From Podarcis pityusensis (Eukaryota): a stretch of DNA of 64,000 nt. Below the pieces are notes generated by a model. It ran no database searches and was not told the DNA's origin. It saw only the letters and a list, made by a program, of their open reading frames with translations. Position 1 is the stretch's first letter, and each line of letters begins with the position of its first letter. This document shows positions 1 to 64,000 of this stretch, piece by piece. The stretch lies in the NCBI GenBank assembly GCA_964106645.2, contig OZ067040.1, one strand, 5' to 3'. Position numbers and translations under genes: made by a program.

Positions 1-53
1 TAGCTCCCAGACAATAATCTATGCATCTTAACTACAGCTAGCATTGTACACTT

Positions 54-180
54 ATGGCATACGTTTTCATTGGGTAGAGTCCACTTCATGAGGTGCATGA
101 AAAATGTTTTGGTCTGTATTGTACCCAAATACAGATTTAAGATGTACGCTTTCATGGAGGAGGTTCCACTTCATCAAAAG
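54..180 (-). other. Two tandem decayed minimal hammerhead-ribozyme-like motifs (Penelope-like element relic)
   Basis: Minus strand reads GCAC-CTCATGA-AGTGG..CCAAT-GAAA-ACGTA-TGC (98->57) and TTGATGA-AGTGGA-ACCTCC-TCCAT-GAAA-GCGTA (177->145). Both resemble the reptile consensus GCAT-CTGATGA-AGTGGG..CCCAC-GAAA-GCTTA-TGC. Each core has one substitution. Confidence 0.5.
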
Positions 181-770
181 ATATGGCAACTGACAAGTGA
201 ATTGCCACAGAAGCTAACATTGGATACCACCCAAAGCTTTCTGGTGAGCAGGAGACTCCACCTACTAATTGAGAAAATTTTCAAGCACTTGTGGAAACTT
301 TTTATGTGTCAGCTTAATGGACCTTAAACTAGATGTTGCAGTTGTGAATATCTTGGTTTTAAAGCCAGTAACCAAGCGGCTGAGCTGAATGGAATGTTTG
401 CATTCAAACTTTTGTTCCATTGTTTAAACAGGATAAATGGATTTCAGTTTTGCCAAATATTTTACACTGTATAAATCACTCTAAGCCATGGAAGATTTTG
501 CTGAAAGAATTAATTTCTGCATGACAACACTTGTCAACACTTTCCCATTGATTTTTTTTTTTTTTAAAGAAGGCACTTAAGACTGCTCTTGTGGGAGAGG
601 TTATGATGTAGTTTATGAAGTGAAGAGAAGCTGAGCTTCCTACAAACCTATGTGTAGCTTAATTTGTGGGTAAGATGGTTTAAGAGAGGTCTCCTCGACT
701 TCCCTACCTGCTTATCTATCCATATGCCAGTAGGTTGCTACCTTGACAGTAGGTGGCTATCTGTCTATCT

Positions 771-943
771 NNNNNNNNNNNNNNNNNNNNNNNNNNNNNN
801 NNNNNNNNNNNNNNNNNNNNNNNNNNNNNNNNNNNNNNNNNNNNNNNNNNNNNNNNNNNNNNNNNNNNNNNNNNNNNNNNNNNNNNNNNNNNNNNNNNNN
901 NNNNNNNNNNNNNNNNNNNNNNNNNNNNNNNNNNNNNNNNNNN
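771..943. other. Assembly gap (173 N)
   Basis: Run of N preceded by TATC/TGTC microsatellite-like sequence. Confidence 0.99.
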
Positions 944-3079
944 TTTGTCGTTTTGGTTATTTTTCAAATAACCTCTTAACTTACTTCATTCTGATTTGTT
1001 CACATGCTAAGAGGGTGAACAAGAGGTTGAAAAGGGTTGAAAAACAATAATCAACTGTAAGGCCAGACACTCGCTCATCTTAATTCACTTCTCTTTTGCC
1101 TTGAGACAGGGAATCATAACACAAAAAGAAGATTGCTATCTCTGATGCCTTAAAGTAAGTCGCATTTTCATAAAGACACACATAGTGATTTGCAAAAATA
1201 TCTGAGGCAGTGGGGCATATAGCGCCTGTGTTTCCCCCAAATCTGCTCCTGGGGGTTGGGAGACCTTCCTGAGCATATTTAAGGATGTGTCAGAGCCTGC
1301 AAGGGGAAAACGAGGAAGCGGAAGTATTATTGTGCACATGCAATATTGGGTTTTATTTATTTATGTAAGAAATATATGCCCTCCTTTTCAGTTTTCATCT
1401 CAAAGCAGCTTACAGAAAAGATACAGCACACAACAGCAAGATTTAAAAGGTAGAATAAAACATGAGAACAACATTCACACTGCAAAGGCCTCCTGAAATA
1501 AAACTGAAACTTAGCATGGATGATGCCTGCCTCATATCTAATGGGAAGGGGCAGGAGATGACCAGGGGTGTGGTCTGTGTGCAAGCAGGCCTGCAGAAAA
1601 GGAGGAGGAGGCATGGGCATTGGAATGAAGATGAAAGTGGGTGCAAAGAAAGCCTGCAGACTAGACAAGAGAAATACCTTCATAAATGAGGTTTCAAAGG
1701 GGGAAAGGGAGCTTAGTATTGCATGGGGTGGGAAGGAAAAGCTCTGGCAGGGGCAGAGGGTTGGCAAGCAGTGAGCAGATGTGCAGCCCCTAGTAAACAA
1801 TAATAATTTAAACAGGCACCACCATGTATAGTCAATGGCTTCATGCTAGAGAACAGAAACCACAGATTTTACAGATATTTGTTCCAAAAGCTGAATTAGA
1901 AACAGATTTCTGCCACTTTCAGGCTTTATTTTCAGTTGTATAAAACAATTAAATTCAGTTAAATGATCATGTCCAGGCTATTAATTTACCTTCTAATAAA
2001 GGAATATTTATAAAGAATCATTATGTCAAATCAAACGAATATTCAGCTTCATCAGTTCAATCAATAGGAACCAAATCACAGGTACAGTAGTTTGGGAGGG
2101 AAGGGAAGAAAGTAACCCACAGGTGTGAGCTAAAGTCATTAAAATGCCTGAACCACTGTGCCAGAGCTTCATAAATCTCGTAACATGGAATATAATCAGA
2201 AGGAGGTATGCTATTATGGTATAGATATTTTACAGTGGAATCCTATGTATGCTATGTATTCAGAATGAAGTATGCCTCACTGTATTCAATGGGATTCATT
2301 CCAAGGTGTCTGTGTGGGATTGTGGCCAGGAGCAGAGAGTGTGATGGGGCCCTGCGGCTCACCCGACCTCCAGTTGGTTGTGTCACTGCTGCTTACTGGG
2401 AGGCAGAGGGGTGGGACAAGGCGGTGACAAATGCACCAGTGGGAGCACCAGATTGGCCCCACCAGTGCCTCTTCTCCACGCTGTACTCGCCACCACCTCA
2501 CCCCTCCACCTCTTTCATCAGGTAAGCAGCAGCGGCATGGCTGCCCAGAGTTCAGGTGAGCAATGGCAGTCCATCATGCCATCTGCTACTTATTGCAGGA
2601 TTAAAGATACAAGAAGATAGCACTTAACTTAGCAAGTTTATTGTGCATCTGTATTCTACATATAGCATCTATCGTCAGTGCCATATATGCTTTATCGTTT
2701 CCGTGATGCTAGTTTAGCTTTCAGAACTAGTATGTTCTAGGAAAGAAATCAAATTGTTTCAAGTGAATGCCTCTAGCTACATTAGAAAATCATTTACTTT
2801 CACACCTTTCATTTCTCCACTTTGAAAAGCAAGGAGTGAATTTGTGACTCTTAGGCTTTCTTGGGTAATTCCAGTTCTCAGCTGTCAATCAGCATTAAAG
2901 CCAAAAAATATCTCAGTTGTCAATGGAAGAATCATGCAGTTTTTGGACAGCCCCATAGGTCAGTCATAGCCCAGAGCTCTGTTTAGGCATTCCTGTTTGT
3001 GAGCGGGTGGGGTTGCAGATAGAGATGGAGGGAATCAGGCTGCACCCACTTTGCCTTATATGCACATAGGTACATAGGT

Positions 3080-3411
3080 CTAAACCACAGAGCCTAGGAC
3101 TTGTCGATCAGAGGGTCGACGGTTCGAATCCCTGCGACAGGGTGAGCTCCTGTTGCTCGGTCCCTGCTCCTGCCAACCTAGCAGTTCAAAAGCATGTCAA
3201 AGTGCAAGTAGATAAATAGGTACCGCTCCAGTGGGAAAGTAAACGGCGTTTCTGTGCACTGCTCTGGTTCGCCAGAAGCGGCTTAGTCATGCTGGCCACA
3301 TGACCCAGAAACTGTACGCCGGCTCCCTTGGCCAATAAAGCGAGATGAGCACCGCAACCCCAGAATTGTCTGGAACTGGACCTAACAGTCAGGGGTCCCT
3401 TTACCTTTACA
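3080..3411 (+). mobile_element. Sauria SINE (Squam1), slightly 5'-truncated
   Basis: taaaccacagagcctaggacttg...ggttcgaatccc (B box)...gtgcaagtagataaataggtacc...caggggtccctttacctttac tail; near-identical to copies at 18810 and 32497. Confidence 0.9.
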
Positions 3412-5365
3412 TCAATATACCCAATACACATACCCAACTATGCATAGGCTCTCATTATTTATCCTATTTAAAAAATGAAGGCTGCAGATCAAGCATAGGA
3501 GTCAACAGGTGCTTGGTTGTCTATGTATAGGCACAATGCACCCAGAACCCACCCTTAAAAAACATTGATGTCAAAGGCATGACCGCTGGGCATAAGCTAG
3601 TGTGCACCTGTGCTTTGTATACATGTGAGGGCTCATGTGATTTGCATGTATTAAGGTAGCTTCTACATGGTAACTAAATCAGGTAGAAAGGCTGTGAAAG
3701 ACTTGTGCTCAATGGTGGTTCTCATAGTCACCTGAATTTTTTTTCTAAGCATAACAATTTCTTTTCCCTTCATTTGGAATGCCTGCCCCACATTTATTTT
3801 ATTTATTTTTTTAAAGCTGAACAACATTAATTAAGAATAAATGAATGGTAGGATGTAGAACACAGCTATAGGCATCTTTATTTGCTCTCATTTTCATCAA
3901 GAGTCTCTCACACAAAGGTTAGCAACTACCCTTTATTCCTTTTTATTTTGTAAAAGGGTAAATGTAGTTAACTGGGGGAAATCACACCCCAGGGCCCACT
4001 GCTTTACTCCTTCAAATTGGGCCAGTTCTTTTGCCCGTCTTGCCGTGGACTATGGAAACCAAGGAATCCAGCTTTTGCTGCCAAAAGTTTAGACTGACTC
4101 TATAAAAAGGTTCCGTCTTGCCAAATTAAGAGAACACAAAGGCCTGTATTGGTTCACATGGAAGCAGGTAGGTGCCACAGATTCTATGCCGATAAGCACA
4201 GCAGATAAGCTGTTGTTTGCAACTAGTTGCCAGGCTTTCAAAAAACAGGAGACAGGACTAATAGGGATGGAATTTTCTGGTGCCTTGCTTATCAATATCC
4301 TTGATCTTAATGAGAAGCAATTTTTTAAAGAACCAATTTCTCAAAATATACAAACAACTCTAGTATGTTATATGCACTACTATACATATAATATTATATA
4401 TATATTATATGCATGTACTACTCCAGTTTTCCTAAGGTAACCAGCACATAAATAAATGTAACAAGTATAAAAATACTTACAGATCAATACTTATACACCC
4501 ATGTTGCAGCAATGCACAACCAAATGGACTTGCCTCTTGTGTATGTATAATACATATAATAGACAAATGTTTAGTGTAGAATTTTGCACAGAATTAGTCA
4601 TGTGCTTTTTAAAAAGGGGGGCAATCCACAAGGGGTTCAGACACAAGCAGGCACATAGTGAAAGATGGAGTTTGATGTGGAAAAGGTCAGTTCCGTTGTA
4701 ATGGTCAAATTCTGTTTAAACTCTTCTTCAACCCTATAATAATAATACTGGTTCTCTCCCCCCCCCCCCTTTTTGCTCAATTATTCAGCAAGCATTCCAT
4801 ATTTTTTATGTTTCTTACTAGTTATGGTCAGTGTCTCTATATCTTTCTTTCAGCCTTTTGTGGCTTCCTGCTTAAACCACAGCTTCTGAAACATACTACC
4901 TTTGTACTATTGGAGGGTGGCTGCTAATCTCTTTATTTTTATTAGCCTTTACCAGCATTATTCACAACCTGCGTGCAACGTATGATGGTCTGATGATATC
5001 GGCTTCATCTAACTCCAGGCAAATTCAAGCCACAGCAGGTATATCTCAAGATGAAGATAAATTACTTCAATGAACTTTGCTCCAAGGTATTTCTTTCTTT
5101 CTTTTTTCATTTTTCTTTCACAGATCCTAGCTGGTTAGACAATGTTTGTTCCACTATACTTATGTAATTACAGCTATTGCTTGCAGATCCTACATATGTT
5201 CCTCTGTGTGTGCACTGTTTTCAAGCTCACATGCAATTCACATGCAATCGTGCCTCAAAGAGTGAACAGGCAATCCAGGTTGAGTTGCAGTAGGTGTGGC
5301 CAACAAGACTGTGGTGCTCCCTTTTTCCACAAAAACCATTCCTACAAGTGAGGTTTGTTTTGGCC

Positions 5366-5501
5366 CAGGCATAGGCAAACTCGGCCCTCCAGATGTTTGG
5401 AGACTACAATTTCCATCATCCCTGACCACTGGTCCTGTTAGCTAGGGATCATGGGAGTTGTAGTCCGAAAACATCTGGAAGGCTGAGTTTGCCTATGCCT
5501 G
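5366..5501. mobile_element. hAT-type palindromic MITE with perfect 8-bp TSD
   Basis: TIRs CAGGCATAGGCAAACTC / GAGTTTGCCTATGCCTG; TSD TTTTGGCC at 5358-5365 and 5502-5509; internal GACTACAATTTCCATCA inverted arms. Confidence 0.9.
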
Positions 5502-5880
5502 TTTTGGCCCCTTGTTAGTTCTGCTTCCTTGCCTGTTTTCCCCAGCAACATGGTCAATCCTAGACTTAGGCTGTTTTTTAAATGAGGGGCTCCTAGTCCT
5601 ACCTGATCATTGCTACATGTAGAATTGCAAATGGCTTTCTACCCTGTTGCATTCCCACCCCCCACCCCTATATGTACATCCTGCAATGTTCTGTCCACAC
5701 CAGTAGGCATGGCATAGCTGCTGTGGGTGGGAACATTTGCAGCTCAGCAGACATTCACTATAATGTGATGAGTGCCATTTTATCACAGTGTTTCTATTTT
5801 TGTTTTTGAATTTCTCTAAAACACTTTCCCTTGGTTGTTTAAATGAAAGAAAGATACAGCACTATAATGGTATAATGCTG

Positions 5881-6018
5881 TTGTGCTTTTATTTTTCAGC
5901 CGGAACTCGCCACAACTCAGTTCTGGCACCTCTCAGGTAGGTGCCATTGCCATTATAAGAGAACAAGGGGGTGTTCATGGTGAGTTCCAGCACTTCTTTT
6001 TCTAGAAAAATAGCTCTG
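5881..6018. mobile_element. Short non-autonomous DNA transposon (lizard MITE, probably hAT)
   Basis: Imperfect inverted ends gtgcttttatttt / aaaaatagctctg; internal repeated ggaactc / gagttcc(a/g)gcac motifs. Confidence 0.55.
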
Positions 6019-6080
6019 GCTGTAACATTATGCTATAATAAGGCTATGACAGATTGATGTTATAAAACTGTTTCTCCTTG

Positions 6081-6081
6081 G

Positions 6082-6154
<73 letters not shown>
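6081..6154. repeat. Compound microsatellite (GT)n(GATA)n
   Basis: Directly visible. Confidence 0.97.
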
Positions 6155-7015
6155 TGGTAGATATAGAGTTGCTCTGCTGGGGCAATTAACACCATTTACC
6201 TTCTCCTCAGCCCTTTTTCTCCCCCTACTGCAGTTAATTGCTTGACTGCCCAACTGCTCTTTAAGTAGCAAAGCGTGTTCTCCCTAAAATGAGAGCACGG
6301 GTTGCGGTGTGGGCCGCCAGGCCAGCCCTCTGTTACCAGGCAGGTTAATGGCTATTGCCTGGTGCAACGACTGGCTGACCGGGTTGCTGGGGCAAATTGC
6401 ATGTAGCAAATTGGTGGGTGGGACCATAGTCTTTAAATATTGGGACACTCTGCCTTTTGCTTTCTCTTTAGCAGAGTGCATCAGATCTTTAAGTAGCAAG
6501 TGCTTCTCCTTCTTTAAACGTTAGTTTCATTTTCCCCTCTCTGAGCTTCTCTGGGATGCTGCTTTATGCATTTCTGTTGCAAGAGCAAATTTGGGGCGTG
6601 ACCGACAGGTGACTGTATGATTTTTTACAAACCTAATAGTTGAAATGCATAATTGTCTCTCATTCCAGTGACTAACTTTCCAAGTGAGAGCCAGCCCTGT
6701 CACAGAGATGGGACATACATTTTCTCTTCACAGATTTCAGTAGCTTAAGAGGGGAGACACCGGAGATTGGATGACCGTAGGAATTTCCTTTATGGCCACT
6801 AGGTATTTATGTATATTTGTAAAATGCAAGCTGTGTTTACGTCAATATATATTAACAATACTGCACCAAGCATTTTTAATCATAGAATTATCCAGTATTT
6901 CAATATTCCCATTCATGTTCCCTGGGTAAAGTTGGCAACAGAGGAAAGGGGATGTTTGCAATATATAATTTTTTCATAATAATGTGAAGGCATAGCAGAC
7001 CCTTTTGTAGACCCA

Positions 7016-7125
7016 CCAGGTTGAATCCCTGGCATCTTCCTGGAAAACTATTGCCAGTCAATGTTGGCAGTGCTGAACTAGATGGACCAATAAGCCCGAC
7101 TCTGTGTAAGGCAGCTTCCTATGTT
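7016..7125 (+). mobile_element. Fragment of tRNA-derived squamate SINE
   Basis: caggttgaatccctggcatc...ctagatggaccaat...aaggcagcttcctatgtt, same family as 15785-15972. Confidence 0.65.
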
Positions 7126-7330
7126 ATCAGGACCTTGTTGGTTTTTAGACATCTTTTAAATATCTCTTTTGTTTCAATGGACTTTTAGTGTGCAATTTTA
7201 AATTTGATGCTTTTAAAGGTTTTCTCTCTGAGGCTTTGAAATGTTAAGATTTTATTTGACTTTTGTGCTGCTGTCAGATTGCATGTTTTGGTTTTAAATT
7301 CTTTTACTGTAGTTGTATCAATAGTGTATA

Positions 7331-7556
7331 CAGTGGTACCTCGGGTTACATACGCTTCAGGTTACAGCCTCCGCTAACCCAGACATAGTGTTTCAGGTTA
7401 AGAACTTTGCTTCAGGATAAGAACAGAAATCGGGCTCCGGCAGCCCGGCGGCAGCAGGAGGCCCCATTAGCTAATTTGGTGCTTCAGGTTAAGAACAGTT
7501 TCACCTTAAGAACGGACCTCCAGAACGAATTAAGTACTTAACCCGAGGTACCACTG
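7331..7556 (+). mobile_element. Tc1/mariner (pogo/Tigger-like) MITE
   Basis: TIR CAGTGGTACCTCGGGTTA / TAACCCGAGGTACCACTG flanked by TA; internal cttcaggtta repeats; 5 close copies in window. Confidence 0.9.
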
Positions 7557-7937
7557 TATATGCTTTTTAATTCTGCATGCCTCTTTGTTTAATTTTTCAG
7601 AAGAGGAAGAAGGTGTGTCAATGCATATGAATTTAAGCTCGTGAAAACCACCATGATCCTGAAACTATATATTGAAAAGTAAGCATTACAATATTCTACG
7701 GAGGGATGTGAAAGTACAGCCAGGTGAGCTGCCTTTTCTGCTTGCAGGGCCAGGATAATAGTACCATTCTGTATTATTACACCATTACTGTTGGGAATAT
7801 ATTGTCCCTAGGGCACATGTGCCAGCAGTGCGCAGGCCTCAGGAGTGGACTGTAAATCATGTCACTTTCTTCTGAGAGCTCACAAGAGGTTCCCCCTTCC
7901 CACTCACTGCAAGTCTCACTGGAGCATCCTGTTCCTT

Positions 7938-7955
7938 AAGACCCTCTAGTGGCAG
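7938..7955 (-). promoter_or_regulatory. CTCF-like motif
   Basis: Minus strand CTGCCACTAGAGGGTCTT vs consensus CCASYAGRKGGCRS. Confidence 0.45.
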
Positions 7956-8914
7956 GTGCTTACAGACTTCCCTGTAACTGCAGCGACACGTCTCTGTCTA
8001 GAATGATCACCTTGGGGAACTGTCTCTCATTTACTTTATGAGATTATTCCTGTCATCTTTATTAGGGGAAGTGGTGAATCTCCTGTGTTAATTACATTTG
8101 GGTGCCCCCAGGGGCCTGGCTTCAGCGGGGACGGCTTTCTAAGGAATGTAGGAAGTTTAGAATTCACTCCATCCTTCATCAAAATCCTCCATCCTTCTGA
8201 TCAGTTATCTTGCCGATTCTTGAACGCATTCGATCATCTTGTTAATTAATACCTCTACAGTGTGATATTCCACTGTCCCCCAGGACTGGGAAAGACCCTT
8301 TAGCTCACCTGTATGCTAGATGAGTTTGATCCAAGGCATGACAAGCTTCACCAAGCTGTGCTTCAGCTTACACAAGTTGAGGGATATGCCTCTTGCCTCC
8401 ATGTCAGAGCTCCTGGTCTTCACCCACAGTGTGACTGGCAGAAATCCAAAATGTGGAACGAGCTGAAGAAGAAGAAGAAGCAAGATTCATCTACCTTCAA
8501 AACTTTTGTTTCAATTGTCATTACTATTTTTTAGTGCAAGAGATATTTGGCTTGTTGGTTGTATATTCAAAAATACATAATAAAAATCAAGATGTTTAAC
8601 ATTTTATAGATGATGTTTATTACTTTGAGTTATAATGAATTAAAAACTAAGACTAGTGTCAGTCACAAAATGGCCACTGAGTACGACTGGACAAGTTACT
8701 GTAGTTATATGTAGTTCCTGTATTTACATGAAAACCAATAAAAATTATTGGGCAGGGGTGGGGACAAAATGGCCACTGTGAGGTGTGTGGTGTAGCACAC
8801 AGTGTGTGCCATGGCGGGGTGTGTGTGGCATAGTACAAAATGAGAGAGAAGAGAGACATCACTACTTGCCCCCATGCTTACCTCATGCTTAGTGGCCAAC
8901 TGCATTCTGTCTTG

Positions 8915-9300
8915 CACATGCTCACACATGCACACAGGCCTGTCTCTCTCCCTCTCACACGCAAATTTCATATACAGTATACACATATATGTCTCTCTTT
9001 CCTGGCCCCTGGTGCATCTTTCCGCCACTCTCACACACATGCATACATGCCTCACGCCTCTCTAACACAAACACACCATACATACATACATACATACATA
9101 CATCCCTCTCTGTCCAAGTACACGTCCCCCCTCACTGACCTAGCATACATACAGCCTTTTCTCTCACATGCACAGAAAACATAAGAGATCACTTCCTCCC
9201 TCCTTCACACAGACCCTGCAAATATATATTTCCTCTCTCTCACAAATCACACAGTTTCTCTCTCTCTCTCTCTCTTTCACACACACACACACACACACAA
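8915..9300. repeat. CA/CT-rich low-complexity tract with (CATA)n, (CT)n and (CA)n
   Basis: Directly visible. Confidence 0.85.
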
Positions 9301-9412
9301 CTTGAGCTCACATCCCCATCCAGAATATTTCCTCCCTGGAGTAAAGGAGCCACCCACCACCAGCTTCACATTGCTGACAAACAATGGTAGCCTGAATGCA
9401 CAGGGATACCTC

Positions 9413-9494
9413 TAGGGTTGCCATACTTCCCCGGGGAATCCCACCTTTGAAATCCTGGTAATGTCTGGGAAGATCTGGACATATGGCAGCCCTA
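9413..9494. mobile_element. Small hAT-type MITE (TAGGGTTGCCA ends)
   Basis: TAGGGTTGCCATA ... TATGGCAGCCCTA inverted ends. Confidence 0.6.
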
Positions 9495-10119
9495 CTCTTC
9501 CCTCCCTACTAACTTTTGGGGACAAAGCTATTTACCTCTGGTGGCCTGAACAAAGGAGCTGGTATTCTGTTCTGGAGCATCCCACTAGAAAAACCCACAC
9601 ACATTTGCCATTTACTATCATTGTTAATTTGCTTTTGGGTATTCATATAACACCTGTGTTATAACTGCAGTATCATCTGAGGCTGGGAGCCATGGATACA
9701 AGACAGAAATGGCAGATGAAAAGGGGGGCGGGGGGAGTCTACTTTGTTATATATTGGAATAACAGCATTTTAAAAGTTCATCTGCTTTTAACTTGATGCA
9801 AAAATGACCACTCCCAGAGGCCTTTTAATTTTTACTACTTTTCAGAAACTGTGATAAAGGAGGTGGCTTCCTGGCTTCCCAAATTTGGGGTTAAAGCTTA
9901 TCAGCTGTTGGGTTTCATGACTTCAGTCTTGGTTATTCTCAAGCATCACTCTGAAGATTTGTGATGGAACTAGGAATAAAATCCAGACCTTCGTGTATCA
10001 TTCAGTCTCCCATGTCTGCTGAAATGGAAAAAGAAATGGCAATATGCTCCTTCCCACAAGGGGATGCATTTCCCCCGAATACACTTAAGACAAGATGGCT
10101 CGCCTGGTGCCTTTGTTAA

Positions 10120-10277
10120 TAGGGTTGCCAAATTTCAAAAAGTAAAATTCCTCCCCCCAATATGGTGATTTTAAGCCATACACCCAGGTTTTCCCTGACA
10201 TTTTGCCGATTCGGCATTTTTGCCCTCGTCATTTTTATACCCAAACGCCAGGACATGTCAGGAATATGGCAAGCTTA
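10120..10277. mobile_element. hAT-type MITE (TAGGGTTGCCA ends)
   Basis: TAGGGTTGCCA ... TGGCAAGCTTA inverted ends; flanking ttgttaa / ttgttac resembles a decayed TSD. Confidence 0.6.
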
Positions 10278-10837
10278 TTGTTACATATCTTTAGGCACCA
10301 GGCAAAAACATTTCTTTTCCCCTGGTCTATGGCTTTCAAACTGGGTGTGTTTTTGTTTGTTACTATGGTGTGCATTTTAGTGCTTTTATATTGTAAACCA
10401 TCCTGCAATCGTTGGATGAAGGGCGGTATAGAAATGTAATAAATAATAATAAATAATATTAATAAGACAACTCTGGGCAGTGCATGGCAGGATCCCTTTG
10501 TTGTTTCTCTGTGAAAAATCCTAGCAAAGTAATTTGCAATACAACAGTACTGCAATGCAACAGAATCCTGTGGTGCAATTTTTTGCACCCAGCTATTTAG
10601 GCGTTGCTTTGTTCCATCTGCCTTTTAGGACACTGGTGACGAGAGTAATGAATAGTGTGAGCCACTTGGTTATTAGCTCTCCCTCCCTCCTCCCTTCTGC
10701 CTTTCATTATGGTAACTTTACATGTACTTTTAATTTGTGTGCAGACAGGTACAAAAGCATAACCGGATATACCTGTTATTTGCCAATGACCTGAGAGAGT
10801 TTAGTTTATGTTAAGCCTGGGGTTATGTCAGAGTTTG

Positions 10838-10984
10838 CACGCAATTCCCCAATAGATTTGCTGCAGGCAATTAGTGGATAGTGGTGTTGGAAGGGGGAGG
10901 AAGGCTTTAAAGTGACAGAACTTTATTTCATTCTCCTTTAGTCTTTTCAAGCACGCAACCAACTTACTTTTATTCTGCACGCAG
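10838..10984. promoter_or_regulatory. Candidate distal AhR/ARNT enhancer (3 XREs)
   Basis: CACGCAA at 10838-10844 and 10952-10958 (TTGCGTG), CACGCAG at 10978-10984, in CpG-poor non-repeat DNA about 6.4 kb upstream of CYP1B1 exon 1. Confidence 0.55.
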
Positions 10985-11579
10985 GCAAAGTTACACATTC
11001 TGCTCAGGAAAAGATATGTATAATTTAAACCATATTAAGTTAGGAAAGAATTTGTTGCAATTTGTTAACAATCCCGGCAGCAGCTAACCTTGTGAGTGCT
11101 TTTCTTTCTCTCTCTCTCTCTCTCTCTTTTTAAAAAAATGACTGTTGTAAAAGCCAGGCTCCTAATAGCTCAGAGACTATGGGATGGCAACGTGCTGTGC
11201 TTTGTTAATGCAGGATCATGTGTTGCTTTCTCCATGTGATTTGGTCAGGCACACAATCTTAAAGCCCAGTTCTGTGTGTGTTTTACTCAGAAATAAATCT
11301 CACAGAGGTCAGTTTTACTTCTCACACTGGACGTGTGCAGCCTCTACAATGAATTTCAGGAAATCCTGCTCAAGGATGAAAAAAATGTGTAACTCAAATG
11401 CACGCAGAGCATGTTGATTCAAATATACTTTATTTATATCACTTGTCTTCTGGCACACCAAATTGTGAATGACTTTGAAAAAAGAGAACATGAGATAAAT
11501 TATGTTCAAATATAAATTCTGTTTCTGATGATATCAAATATTTGTGACAGTAACAAAATTTGGGTGGGACAGTTTATTC

Positions 11580-11832
11580 CATAGGTAGGCAAACTAAGGC
11601 CCGGGGGCCGGATTTGGCCCAATCGCCTTCTAAATCCAGCCCACGGACGGTCCGGGCATCAGCGTGTTTTTACATGAGTAGAATGTGTCCTTTTATTTAA
11701 AATGCTTCTCTGGGTTATTTGTGGGGCATAGGAATTTGTTCATTTTTTTTTTTTTCAAAATACAGTCCGGCCCCCCACAAGGTCTGAAGGACAGTGGACT
11801 GGCCCCCTGCTGAAAAGGTTTGCTGACCCCTG
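11580..11832. mobile_element. Non-autonomous hAT-Charlie element (OposCharlie/URR1-like)
   Basis: Ends CATAGGTAGGCAAAC / GTTTGCTGACCCCTG; perfect 8-bp TSD GTTTATTC (11572-11579, 11833-11840); ggccc subterminal repeats. Confidence 0.85.
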
Positions 11833-13819
11833 GTTTATTCATTAGTTCTTCTGTGAGACTCAGTCGGAAATAGATAGTGGCTAAGGAAGGGATAATAAAG
11901 GGTAGCAGTTAGATCTAATAATTTTCCTGTTAGTCACGACCAAAGTTAATTCATTAGTGAAGGAGAGGTACAGAAAAGTTAGTACAGCATCAGGATCTTT
12001 TCTTTGTGGCCATTGTTGATTGTCAGTCTCAAAGGCGGACCAAAGGAAAGTCTGGCAAAGGAAAGCTTCACCAACAGGAAAATGCTCTCAGTCTATACCT
12101 AGGTTCCACCTTTTAATTTTATGACTGGCATAAGAACCAGCCAATCAGCCCTGAGCATAATACTTCAGCAGGAAACAAGGAGAAATAATTCTACCTAAGT
12201 CTGATCCAGGGCAGAAGATGGTACATGTGCTCAAAATGTGTTAAGTGCACTTCCACAGCAGGATCATCACTAGAATTATTATGGATGTTTGGACTTACCA
12301 CTGTCTGGCACTGTACATGGAACTAACCTTGATGCCTGTTTGCAAGTTGTATCTTAGCCTATCAGCTGTTGAGTGTGGGCCTCTATGACCATACTCTACA
12401 ACTATATTGATTGCACTGTCAAGTCTTGGCACAATTCAAGGTGACAGTGATTCCCCTTTCAACTCTTATATGGTCTGCGTCCAGCATATCTTGGAAAACT
12501 CCTGACCTGAAACCATGGTAGCACTTTCTCTAGAACCACAAACTATTTGCAGTGTGATTCTTTCTGAGCTTCCCTGTGCGATTTCAGACAGGCAGATGAA
12601 GCAAACCAGCTAGCCTTGAGATGGTTGAGAATTGTCTCAACATGGATGCCTGTGTCCACATATTTAGAGAGATGGGATGTAATCGTCATCAAGGAGGTGG
12701 AACTTGAACTGTGTGAGCACAACAACCTGCTCTGAACCTACTATTCACCAAGACAAGCATGGCACAGGCGTCGCTGCCATGGGCAGTGCATTCCTTGGAG
12801 GCCTGATCTGCTATCCCTGTTGCCTGAGGCAATCCCTCACCTTGCCTCATGGGTAGGCTGACCCTAGAAGCACACAATCTGCAGATACGCTCTCCTGCAG
12901 AAGCCGCCTTCCCCTCAGTCTGCACTGAATGCAGAAGTGAGGAAGTTTGGGAAATGTCAAAACGTACCCTGAGGGAAGATGGGGCTTGTAACAAAATAAA
13001 GCCCAAATATAATAAGGACGGGCACAAAGTATATTTTACAGCTGAACTGTAAAACAAAATGCATATTGAAAGAGCTTTGTGAATTGGATACACTTGAACT
13101 GGATACACTTCCTCTTTCTAAACCCCATAAATCTCATGAACATTTCATAAACCAAATGAAATGTTGTATGAGGTCCATTTTTATGAAAAGCGACCAGCTA
13201 TTTTCTGTCTCTTCCACAGGGTTCTAAGCAGAAATGGACAGCAGAGGCCTGTCTGTTATGCAAATGGAGGGCTGCCCCGCCAACCTCAATCAGCCTCCAA
13301 TGGCCTCTCTTCTTACTCACATCCAGTTATGGGGATGGCACTGACTATCAGCTTTCTCTGCCTTAGGGTCAGTGTTGCCCCTGTAGAACTCAGTAGGGAG
13401 GATGGGGATGGGGACAAAACTAGAATGAGTTGTCCCTGCCTCTATGTACTGTTGGCCTCTCTTCTTTCTTCCCTACCAGTCTCAACAGGCACCAGCCACT
13501 ACTGAAAACGGACCATCCACATCCTTAGGGCTTTCCCCCTACAATAACCTCTGCCATCACACACAGAAAAGAGTGACAGCTGTCACAGCAGGACGAGCAA
13601 CTGTTTGCTGTCATTAAAAATAAATAAATCAAAGCATGTGGGTTTCAGTAATGAGGACTGGGAGCACACAGTGTTCAAAGAATCAAATTTTTTAAAGCAC
13701 AGTCAAGGAAATAATAAGTCCCCCAGAGCACAATATTTATCAGGAAGCTTAGTTTGGTCAGAATTGAGTATACTGTTGAAACAACACTAAATACATTACA
13801 TATGGCAAATGAGCCACCA

Positions 13820-13837
13820 TAGCCACTAGAGGGCCAT
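13820..13837 (+). promoter_or_regulatory. CTCF-like motif
   Basis: TAGCCACTAGAGGGCCAT. Confidence 0.55.
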
Positions 13838-14046
13838 GAAAATTTGTGTCCCAGGCTTTTTAGACTCGTCTAGCCACGTAGTATCTGAAACCCAAGGGGC
13901 ACCTTGGTTGCCAGATGTAAGGTTTTCCCCCCCAGCTCTCCTACCAAACTATTAGAGAGTAATACATTTCTGAAAAACAAATAAATGACAAAATTATAAC
14001 CAACAGAATGCCTTTTTTGAGTGACTAGCTGAATGTGCTAGTCTCT

Positions 14047-14147
14047 GCATCTTAAAAAGCAGAGACATCACCTTGCCAACAAAGGTCCGTATAGTTAAAG
14101 CTATGGTTTTCCCAGTAGTTATGTATGGAAGTGAGAGCTGGACCATA
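14047..14147 (+). mobile_element. BovB (RTE) LINE, 5' part of a truncated copy interrupted by CR1
   Basis: Encodes ..ILKSRDITLPTKVRIVKAMVFPVVMYGSESWTI; continues at 15176. Confidence 0.9.
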
Positions 14148-15175
14148 GAATCATAGAGTTGGAAGAGACCACAAGGGCCATCGAGTCCAACCCCCTGCCA
14201 AGCAGGAAACACCATCAGAGCACTCCTGACATATGGTTGTCAAGCCTCTGCTTAAAGACCTCCAAAGAAGGAGACTCCACCACACTCCTTGGCAGCAAAT
14301 TCCACTGTCAAACAGCTCTTACTGTCAGGAAGTTCTTCCTAATGTTTAGGTGGAATCTTCTTTCTTGTAGTTTGGATCCATTGCTCCGTGTCCGCTTCTC
14401 TGGAGCAGCAGAAAACAACCTTTCTCCCTCCTCTATGTGACATCCTTTTATATATTTGAACATGGCTATCATATCACCCCTTAACCTCCTCTTCTCCAGG
14501 CTAAACATGCCCAGCTCCCTTAGCCGTTCCTCATAAGGCATCGTTTCCAGGCCTTGACCATTTTGGTTGCCCTCCTCTGGACACGTTCCAGTTTGTCAGT
14601 GTCCTTCTTGAACTGTGGTGCCCAGAACTGGACACAGTACTCCAGGTGAGGTCTGACCAGAGCAGAATACAGTGGCACTATTACTTCCCTTGATCTAAAT
14701 GCTATACTCCTATTGATGAGGCCCAGAATTGCATTGGCTTTTTTAGCTGCCGCGTCACACTGTTGGCTCATGTCAAGTTTGTGGTCAACCAAGACTCCTA
14801 GATCCTTTTCACATGTACTGCTCTCAAGCCAGGTGTCACCCATCTTGTATTTGGGCCTCTCATTTTTTTTGCCCAAGTGCAATACTTTACATTTCTCCCT
14901 GTTGAAATTCATCTTGTTTGTTTTGGCCCAGTTCTCTAATCTGTCAAGGTCGTTTTGAAGTGTGATCCTGTCCTCTGGGGTGTTAGCCACCCCTCCCAGT
15001 TTGGTGTCATCTGCAAATTTGATCAGGATGCCCTTGAGTCCATCATCCAAGTCGCTGATAAAGATGTTGAATAAGACCGGGCCCAAGACAGAACCTTGTG
15101 GCACCCCACTAGTCACTCTTCTCCAGGATGAAGAGGAACCATTGATGAGCACCCTTTGGGTTCGGTCAGTCAGCC
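14144..15175 (-). mobile_element. CR1 LINE 3' portion (RT C-terminus and 3' UTR), nested in BovB
   Basis: ORF2 motifs [65 protein letters not shown]; ATTCTATG terminal repeat; one apparent frameshift near 14550. Confidence 0.95.
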
Positions 15176-15576
15176 GAAGGCTGATCAATGAAGAATTGAT
15201 GCTTTTGAATTATGGTGTTGGAGGAGACTCTTGAGAGTCCCATGGACTGCAAGAAGATCAAACGTATCCATTCTTAAGGAAATCAGCCCTGAGTGCTCAC
15301 TGGAAGGACAGATCCTGAAGCTGAGGCTCCAATACTTTGGCCACCTCATGAGAAGAGAAGACTCCCTGGAAAAGACCCTGATGCTGGGAAAGATGGAGGG
15401 CACAAGGAGAAGGGGACGACAGAGGACGAGATGGTTGGACAGTGTTCTCGAAGCTACCAACATGAGTCTGACCAAACTGCAGGAGGCAGTGGAAGACAGG
15501 AGTGCCTGGCGTGCTCTGGTCCATGGGGTCATGAAGAGTCGGACACAACTAAACGACTAAACAACAACAACAACAA
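15176..15576 (+). mobile_element. BovB (RTE) LINE 3' end
   Basis: RVPWTARRSN..LKLRLQYFGHLMRR..GRQRTRWLD..WRALVHGVMKSRTQLND* followed by (CAA)n tail; candidate TSD AGCTGAATG at 14027-14035 and 15576-15584. Confidence 0.95.
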
Positions 15577-15784
15577 GCTGAATGGTTTTCTCCATTCACT
15601 ATCTAACTTATCAAATCTAGAACTGGGGATGATTTTTTTGCACGGTTGAGATTCATTATGGAACCCTTGAATTCTGTTTTTGTCTTCCTCTATAGGCCAA
15701 TTCACTTGCTTAAGTGGTTTGCAGACATGCTGATGTGGACTTCATTTGCTAGACTTGTACATGGTGGCCTGGATCAAGTGGGAA

Positions 15785-15972
15785 GGGGCCATAGCTCCAT
15801 GGCAGAGCATCTGCCTTGCAAGCAGAAGGTCCAAAGTTCAATCCTGGGCATCTCCAGGTAGGGCTGAGAGACTCCTGCCTGAAAGCTTGAAAAGCTGCTG
15901 TCAGTCAGTACAGACAACACTAGCCTTGAGGCACCAGTGGTCTGACTCTGCATAAGCCAACTTCCTATGTTT
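15785..15972 (+). mobile_element. tRNA-derived squamate SINE
   Basis: tRNA-like head ggggccatagctccatggcagagcatctg...gttcaatcc, then LINE-like tail ending cttcctatgtt. Confidence 0.75.
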
Positions 15973-16280
15973 CAGTGTTCCAATGTGTTTTAAAATCTGC
16001 AGTCTGTAGCCAACAATACCTAGCAACTGATCTTTTGGGCTCTAAATCCAGCACATCATTTAACCCCCCACAGTGTGGTCTTCAAAACCCTTTGTCTTTC
16101 AGGTCTCATCTTTTCGGATAAAATGAAGAGGGAGAGAACCATGTACGCTGCCTTGAGCTGCCTGGAAAAAACGGTGGGATATAAATGCAGCAAATAATAA
16201 ATATCAACGTGTGAAGGGATTCATGGACCCCAGATAGAGAGATGCATGAGGCAACAAACCATGTGGTCTTGTGTGGCAAG

Positions 16281-16455
16281 CAAGGGCGCCAACTTGAATA
16301 AAATATTGTGGAGGGGGCAGGTAAGACCCGCTCCACATAATCAATCACATGACGTGGCACACACGCACAATTTGAATGGGATTTCCCCTCAACTTTGGGG
16401 TGGGGCTAGCCCCCTGAACTATTTTATTGATGGGTGGGCTGAGGGGACCTCAGCT
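16281..16455 (+). mobile_element. Lizard MITE; inverted homolog at 17885-18063
   Basis: aacttgaataaaatattg..ggtaag..cacataatc..cacatga..caatttgaatgg matches the reverse complement of 17885-18063. Confidence 0.6.
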
Positions 16456-16559
16456 CCTAGGATTCAGCTACCATTTCAGAGGTAGCATTCTGGCCATGCC
16501 ATGCCATGCCCAAGTGGTCAAAGATCTGAGTGTAGCTTCAAAAAGAGATTTGGCATCAA

Positions 16560-17450
16560 AACACGCCCCCCGCGCTATCCTCTAATTTCACCCGCTGATA
16601 CCCGGGGGGGGGGGTGGCTGGCTGAAGCTGGCAAGTCCTCACACACCTTGCAAAGCCAGCCTGGGAAACAGAAGCCTCTGTAAGAACTCGAGGGAGGGAG
16701 CGAGGGAAGTACCGGGCTGAGCTCCGTCCTGGGAAAGCAGCGCGGGGGGCCCTTTGGCCCGGCGCTCTCCTCCGTCTCCGTTTCCCTGCGGATCTCGCGT
16801 GCGCGCCCGGGGAGGGGAGGAGATGGCCAGAGGCTTCCCATCAGCCGCAGATCACGCCAGGCGGACTCCGCACGCAACGGGGAGGTGACACACGCCGAGG
16901 GTAGGAAACTTCTCCAGCCTCCGGGGGCAGAGGAGGGCTTTCCCCTACCTCCAGCTCCGCGAGAAGCTTGGGGGGCTGCTTTTTTGCACGGCACTTGCGA
17001 GCTCCACTTTCCTCGCGGGGCCCGGAGGGAGCAAGAAGAGGAGACGGCTCGCCAGGTCTCTCGTCGAGGAAGCAAGAGAGTTGCCTGGGCTTCCCCTCGT
17101 CGCAAGGCGCTGCTCCTCCCGAAGCAGCCCGAGGCGGAGCTGGTGGGCGGCAGCGGCAAGCGCGGCCGGGATCGGGGGCCGAGGCTGGCGCTGATTGGCC
17201 GGCGCGAAGGACCTGCTGCCCAGAGCCGAGGAGCGACCGGGATCTTTTCGAAACCGCTCGCTCGTCCTCCCCCAAGAAGGGGCTGCTGTGTGCGTGCGGA
17301 GCTCGAGTCTTGGCCGGAGGCAGGATGAGCCAGAGAGATGTGGCAGAAGCTTTGGTGAACAGGTGAGTCCCCGATCCTGCGAACATTCAATTCCCCCCAC
17401 CCTATCCCGTCCTTTTTAATATGGGGTGGCTTGTGCGAGGAAACGGCCAG
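16560..17450 (+). promoter_or_regulatory. CYP1B1: CYP1B1 CpG-island promoter with XRE cluster
   Basis: CpG-rich; TNGCGTG-type XREs at 16795-16801, 16853-16859 and 16871-16877; GCGTG cores at 16562, 16891 and 17292; GC box GGGCGG 17145-17150; inverted CCAAT (ATTGG) 17194-17198; splice donor AG|GTGAGT at 17362/17363. Confidence 0.85.
17325..17362 (+). CDS. CYP1B1: CYP1B1 exon 1, probable coding part (MSQRDVAEALVN + phase-2 AG)
   Basis: ATG with A at -3; 38 nt to a consensus donor; splices in frame (AG+C = Ser) to exon 2, which has no ATG before the membrane anchor. Confidence 0.65.
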
Positions 17451-17675
17451 TCGTGCCTTTTTGAGGCAATGGATCCTCCTGGGGTGGGGTGCCCCTCCAA
17501 CATATACTTCCCTTAAGGGCGTTTACCCAAATAGCTGCTTTGAGTCTCACCCCAATAAGTTGGTTTGCTTAGGTCCCCAAATCTTTGGGTGACAACCTGG
17601 GGTGCTTTAAAGAGGTGTAGCTGCCTTAGCTTGTGGCAGCAAAAACTGCAAAGACTTCTGCGGCACAGGCAAATA

Positions 17676-17879
17676 CAGTGGTACCTCAGGTTACAGATGC
17701 TTCAGGTTACAGACTCCGCTAACCCAGAAATAGTGCCTCGGGTTAAGAACTTTGCTTCAGGATAAGAACAGAAATCACGCAGTGGCAGCGTGGCAGGCCC
17801 CATTAGCTAAAGTGGTGCTTCAGGTTAAGAACAGTTTGAGGTTAAGAACGGACCTCCAGAACGAATTAAGGTACCACTG
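17676..17879 (+). mobile_element. Tc1/mariner MITE in CYP1B1 intron 1
   Basis: TA-CAGTGGTACC...GGTACCACTG-TA; same family as 7331. Confidence 0.9.
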
Positions 17880-17884
17880 TACAT

Positions 17885-18063
17885 AGCAGCCACCTCCTAG
17901 GGGCCAGGGGCTTCGACCCCCCCATAAAATATTTGAGGGGCTGCCCCCCCCCCGAGTTAATGGGCATTGCCATTCAAATTGTGTGCATGCAGTGCATCAT
18001 GTGATTATGTGTGATGGGCTTACCTAGCCCCTCCCCAACATTTTATTCAAGTGAATGCATCTA
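17885..18063 (-). mobile_element. Lizard MITE (inverted partner of 16281-16455)
   Basis: caacattttattcaagt, gggcttacc, tgtgattatgtg and ccattcaaattgtgtg are reverse complements of motifs in 16281-16455. Confidence 0.6.
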
Positions 18064-18809
18064 TTATAGCATCAGCTTCCATGGACTAGAGGTCTCAGAT
18101 GCAGATGTTGCCCTAAGTTGGCAAGCATAGGTGGAGAAGAGTCCTTGGCTCTCATTTGCCCCCTGCTGTTAGATCCCTTCCACCCGCAGTAGGATAAAGG
18201 ATCTTGCAGCATCATTTGTAAGTGCGAATGCTGACTTGTTTCCATCTTCTTGTTTCCATCTTCAACCCACCTTCTGCACGCATGCTGAGGGTGAGGAATG
18301 GGAAGGCCACTCCCCTGCCCACAATTCTGGAGTACAGATTTGTGTGGGTAAAAGAGCGGTTTAAAAAACCATGGCTGTGGATACAAGTCCAGAACCCAAG
18401 ATTGTGAAAGTTTCTAAAAGTGGCTTTCTAAGGCTACTGGTTTGAGTGTGGCCAATCTACAGCATAAAGGTGACAGCCAACTAAGTCACACTCAGGAGTA
18501 GATCCACTGAAATCAAGGGCTCTACTGATTCAGAGTATGAAGAACATTGGGTATCGCCTTAAGATCCCACACCTCCACTTTCCATTCTTGATAGTCTCAT
18601 TGAGCTCAGTCATTCTGGGGCTACCTCCAACTATTTGTCTACCCCAGTCCTATCAATGGTAAATTGCATTGACTTGATTTCTGCATATTGGTCGCAATCC
18701 TACAATCAATCAATCAATCAATCAATCATAAATCACTTGTCCCATTGCCTTTGGTGGGTCTTGAGGCTGAAACCTATACACATTTACCTGGAAGTAAACC
18801 TTACTGAAA

Positions 18810-19167
18810 GGGACACGGGTGGCGCTGTGGGTTAAACCACAGAGCCTAGGACTTGCCGATTAGAAGCTCGGCAGTTCGAATCCCCGCGACAGGGTGAGCT
18901 CCCATTGCTCAGTCCCTGCTCCTGCCAACCTAGCAGTTCAAAAGCACATCAAAGTGCAAGTAGAGAAATAGGTACCGCTCCGGCGGGAAGGTAAACGGTG
19001 TTTCCGTGTTCTGCTTTGGTTTGCCAGAAGCGGCTTAGTCATGCTGGTCACATGACCCGGAAGCCATCTGCGGACAAACGCCGGCTCCCTCGGCCAATAA
19101 AGCGAGATGAGCGCCGCAACCCCAGAGTCGGTCACGACTGGACCTAATGGTCAGGGGTCCCTTTACC
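18810..19167 (+). mobile_element. Full-length Sauria SINE (Squam1) in CYP1B1 intron 1
   Basis: gggacacgggtggcgctgtgggttaaaccac (A box)...gttcgaatcc (B box)...ggtcaggggtccctttacc tail. Confidence 0.93.
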
Positions 19168-20781
19168 ACTTACAACAAAACAAATAGTGAACTGGGTAAC
19201 TGCTATGTGTTTAGCATCAGGATATACAACTGCAACCTGAAGGTTAGCTTGTAATCTTAAGTTTCCACACAAGTTCCAGTGAAATCAGTGGACTTTGTTT
19301 CAAGTAAGGATGTGATGCTCTGCACTTACTTGAGAGTATAGTACATCCTATTGAAACTAGTGAGACCAAAAGCTAAGTATCATTTTGAAAAGCTGCAATC
19401 CCTTTTTTATTTGGGCAAGCAATTAATGGTCAGGAGAAGAGGGTTGTTGTAATGTACCAGTACGAAAGCAATTCATTGCTCTGCTTGAATTCAGTCTAAC
19501 TTATTGTGCAGAACACCTTACTTTTGAAGTGATGTGATGGATGCTGTTTAAGTATTGCAAGTTTTCTTACTTCACTGCTAGGTTCCTGCCTGAAACAGTG
19601 CATAGATATGCACAAATATGATGAATTCCCACATAACATTTCAAAGTGCAAATTTTCATGGAGTGTTCATGCCTTTTTTCTGGCAGGACTCTGGGAAGCT
19701 TTCCAAAAGCACAAACCAAAGATGAAGTTTAGAGCAGGGTGGATGGAAATTGATGGTCTTTATTTTTAAAATATGTTTTTAAAATTTGTAATTTTAAGGA
19801 AACTGGTTCTTTTATTTGTTTACTCTTTGTTTACTCTTTAGCGATATTACATATCATATTTTAAAAAAACACAACTTGGTTTAAACTAAAGCCTGTACTT
19901 AATGCAAGCATGCATTCAACGATCCCCTCACATACACTGAATTAAAGCCTGCTTTTCCAACATGGAGGAAAAAACCATGGAAATCATGAATGTGTTATTA
20001 TACTTGATTATGAACGTTTCTGATTCTGCAATAAACTTCCCAACTTATGCAAAAACAAGTTCCCCCAGAAATTACCACACTTGCTTTTGAAAAGTACTAG
20101 ATGCTTACAGCTAAAGCTTACTCAAAATTCACTCCAAAAACAGCATTTTTGCAATATACACTTAGAAAAGTGTACACATTCTATACTGGAGTATAGCCCT
20201 TGTTTTCAATATTTGGTTCACAGTGCAACCCTGTACCTTTTTATTTGGACTTAAATCTCCTTGTTTCCTGGGGTTTACTCCTTAGCAAGTGCGTTTAAGG
20301 GCACGATCAACATTAGAGTTAAGAGCCTTGATAGCAAAAAGGCTTTATGAGTTACAAACCAATACACTTGTTACAGCAGCCAATTAACATACACTTCCGT
20401 TGAGAAAACACAGAGACGGTTTAAGTCAGTGTATTTACTCTTCAGACACACACGCACATGCTGCCTAAAATTAACCTGCCCGGGCTCCTAGTATTATTAC
20501 CGAGTATGTAGGGCAGGCTGCGAATGCTGGATGCCGAGTGTCTATAGCAGGCTTGCAAGTTTGAGGGCCCTCAATTTGGTGGGTGGGGATCCCTTTCCAC
20601 ACAAAGGAAACTGCACGTGCTGGAAGTTTTGGTACATAACAGTTTTTCCCTCTTTTTCAATGGCGCCGCATTTAAAACTGCACCTGCGGCCTGACGCGCG
20701 GATGGCGGGGGCGCTTCCCAGCCGCAGGCTCTGCTGCCCGTCTCTGTCTCTGCTTGTAACCCTCCGCCCTTCTCTCCGCAG

Positions 20782-21777
20782 CGTGCGCCCCCGCGCCTTG
20801 GAAGAGGTGCTCCCGGCCGGCGTGCCCCCGGTGCAGGGCTTGCTGCTGCTGCTGCTCTCGCTGCTGGCCGCCTTCCACGCGGCCAGGCTCCTGCTGCAAG
20901 AGCGGCGGCGGCGGCGGAGGCTGGAGCCGCCGGGCCCCTTCCCGTGGCCGCTGCTGGGCAACGCGGCTCAGCTGGGCAGCGCCCCTCACCTGGCCTTCGG
21001 GCGCCTGGCGGCCACCTACGGCCACGTCTTCCAGCTGCGCCTGGGCGGCTGGCCCGTGGTGGTGCTGAGCGGCGAGCGCGCCATCCGCGAGGCGCTCATC
21101 CGCCAGGGGGCCGCCTTCGCGGGCCGCCCGCCTTTCCCCTCCTTCCAGCTGGTGTCGGGCGGGCGCAGCTTGGCCTTCGGCGGCTACTCGGAGCTGTGGA
21201 AGCTGCAGCGGCGCCTGGCGCACTCGACGGTGCGCGCTTTCTCGGCGCGCCGCCTGCTGGAGCGGCCCCTGGTGGCCGAGGCGCGCGCCGTGGTGCGGCT
21301 GCTGGTGCGCGCCTGCGCCGGCGGCGCCTTCGTCGACCCGTCGAGGAGCCTGGTGGTGGCCGTGGCCAACGTCATGAGCGCGCTGTGCTTCGGGCGCCGC
21401 TACAGCCACGCCGACGCCGAGTTCCGGCGCCTGGTGGGCCGCAACGAGCAGTTCGGGCGCACGGTGGGCGCCGGCAGCTTGGTGGACGTGCTGCCCTGGC
21501 TGCAGCGCTTCCCCAACCCGGTGCGCTCCGCTTTCCGCGCCTTCCGCTCCCTCAACCACGAGTTCTACAGCTTCGTGCGCCAAAAGTTCGTGCAGCACCA
21601 GAGCAGCCTCCGCCCGGGCGCCGCCCTCCGCGACCTCATGGACGCCTTCCTCCGCCTCCAGCAGGCGCAGCCCGCGCTGCCCTTGGAGCACGTGCCCGCC
21701 ACCGTCACCGACATCTTCGGCGCCAGCCAGGACACGCTCTCGACCGCCCTGCAGTGGCTCTTGATCTTCCTCATCAG
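20782..21777 (+). CDS. CYP1B1: Cytochrome P450 1B1, exon 2
   Basis: Polypyrimidine tract + CAG acceptor ending 20781; hydrophobic anchor, basic stretch, [49 protein letters not shown]-helix [10 protein letters not shown]; donor AG|GTGAGC at 21777/21778; very GC-rich. Confidence 0.97.
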
Positions 21778-22078
21778 GTGAGCTGCTGGGCCGCGGGGTG
21801 GGGTGGGGGCCTCGGAGGAGACCGAGGCAAAAGCGCCACTTGACCCTCGGAGAAGCTCAGGTGGCGGAACTGGGGAAGGTCCGGACCCGAAGAGGAGCTG
21901 ATCTCCGCCGAGAGGCGGTGAGAAAGCATTGTTTTCAACCCGAGGGCCACATTCCCCACTGGGCAATCTTCCGAGGGCCGCATGAGCGGGTAGAGAGGGA
22001 TGAGGCTAAAATGGGGGCAGAGCAAGGAATGGGAATTCTAACTTCGTACATTGTTAGGCCAGTTTCTACATACACTTG

Positions 22079-22105
22079 CACACACACACACACACACACA
22101 CACAC
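22079..22105. repeat. (CA)n microsatellite
   Basis: Directly visible. Confidence 0.97.
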
Positions 22106-22331
22106 GCCGAATCCAGGTGAGCAAAAGGCTTTATGGATTGGAGTGCCAGAACCCGTTCCAGGCACGCACAAACTCTCAAGGAGAGTGCAAAGCTGAAGGA
22201 CAAAGAAGCCTGAAGGCCTATATTTGCTGCTTGAGCTGAGGTTCTCCAACCATGTAGAGAAAGCTGAATGTATCTTCCCATAAAGTTGAAGGCGATAGCT
22301 GAGGTGCACATGGCATCAATTTTGCCCATTC

Positions 22332-22648
22332 TTTTGTTGTTGTTGTTTAGTCGTTTAGTCGTGTCCGACTCTTCATGAACCCATGGACCAGACCATGCCA
22401 GGCACTCCTGTCTTCCACTGTCTCACGCAGTTTGGTCAGACTCATGTTTGTAGCTTCGAGAACACTGTCCAACCACCTCGTCCTCTGTCGTCCCCTTCTC
22501 CTTGTGCCCTCCATCTTTCCCAACATCAGGGTCTTTTCCAGGGAGTCTTCTCTTCTCATGAGGTGGCCAAAGTATTGGAGCCTCAGCTTCAGGATCTGTC
22601 CTTCCAGTGAGCACTCAGGGCTAATTTCCTTAAGAATGGATGCGTTTG
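22332..22648 (-). mobile_element. BovB (RTE) LINE 3' fragment in CYP1B1 intron 2
   Basis: (TTG)n tail; minus-strand SILKEISPECSLEGQILKLRLQYFGHLMRR..KSRTRLND*. Confidence 0.93.
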
Positions 22649-24018
22649 AAAAATCAATTCTTTGAAAAATCCAATTTCTCATTGAATTTGGCCTTGTGTG
22701 ATTATCTGGGTCTTTTGGTTCTCCCATTCTATCCTTGGAAAATGAACGGCCACCAGATCCTGTTAGGAGTCACATTAGCCTAACAGAATATGGTACAGAA
22801 CTCTTATTTTCCAGGGTTGTGCTTGAATTTCAGTTTGGTATCCTCCATTAAGATACAGTTGTTCTCCTTTAGAATGATGAAGCACCACCTTGCTGTATAG
22901 AATTTCAGTAAACTGAAAGTTGCTGCAAAATATATCTCTCCCCCCCCCTTTAATTGGATGTTTCCTTTCATAATGTGACATACAAGAACAGGTCATATGG
23001 CAAAAAATAGTGGTTCATCAGCCCCTTTTCCAAACCATTGCTCAGCCCTCTTACGTCAACCCAATGCTCATGTCAAGGGCTCCTAGTTTAACCTAGCTGC
23101 TCAAAACAATTTGTGTGTCTGCAGGATAACAAAACAAAACCAATTTGGATCCTACCCTGAGGCCAAAATGTGTAATGCACTAAATAGATTTCCATGTACA
23201 GATTAGCCCAGTATTGGGTATTAGCTATTGATATGAAGCCATTAAAACTGTATTGAGTCAATTATTATCTCTTTTGGACACTAGTATATTCATTGGGAGA
23301 AAAGAAAGATGTTGATAGTTGAACGTTTTTAGACAGAATGCAAGTCCTCAAAGTTTCGGAATATATATTATTTTTGGATTCATTGTTTAACAATCCAAGA
23401 AGCAAAAGCTGAAATATGAGATTAAACATCTCAAGGCTCTGGTGGGTTAACTGCGAAAATTTGCAAACAGTTTGCAAGCATGTTAACACAAAAACCAGTT
23501 CAGTAATTAACACTGACACAATCCTTTCCCCTACCTGGAACGAGGCATAGATTGTTCTATTAAGAGCAAGTAAAGAAACAACATAGATTTTTACTTCAGT
23601 TTTGGCAGACAGGCTTTTGTACTGTTGTGAGAAGTTATATAAAAACAGACCACACAGGAATTTGTAAGGGGAAGAAATTAGTCTCTTCACATTCATAGAG
23701 CCGATATGGGTGCTATCCAGTTGCCTGTCCTGCTTGTGTTAATGGAACTTCCCTTCCTCACCTTGACCTGAAAACTGCTTGGGAGGTTGGGGACCCACTG
23801 GAGCAGACTGAGGGCATGAGAGGCTGCTGAGGGTACATTGCAGGGGGGACCTGGAGGCACAAGAGGTGATCACACTTCCATCCCACCTGCCAATTCAGCC
23901 TCCCCACATTTTACCAGTGGACATGAATTGGTTTGGGACATACATTTGCCCAGGTAACATTTTCTTTCAGAAGAGTTGAGTGAAAATTTCCCAAATGTGT
24001 TGTTGTTTTTCAAACCAG

Positions 24019-24625
24019 GTACCCAGAGGTACAGGCTAAGCTGCAAGAAGAGATCGATAAAGTTGTCGGCAGGGACCGCTTGCCTTCTGCTGAGGACCAG
24101 CCCCACTTGCCTTACGTCATGGCCTTCCTTTACGAATCCATGCGTTTCAGCAGCTTTGTGCCAGTTACCATTCCCCACTCCACTGTGGCTGACACCACCT
24201 TAATGGGCTACCGCATCCCCAAAGACACCGTGGTCTTTGTCAACCAGTGGTCAGTAAATCACGACCCGGTGAAATGGCCTTCCCCAGAGGAGTTTAACCC
24301 ATTGAGATTCCTGGATGAGAATGGATTCCTTAACAAAGATCTCACCAGCAGTGTGATGATTTTTTCACTGGGCAAACGTCGGTGCATTGGGGAAGAGTTA
24401 TCTAAAGTGCAGCTCTTCCTCTTTATTGCCATATTCCTACACCAGTGCAATTTCAGTGCTAATCCAAAGGAAGACACGAAAATGGATTTCACCTATGGCT
24501 TGACTATTAAACCCAAGCCGTTTGAACTCAACGTCACACTTCGAGATAACATGGATTTGCTGGATAGCACCGTACAGAGACTTCAGGCAGAAAAGGATTC
24601 TGAAAATTGCCTCCCAGATATGTAA
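24019..24625 (+). CDS. CYP1B1: Cytochrome P450 1B1, exon 3 coding part
   Basis: Acceptor CCAG ending 24018; (R)[22 protein letters not shown], ExxR (ESMR), FNPLRFLD, heme motif [10 protein letters not shown]; stop TAA ending 24625; total spliced CDS 1641 nt = 546 aa. Confidence 0.97.
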
Positions 24626-26019
24626 ACGTTGAAGTTTGAACACTGTTTGTAGTCCTCTTATAAGGATCATTTGCCTTTGCCTTTTTATATTTAAATGAAA
24701 CGCGTTTAAATATAATGTATTCTGGAGAGGTAGTAGCATGAAAATGAAGTAAAACAATGCATTATTTTTCAAATGTGGATTTGGTTTTAACCATTGGTAT
24801 TTCATTACCTCTGCATTTCTTGCCAGGCAGAAGCAAAAAGGGCATTCTCCAAAGTTGTTTTAAAAAATCTGAAGTTCTTTTCACAGTAGTGTTTAGTTTG
24901 GGATTGCCATGCTTCGTTTACTCATTTTTTTATGGAGCATCCACATGATGGTGCCATCCAATCATTGTCATCCCATCCTATATTTTCCTGCAGTTCTTCA
25001 GTCTTTTCTCAGACCGCAGGAAGTCTGACTTTGCAGAAGAAGACCTCTAGACCAGTGGAGATTGTGCTGCTCTTCCGTCACTTTAGAAAGGGCAGGATTT
25101 TGACACGACCAGTTTGACGTATGATGCAGTTGAATCAACACAGCACAATTCACTACTGTTGCAGGCACCATTTTATCATACTGCTTACACAGTCTTTTTA
25201 ATTAGCACATTTTAAATGCTTTACAAGGGTTTATGTCTATTGTTATTGTTTTTATTACATTGGTGAAATACCACTTCAGTGAAAGTGTGCAAGCACTATG
25301 ATGCCAAAATTTAAAATATGATGGGGTGAAGTCCCTTTCTATCCCCAGCTATCTGGGCAACAATTTTTTTTATCCCTTTTAAATAAAAAATAAAAAATGG
25401 TGCTTTACCATCTGATACAGCTACTACCTATACTGCCCAAGGTACAAGTTGGGATTGTAGCTGTGAATGACAATTGTATTTCAGTGCCTTGGTTATAAAA
25501 TATCTCTCCATTGAAATTCCAGATGTTTTTGTCTGAAGAGATTTTAAATATAAGCACAATTTCATTCTCAAATATTATTGACATTTTCTAAAGTAATCAG
25601 GCACTCATTGTGCATTGCATCTGTTATAACAAATCTTGATTGAGGCAGTGATGTTAAAAGATGTTGAATAAATCGTCTGCTTACCTCAGACAATCACACA
25701 TAGGGATGTAAGGCAATGTTTTAAAGTAATATTTGGAAAATAATTGCATTTGACAACCTAGGTTTTATTGGTTGAGTGCTCTCATTGATATACATTCATA
25801 AATAGGGATGCTATTAATTTGGATAAATGCATATATATAAATAATATGGAAAGTGCTAATTAAGGTTGGTTCTGCATTTTAAAACAATTTGAATAAAAAA
25901 CTGGAAGCACTAATGAATGCTGTTGAAGCCAAAAGGCTTCTTAATTAGTGTGTTTCCTTCCAGGATTGGACTTTGTTAAATCAGTTCTGGGCTTCTCACT
26001 CTAATTGAATGAAGTTCTG

Positions 26020-26148
26020 CTATGAGGGGTGGGGGACATGAGGTTTCCCAGTTGCTCTTGGGTTCCCAACTTCCACCATCCATGATGGGCTGGGTCTGAT
26101 GGGGAGTCCCAAACATCTGGGAGACCACAGGTTCCCCACCCAAGCTCT
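26020..26148. mobile_element. Decayed ACTACA/TCCCA-type palindromic MITE
   Basis: tcccaacttccaccatcc...ctgatggggagtcccaaacatctgggagaccacaggttccccacc; related decayed copies near 28060-28160, 29733-29875 and 40515-40642. Confidence 0.55.
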
Positions 26149-27027
26149 GCACCAATGAGTGACAAAAGGACTGAGGACCTCATCCATCTTCCATTTAAAA
26201 TAAATAGAATTGCAGTTGCCTTCAATATAAATAGAGTTAATTCCTAATCTAGGGTTGTGGCAGTTTGCCCCCCATCCCCGCCTCTTATATCCCCACTTAG
26301 GCTTTGAACTTGAATTGCTTTGAATAGGAAAACCTGTTTGGTCATTACCCTTCAAAATTGGGAGTTAAAGGTGTTGCAAACCAGACCTGAGTTCACTGGT
26401 CTCAATTTGTGTAGGCTCCTTTTTGAAATGTGATGCTCAGCGTACCGATGACATTCAAATGAGGGTGTGGGTCATCATGATCCCAATCCCCCACTATTAA
26501 AACCATATCTGCATAGGGATGCAATGGCTCATGAAATAATATTATGTTTTCCCCTCCATAGCTAAGGTCCTGTAAGCTTATGTCAATCATGTTAATTACT
26601 TGGGTGTCTCACCATCCAGCTGTCAGGAGCTAGACCAGGGACTAAATGGGTGGCTTTAATCTGAAAACAGAAGGAAAATCTGTAGTTGTGTTGCTTTTCT
26701 GGCAGTGCTTCCGAAACTTCTGATCCAAGCCCTGCTGAAACATTCACCTTTACCTCTGAAGCAATAGATATGCAAGTGAAAATGTGTTTTACTTGATTTG
26801 CAATGCGTTACTGAACTCTGTAGCCGAATGATAACAATAGTGCCTACCAATATTTTGTCATTAAACTCAACAAGATCTGTCTACAAGATCTTGTACATTA
26901 TCTAGTGGTCTTCCATCTCGTCACCGTTTTAGAGAACATAAAGCAGAAATTTAAAAACAGAGTTAAGATCGATAGAAGGGTAGTATGCTTAGATACTTTG
27001 TAGATTATAAAAATATAATTTGGTATT

Positions 27028-27052
27028 GCAGAACTTAGCCTGCATCTGTGAA
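27028..27052 (+). promoter_or_regulatory. miR-27b-3p recognition element with extensive 3' pairing
   Basis: GCAGAACTTAGCC-TGCAT-CTGTGAA vs the reverse complement of miR-27b-3p (GCAGAACTTAGCC-A-CTGTGAA). Confidence 0.9.
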
Positions 27053-27486
27053 AAGCTCTGTACTACATGAAACATTTTCGTGCTCAGGTCTACATTAGAT
27101 CTGTCATTTAGGATAGTACTATTTCCCTCCAATGCTATGTCTGTAAATATGATTCATCTGTATATTATAGGCAGTGTAAATGCTCCTAACATAATAGTTC
27201 CCAATAACTCAAGAATCATTGAGTTTATTTTAATACATGCTGATTGTAATTTTGTATTTTATTTTATTTTTCATAAAAGCTTTAAAATATATCAGGCTGG
27301 TAGTAATTACATTTTGATTACGTAATGATTTTTAAATTCCGGTTTACCAGATTGACTGTATTTTTACATTCAGTTTGTTTGACAACAAGTATCAGACCTG
27401 GGTTGTTCTTGTTGTTTTAGGATAGATTACTATTTTAATGAAAGAGTAAAGAAAACTTTCTTTTCACACAACCACACAACCAATCA

Positions 27487-27502
27487 AATAAATTAAAATA
27501 AA
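27487..27502 (+). terminator. Probable distal poly(A) signals of CYP1B1
   Basis: Tandem AATAAA at 27487-27492 and 27497-27502, about 440 nt after the miR-27b site. Confidence 0.5.
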
Positions 27503-28259
27503 ACAACTAGTGTCACATACTGTGAATCAATTTCTGATGTACTATATGAAAGTCTAATTGCAATTTCTTTCTTAGGATACGTGAATCCAAGCTTAAACTA
27601 AAGAGTCTCTCTAAAGAGATCACTGTAAGAGTGGAGGGTCTTAAGTATTCAAATTGATGAAGGGGGGGGGAGGCATTAAATTTTCCTTAAACGTGTCTTC
27701 CTTTATTTCTCCCCTGGCAAGCCTACACTGCTGCATAAGCTTGCCCAGTTCCAAATTCTATCACACCATCTCTTCAGAGCAAACTCCAGCTCACTGTTGC
27801 TATAACATGCAGTTTAAACTGTGAGGAGATAAGATGACATCCTCTTGTTACACCCCTCTTGTTATTTCAACAGGGACAGTTTGCCACCCCCTCACAGGAA
27901 TGTATTAATCCTAACATCATCCTCAACGGAGAAGTAGAAAGCTCTTATAAACATGATGAAGACAAAACACCCAGTTATATACTGCAGCTACTTTGTAGTT
28001 GCAGAGATTTACTTCCTTACATGGGTCTGGTGTTTTGCTTGCTATGTTGGCCCATGGTTTAGGATGGGTAGCCAATGTGTTGTGGACTACAGTTCCCATC
28101 TTCCATTATGATTGGTCATGCTGACTGAGGCTGATGGGACTTGTCCAAAAATCCTGGGGAAAGCCCCTTTGGCTGTCTCTGTTCTATGAGGTTTCCTAGA
28201 CTGAGAATCTAGCTTCCAAGGATAGAAAACTAAGCTTGTCTTCTGTACCCCACTTGAGT

Positions 28260-28680
28260 CTTCACACCATTTACCTACTTCACTCCGGATTTGTGTAGGG
28301 TTTGTCCCTTGGCCTTTTCCTCTCCAGAAGATGTCCCACAAGGCAGTGGAAATATAGGATTAGCGTTTTCCTTCCCCTTCCCAGGTTCACGAGCCCCATC
28401 AGCCCCTCACTTCCCACTACAGTATGTGCAGAAACTGTCTTCTTGACCGTTGGACCCACAATTGGTCTTGTACCCTCAATCCACCAGTGCCTGTTTTCAC
28501 ATGCAGGGAAGTCCCTAACAGGGTTTGAGACCCATTGGGTACCCTCACCTAGCCAGCCAGTTGAAGCCTGGGTGTGGCCCCTGTCACCTGCTGACAGCTT
28601 CCAGGAGCCACAGGATGCAGGGTGAGGACCAAATGTGGACAAACTATCCCGAAGGAGCATAACGTTCCTCCCCAGAGGTA
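28260..28680 (-). mobile_element. Probable old interspersed repeat (family uncertain; possibly non-LTR retrotransposon 5' region)
   Basis: GC-richer block with aaaccctacacaaatccggagtg and ccactgccttgtgggacatctt motifs recalled from lizard repeats; ORFs have no recognisable product. Confidence 0.3.
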
Positions 28681-30037
28681 CTGTGCCTCCCCTAATGCTC
28701 CATACACCCCTTTGCAGATCAAGCTGCTGTTAAAAAGCTAGTTCTAAGCTGGTAACTTTACAAGCTATGGGGTTGTGGAAACCTCAAGATGCTTCAAAGA
28801 TTGGGAACGTCCATTTTAATTTCCCACAATACCCTGGGCCACCAAATATAGTGTCACTCCAGGGCTTCTGCTTCCTGAAGTCAATGCTGGTGGGTTTTGC
28901 TGGGGCACTGAAGCTCTGGCAGCTGCCTGAGGATGCCAGGTGCCAAAATAGAGCCTTCATCCTGCAAGTATCCATTTAAAATAAAATAAAATCAAACTTT
29001 CATGGTTTCTTGCCTCTGGGTTTGTATAAACAGCTTTAATTTTTAATACAGGTTTTCCCCTCAGTTGTGGATTTTGTATTGAATGTCTCTGTTTGGAGAT
29101 GATAGATCAAGCAAAACAATAGATCTGAAGATTAAAACCTTTTCCTAGAAACCCTCTGGACTGGAAAAGAAGCTTTGTTTGGGGGATTTCTCCTGCGTCT
29201 AGCGAGACGGCGCTTCCTTCCTGTTGCTGAGGTTCAGTTCAGTTGAACAGCTTCAGTCTGAAGCCCTGGCTCATGTTGCAGCTTGCTTCGAGATACAACT
29301 GCATTGGCCTCTTGTCTTCTGGCAGAGGTGAGAAGGCAGACCTGTATCTACAGTCCAGAACAATGTGCCTTGTGGGGTAAACGGTGCAAGTGATGCAAGA
29401 ACAAAAGGGAAGTAGCTTCCCTCCCTGAAGCTGTTTCTGTTTTAAATGCATTCTCTGTCTCTCTTGTGTATCCTACTAACATCCTGCATGTTGATGCCAA
29501 ACAGTACCTTCTAAAGTGCGTGACAAGGATGCTGGCAACACTGAGCCCCTTGCAGAGCAGTTAATCCACTCTGGAGGGGAAAAGGAAACCTACAACAGAA
29601 GCTAAGTCTCAGTATTGTTAAGCGGGATCAGGTAGAGGGGAAAATGGGAAGAGCTAAATGTAAACAAAGTCTCTGTGTCTGAGGATGGAGAGCAAAATAG
29701 ACATTAGAAAAACAACTCTTGAAACGCAACCTAGTGCCATCTTCCACAACTTGGGTCCCTCCAGATGTATTGGACTACAATTCCCATCAGTCCCAGCTAG
29801 CACGGCCATGCTGGCTAGGTCTGATGGGAGTTGTGGTTCAAAATACCTGAGGCTACCAAGTGGTGCAAGGCTGATCTGGCAATGGCAAACACTTCAAAGT
29901 AGAATTGTTTGGCGATTCACAAATATCTGATGCAAAGGAGCTAGATCTACAGTTTCTGGGTTAATGTGTGAGTCGGCAGTTAGCTGTTTCCTTTGGCACT
30001 TTTTGAATGTCCCGATATGGTTCTGGGCTCAAAAGTA

Positions 30038-30238
30038 CAGTGGTACCTCCGGTTGCAGACGGTATCTGTTCCAGAGCTCTGGTCAGATCCCAAGGTTTTT
30101 GCAACCGGAGGTGCCTGTTCTGTAGAGTGCTTCTGCGCATGTTTGCACAGCGAAACCTGGAAAAATACTTCCGGGTTTGCTGCGTGCGTATCCCAAAGGA
30201 TACGTAACCACAAGTGCACGTAAGTAGAGGTATCACTG
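30038..30238. mobile_element. Tc1/mariner MITE, second subfamily
   Basis: TA-CAGTGGTACCTC...GAGGTATCACTG-TA; internal sequence differs from the 7331 family. Confidence 0.8.
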
Positions 30239-32496
30239 TATATCCAAGTACATTAAATACCAGAAATAGACTGGTTCATCCATCCCTACACTAGAGCTAC
30301 TATCTTGGCCACATTTAATCAGAGGGTGTAGGTCTCAGAAAAAAATAATGGGGAGCCCCTGCCTATCACTGCCCAGTGCCCCCAACAGATTATGCCCAAG
30401 GGAAGGTTTTCCACCCCTCCTATGGAGAAGGAACTCAGTCTGAAAAAGTCAACCAAAGGAGGGTGGGGGAACCAGTATGACAGTGCACCCCCCCCCGAAT
30501 AGTTACATTTAGGTAAGTTAAGGTTGCTTCTGAAAGCTTTTCCTGATGTTACCCCAGTGGTTAGGAAGTTCCTAGTTCAAATCTCTCATTCACTAAGAAT
30601 TACTAGCTGGCCTTCAGCAAACCACTATTGCCCTATGGGAATAATGTGGGATGTGATACATAAGTAGCAGTCAAGTACAACATTCCTTGTTTTCCTAGAG
30701 AAGACATGCAGGGGAATGTTTGGTCCAGCCAGTCAAAAACTTCCTGTTTCCTCCTGGCCTGGAACATCCTTCCTCTTGCATGTGACTAGAGGTGGGCATG
30801 ACCTTACCTGTTCAGGTAACAAAAGGGCAAGGCATGCAGCACACTTCCCTTCTTTTCAACTCTTCTCCATCTTCCTTTTGTCGTGTGAGCTACAGTGACT
30901 GCTAGTCTGCAGTCACTGGGATTATCCCCCTCTATGGGGTAGATACAAATGTATATACTTTGTAACTAAGTCTGCCTTCAGGGATCCAAATGTGAACTGA
31001 TGATGTGAGTAATCTTTTATATACTTTACACAAGACTGTGTTGTGTTTATTCCTTTAAGAGGGATATAAAGGGGACTTATCAGGAACCAAATAGTAAGAG
31101 GCTTAAACAAGCCTGCAACCAGCTACCTGTTGTGAGGCTGGCACACCTTACAGGATTGTTGAAGGTATTGTTGATATAGCATGTACAAATACCCCGGCAA
31201 TTGTGTAAGTCACTACACTAAATGATGGTTTAATGGTGAACATGTCTCTATCTGCTCACACAAACTCCTGCATGGCTTCTCCCACCCCCCACCCCCACCT
31301 CCCTGTGCAGCTCAGTCTATAGCTTGTGGTGCATTCCAAACCTGAACTGTGGTTTATTTCCAAAAAGAAATATATTCAATCAAACTATGAGTGGTAAGCC
31401 AGAAATAAACCAAAAACCTGTGTACCATAAGCTATAGGCTGCATGGAGATCCACCAGGCAAGAATGGGACACATTTACTCCTAAATGTGCAACCCAGGCC
31501 ATTGTCTATTAGGAACTCTCATCCTCTGAAATGTGCATTATTATTAATGATGCAATAACAGGCAGTGTAACTCTCCAACAGTTTGACTTCACCCCAAAAG
31601 GCTCCCAAGACAGATGACAACAACAGATGCAACAGAGGCAGACTAGAGAGCAATGTGACCTCCCCCTTTTGTATCTGCTGTTATTTTAGAGCAACTTTCA
31701 GGCTATTTCATGCATATTTGCCCCCTTCTGCCGTGCGTAATGAAGGGGACTGGCCAGCCTCAAGTGATCAATCAGGTACCCCTGAGGCTGAAATGAGCCA
31801 GCAAGTTGTTCATGACATTCCCACATGTTTCTGCTTTCGGCACTAATGGGAACCTTCTGTACTGTTGGCCCAGCACTCCCTTCAACAGCAATTGCCAGTG
31901 CAATCAGGACGAAAAATGCACAGCTACGTACAGGATCCCAAAAGCAGGCTTGACCCTTGGGACAATCTCGGCCTGCGTTGACCAGAGTCGGTATGACTGA
32001 AGGTTTTTCAGTGTGAATATGTTTCTACAACTCTCTCTTCGTATAGCACTCCTAGAGTATGTGCACACAGCAGCTGGCAGAGCTCCTCATGTAGCGCTGT
32101 GCTCTAGTACAAAAATGGAAATACTGGGAGCTGTATCATAGTGGACAAGGTGTTTAGTGTCCTTTCCATAGTGGGGCTGCCTTACCATATTGGTGCTAGT
32201 GTTCAAAATGCAAACAAACCTGCAAAGTTTAAGTTACTAATCCGAAGTAGGAATCCCTTCAAAAAAGTATCCAACTTCTCCTATTTCAAATTTCTTCAAA
32301 TTTGGCATTTAGTCCCTTGCAATAGTCACTACAAAAAAACTGAAAGCAACAGCCCTCTTATTTTTCCAGTCTCAATAAGTATTATCTCACAGCAAAGAGG
32401 GAAAATATCCCTCCCTCTGGATTTTCTTGGATTCCAACTCCCATCAACATCCAGAGGGCCACAGGTTCCCTGCCCCTTTCTTACAGAGTGATTCTT

Positions 32497-32838
32497 AAAG
32501 GTAAAGGTAAAGGGATCCCTGACCATTAGGTCCAGTCATGACGGACTCTGGGGTTGCGGCGCTCATCTCGCTTTATTGGCCGAGGGAGCCAGCGTACAGC
32601 TTCCAGGTCATGTGGCCAGCATGACTAAGCCGCTACTGGCGAACCAAAGCAGCGCACGGAAATGCCGTTTACCTTCCCGCCGGAGGTACTTGCACTTTGA
32701 CTTGCTTTCGAACTGCTAGGTTGGCAGGGGCAGGGACCGAGCAATGGGAGCTCACCCCGTCGCGGGGATTCGAACCGCGACCTTTTGATCGGCAAGTCCT
32801 AGGCTCTGTGGTTTAACCCACAGCACCACCCGCATCCC
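32497..32838 (-). mobile_element. Sauria SINE (Squam1) with TSD
   Basis: (AAAGGT)n tail; small internal deletion; TSD GTGATTCTTA at 32488-32497 and 32846-32855. Confidence 0.93.
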
Positions 32839-35800
32839 TCCAGACGTGATTCTTACCCTTTCAATTTAGTCTAATCATCACAAACAAGCAACAGTAAAAC
32901 TTTAAAGCCTCATTATTACCTACCAGAACAAGGAGGGCTGGTCCACCAGCGTTCCCCTGGCAATTGGATTTGTTGGCACCTGGGAATGTGTACTTTTATC
33001 TGAATTATGGCTGTGCATTAACCATACATTTAAAGCATGTTGCTTCCCCATGGAGAAGCCGGGAAGCTGTAGTTTGTTTAGAGAGTGTGAGGAATAAACT
33101 ACAAATCCTAGGAATCTTCAGGGGAAAGAACGCGTTTTAAAGGCATGGAGAGTATGCAGCTACAGTATATGCACTTATCAAGATCAATAGGGACTATGTG
33201 AACATTGCAATGTGTAATAATATCAATAGTAGCCACAGATTTCCCCTTGCTGGACCCTGCAGTATGAGTTACTTTGAGTGGTGATTTGGACAAAGCAATA
33301 ATCTTTAGCCATAAAATAAAAAGATGGCTAAATATCCCTAAGCTATATTTATTTCCATTAATAGAACACTGGCAAATGACATGTGTAAGAAATGCATTTT
33401 GCCAAACCCATAAATGCTGTGTGAGAGCAGTTAACACATGCCTTTGTATGACTGACAGTGTAGATTGCTTCCATATCATATGGTAGGAACTTTTTCTGCC
33501 AGGGGAGTATTAAAAAGCACAAAATGGGTTTTCTTCTGCAATTTATTGCAGTCTGCTTTCCATCACCGAGTGTAAATATTTCAAACGACAAGACCAGTTT
33601 CCTTAGAGAGTGATATTATGTTTCTCCTCTTCCTGATAATGGGAGTTTTAAACAGAGCCATTTATAGCCATTGTTTTACTATCTTTTAGCCTATGCAAGT
33701 TCCTAAGACAACTTCAGAATATGTCACAAGAGGAGCTGTGCTAAAACAGCCTATGCAAATACCATGCAGCAAGAACTATGCATTTATTCTATGATCATTA
33801 AAGCATTGTTAACACTCTACAAAATGCCCACATGTATAACATCAGCTCCCTTGCATGGCCCACGTGGTATAGGGAAATGGTCTAATTACTAAATAAACTG
33901 ACCATATAAAGTAAACAAGAAAGGAAAAAAGTAATGCAGACCCTTTACTTTTTTATATCGTCTATCTACCTATATCTATACACACACACATGTGCACAAA
34001 CACACATAAACATATGTGTAATCAGAGCACATAAGGATGTGGAAGTCAAGCAACCTTTCACTGCAAGATACACTCGAGCAATGTGATATTTGAGCACTTT
34101 TACACACTTGGAGTTTGGAAATTATGGTTCTTCTTCCTGCCCCTGGGACTCTTCTGTGTCAGGTATAGCTTACTGACAAGCTTGTGGTCACTGCTGAGTG
34201 GTTTGCCTGTCTGCTTGGCATAAAAACCATGTACTAAGTCACTCAAAACTTGGCTGGGTAGCTCACAAGTTTAAGATTACATTAGGTTTGGCAAGAAAGA
34301 TGGCAGGGAGGCAGCACAACTGTGTTTTCTGGGTGGTTCAGCAAATAAATGGTTCAGATTATTTTGCTCCTAAGGGAAGGAGAGCGGTACAGCCTGCATA
34401 TTAAACGTGCATAAGTGAAATGGTGCCGATTCTTTCCTCCCCTCCCCCTTTTTAGATGTGTTTTGTGGCTAAGCCATCATCCCCAGGAATCAAAATCACA
34501 CAGAAAGACGACACAAAATGGATGCCAGAAGCTTCTGGAATGTATGGGAAATAATGCTTGCTAGCTTATTGTAGCAAGTCTCAATTAGCTGCGAAAACAC
34601 TAACATTATTGTGTTAAGCATAGAATATAATAGGGAACTATTTTCAGCGTTATGTAAATATGAAACCTATCAGTGCCAGAATTGTTTGTGGCTTTGAGCA
34701 GTATTTGTAAAAGCCATCTTTAGCGAGCTAAATATGCAAATCGGCCCCAGCTATGACAGGCAAGTCAGCATTGGGAAAGGTGGACTTTCCCTACTCAGCG
34801 TTGTAATTTTATGTTGTGAACCGCCCTGAGATCTATGGATAAAAGGCGGTTTACAGGAGACAGCTATGTATGCACCATGTTGAAAAGCATGTTTTCCAGC
34901 TGCCATAAAGAATCATCACAGCTATCATTCACAGCACCCTTAAACTATAGTTCCCAGGATTGTTTTTTTTTTGAATACACAAATTATTCAGCTAGAGAAA
35001 GAGATGAGACAGGAAGTGTGCACATTCAAGAAAATATTCCATATTTCTAAGCAGTCATCCCCCCAGAAGGTGACTGAGAGGAAGCAAAAACAGTAGACAT
35101 GACACAAGCTTGGATGATAAACCAAAACAGAAGCAATCAATAACAATGTGGATAAGAAGCAGAGTGCTGAAGGGGAAAACGGGCCTTTAAAGCTATATTT
35201 AAAAGGTTTGGACGTTCTGGAGTATGCACAATTTTGTTGTAACACCATCTCCGCTATAGGAACACCACCACAGAAGGGATAGTAAAGATTTACAAGGGCA
35301 GCCATCAGGACCATCTATTTCTCTTGAAAGATATCAAATATACAAATGCATTCATTTAGTAAGATAGTTGTTGCCTATGGAAGACAAAGTTTGATGCTGT
35401 GAAGTCTGAAAGGATTATCTAATCATAGATCCAAACAAGAATTGGTCAGATGCCCAGATTGCAACAAATTGCCAGTATTAAACTGTTTATATAAGTGGAT
35501 TTGAGCAGGTGGAAACTGGGAAGGGGTGAGGACAACTGAGGCTTCACTGCTATGACTTGAAACTCTCCAGACTCTTCATGCTGCCCATGTTCAGTTCAGG
35601 TTCCTTCTCCAATATACATAGACTTTACATTAGATCAGTCGTTCACCAGAAGCAGTGCCTTGAAGCAACTCACTTTGCCACTATGCATATAGAAATATAC
35701 TACCACAGCAGGCAATTCCATCAAATCTCATTTAATATTTCAATTTCAGATGTTTCAAGAACAGCATAATATGTAAATACATGATTTATAAAATATTATA

Positions 35801-36156
35801 TTTCTATTTAAAATCCAGAGATTAAAATAACAGCCTCAAAGAGCAATTCTCCCACAACTTACATACTTTCCAAGAGAAAAAGGAAAAGAACAAGTGCACA
35901 TCAATTTAACCTTCCATGCCTCTGTAGGCAATGAAGACTAGCTTCCTAGTCACTCTCAAGACGATTAATGACCATCAAGACATCCATTGCCAGCAGTGGA
36001 TTTTATGTTTGGAGATTCCCAGCAAAGTCTTAAAAATTAATACTAGTAGAAATGTGTTTAAAGAGACAAATGCATGATTTCCATGCTCCAATTTCCTTGG
36101 CGACATTCACCTAAGGGCCCCGATGGACAACTTATTCATTGCAGATTAAGTCTGTA

Positions 36157-36383
36157 CAGTGGTACCTCGGGTTACATACGCTTCAGGTTACAGACTCCGC
36201 TAACCCAGAAATAGTACCCCAGGTTAAGAACTTTGCTTCAGGATGAGAACAGAAATTGCAGGGTGGTGGCGCGGCGGCAGTGGGAGGCCCCATTAGCTAA
36301 AGTGGTACCCTCAGGTTAAGAACAGTTTCAGGTTAAGAGCTGACCTGCAGAACAAATTAAGTTCTTAACCCGAGGTACCACTG
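36157..36383 (+). mobile_element. Tc1/mariner MITE
   Basis: TA-flanked CAGTGGTACCTCGGGTTA TIRs; 7331 family. Confidence 0.9.
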
Positions 36384-37378
36384 TAAAAGGAATGAGGTGA
36401 TCATGGATGTGTTCTGCTACAGAGAGCCCATGAGTATATGTTGCCAAGGAGAAAAAGCAGCATTTAAAACTAAAACCAATTCCAGAGTTAGCTGCACTTT
36501 TTTCAGCCCAGTCAAAACAGGGCAATGTCTGAGACATATGGCGATGCTTTAAGTTGGTGTTGTGCATTCACAGATAAGGCTTCATGTGAACCAGCCACCA
36601 TATGGAGAATTGGGAGTGTTGGCATGCCTCAACAAACCCATTTGAACAGGAGTCTGGGGTGGCATTCAAGAAAATCCTGCTTAGCATAAGAACATAAGAA
36701 GAGCCTGCTGGGTCATACTTCTCAGTAAACAGTCACATGATTGGACTCCACTGGTGGATTCTTTTACAGCATAACCAACAATATGTGGCTGAATGGGTGT
36801 CTAGTGTAAAGAATTGTGTTAATGCAGGCATATGATACCTGCTGCACATGAGTAACTGCTACATTCTTAATGGGCTTGAAGTAATCCAGTCCAATGACTT
36901 TTCCCCCTGGGGTTTCAGACTTCATTAGGGTTGGGGAAGAAATTAGATTCAGTTCACATTTAAAGGGGAACATACCAAAATTGCACATTCTGGAACAATA
37001 GGAGAATTGAAACACAGCTATCCTTCAAAATTAGCAATTCTATGAATTTTGCAGTGCAGTTTTCCAACTGCACAATATTTACAAAAATGCATATGTTATG
37101 AGAAAGTGTGCATAGAAATGAGTATTAGTTAATAAAACATACATAAATGTATTGGGGGAAATTGCTTCCAAAGGTATGGATGTTAGTCAAAATTATGCAT
37201 ACAAAATTGTGTTTATGAGAAGAAATTCACACTAAAATGCTGGCACTCTCCTTCCCTTAGTATTTAAAAGTGGAGCAGGATCCTGCAGGGTGCTGCCACA
37301 ATGTGGAGAACTGAACTGAAGACCGGAAAAATGAGAAACTTGGAAAACTGAAATTGACAGATCCATCCGTCCCTTGAC

Positions 37379-37384
37379 TTTATT
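37379..37384 (-). terminator. Candidate RMDN2 poly(A) signal
   Basis: AATAAA on the minus strand about 480 nt after the RMDN2 stop. Confidence 0.35.
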
Positions 37385-37866
37385 ATTGGGATTGTATTGG
37401 GATTATTATTGAGATTGTACCCAGCAGTGGCTTTGTAGTAATAATGGAAAACACTTCTGCTTGTACATGAGAGGCACCTGTTTTTTGCCTATCCCACCCC
37501 TATCCATTGCAGTGTTCCATACCCACTCCCCCACCTGCCTCCTCAAAAGCTGCTCCCGTGGGTTGGGAAACCCTCTGAAACGTTATGGGATAGGCAGAGG
37601 ACACAACAGTAGGTAACTGGTGAAACTGGGTGCATCATCTTGTGCAAGTGGAAGTGCTTTCCACTAGATCAAAGCCAGCCTTAGATACAACCCTTTGGTA
37701 TTATCTCAGCCCTGTTTCCCCAAATTCTAAGCCTTCCATGGCTATAAACCCCACTGAACTCCACAAAACCCACATATGCGTGCTTTCAGAACTTGGATCT
37801 GGGTTCCCAGATGCCTTTCACAGTATCATTCAAAAACATAACGAAAAGTGCTTGTTGTTGTTTGGT

Positions 37867-37920
37867 TCACAGTTTCAGTGACGGAAGCAATGTTTCTAAA
37901 TCTTCATCAGCCTCTTTATC
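37867..37920 (-). CDS. RMDN2: RMDN2 last coding exon (DKEADEDLETLLPSLKL*)
   Basis: Acceptor ttttccttttag; 54 nt, phase 0; resembles mammalian DKEAQKEM..SLKR*. Confidence 0.88.
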   Translation of the reverse strand, partial: DKEADEDLETLLPSLKL

Positions 37921-40876
37921 CTAAAAGGAAAAAAAAGACATTGCATATGAGGAACCACCCAGAGCTTCTATACCCACTGCCAATTTCTGCATCAAAACAA
38001 GGGATTATTTTCAGTGTTCGTGGACTAGGAAAACATAACTAGTTCATTCTTCCTTTTAATCATTATGCAGTAGCTCAGTAGAAAGCTGAACAAAGGGTGG
38101 GGGGCTAACCTGATACAATGATTTTCCTTTCCAACTTCCTCCTGCATTGAAGTATTCATTACATTACATTCTAACGGATACTAATAAAGGTTTTCATCCT
38201 CCAGTCATCACCTTTTGGAAGACTTTAAGTGAACCCAGGCATTCCTGTGGCTTGACGTTTGTGGCTTACATTATCATCATTTCTAGGCCCTTCAAACACA
38301 TATATTTAGAAGTCAAATATAGTCTATTACAATAGTTATGGTTGTTTTGGATTGCATTGCATTTTGATTTATTTGGTGTCTCCCACAAAGTCACTGTTCT
38401 ACAGTTGCAAAGCTCAGTTCGTCTGCATATGACCATTTCAAATGGAACCCTGTGGGCGCTACATCTCCAAGCAGCAAGTTGTCTGTGTGATGTGGCTCCA
38501 CAGCAGCATGAGGCACTTCTGACCACTGCAAATTTAGTAATGCTGTGGCTGAGGACACCAGTACTGCACAGACACTTGCATGGAGCAGTTGCCTTGGTCT
38601 TTTGGAGCTGCAATAAACTGGTTCTATTTTAAGCAGTATCCTACACAGCCAGGTATATGCATGAATTAGTCTTCAGTTTTATGCAAGGTGTATTGGGCTT
38701 GATTCCCAGTCACTGTACTCTGGGAATCACAAGTCCCAACCACCAGACTGATGGGACAAGGCATACACAAAGATAATTGGAAAAGGGTTTAGCTCTGCAA
38801 TGTTGTTAACACTCAGCGGGCACTGATATTTCGGGATCCATTGACGAAAGCTTCCTGGCCAACAGCAGATGATAGGAACTGAACCCCCACAGTGAGTTCA
38901 TTTCTAGCTAATAGCAAAAAAGATACACAGAAGAGGCAACATGCTGTTTGATGCAAATCTCCAGCAACTTGGTAGTTTCGTCATAAGAAGAAGAAACAAT
39001 GGAAAGCAGTATTGACTACTTTTAACTCAATGTAAAACAAGAAGGGGAACAGAAGAAACAGGCCTGGTTCAGACGTCGACAGGATGTTCAAAACAACTGG
39101 ATCAGATGTCATTGAACACTGAGGTATAAGAAACAAATAAATCTCCTCTGCAGCTGAGCAGAGAAGAAGAGGGAGTGTTCAAGCTCATTGCTTATGTTCA
39201 CACAAGTCATGGTTTGTTAGAGTAATCTCATTACATCTGAGAGCCAGTGACCCATAATGGCTAAGAATGTCAACTATTAGCCAGGAAACTGCTATCTGAA
39301 GCCTCACCTCCACTATGATATCATGAGATGGCCTTAGGTAAGCTACTTTCACTCATCCTTGGTCCTCCCATCCCCACTGCAATATGGGGAGAATAGTACT
39401 GGCCTGCCTTACAAGAAGAACATTCTGCAACTGGAGGGTCACCACTGAGAAGGCCACATTACAAGCCCTGGTAAACTGGAGAGATAAAATGCAGAGCACC
39501 CTGCAATACACAGAAAAACCAGGCAACCCCTAGGAATTAACAACTCTGTGGACACATTAAAGTCTTGGAGACTTTTGAAATGTGCCCTGTAGGATTAAAG
39601 TGCAGTATAACAGATTTAGGGTAAGTGTTAGGAAACCTCATAGGAATTCTATAGCAGAATGAGCCACTTGGGAAGGATATGAAATCTCAAGCTAGCCAGA
39701 CAGAGCTGTGAAGGACCTCTTAGTTTATCTTGGAGCATGAACTGGACTGGAGATCCGAGAAGACTTCAGAAATCTATCCAACTCCATAATTAATGTGTCC
39801 ACAGCAAGCTTTTGCTTGATAGTACTTTCAACAACATTAAGACAACATAACCAAACTAAGAAATTATGTATCAGTGCCTTGAAAGATATTTATTGTACTC
39901 ATTGCAAATCTTTGCCAAAATACTGTCAAGTAACAGGAAGAGATGCCAGACAACTTCCCCACCTGAACCTGCTTGCAGCACTGGTCCCAAAGCTTGCACT
40001 ACAGAATTCCACATTTCAAACTTCTTGCGTAAGTAAATGAGATATAATTTATCTGAATCAAGTCTTCCTCCTCCTTGCAAAAAAATACCACCCATCTTAT
40101 ATTTAAGTGCATCTGTAGCACATTTTGCATGGTGGGCCTCCGATGTTGGGCTTCATAGCCTTAAGGAACGCTCCAGACTGCTTACTGAATTACCTATGTC
40201 AATTCTAATGCAGAACTTCAAAATCAGACAGTCACAGCTCATCTGATCAGTGTGACTAACTGCACTGCATGCCACCCAGTTCCTCATTAAAATAAGCATC
40301 ACTATTATAATAGTCCTCTGTTTAAACAGAATTTCATCATATTAGTTTTTACTCGATTTACGCAGTTTCCATGTGTTACTGCGATCAGTCACACTGGGGA
40401 TGTCACAAGCCACCTTCTACTTTGCATGCAACTGCCATATTTCATAACGATTTGGGCCCAGGACTTCTCTTTTTTTGTTGTTTCCAACTGTTCCTCTAGA
40501 GCACTAGAGGAAGAGGAGGTTGGGGACTTGTGGCCCTCCAGATATAGTGGAGCTACAACTGTAGCAGCACTTGACCACTGGCTGGGGCTAGACAGGGTTT
40601 GGGAGTTAAATATTTAGATGGCCACAATCTTTCCCATTCCTGCTCTACAGAAATAAAAGTACAACGTACCAGGAAGCTCTCCTCTGCAGGCACCCTTTAA
40701 AGTACATGAAAGCTGCAGAAGACAAGTACCACCATACAGACCCTGTACTTCATCATCACGACCAACAATAGCATGGAAAAGACCTTAATGATTCAGGCTA
40801 TGATACATGACTGTATCATAACATCCCTAGGTGACTGATGAGGCAGCAGAAACTGCTTCCAAAGAAGGCATCCCCC

Positions 40877-41135
40877 TTTTGTGGAATGCTCTCCCCAGGG
40901 AAGTTCATCTGGCGCCTTCATTATATATCTTTAGGTGCCAGGCGAAAACGTTGCTCTTCAATGAGGCCTTTGGCTGAATAATATTCTACAGCCTTTTAAA
41001 TGTGTCTGTGGGAAGGGGGAGGTTATTGTTGTTTTTTCTTTTAGCTATTTATTTTTTTTATCTTGCATTTTTATCTTGTGAACTGCTCTGAGATCTTATG
41101 ATGAAGGGTGATATACAAGTCCAATAAATAAATAA
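40877..41135 (+). mobile_element. L2 LINE 3' fragment
   Basis: ttgtggaatgctctccccagggaagttcatctggcgcc...gcctttggctga...tgtgaactgctctgagatc; similar to 57714-57870. Confidence 0.7.
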
Positions 41136-41160
41136 CATTTAAATGGGGCTTCAGACGCAC

Positions 41161-41241
41161 CTCTTTGGTGACTGACAGGATTGATGATGCAGTGTCACAG
41201 AACTTCAGCGCATTGGTCCTCTGGCCAAGATCTTTGTAGCA
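41161..41241 (-). CDS. RMDN2: RMDN2 coding exon 9 (CYKDLGQRTNALKFCDTASSILSVTKE)
   Basis: AG/GT borders, 81 nt, phase 0/0. Confidence 0.93.
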
Positions 41242-41340
41242 CTGGACGGGAGAGAGGAGGGAAAACATCACACCAGGTACCTAAGTTAATAGAAATCTCT
41301 GCATTATATTAAAAGAAGAGAGCAGACTAGTTTCACTTAC

Positions 41341-41394
41341 CTTTGCCAAATAGACATAATTGTGTTTCGAATATCCAGGTTGTAGTTCTTCAGC
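41341..41394 (-). CDS. RMDN2: RMDN2 coding exon 8 (AEELQPGYSKHNYVYLAK)
   Basis: AG/GTAAGT borders, 54 nt. Confidence 0.93.
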
Positions 41395-42248
41395 CTGACC
41401 AAGAAGAGAAAAAGATGAAGAACACCAAAGTCAACGGAATATTTATAATAAAGCACAAAGATCCTCCTAGAAACAGTGGGACTGTTAGCCCTGGACTTAG
41501 GCCTAGGGGCTACACCATTTGGTGGTGGTAGTGGAATATCTGCCAGGCATGCAGCAATAGCAGGCCAGGGACAGAAAGACACAGCACAGTAGGAAATGGT
41601 GAACCCAGCAGCTGAGGCTGCAACTGCTTGCCACCAATAACCCAAAGTGTGTGGAACAAAGAATGGCAGGGAACTCCGCCACTGAGGTACCACATTTGGC
41701 ATTGTGGGACCCATGGGGACACAGACCCAGTGAGGGGGCACTTGAGGAGGTGAATAAGTTAAATTAAAATGGCCCCAGTTTCAATGAGGTGGAGGGCCAC
41801 AAGGCAGTTTGCAGCTCAAAAAGCAGGACCAGCGTGGCACTGGGTGGATGGTCCTGCCCACCTGTCCTGGGCAGAACCTGCAAATTACAGCTTGCAACTT
41901 GCACAATACATCATGCCAGGTTTCTTTCAGTCAGGATCCTATTCACAAGCCAAAAGCTCTAACAGGTGCAACTTTCACATAAACAGCTCTCCATATGAAC
42001 CTTAAGGTGTTTTACACTTTAAACAGCCCAAATCCCAACAAACGCTGACACAGCAGATGAATTAAATTTAGTTTAGGCAGATGCGTGCAGTTACTCCTCT
42101 ACAGATATCATTTCAGAAATCTTTGGCCTTTAGAAGAGCTTTGAATTTATAGCTGCTGAGAACAACTTGTTGAGCAAATTTCTTGAACACCAGCCACTTG
42201 GTAGGTGGGCTTTTGCAGAGAAATGAGGGAGTGGGAAACAGTATCTAC

Positions 42249-42347
42249 CTTAAGAAAATTCTGCAAAGCTTCATGAACTGTTGAAGTTGGCGGAGTCCCA
42301 AAAAGAGCAGCAGCTACTTTTTTCTCAATCCAAGACAACTGAGCCAC
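42249..42347 (-). CDS. RMDN2: RMDN2 coding exon 7 ([33 protein letters not shown])
   Basis: AG/GT borders, 99 nt; hallmark RMDN TPR-region sequence. Confidence 0.95.
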
Positions 42348-44111
42348 CTTTGGAAACAGCAGGAAGAAGGGGTGGAGAGAGTGTTGTTTCAGAGATGCTT
42401 TTAGGAAATGAAACAAAGTGTTGTTTTGCAAGCCAATTACCATAATAAGCTATCTTCAAGAAAAACAAATTAACCAACCCTGGAAAAAAAGCTCCATACT
42501 GGATCTACTCAGTTGTACAACTGGTTTTTATGGGTGATATCCAACTAAACAGCATTGCTAGCACAAGGACCTTTAGTTGTGCAATGAAACATCTGCATCC
42601 TCTCCTCTCTCCAAACACCCACTGAATCTGTTCCAGGGATTCCCCCAACAGCCCCTGGTGCATATTTATAAGCAGACATGTGGGAAGGGAAAAGGGTGAT
42701 TCTGTTGCACAGTTAAAAGTTCTTGCACTAGCAGACCTGTTCAGATGGATAGTGTCTACATTTTGCTAACCAATGAGAAGCTATCTTGGCATTCAGTGGC
42801 ATATAAATAAATAAAGTATTTTCACAAATAAGCAAGATGGCCACCTCTGTATCTCAGGATACACTCCTGTATCCTGGTCTAAAGGGGGAGGGGAGGCAGA
42901 AATTTAAAACAACACCATGGCACACCAAGAATCCACATTTAAGGAGAAGTCCCAGTGAAGACAGTAGAATTCACTTCACATTGGTCAACATGATATATTG
43001 GGTGTATACAAACACACATATTCAAACTTCACCGTAGATGTGTCATTCAAATTCTTCATGTGTCAGTGGTTTCCTCCCACCCACAAAGAATACAGTTCCC
43101 TACAACTATAAACAGGTTATGTAAACATATTTTGTTAGTTAGTGGAATGACTTGCAAATATACTTCTAGGATGAAAACTATCATCACATAGGAAGTAGCA
43201 AGCACATAGACCTCCCTGCCTCAACCTCAAAGCCTCTTCCTACTTTCTTTCTTAAGGGAAATGTTACTGTCCTTTTTATTAAAAAACACACACCAAATAA
43301 ACGGACACTTCAAACTTTAAAATAAACTTCCCAGCAGTTTGGGGTTGTTGTTTTTGGTAAGGCCAGTTGTGGACAAGCATTTGTTCTCTTGGAAGTGGAG
43401 GAACATTTGTGCATTAGCATCAGTTTCAGCTAATCCAGACGAAGCATATATGGCTTGACAGAAGAATAAAATGAGGGGAAATACTGCTTATATCATATTC
43501 ATGTGGACCACCCAAATTCCAATATACATACACTCATAGTACTGTACACTGATGGATCCCACACAAGGGTCAGTTGTGATGTCATAGGACTTCTAATTTT
43601 TCCATTGTGGAATTTATAATTAGCTTCTTAAAACCTGTGGCTTGAGCTTAGAAGAATGAGATGTGTCTGGCACTATATACAGGTTTCCTTACAAAATTTA
43701 ATAAGAACTGACGTTGAGGGTTTCAGTTTCATTTCTGGCTGGCTTAGGGTTTGGTTTTCACTGCTCAACAAGCTTTCGTACCCAAAAAAGAAACTGCTTG
43801 GCTTGCCTCTAGTACCTTTCTATATATAATCTCCAACAAAATTAAAAGAACACCAAAAATGTATGATGTCAATTGCATACAGGGCTTTGACTTTCTATTC
43901 TAGCCCCTGTTAAAGGGAAATATGTCCAGAAGAATTTCTAATTCCTTTATAAATGAGATTTCTCAAAACAGGCCTTTTGGGGTTTTCATTATTAATACAA
44001 TATTGCCAGATAGAGAAAGTCTAGAAATATCCTTTCTTGCTCTTTAGAACAAAAGCCATTGCACACACACACACAAAAATGCTTCTTTTTATATCAGAGC
44101 TGTACATGTTA

Positions 44112-44337
44112 CAGTGGTACCTCAGGTTAAGTACTTAATTCGTTCCGGAGGTCCGTACTTAACCTGAAACTGTTCTTAACCTGAAGCACCATTTTAGCTA
44201 ATGGGGCCTCCTGCTGCTGCTGCGCTGCCGGAGCACGATTTCTGTTCTCATCCTGAAGCAAAGTTCTTAACCTGAAGCACTATTTCTGGGTTAGCGGAGT
44301 CTGTAACCTGAAGCATATGTAACCTGAGGTACCACTG
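44112..44337 (-). mobile_element. Tc1/mariner MITE
   Basis: TA-flanked CAGTGGTACCTCAGGTTA TIRs; reverse orientation of the 7331 family. Confidence 0.9.
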
Positions 44338-45703
44338 TATTTCTTTGTCACATTTGTATCCTGCAGTTCCTCCAAGGAGCTCAGGGCAGGATTATCCCAT
44401 TTTATCCTCACAAGACTTCTGTGGAGGAAGCTTGGCTAAGAAAGAATGTGACTGACCTAAGGTTATCCAGGGAGCTTTGAGGGGATGCCAGTGAAAACTG
44501 TGATGGAACAAGTGATGTGCAAGTACACATTAAATTATTCCACTACTACAAAGAGGTGGATGTGGCAGTGGGGTTTACAGAAACCAAAAAAACCCCGTGC
44601 AAATTCCCAAGTAGTACAATTTTGTACTTGGCCTCAAAGTAGCCAAGACAATTTTCAAACTTGGGCCCTTTCTGGAAAATGCCTTCTTATTACATTCTCC
44701 CCCCTCCCATTAGGCTCAGTGCAACCTAACCATACTTCTGAGAGGTAGGTTAAGCTAAGGGACAATTTGCCCAGTGCCATCCCATAAACTCTATATATGT
44801 AAAGCGGTTATTTGCCCCCATCCAAACCTAACACCGTGATCATGGTGTCCTAATGAAAGCAAATGTATTGCAGCCCACACTAGTGTCTCTGAATCAGTTT
44901 TTTCCATAGCTGCTCTGAATCAATTGTCTGCCTATGCAATTAACATAGTGTATGGAATTCTGCTTCCCTGAGTTTTAATTGATCCCAGATTTCATCTAAT
45001 TCCTTGCTTCACGTATAATTTTCTCTCTTGAGATATTCTGTCTAGATTACTTGATAAGAGTAAGATTATTATCTTCAGTGTTTTGGCTCCTTTCCAACTT
45101 GGATATGAAGTTCTCTTATCTTGGATACCATTTCAGTCTCAAAGTAGGGTGATGTTCAAGGTAAAGTTAAATAACATGAAACAGAGATGCTACTCATAAA
45201 TTGCATGTTCTCTTTTGTGAAAAGAACAGGAAAGTCTGGCATATTTATGTCTTTATTACTAATGGCTTTCAGGTCCAAGAAGTACCAAGAAGTATGCTTG
45301 GTAGATTTAAAGCTTACATCCTTTTTGAAAAGATATCCAAACACTAAATATGGGTATGAAGAAAAGAATACTACTGCTACTTTTTTTTTTTTGTTCCGCT
45401 ACTTTTTAGAAGTCTAAACCTCAGCCCTGCAGTCTAGTTTGGAGCTGGGGAAGGTGCAATGATCTTCCCAGTAGCTGCTCTGGGTTTTGAAGGCACTCAA
45501 AGCAGCTTAGAAACACAGTACTCTGAAACTTCAAGTGGAGAGGTGAGCTAGGGCTCATCTACGTTCGTCAGAGGGAGACAGACATCTTCCCAGGGCAAGG
45601 AGGACGGTGGGGTCTTGGTCCCATATTTGTCAGCCTCATCATGCATCCTACCCTTAAGCTTTGGAACCCAGCTTCTTCTTCCAGATCCAAGTTATTGCCT
45701 ATA

Positions 45704-45976
45704 GAGAGCCAGTGTGGTGTAGTGGTTAAGAACGATAGACTCATAATCTGGGGAACCGGGTTCGCTCCTCCGCTCCTCCACATGCAGCTGCTGGGTGACC
45801 TTGGGCTAGTCACACTTCTTTGAAGTTTCTCAGCCCCACTTACCTCACAGAGTGTTTGTTGTGGGGGAGGAAGGGAAAGGAGAATATTAGCCACTTTGAG
45901 ACTCCTTCGGGTAGTGATAAAGTGGGATATCAAATCCAAACTCTTCTTCCTCTTCCTCTTCCTCTTCCTCTTCTTC
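45704..45976 (+). mobile_element. CORE-type tRNA SINE (POM/Squam3-like)
   Basis: gagagccagtgtggtgtagtggttaag..gggttcg..tgggtgaccttgggctagtcac..ctcagcccc..acctcacag; (CTCTTC)n tail. Confidence 0.85.
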
Positions 45977-46426
45977 AAGTGCATGTTTAGCACTTACTGC
46001 TTTGTGTTTTGTTTTGTTTTGTTTTGTTTTGTTCTAGCAGTTGCAACTTGCCCCCTTGTATTTTCTTGGTTGCTTGGATTCTGCTGTTTTTATATTGTAT
46101 TCAGTTTTGTCCCTTTGAGAATTTTGAATTGAAAAGCAAATGATCAATCCTCTAAATAAAATAAAACAGATCACCTGCCACAGGCACACTTTACAAGCTT
46201 CATTAGGATTGACTCAGAGCTCAGTGGCAGAACTTTGCATGCAGAAGAGTCTGGATTCGGCTGCCACTCAGGGGAGAGCGTACTAGGCTAGGTGGCATGG
46301 CTCTCTAACAGAAAGCTTCACACACTCAACTCCTCTCCGAAAACAGAAGTAAAATTGTTCAGTGGTGCAATTTTAAATAAGCTTCACAGGGCTTCTGCTT
46401 AGTAAAAGGACTTGAGGATCACTTAC

Positions 46427-46504
46427 TTCATAGCACCATCTTCCAGTTAGATAATATAAAAAAGGGTCTTGTGGCTTAAGCTCAATAGCTTTGTCTAGAT
46501 GCTC
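46427..46504 (-). CDS. RMDN2: RMDN2 coding exon 6 ([26 protein letters not shown])
   Basis: AG/GTAAGT borders, 78 nt. Confidence 0.95.
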
Positions 46505-47159
46505 CTGTAAGAAAGAAGACCAAAATGAACTTTCCTTTGCCTGGCTATAGGCTCAAGTTCACAAAGCAAACCATTTCCCTTTTGTCCTGTCACTCTGTAA
46601 ATATAGTTGTCCAAAGTCATCTTTGTATCAAGAAGAAGCCTCAAACAAGCATTATCCAACACACATGGCCTATTAACTCTAAAGTTTAGAATATAACAAG
46701 TAATGCCTTATCAATAACCAAGTAAGGGTGAAATACTGCTTTAATTAAAATCAGTAGCAGCCCTGCATTTAAACTCCATCAGCAGTGAATCAACAGACAC
46801 AAGCAGACCTCAGAGTGTTAATGTAAACCAAGAGTAAATGAGGGTGTTTTTTTTAATACAAACACATAATTATGCACTTCTTTCCCCGTCTCATGCTGTT
46901 CTTTGGAAATTCAGACTTGGGAGCAGTACAAAAATTGAACGGCTGGTTCACAAAGTCATACTTAAATCTTCTTCAGTTTGAAAGCTACTTCATTATGTCT
47001 GGTAGGAGCATACAAAAATAATCTCATCTCCTCAGCATAATCCTGGCACTGAAGCATGTCCCCCAGGCAGTTACTTTTACTCTAAACACTGTCTTCAAAG
47101 CTGTCAGGAGGAAGTAATTTAATAATAGCAGCAGCTTAACAAAGCTACCAAAAACATAC

Positions 47160-47235
47160 CTTAAAGAGATAGCCATTCCTGATTTTGTTCTGCACACTTT
47201 CAAACTGAGACATGTAGCCACACATCATTGCAAAC
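47160..47235 (-). CDS. RMDN2: RMDN2 coding exon 5 ((W)[25 protein letters not shown])
   Basis: CAG/GTATG borders, 76 nt, phase 2/0. Confidence 0.95.
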
Positions 47236-48595
47236 CTGAACAGGAAGCAGCAAGGAAAGAGAGAGAAATATCAAAACATTGATGATCATTTTAATCACAT
47301 AATGCCAGCCTGGCTAAGATCCTCATGCGAGGAAAAACACAGAGGCAAAACCAGTTTAAATGCAGCTTGTAGTCAAAACTGACTAAAGCCCGTCCAAATC
47401 TTTTAAGCAAAGCTGTAATGTTTAGTCTATTATTTCATTTAAGCGTTTTGATGGGCAAAAAGTACTAAAGAATTTTAAAGTAATTGTTCAATAATTTTCA
47501 GTACAAAAAATACAGGAGTGGTGTTTCATTTTAGAAGAGGCGTTCTTTCTCCTCTCTCTCACACAGAGACTGCCGTGACTTGTAAGGGCATAATCTAAAA
47601 ACAAAGAAGGGTTTCTTTCTTGTTCAAAACTATAGCTTTGTTCATGTGCACTGCAATCTGAAGGATGTGGACTAGTCAGAAGTCAGTCCCATTAAGTTCA
47701 ATAGGACTTACTGCTTGAGTGTCCTTTGGACCATAGCCTTAGTTGATTAATCAATAACTTGTGAGTAAATGTGTAGATCCATATGCCAAGACAAATTAAC
47801 TAGAAGTGTGGGGTATAAATTGTTCATCCTTATATTGTCAATCCTGACCCTGATGGCTTTGAATCAGTTTTGACTCCAGCTGCTTTTATACACTATTCAA
47901 GGTTCATACCACAAGTGGCTTATGACAGCTGCAACAAGAGGGAGGACAACATCTTTCTCATCAGTATGGATAGAGTAGTGCATGGACAGAGCAACATAGA
48001 TTTCAACTACTCTGTATTTTCCTTATAGAACAAATTCAGGGTATCCCAAAAGAGATGATTTACGATGCTATGGAAGATCTTTCAAAACTGGCCTTTCAAA
48101 TAACAATAATCAAGAGTGTTGGCAGCCCTAAGCAGGAAAGATAAAGGAATTTCAACTATTTGGATGAGAAAAGGGTACTACAAACTTAAATTCCCATAAT
48201 TTGCAGAAATGCAGGCAACATTTTCTCTCCAAAACCCTTTGGCTCATTAGGTGCTAATCAGATAAACTCAGCATACCATAGCTAAACGGATTGCAGCTAG
48301 AAAAGAAAACAATGAAATGCAAACAAGATAATCCCAGGTTTTCACAGTATCTCCAAGTCTGTGCGTGACAAGGGAAGAAAGGTGCTGGGTTAAACTAGTT
48401 AAGGGTGATACTTTTACATGTAAAGGCCTTTCTAGACAAGTAACAAGCTGCTTATTTTTCTTAGTGCAAAAGTCACGCTAGTTGCAATCGTATCTGCCCC
48501 CAATAATAAAGGGGGGAGGGAGCCTTTGAAGGGGAGGTATACATTTGCTGCACATTCACACACCCCCTTGTAAATAAAAAGCAAGTTCAAAGATA

Positions 48596-48837
48596 CAGTG
48601 GTACCTCAGGTTAAGAACTTAATTCGTTCCGGAGGTCCATTCTTAACCTGAAACTGTTCTTAACCTGAAGCACCACTTTAGCTAATGGGGCCTCCTGCTG
48701 CTGCCGCACCGTTGGAGCACAATTTCTGTTCTCATCCTGAAGCAAAGTTCTTAACCCGAGGTACTATTTCTGGATTAGCGGAGTCTGTAACCTGAAGCGT
48801 ATGTAACCTGAAGTGTCTGCAACCCGAGGTACCACTG
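48596..48837 (-). mobile_element. Tc1/mariner MITE
   Basis: TA-flanked TIRs; 7331 family with one extra internal repeat unit. Confidence 0.9.
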
Positions 48838-49549
48838 TATATGTGGCAGCACGGAAGAAGGTAAGTACAGAAACAAACTACATTTCCATTTCAGGGAAAG
48901 AAATTAGCCAGGGGAGCAGGTAGGAGAGGTGGAGGCTCAGGGAAAGGAGCCAAGAGAGTTTGGGAAAAAGAAGAGCAAAGAAACAGAAGAAAAGATCTGT
49001 GCTTAAAAATGGAACATTACTGGAAGAGAATATGGTAGCATTACTGGCATTTCTCACTTAATTTTTCATTTAAAGAGCTACATGAGTTTTGATTTTCTTC
49101 AGGGGCACAAACTTAAATTACTTAAAAAAGAAATTTTCCCTAAAAACACACACACAGAGAGAAAATGACATGGCTGTAGCAAAGGGCCCTTCTGAGCATT
49201 AATGCTAGAAGTAATGTCACATACATGTCTCTAGATGAGACCTAATTTTTATTTGTTTATTGAATTTTTAAAGCACCCTTCTTTCTAAAGGAGCCCAGGG
49301 CTGCAAAACAGTAAGCAACAAAACATGTTAAAAACCTCTTTTTAAAAATTGCAACACAGATGCAGAGCGAAAAAGATCTCAGCTCAGGCAACTTGCTGGA
49401 AGAGGCACTGAAAGAAACAACAGAGACAGGGTCTTTCTATTTTGCAAGGCAATGAAATTCCGAAGGGTAAGGGTAGGTGCCACAACACTAAAGGCCCGAC
49501 TATTACATTGTGCAGAAATTATCTCCTGATAAGATAGTATCTACAGGAT

Positions 49550-49886
49550 ACTAAAGGGCTTTGGACCAGTATACCTGAAGGAGCGTCTCCACCCCCATCG
49601 TTCAGCCCGGACACTGAGGTCCAGCACTGAGGACCTTCTGGCAGTTCCCTCACGGTGAGATTACAGGGAACCAGGCAGAGGGCCTTCTCAGTAGTGGTGC
49701 CTGCCCTGTGGAACGCCATTCCATCATATGTCAAGGAAATAAACAACTATCTGACTTTTAGAAGACATTGGAAGGCAGCCCTGTTTAGAGAAGTTTTTAA
49801 TGTTTGATGTTTTATTGTGTTTTTAATATTCTGCAGGAAGTCGCCCAGAGTGGCTGGGGAAACCCAGTCAGATGGGTGGGCTATAA

Positions 49887-49932
<46 letters not shown>

Positions 49933-49955
49933 CTACTACTACTACTACTACTATT
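49550..49955 (+). mobile_element. L2 LINE 3' end with (TTA)n(CTA)n tail
   Basis: ggaccagtatacctgaaggagcgtctcc (GPVYLKERL)..agggccttctcagtagtggtgcctgccctgtggaacgcc (RAFSVVVPALWNA); microsatellite tail 49887-49955. Confidence 0.85.
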
Positions 49956-52589
49956 AGTACAGGAAAATCTCACCTGCAGAGCATAGTGATCAATTTATGT
50001 ATACCAGGGGTGAGATTATCCAACCTCAGGTATCTTGGTCCCAAGCTGTATAGGATTTTAAACACTAAAACCAGCACCTGTGTTGGTTTAGCCTGTGACT
50101 GACAACTGCTATAATTCTTTCAATATTGACCCTCCCCTCACCTTCCACCCACTATCTGACAACACTTCACAACAATTTGATGTGGCCAGATAGAGGGCAA
50201 AAGCTCTGCACTATCAAGTTCTGACCCCTGATCTACTGGTTCATAGACTTAATGAATTGCTTCAGTTAGTAATTAGATTCATAGATTACATTAAGAAGAG
50301 CATGACTTACTTCCAAGCACAGGATGTGTAGGTTCTGACTGTAACCCTCTAAACTTGCTGCAAGCAATAACTAATTAATTTTTTAAAATGCAATTGAACT
50401 ATAGTAGAATGGTGAAACTAACAAGCAGGGAGAAATCAAGCTGGCAAGTTTTCTAACCAGGTTGTGAAACCTGATTAGGTCCAGTGAAACTGGCTACAGC
50501 AGAGATCGAGCCTTTTAAGGTGAAATCCAAGGGACCTTCAGACTGATCTGTAATCATGTTTACTCAAATAAAAGCTCAGCTGCAATCTGGTGCTGTGCGG
50601 CAAACATTTGAAAGCAAATTATTTTTATTTTGCAATTGCGCTACTTCAAAAACTGTAAGAACCACACACAGGCACACACACAACACAGGGTGCTAAAATG
50701 GCATTGAGGAGCACAAACTATGTAGCACTGTAGTGTACATAGAAGGGTGTATGTGTCACTACCAATAAAGTGCAGAAAGAGGAACTCTGCCCACATGGCT
50801 ATGCCACACTCACAATGCAGACAGAACATAGTGAACTGAGCATACCAAAAAGCATTGCACATCCCTGAAATGTAGATAGTCAATTGCAATTAGCTTACAG
50901 CTAAGGAGCAATGATTAGCAGCACTAGGGTGCTTTCAGACCAGAGGGCTTTCATGACTCGCAACTGCAAAACAGGCACTTACAAGCTAGTCCCATCCTTT
51001 CAAGGAAGAAATCTAAGAGCTGGCAGAGAATGGTTTTCCAGCAGTTGAGGTCTTCAATAGAGGAAAGTCATTAAGTCAAGTGCAATAGATTAGTAACTTC
51101 TGCACTATCTCCATGCAAAATAAATAAAAACAAATTTGTTTGCAAAACTCGAAATCAACTTCTGGTAAGCAAAACATGTTCGTAAAATGAAGATTTAACA
51201 TGATCAATTACAGCTACATTCTGTGAAATAAACTCTAGGACTGCAATCCTATAAATACTGGCCAGGATGTAAGCTCTATTGCACACAGTGGGACTGTGTA
51301 AACATGCATAGGATTGTGCTGCAAAGTGCATTAGCCCAGTCTACTTAAGTAATACTGGATAGAGAGTACTCATCTGTGTACTTTTCCAACCAAAGCTATG
51401 AAAAAAATGATGCAAAAGACACAGAACTTGCAGGGAGAACATCTCATGAAGATCAGAAATACATCACTGTGAAGGCTGCTAGTGGTTTTTAAAAACCGAT
51501 CTTGGGTCCCTGATACACAGCACGGTTCAAAAATAAAGTTTGAAAAAGCATGCGTAAATAGAGGAAATTAACTGGAGTTTAAAGAAGGCTATCCAATAAA
51601 GCCACAAAGGAGGGAGGCTAGAAACTGGTTGAAGGTAATAATTCAGAGAAGTTAGAAAAGAAACTGGCTGTAATTCTACACACACACTTGTGGGGAGTAA
51701 ATCCCACTGAACTCAATAGGACTTACTTCTGAATAGACATGCCTAGAATTATGCTGGTGAAGGATAATAATACAGTTAGGAAAAAGTGAATCGGAAAATG
51801 TCAAATGTGACAATAATTCTGAAGGAAACTGAGTCGTCCATGTAAGTTTTATTTCTCAAGTATATTCCTAGACTTCTACCAGCATGGGAAGATACAAAAG
51901 ATGGCAGCGCCAGACACAAAATTAAAGGGAAGGGTGGAGATGTATGGATGTCATCAAGAGGCATTTGGGCTGCAACCTCATGAACAGGGAGACTTCTTGC
52001 TCACTTAAGTCACGTAGCTGTCAGCAGCACGGGCAACCTTGGTGGACTGTGAAATCACAATAAAAACAACTTGGCTCTGAAATAGGAGGAAGCCAGGGAG
52101 CAAGAAGGGCCATTAGTGCCACCTAATGGTCCAGCTGGGGATCTGCGAGTAACTCAGAAGCCACTGCTCAGGTTTCCGTTACTTTTAAACAGGGCTGACT
52201 CTAGCAGGAGGCAAAGTGAAGCATTAGATTTGGGGTACCATTGATTTTGGGCTGTGTTTTAACTACAATATGTCATTTAGATTTCCCTTCTCGGGTGCCA
52301 AAACATTGTGGGCTGACCCTGATCTTACAGAGGTTCGAAACACTGTTTGTCCTTCCACCTTCTCTTCTCTGTGTTTAGATGAAAACAGAAGGAGTTCGCT
52401 ATACAGGCTGTATAACACAGGCAGCATTTCAGTTCCATGTAGGTAAGAACATTCACAACACATGTGGATCCCACGTGTTATAGCTGCACATATTTTACTG
52501 TATATATTGGGGAGATGTGAGTGGCTGAGACCTCCTACCACACATGTGTGTGTATACACATTCTCTGCATGTACAAAATGCAGTGAGAT

Positions 52590-52780
52590 GGAATATAGGA
52601 AACTGCCTCATAGAGTCAGAGCACTGGTCCATCCAGCTTAGCAATGACTGGCAGTGGGCCTCCATCATTTCAGACAGGAATCTTCTCCAGTCTTACCTGG
52701 AGAAGCCAGAGATCGAACCTGGGACCTTCTGTTATGTCCCACATGTGTTCTCCATGGGACTAAGGTCCTTCCCCACACTT
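52590..52780 (-). mobile_element. Decayed tRNA-derived SINE (15785 family)
   Basis: gaatataggaaactgcct..gagtcaga..ggtccatccagct..gatcgaacctgggaccttct. Confidence 0.65.
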
Positions 52781-52902
52781 TCGCTTTAGGATAGAGTGAA
52801 ATTTGCTCCAATCAATATGAATTCAAGTCTCTTGGTCCAAAAGTATTGCAGAGCCTTCACAATGGTAAGCCTAAATATGTGCTTCCCTCAGCAATTTGGG
52901 GG

Positions 52903-53392
52903 GTTGTTGTTGTTTAGTCCGACTCTTCGTGACCCCATGGACCAGAGCACGCCAGGCACTCCTGTCTTCCACTGCCTCCCGCAGTTTGGTCAAACTCATG
53001 CTGGTAGCTTTGAGAACACTGTCCAACCATCTCGTCCTCTGTCATCCCCTTCTCCTTGTGCCCTCAATCTTTCCCAATATCAGGGTCTTTTCCAGGGAGT
53101 CTTCTCTTCTCAGGAGGTGGCCAAAGTATTGGAGCCTCAGCTTCACAATCTGTCCTTCCAGTGAGCACTCAGGGCTGATTTCCTTAAGAATGGAGAGGTT
53201 TGATCTTCTTGCAGTCCATGGGACTCTCAAGAGTCTCCTCCAGCACCATAATTCAAAAGCATCCATTCTTCGGCGATCAGCCTTCTTTATGGTCCAGCTC
53301 TCACTTCCATACATCACTACTGGGAAAACCATAGCTTTAACTATACGGACCTTTGTTGGCAAGGTGATGTCTCTGCTTTTTAAGATGCTGCC
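52903..53392 (-). mobile_element. BovB (RTE) LINE 3' fragment with TSD
   Basis: [48 protein letters not shown]..; (TTG)n tail; TSD TTTGGGGG at 52895-52902 and 53393-53400. Confidence 0.95.
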
Positions 53393-53548
53393 TTTGGGGG
53401 AGATATGCTTAAATGGGAAGAGAGTCTGAATGCAAGTGCCCCTATAACTCTGGAAAGTTCAAATCTATTGAACCCCTTTTTATTAATTTCCAGAATGATC
53501 AGATGCATTTTACGTCCTTTTAACTCCTTTCGGATCAAAATGCATCTA

Positions 53549-53827
53549 CAGTGGAACCTCGACTTACATCCGCCTCTTCTCGCGGACGTTCCAAGTTGCA
53601 ACCACGGCAACCCGGAAGTATACACCAGGCTTGCCACAATTTGCACATGCGCAGAAGCAGCTTCTGCCATCTGCACGTGCGCACAAGTGGCTGCCACTGT
53701 CTACGCATGCGCAGAAACGCGCTGTCGCCGAATGCACATGCGCACAATGGCGCCTCTACTAGCATCTGGTTTTGCCCAGCGGACGGGCCTCCGGAATAGA
53801 TTATGATCATAAGTAGAGGTTCCACTG
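53549..53827. mobile_element. Tc1/mariner MITE with internal ~30-bp tandem units
   Basis: TA-CAGTGGAACCTC...GAGGTTCCACTG-TA; four internal GCAC(A/G)TGCGCA-like units. Confidence 0.85.
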
Positions 53828-54017
53828 TATTGCTTTCAGTGTGGCCTATTTTAGTTTATTTTATGTTACTTTTATTGATTTTATTTTACCCTATTATACA
53901 CATTTGGATAATGTGTTCTACATGGTTCGTGTTTATTTATTTCTTGCTTTCTTAATCCTGGTCATTGGCTGTAACAATAAAGATTTGATTCGATGGATCC
54001 AAGTCCTTCAGACTTAC

Positions 54018-54078
54018 CACTGGTGACTCTCAGCACTTGATGGATCCAGGTTTACAGCATTTTCACTCACAAGCTTTC
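54018..54078 (-). CDS. RMDN2: RMDN2 coding exon 4 ((G)KLVSENAVNLDPSSAESHQ(W))
   Basis: CAG/GTAAGT borders, 61 nt, phase 1/2. Confidence 0.92.
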
Positions 54079-54182
54079 CTGCAAAAGATGCATCACAGAA
54101 CATAAAAGTACTATTCATGATATAACAATAAACCTGACCATATTAGCTGACGAACTTGCTATGCAATATAAAGATAACAATA

Positions 54183-54418
54183 CAGATGTACCTTCAAAGT
54201 CGAACGGAATCTGTTCTGGAAGTCCGTTCGACTTCCAAAACATTCGACTTCCAAGGCGCAGCTTCCGATTGGCTGCAGAATCGGAAGCTGCGGAAGCCGT
54301 GCCAGACATTTGGCTTCTGAAAATCATTCGAAAATCGGAACAATCACTTCCAGTTTTCAATCGTTCGGGAGTTGAAACATTCGAGTTTACAGGCGTTCGG
54401 CTTCCATGGTTCCACCAT
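54183..54418. mobile_element. Decayed Tc1/mariner-type MITE
   Basis: ta-cagatgtaccttc ... ggttccaccata ends; internal gttcgacttcc / ttcg repeats. Confidence 0.6.
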
Positions 54419-54811
54419 AGTTAGTTATAGTTTGTGAGCCACCCTGTGATCTTTGGATGAGGGGCGGTATATAAATTTAATAAAATAATAATAATTAATG
54501 GACAATGTTGAACTTTATAAAGCCAGTTCAAAGGTTAACTGGCTTAAAACGATTATCACTAATCCTAACCATGTTTGCCCTGAAACAAGTCTCAGTTATT
54601 TTAGTGGGACATGGGTAACCATGTCTAGAACTGTGTCTAGTAACTGAAAAGCAACCCAGGTATGAAGAGAAAACTCCTATCATGATAGTTTTTTAAAAGG
54701 ATTGGTGCTCAGCCCTTCTGCTGGCTCCAGTATCCCCCAAGTGAAACACAGGGCTGGAGCAGGGGAACCTAATCCTCTGGTATTATAAACTCAGTACATA
54801 ACTCAGCTGAC

Positions 54812-54914
54812 CTTTGGATGCATAGTCCTTTTTTTCTTCAGCCTCTGTGGTTATTGCAAACATGTCTCCATAAGCTCGGGCAAGCCTCCAAAGAAAGCCA
54901 GTATGATTTCTATA
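54812..54914 (-). CDS. RMDN2: RMDN2 coding exon 3 ([34 protein letters not shown])
   Basis: CAG/GTCAG borders, 103 nt; [11 protein letters not shown] hallmark. Confidence 0.95.
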
Positions 54915-55480
54915 CTGCAGATAAACAGAATTTGATAAACAGATAAACAGAATTTGAATACATTAGATTGCCTTCACCACATATTTCTTTTGCCATAATT
55001 AAAATGCTTGTTATGCTAGCCCTCACTTTTTATTCTGCACATATTAAAGCTTATTGTATTCTAATTCATTCTATTCAGCCACTGATTTCTTTTGTTGGTC
55101 TTTCCAGATACTTCTGAGGAACAACAAATAGGGCTTTGAAATAAACAGCCACTGCAAATCAATAATTTTTTCCAGTTACCCTCCAACAAAGTGGAGAGTT
55201 GTTGCTAGTTTGTTGTGCAGAATCCAGGTGCCTTCTGCTGAAGTAGAGATTATGCTGCAGGAATGTCACATTTGTTTAGTGTTCCAGCCACAACATTTTG
55301 TGGCTGAGAAAATCTAATTCTTCTATCAGAGCAAGGACTGAGTTGTAATCATACCCTGTGGCACCTTCTGCGATACCTCCTTTAATTTTAACATTACATA
55401 AACATTTAAGAGAATGACATATAGCGTACTGAATTATAGCTTTTAGTATGAAATGTTTGCATGGCATGGACCCTTTATAC

Positions 55481-55676
55481 CTTTTCCTCATTTTCAAGCA
55501 GCAGTTTGAAGCTCTCCCTTTTCTCATTGTCTGAACCATAATGCAACCTGTCCGCATTCTGTAGAAGATTAAATAATTCTATCTTCTCTTCAGGTGCCAG
55601 AGGAGATGTGGAAGAACTGATCCATCCTTTTTCTTCCTCAGATTCACCTTCAGTGTCAGTATGAGCTGTAATGTAG
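55481..55676 (-). CDS. RMDN2: RMDN2 coding exon 2 (YITAHTDTE...LLLENEEK)
   Basis: TAG/GTATA borders, 196 nt, phase 2/0; FFAT-like GYITA. Confidence 0.93.
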
Positions 55677-57297
55677 CTAAAACACAAAGGGTTTTGTGGG
55701 TGGGAATAGCTTAACTTCTCCTAAAGGCGACAAAAGCCAGCAGTCTTAGCAACTTTAACAATTTTACCAGTTATGCCATCTTAAGAAAGTTGCTCAGTTA
55801 ATGTAAATTAGAGAAAGAGAGAGAGAGAAGAAGCCATACTTTGTAATATCAATTGTGCTTTTGCAGAATACAGGCAACTCCCCATTTACACAGGGGTTGG
55901 GTTCTGAGGCACTGCATGTATAAGTATTCTTCTAACTGCTAAAGTATCTACTGTATACCACTGTATACAGCTTTTACTGTATACCACTATTAAAAACCAA
56001 TTTTTCATTGTTACCTTCTATGCACCCACTGGGTTTTTAAAGCAGCATTTTCCCAATGTCAAAACAGCATACTACTTCGGACACTGACCGAATTCAGTGA
56101 AACTTAAGTCTGAATGCAGTGAAATGTTAACGATAAGCATTTTTCAAAGCATACTACCCACTCCTTTTGTTTCTGGTGCAATATTTATGCTTTAAATTAG
56201 AGAGCAAAAGAGATTTCACTTGTTGAAAGCTACCAACTGAAAGTGTTTTAAGACCCTGAGCAATAGCAAAGATAGAAATTTACTATGTGGGATTACAGGT
56301 TCCTTCATGATACCATCTACTTTGCTGCTAGCAGCATTTCGGCACCACATCAAATACCCTTCCAGGGTTATAGGCATAGCGATCAATGTTGCTCACCAAG
56401 ACCTTGAGATGAGGAAAGTTATCGCTTTCCTGCCAACGAAAACAGTTCCAGGCTTAAAAAACAAAAACATTCTGTCAAGGCCTTGTTCTCACAAGGTTGA
56501 AAAATTTGTAATGGATATTACAATATTTGCTGTACAAATAAAAATTAACGCATCAAGACGTTTTCATATGATGCATCGAGTACTTATTCTTGGAGTTCTT
56601 ATTAAGTTTGCAACAATTTTGAGTGGGCTCCCCCCCCCCGCATGCCATAAGTACCACTTATTAGCTTCTGCAAATGCTAGACAAAATCAAGTCAAGACAG
56701 GGAGTGGGAAAGTGAGGAGACAGTGTAATTCATAGTTTATCTTCCCAGCTTAGATTACAAACAAAGGAAGGTCATATATGTCAAGAGGACACTTCTAGGC
56801 AAACCAAAACCTCTGCACCTTGAATTTGGGCTGGTTTTCATCTATGCAGGTATGGCAGGGTCTCAATGCTCTCCACACTTCTGGGGGATCCCAAGAGAGC
56901 CACAAGGAAGGGAAAGGGTTTGGGGGTGGTGGTAGGGGAATGTAGCCACTGAATGAAGTTAGCTGGGAGTTCTCCATTTCCTTCCCCCTCTGCCTGTGAA
57001 TTCTAGTCAGTGCTCTGAAGAATTAGCGCATAGAACACCAACAGACTGAAATATATATTTAAAAACTAACCAAGCAACTTGAGCAAGGAAAACATTTTAC
57101 AATCAGCATTTCAGTTGCCTGCTTTTCTTTTCTGTAATTTATACATAAAACATTAAAGGTTGTCACCTGTATGGATCATTCCAATATTTGTTTGGTGTAA
57201 TGCAAGTTAAAAACTGACACCACCAGTCACTCATCCATATATTGTGTACTGTACAAAAAAATGCTCCCACAAAGATAAAAGCGGTGACCTTCATATG

Positions 57298-57315
57298 ATT
57301 GCCCTCTAGTGGCCA
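57298..57315 (-). promoter_or_regulatory. CTCF-like motif (best match in window)
   Basis: Minus strand TGGCCACTAGAGGGCAAT. Confidence 0.65.
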
Positions 57316-57577
57316 ATTCTCAGACCGGTCCTATTGAAACATGATGCATTGGAGGAGAACGTCAAGAGTGCAAGAAGTTTTGTAAGGAGGACTATTAGAA
57401 ATATTGCAAGAAAGACTATGAGGAGAATTATTTGTTAATGACAATTAAGAGTAATAGAGAATATAAGAAATACAGAATAAGTGATAAAGAACGAAAAATC
57501 ATCAGAGGTGTTGACGGAAGTCTAAAACATTGCATAAGATAAGAAGTTACGTTATATGACTTTTGGAAATGATATGT

Positions 57578-57713
57578 NNNNNNNNNNNNNNNNNNNNNNN
57601 NNNNNNNNNNNNNNNNNNNNNNNNNNNNNNNNNNNNNNNNNNNNNNNNNNNNNNNNNNNNNNNNNNNNNNNNNNNNNNNNNNNNNNNNNNNNNNNNNNNN
57701 NNNNNNNNNNNNN
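57578..57713. other. Assembly gap (136 N)
   Basis: Run of N. Confidence 0.99.
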
Positions 57714-57870
57714 CAAAAAAGGTCCAGAGGGCGGCAATACTAGGATGGGCCTTTTCTGCAGTGGCTCCCTGTTTGTGGAATGCTCTCCCCAGGGAGGTTC
57801 ACCTGCCACCTTCATTACATATCTTTAGGTGCCAAACAAAAACTTTTCTCTATATTTAGGCCTTTGGCTG
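57714..57870 (+). mobile_element. L2 LINE 3' fragment
   Basis: gggccttttctgcagtggctccctgtttgtggaatgctctccccagggagg (AFSAVAPCLWNALPREV). Confidence 0.75.
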
Positions 57871-58004
57871 ATTAAATTGTGATTTAATTTAATCTATTTT
57901 CTGATTTAATTAAAATTGCCTTTTAAATTGTGTGTGAGGATATTGTTCGGTTTGTTATTATGTTATGTATTTTTATACTGAAAACTACCCTGTGACCATC
58001 AGGT

Positions 58005-58073
58005 GAATGAATGAATGAATGAATGAACAAAAAAATGAGCAAGCAAGCAAGCAAGCAAGCAAACAAACAAACA
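58005..58073. repeat. (GAAT)n/(GCAA)n/(CAAA)n microsatellites
   Basis: Directly visible. Confidence 0.9.
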
Positions 58074-59495
58074 GTAAATTGAATCCACTTACTCTGAAGC
58101 AAATCCAGCAAAGAGAGGGCAGAATAAGGAGTCTTGGCAAATATGTTTCTAGAGCTGTCACAAGCCACTCTCGCTACTCAAATATTAGCACTTATTTGAT
58201 AAATAATTGCACAGAAACAACAATATAATGTATCTAGGCAAATACTACATTATTAGCTTGGTTATGACACAATTATAAGCATGCACAGAAACTTTGTTAT
58301 CTAAATTGAGGCTGTCTTTTTTGTGTTCCATTGAAATTAAGAGCTACTTCACAATCTCTTCTCCCAGAGGTTATTATTAAGTGGGTCTGCTTTGTTATGA
58401 TTTTTTGGGGTTTGTTTTGCTATGTTTCATTACCTTTTCCCTTCTTACTAAAGTTGTACTGATCAATGGAAACTGCCTTGGTGTGACAAGGTGGGAAGGC
58501 ACAGCTTATGCCTTCTATTAAATACATAATACATAGTACATAGTACATCAACATGCACCTACAACACCAGATATGACAGTCTGGTGGATATTTTTCTGAG
58601 TGAAATTTCTGGCACAGGCACACTGCTGTAGATTTAAATTTTATAGTGAATTGGAATTAACTAAACCATTTCCAGGCAACGTCAGCACTGGAAAGTGATA
58701 CAGGAGCGATCCAGTATTAGATATTATCGACAGAAGTGCCAACACAAAAGCAGAAGGGATAATGTTTCACCAAAGGAATTGTATTTTCCATTGTTAACAA
58801 CTCTTAAGATGGGAGGAGACCAAGAAGTGCAAGTTCTACTCAGCTGCAATGCTAAAGGTTTCTGGAGTTGAAGCAAACCAAGGAGCGCAACTAGTGCGTA
58901 ATATTTGAAAACAATCATACAAAAGCCAAACTGAGGGCGAGTTTGCAAGAGCAAAGGCAATACATCCCTTTGCCATAGGCTTTCCTAAAATATACTGATA
59001 TTTGAAAGGTTTTGGGCTACTTCATGCAATGCAAGCTGGCTGGATTTCTTGGTTGCTCTGAGTTGCCTTGGGCAAGATAAAGCAACTAACAAATGTAATA
59101 AATAATAATAGTACTAATAAAATGTTGAGAATGCAGCTTACCTGCCACTGATTTCCAATATTGCTTCCCCCCTGCCTTGGGGTGGGCAGCTAGCTCAGGT
59201 TTAAAACCAAACACTTCCCACCACAGCTTCACCTGAAACGACTGAGCCTCAGACTCGTACCCCACTCCCATTTTCCTTCAGCAATGCCACAGAGATCAGA
59301 AACATTTGTTTCTGTTTCCAATGGCAAATTGCCATTATAACTGAACCAGGAGCTGCTGTTTGGATAACTACAGGTAAAGCTAACAAGCCATGATCTAGAG
59401 AGTGGATTTGCAAATTACTTACACTCAAAATAGTGATATATATATATATATATTTAGAGGGTTGGATAGACCTGAAATAATTCATAAATACCTAC

Positions 59496-59950
59496 CCGCC
59501 TTCACTTTCTGCTTCTTCAGAACTGTTGGTATCTGACACACCTTTGCCAATCTCAGTCTTCCTCTTCTTTGTTCCTCTGTGCAAAGGGCTGCTCCTGCGA
59601 GAATCTGTTCTCCCCTGGAGTTCATCCCGGACAAGTTCTTCCAACTTTGGAATTGCTTCTCTCAGAAATGTTACTTCTCTCTTAAGTTCTTCCACAGTTG
59701 CTATTAAACCATTCATTTTTTCCAGTACCTGAAGCTGCCTTCCTTGCAATAGCATCACAGTTCCTTGTTCATTATGAGTTTCATGTGGAAAATTTACCAA
59801 GTCAAAACTGCCCTCTGAATTCAAAAAGGGAGGCAAGTACATGACTTTACTGCATTTCTGTGTCTTTCGATACCAAATGAGGCCCAAGGTTATTCCAGCA
59901 GCCCCTGCCATTAGGCCAAATAATATTTTTTTGCTTTCGGAATAAGGCAT
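59496..59950 (-). CDS. RMDN2: RMDN2 (regulator of microtubule dynamics 2, FAM82A1) first coding exon
   Basis: Acceptor catttcag, exon starts at 59962; MPYSESKKILFGLMAGAAGITLGLIWY N-terminal TM; coiled coil QLQVLEKMNGL..EELKRE; ends SSEEAESEG(G)|GTAGGT; total CDS 1257 nt = 418 aa. Confidence 0.95.
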
Positions 59951-60995
59951 GATTTTTCTCTTCTGAAATGATATAAAAGCCATAAGAAAACTGGGTTTAC
60001 AACGTTGCATGTGAAATTCCTGGCTACTGCAATGTAGGCTATAGAGAGATGACAGCTTCATTTACAAACCAGTTATACAGGGATTCTTGGTTAAGAGGCA
60101 CTTAGGTCACAACCCAGAACATGCTTGCATAGAAATAAATGTGGGACAGCTTCATATGACAATTGCATAATGGGGCTGTTTTGCATTCTAAGCAATGTTT
60201 GTATTGTTCGAAACCAATCCGGGTTTTGAAGAACAATCCATTTGAACTTTGCCCTTATTGTTGCATGGTACTACCAAGCAAAAACTCAGCATATCTTTAG
60301 TATTTGTTTTGCATCATCCTCATCAGTTTCATCATCACTCCTGATCCACTCCCAAGCTAGCAATTATTTTAGTTCCATATTAAAGACATGTGCCATTCCG
60401 GTTGGCTTTCAGAGTTCAGCTAGCAAATAGACAAGAAAATCAATAGTATAATTGGTGAGCACCAGGCAACATGATTAAGTGCACTTGATTTTGCTCAGAA
60501 GTGTGGCTCGCGTTTCTATTGTCTTTTAATACCTGCATTCTCTGCCCTGAGCCTTTGGGATGCAGTCTGCTACAAAACTAATATATAATTGAAAAGTCAG
60601 AGGGAACCCAAGGCTCAGCATGCCTGAGAAAAACACGACAACTGAACAGTCCCGCCTTCTACATGCCAATTTTGTTGGAAACCGATGAGATCTACTTCCA
60701 ATAAACTCTGGTTTTTATTTGGGAGAGTCACAGAGGCAGCTGGCATTGGAGAAACTGGGCAACTGTGAAGGCTGACCTCTGTAACTAGATAGCAGTTGCG
60801 CAGTTTCAGCAAACTCTGGAAGTAAATGATTGTCGATGAGGAGTGAAATGATAACAGCTCATGGGGATACTTGCACGCACAGCACCCATTTAAACCACAC
60901 ACAAATCCTGAGAACTGTAGTTTCTAAAGGGTGCTGGGGACTGTAGCTCTGGGATAGGAAAACTAAAGTTCCCAGAATTTGGGGGGCGGCGGCGT

Positions 60996-61308
60996 CAGGG
61001 CCGGCTTTAGGTTTGATGAGGCCCTAAGCTACTAAAGGTAATGGGGCCCTTTATATGTCCAGCTGTCCTTTGTCAACAACAAATTGTCCCTGTTTTTTGT
61101 GTTGAATATATGCTATATGGCAAGTTATGGACCTAACAGGTATCTAAAGCCATTTGCACATAACAAAATATGCATTTTATCAAACTAATTGTTGAACTGA
61201 AATACAATTAAGAAGAAGTATATTAATAGTGGAAATTTTTTAGTGGGGCCCCAAGAGAGTGGGGCCCTAAGCTATAGCTTGTTTAGCTTATACGTAAATC
61301 TGGCACGG
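60996..61308. mobile_element. hAT-type non-autonomous element nested in an older palindromic MITE (about 60890-61330)
   Basis: Ends CAGGGCCGGCTTTA / TAAATCTGGCACGG; repeated ggggccc(t/c)aag subterminal motifs; flanked by gaactgtagttt..aactaaagttcccag relic. Confidence 0.7.
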
Positions 61309-61319
61309 GGGGAGATGTG

Positions 61320-61975
61320 CTTCAAACCCGGGGGGGTGCGTGCAGCCTTCTTGCAAACAAACAGCCCTCGCGAGGAAGTAGGAACTGACCTGGGCAGTCG
61401 CTTCGCCTCCCTTGAGCAAGCAGCCGGCAAACAGGCAGGACCTGAACCGAGCCCCAGAGGAAGCTGGGGAGAATGACCCTCAGGTGTCCCACACACCCAG
61501 TTCCTCCTTGGAGCGCCGCGGGCACCTGCGCAGGGGTTTGCAGCGTCAGCTCTTCTTCCGCGCCAAGGCAGCCCCCCGGCGAGGCTGCTTCAGCTGATTC
61601 CAAGTTGCTGCCTCAACCTCCTTCGCTCCGCCGGCTACCCGAGCCGTCACAGAAAAGAGGCGGCGTCCGCAGCTCAATGGGCGGTCCCAGATGCCGAGAC
61701 CCGGATATTGGTGGGCGGGCGCCCTACCTGCTTCCCCGCGTCGGGGGCGGCGCGCTGTGCGCAAGCTTTTCCCTGCCGCCCAGCTGGAGGGCGGGAGAAA
61801 CGGCGGGCATGGTGGTCACAAGCAGCCTATCCTTCCGGTTCTTGAAGGTTTCCCCTCAGGGTTCGTCCCAGGAAAGCAGCGGCCCGCCAGATGTTCGCTA
61901 GACTACAACTCCCATCATCCATGACCATTGGCCGTGCTGGCTGCGGCTGATGGGAGTTGGAGTCCAAATATTGGA
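61320..61975 (-). promoter_or_regulatory. RMDN2: RMDN2 CpG-island promoter and probable non-coding exon 1 (donor at 61728/61727)
   Basis: CpG-rich; minus-strand CAG|GTAGGG; GC boxes near 61713 and 61789; ETS-like CTTCCGG near 61832; ACTACAACTCCCA at 61902-61914. Confidence 0.7.
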
Positions 61976-62319
61976 GAAACTTGTCCAGTCCCCTCAGATG
62001 CAGCCGATGTCTTGTGTTGTTGTTTTTGTCAGTGTCCTGGGTTAAGCATTTCCCCTATTTTTGCTGCCGGGAGTTGCCTTGAGAAAACTGTGTTCAGGGT
62101 GAGTTGCCAGCGAGATCATTCTTTTGCGCTCTTCTGCGTCTTGTTCAGGAGGTCTGATCCTGTGCAGGTCTATTCAGAGCAATTTCCCCCATGTTCAGTG
62201 AGGCGAACTCCCAGGTAACCTGTGCCCACTTACCTGAGAGTAAGCCCCGTTGAACTTCGAGGGACTTCCTTCCGAGTAGACCTACACGGGATCGTGTGGT
62301 TTAACTTGTTAATTGTTAT

Positions 62320-62800
62320 TTCGACCACCTTGGTCATATCAACCAAAGAAAAGGAAAATAATATAAACTGATAAAATCTTGAAGAACAGTGTGCACCAAA
62401 GTATGCCTTTATATTAAAATATGTCAAAATACCAATAATAACATAATATGTATGCAAAGGTTAAAAAAGAAAAAAAGAAAATCTATATCAAAATACAAGT
62501 GGTTAAGCAAATTTTACATTTTAAAGCATCCAGGTAACTTTCTAAATTAAATCATCCAATTAAATAATTGCATTTACTGTATTAGCCTTGATAAAAATTC
62601 TCCTCAGCTTTTGAGCTGCCACTGCAAATCTTGTAGCTCTGTCACAAATTTGTCACACTTGGACAACAAATATGTAATTTTTTCTGCATCATCAGGTATC
62701 TTACTTAACAATTTCACGATAAACTTTGCTCTTAGTTCAGAATACAATGAACAGTCTAGTAAATAATGATAAAGATCTACTTTATGTACTTGGGCACCAC
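62320..62800 (-). mobile_element. Decayed non-LTR retrotransposon 3' end with C-terminal zinc-knuckle remnant (RTEX/L1-like)
   Basis: Minus-strand translation CGAQVHKVDLYHYLLDCSLYSELRAKFI fits the D-x2-H-x-L-L-x-C-x2-Y-x3-R motif; AT-rich 3' UTR follows. Confidence 0.55.
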
Positions 62801-63099
62801 ATTCTGAAATCCATGTGATAAGTTAAGAAAATGCAACTGAGGAGGATTGTGCAGTATGTCTCTGAGGCACTGACTGCATTTTATTTCTAATCATTTCTGA
62901 AGCAACTCGGTTTATAGTTATCATGCACTCGCTCCTTGGAAAATGACCTTTTGTCTCATCCTTGAAGATATCCCAAAGTTATTCTCAAGAGAACTAGAAC
63001 ATTTCTTACAGTGCCGTACCATCCTTCAGCCAGGCAAGAAAGAGGCATTATTACTGTTGAAGGACACATTCCAGCCAGGCAAAAGCCCTAAAAGAAAGT

Positions 63100-63460
63100 G
63101 GAGAGCAGGACTGGTGGGGGAGTTTAGCCTTGGAGAGACCTAGGAGATCAGGGTTCAAGTTCAGGCATAGGCAAACTCCGGCCCTCCAGATGTTCGGGAC
63201 TACAATTCCCATCATCCCTGACCACTGGTCCTGTTTGCTAGGGTATAATGGGAATTGTAGTCCCAAACATCTGAAGGGCCGGAGTTTGCCTGTGCCTGGT
63301 TCAAACCTTTACTCAGCCATGAAGCTCACTGGGTGGACTTAGGCCCATCAAGCTCATTCAGTCTAACACACCTCACAGGGTTGTTGCGATGATGAAATGG
63401 GGACATGGAGAAGCATGTAGTCCACATTCAGTGACCTCATTCCAAAGGAGACTGAACTCA
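63100..63460 (+). mobile_element. Old CORE-type SINE interrupted by a young hAT MITE (63162-63298)
   Basis: gacctaggagatcagggttcaa|MITE|..actcagccatgaagctcactgggtg..cacctcacagggttgttg; the MITE is the 5366 family with CAGGCATAGGCAAACTC TIRs. Confidence 0.8.
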
Positions 63461-64000
63461 GGTAAACACTGCAATGCACTCTTGAAACATCTCACCAGTG
63501 GCTATCTTCTGCAGCCTACTGTTCCTCTCTTGTATTGCAAAGACAGCTACTTCTGGCACTGGATTTAAGAAAGCACAATGACAATACCAGCACCAATCCT
63601 GAAGGTTCATTGGATATGTAATTTCAGCATGTGGAAAAGTCCCCAAAATGTGGTGACTTTTTTTCTGCAAAAATGGACGGAACTTGGAGCACACTTGCCT
63701 TTTTCACTCCCACTCTTATAGGGCATTTGATTTTCCTGCTATTCATCAACAAAGTTTTTAATTTATCAGTCCCAGAATGCTATCTCCTGAATGGCTGCTT
63801 CACTCCCATGCCAAATAGAAGCTATGGGTGTGTGGTTTCATCAGGACTATGGGATGGGAAGAAGAGTTAGCCCCCACTTTGTGCGATGGAGTCTGACTCC
63901 TGAGGCCCCTTATAGCTGCTCTGAATTTTTTTAGAAAGAATTCTACAATACCTACCTATGTCTAATGTAAGGTGTAGTTTGGTCAAAGGTAAAACTAGGA

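Follow-up and report, generated by a model that had tools for sequence, protein, structure and literature searches.

The 3' UTR of CYP1B1 is a described target of miR-27b. Repression of the human gene through this region was reported on the basis of reporter and antisense data (Tsuchiya 2006, PMID 16982751, cited here as summarized in PMC6320947), and repression through the goose CYP1B1 3' UTR was reported from a comparison of wild-type and mutant luciferase constructs (PMC9984896), in which the mutated site may or may not be the exact element considered here. As the repressive element has been known since 2006, the existence of a copy in a lizard is no surprise.

Pairing of the 3' part of a miRNA has been analyzed quantitatively for a positive-offset binding mode, in which bridging target bases let the pairing reach nt 10–11 (McGeary et al. 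2022, PMC8940178). For let-7a, 3' pairing to nt 10–11 has its optimum at an offset of +4 nt and brings an affinity gain of about 380-fold, and repression tracks affinity (PMC8940178). Endogenous triggers of ZSWIM8-dependent TDMD have also been described, namely Cyrano/miR-7, Nrep/miR-29b, Lrrc58/miR-503, and Atp6v1g1 and Lpar4/miR-335. ZSWIM8 reads the emptied PAZ pocket and the path of the duplex and responds to changes in the length of the loop (PMC13083262), and validated triggers are usually 8mer-seeded (PMC10899785). TDMD is compatible with either binding mode (PMC8940178), and Cyrano pairs from G11 with an offset of +2. Predictions of the TDMDfinder type validate about half the time, even with over-expression.

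Here, a computational analysis is reported for a miR-27 site in the CYP1B1 3' UTR of the lizard Podarcis pityusensis, for which an earlier, sequence-only reading had proposed that the AhR-induced CYP1B1 mRNA acts as an inducible degrader of miR-27b. The analysis points to an old and tightly binding repressive site.

CYP1B1 Locus and Its 3' UTR

The window, that is, the whole stretch of DNA analyzed, comprises 64,000 nt of P. pityusensis (GCA_964106645.2, contig OZ067040.1). The gene model was handled exon by exon; the host gene was identified as CYP1B1 by Pfam p450 matches in both coding exons, and the product of exon 2 has its best match, at 98% identity, in CYP1B1 of Podarcis muralis. On the plus strand, the first coding exon (exon 2) occupies 20660..21777 and is followed by a donor GT at 21778, and the coding part of the last exon occupies 24019..24625, with the stop codon at 24623–24625. 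The 3' UTR of about 2.9 kb was assigned to 24626..27520 (+), its end being placed by poly(A) signals and loss of read coverage. Two AATAAA signals lie on the same strand at 27487–27492 and 27497–27502, and the miR-27 site, at 27028–27052, lies approximately 435 nt upstream of them. In stranded RNA-seq data of low depth from a lizard relative a few percent diverged, plus-strand coverage of the UTR was near-continuous to about 27478, with a depth of 10 (one run) at the bin containing 27028–27052, and fell to zero over 27479–28034, adjoining the AATAAA signals at 27487 and 27497. Because the reads span the bin of the site and stop beside the poly(A) signals, the site lies within the transcript; a transcript end before 27028, the eventuality raised in the sequence-only reading, is ruled out by coverage to about 27478.

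Several further features of the locus were recorded. A perfect miR-27 8mer at 27519–27526 lies about 20 nt beyond the second poly(A) signal, at or past the likely cleavage site, and in the wood mouse, too, a seed match occurs about as far from the poly(A) signal; rather than serving as a miRNA site, this 8mer probably represents a GU-rich downstream element. Additional AU-rich UTR blocks at 27216–27305, 24680–24787, and 25456–25521 are conserved in squamates only (snake and/or gecko). RMDN2-type synteny around CYP1B1 is common to the lizard and the bowfin: a coding exon at 59492–60061 (−), which has no Pfam match, was read as RMDN2 by its position, and in the bowfin locus an RMD1-3 gene is convergent with CYP1B1. 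Elsewhere in the window, a retrotransposon reverse transcriptase-like fragment, CR1-like by eye, is located at 14520–15188 (−), and a weak tRNA-like Rfam match at 15785–15856 (+) is probably the head of a SINE.

The AhR premise of the earlier proposal is plausible for this locus. A cluster of AhR response elements (XREs) at 16795..16877, with three consensus elements at 16795, 16853, and 16871, lies in an upstream GC-rich island, and its downstream pair, with 18-nt spacing, aligns together with the adjacent sequence in the lizard, gecko, snake, turtle, quail, and wood mouse. The XRE at 16871 is invariant in these six amniotes, and this lizard has a single-base difference in the one at 16853. 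The cluster is most likely the CYP1B1 dioxin enhancer, and since the pair is conserved, inducibility of CYP1B1 in the lizard is plausible by homology.

Structure of the miR-27 Site

The 25 nt at 27028–27052 (+) read exactly as given in the sequence-only reading, and the start of the site, placed there 2.4 kb past the stop, is 2403 nt downstream of the CYP1B1 stop codon. The proposed pairing was likewise reproduced: nt 1–7 of miR-27b-3p are paired, a 5-nt loop lies opposite nt 8, and 13 Watson–Crick pairs follow at nt 9–21. The 3'-pairing block, complementary to miR-27b-3p nt 21–9, occupies 27028..27040 (+), of which 27031–27040, pairing with nt 18–9, is the part invariant from bowfin to mouse. 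The target loop, 5 nt opposite miRNA nt 8 with an offset of +4, occupies 27041..27045, and the seed match, a 7mer-A1 (nt 2–7 plus an A opposite nt 1), occupies 27046..27052. The miR-27 sequences used were those of the sequence-only reading rather than those of the lizard genome itself, and the first 15 nt of miR-27b-3p agree with a goose qPCR primer (PMC9984896).

The lizard duplex has a calculated energy of −29.8 kcal/mol with miR-27b versus −25.1 kcal/mol with miR-27a, and the other 45 miR-27 seed matches in the window have a mean of −14.5 ± 3.2 kcal/mol. A chance match is ruled out by an expectation of about 7e-7 per whole window for a 13-mer and a 7mer-A1 separated by a loop of 1–15 nt. 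The second-best seed duplex in the window, at 8776 (−26 kcal/mol), was treated as chance because it adjoins a G-run, is located a long way upstream of the gene, and lacks a 3' block. No Rfam family was found at the site; a remnant of a mir-27 hairpin or another structured RNA is ruled out by this blank and by the lack of a shared local fold, and a conserved special accessibility by seed-open ranks of 0.07–0.75.

The preference for miR-27b over miR-27a, also noted from the sequence alone, amounts to 2.3–4.7 kcal/mol in amniotes, where the nt-19 pair would tilt the site toward miR-27b, and to 0.4 kcal/mol in the bowfin. In the latter, Watson–Crick pairs are present at nt 9–18 only and a U faces nt 19, so that the site hardly separates miR-27a from miR-27b; it may fit another miR-27 paralogue of fish.

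Conservation in Vertebrates

Eight species were compared, namely this lizard, leopard gecko, gopher snake, pond turtle, quail, saltwater crocodile, wood mouse, and bowfin, a set without amphibian, teleost, shark, lamprey, or marsupial loci; the mouse contigs L006–L009 end before the UTR and did not enter the comparison, and the orthology of the bowfin CYP1B1 protein was checked on a tree. The site is present in all eight, 1.3–3.0 kb downstream of the stop codon in the seven fetched loci, and was located at L010:15318 in the wood mouse, L004:12871 in the quail, L005:13863-13887 in the saltwater crocodile, and L011:15057-15081 in the bowfin. The same element thus occurs in the CYP1B1 UTRs of a mammal (wood mouse) and a bird (quail), and this continuous conservation in bird and rodent identifies the lizard site as the orthologue of the known human element, with the human sequence itself standing outside the comparison.

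The ten bases pairing with nt 9–18 are identical in 8/8 species, with zero parsimony changes on the tree, against 2.2 changes per column in the loop and 2.4–2.7 in the flanks, the flank counts being somewhat inflated by ungapped anchoring; the expectation that the block would be more conserved than its surroundings is thus borne out. Every 8- to 11-mer that the eight UTRs share lies in the block, and apart from the block and the seed, no run of 5 nt or more is invariant in an amniote alignment of 820 nt. Toward the miRNA's 3' end, a Watson–Crick pair is present at nt 19 in seven of the eight species and at nt 20 in six, with G:U in the other two, and at nt 21 in only two, this lizard and the snake. 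When G:U is counted, nt 9–20 are paired in all seven amniotes. The claim that 13 pairs were kept across the mammal–reptile split is not sustained, since the number is 12 (nt 9–20) in the wood mouse, turtle, quail, and crocodile. Of the selection on the miRNA 3' end that had been suggested, strong selection on the block stands, but it is anchored at nt 9–18 and weakens toward the end.

The loop is 5 nt long (offset +4) in every species. Its first base, at 27041 in the window, is U in 8/8, and the other four vary; the invariant U forms no standard pair with miRNA U8, and possibly reflects a U·U stack or the avoidance of pairing at nt 8. The edges of the loop are never A in the eight species, although an A there would pair with nt 8 with a gain of approximately 2.5 kcal/mol, a pattern that is only suggestive of avoidance of A at these positions. 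In the seed, a single change was found, a G:U at nt 7 in the crocodile, and the bowfin lacks the A opposite nt 1 (6mer). The crocodile site, with its intact 3' block and G:U seed, represents a natural 3'-compensatory version.

The absence of changes in the block, together with the k-mers shared by all eight UTRs, shows that selection on the block is real and that it predates the split of ray-finned and lobe-finned fish. Judged from these eight species, the element is older than the sequence-only reading claimed and was already present in the last ancestor shared by bowfin and amniotes, if not earlier, roughly 430 million years ago. It is this age that is new here; no report of the bowfin-to-mouse age or of the fixed +4 offset was found in the literature searched.

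miR-27b Levels after ZSWIM8 Loss

Fibroblasts in general express CYP1B1 well without induction. Published ZSWIM8 tables, which cover uninduced mouse and human samples only, were re-analyzed. In the ZSWIM8-knockout human lines HFF-1, BJ, and IMR90, the log2 fold changes of miR-27b-3p were 0.01, −0.14, and −0.15, respectively, none of them significant (PMC13041716 Table S1). In the same fibroblasts, miR-7 rose by 1.2–2.9 log2, and miR-29b-3p, which is more abundant than miR-27b, rose by 0.27–0.96 log2 (PMC13041716 Table S1), significantly in BJ (0.96) and IMR90 (0.40), so that high abundance alone does not mask TDMD. TCDD-treated MEFs were the source of the first purified Cyp1b1 protein, and in heart its presence is constitutive (PMC7672255).

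In 12 Zswim8-null E18.5 mouse tissues, the mean change of miR-27b-3p was −0.17 log2, corresponding to −0.12 when set against miR-23b-3p and −0.01 when set against miR-27b-5p (PMC10620050 Table S1). Stomach was an outlier, at +0.74 versus the 5p strand but −0.55 versus miR-23b, and miR-335-3p averaged +3.1 over the 12 tissues (PMC10620050 Table S1). Furthermore, miR-27 is absent from the list of ZSWIM8-sensitive miRNAs compiled from the 12 tissues, MEFs, and induced neurons (PMC10620050). The accumulation of miR-27b-3p relative to its passenger strand and cluster partners that a degrader would entail was thus seen in none of the uninduced mouse and human tables. The published knockout data give no sign of miR-27b destruction, and the site most likely just holds CYP1B1 down.

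Proposed Binding Mode and Alternative Explanations

Based on the conservation pattern and the published binding data, the element is likely to be an ancient high-affinity repressive miR-27 site that employs positive-offset 3' pairing. In this scheme, AGO-miR-27 would first bind the modest seed (nt 2–7), and the 5-nt loop would accommodate the unpaired nt 8 and four extra target bases (offset +4). The target could then pair with the G-rich center G9-G10-C11 and onward through nt 18–20, and the outcome would be slow release and strong repression of the CYP1B1 mRNA or protein. The bulge could prevent slicing, and the central pairing and long offset would leave little recruitment of ZSWIM8. The site would probably serve as a post-transcriptional brake on an AhR-inducible enzyme that metabolizes pro-carcinogens and steroids. 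In agreement with this scheme, miR-27b carries G9-G10-C11 at the position matching that of let-7a, the 3' pairing includes nt 11 at an offset above +1 (nt 9–18 paired at +4 in all eight species), and the weak seed degenerates in the crocodile and bowfin but the block does not. Against it, the +4 optimum was measured with other miRNAs rather than miR-27, and Cyrano, Nrep, and Lrrc58, which are deeply conserved in vertebrates with similar 3' pairing, are triggers. The argument that ordinary repression needs only the seed proves too simple, because a non-degradative use of 3' pairing at an offset of +4 is known, in which a weak seed combined with such pairing raises affinity and repression. In the lizard, operation of the positive-offset mode and repression of CYP1B1 via miR-27b may be expected by analogy with the systems in which they were measured.

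A conditional trigger is an unlikely alternative, in which the site would repress CYP1B1 and also degrade miR-27b via ZSWIM8 when CYP1B1 mRNA is very abundant, as under an AhR agonist or in adrenal, gonad, uterus, and eye cell types, so that a mutual-antagonism switch would result, in line with the circuit suggested in the sequence-only reading. Such a trigger, doubtful to the same degree, would be silent in uninduced ZSWIM8 screens, and its geometry, found throughout bony vertebrates, would be unusual in that pairing starts from nt 9 at an offset of +4. If true, the CYP1B1 mRNA would be the first miR-27 trigger of endogenous origin and the host counterpart mimicked by HSUR1 and m169, and the level of an abundant miRNA of metabolism and immunity would fall under pollutants and dietary AhR ligands via the mRNA of an enzyme. 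The proposed trigger geometry is borne out as to energy and length: 12–13 consecutive 3' pairs and a 5-nt bulge correspond to high-confidence predictions of the TDMDfinder type, the MFE ratio exceeds 0.8 by approximate calculation, the seed is accompanied by at least six contiguous 3' pairs of strong energy, and this pairing is evolutionarily conserved except for the terminal nt-21 pair, spanning nt 9–20 in the amniotes as described above. The pairing energy at nt 11–21 is −11.5 to −15.8 kcal/mol in amniotes, within the range of −9.6 to −17.1 kcal/mol of validated triggers, which came from a different folding program. In addition, the site by which m169 degrades miR-27a is a 7mer-A1, conservation extends to the XRE enhancer, and CYP1B1 and miR-27b levels are reported to be inverse in breast tumors and renal progenitors, where the authors read the causality the other way.

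The geometry departs from that of typical triggers, on the other hand, at the center of the duplex, where complementarity covers nt 9–10 in 8/8 species and nt 8 alone stays open; validated triggers usually leave nt 9–10 unpaired and start 3' pairing at nt 12–13 (PMC10899785), a central loop that is typical of triggers, not universal, and altered loop length lowers ZSWIM8 binding (PMC13083262). miR-27b is unchanged in the three knockout fibroblast lines, and the running text of a ZSWIM8-knockdown screen in eight breast lines, including MCF-7, names no miR-27. TCDD alters few liver miRNAs, and in fetal thymus miR-27a dropped along with miR-23a and miR-23b, a joint fall that points to a cluster-level effect. 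In the literature searched, no link of CYP1B1 to TDMD or ZSWIM8, no CLASH chimeras of CYP1B1 and miR-27b, no experiment relating deletion of the site or induction of the transcript to miR-27b level, and no ZSWIM8 experiment under AhR induction were found, and neither Cyp1b1 nor miR-27b has an entry in the LaVigne supplements. Support is lacking for the move from conservation to TDMD, because selection weakens toward the miRNA end, a non-degradative use of such pairing is known, and miR-27b-3p shows no sensitivity to ZSWIM8 in the published tables analyzed. The inducible-degrader idea is weakened rather than refuted, since the ZSWIM8 data come from uninduced samples and stop short of the AhR-induced state.

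The pairing at nt 9–20 spans the scissile position of AGO2 (nt 10–11), and miR-27b might cut the mRNA as miR-196 does HOXB8; nt 10 and 11 lie inside a helix of 10–13 bp in all eight species, and AGO2 is able to cut seed-mismatched, otherwise paired sites. Contiguous pairing from the seed through nt 10–11 is nevertheless interrupted by the 5-nt loop at nt 8 in every species, and no read-end pile-up was seen at the site in the low-depth RNA-seq data. Because the slicing signature for position-9 pairing appears at offset 0 only and is lost at +1 or −1, and the CYP1B1 offset is +4, slicing is very improbable and is presumably absent from this site. Even less credible is the notion that the conservation serves a function other than miR-27 binding, for instance as a motif for a protein, as a fold of the RNA, or as an element of the DNA, with miR-27 complementarity being incidental. 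The first loop U, invariant without miRNA pairing, and the roughly constant location of the site 400–620 nt upstream of the poly(A) signal in most species would fit such a function, but the invariant bases are almost exactly those complementary to miR-27, divided by a variable loop, and neither a shared local fold nor an Rfam family accompanies them. Tight repression by positive-offset 3' pairing thus remains the preferred explanation.

Comparison with Known Systems

The human and goose CYP1B1 element resembles that of the lizard in gene, miRNA, and orthologous distal 3' UTR position, and differs from the lizard and snake copies, which have a 13th pair (nt 21). Under the repressive reading, let-7/lin-41 and lsy-6/cog-1 share with the CYP1B1 site a weak seed, nt-11 pairing, bridging bases, and repression as the output (PMC8940178). 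In contrast to these worm sites, the CYP1B1 site has a canonical seed (7mer-A1) in most species and is therefore supplementary rather than strictly compensatory; its offset is +4 instead of +1 or +2, and its pairing could reach nt 9. In the solved TDMD complexes, pairing starts from nt 12 or later with an offset of 0 or −1 (PMC8940178).

The viral RNAs HSUR1 and MCMV m169 resemble the CYP1B1 site in binding the miR-27 family through a weak seed, either a 6mer or a 7mer-A1, but differ in being very abundant viral RNAs, and m169 forms only 6 3' pairs. With the CYP1B1 site, the endogenous triggers have in common a seed, an internal loop, extended 3' pairing that is conserved, and a position within a UTR. 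Unlike it, they mostly possess 8mer seeds and unpaired nt 9–10, and their cognate miRNAs rise on ZSWIM8 loss, which miR-27b does not. The CYP1B1 site is thus a counter-example for TDMD prediction, combining trigger-grade 3' pairing with a miRNA unmoved by ZSWIM8 loss, and for this reason it offers a ready substrate for asking what divides a trigger from a tight repressive site.
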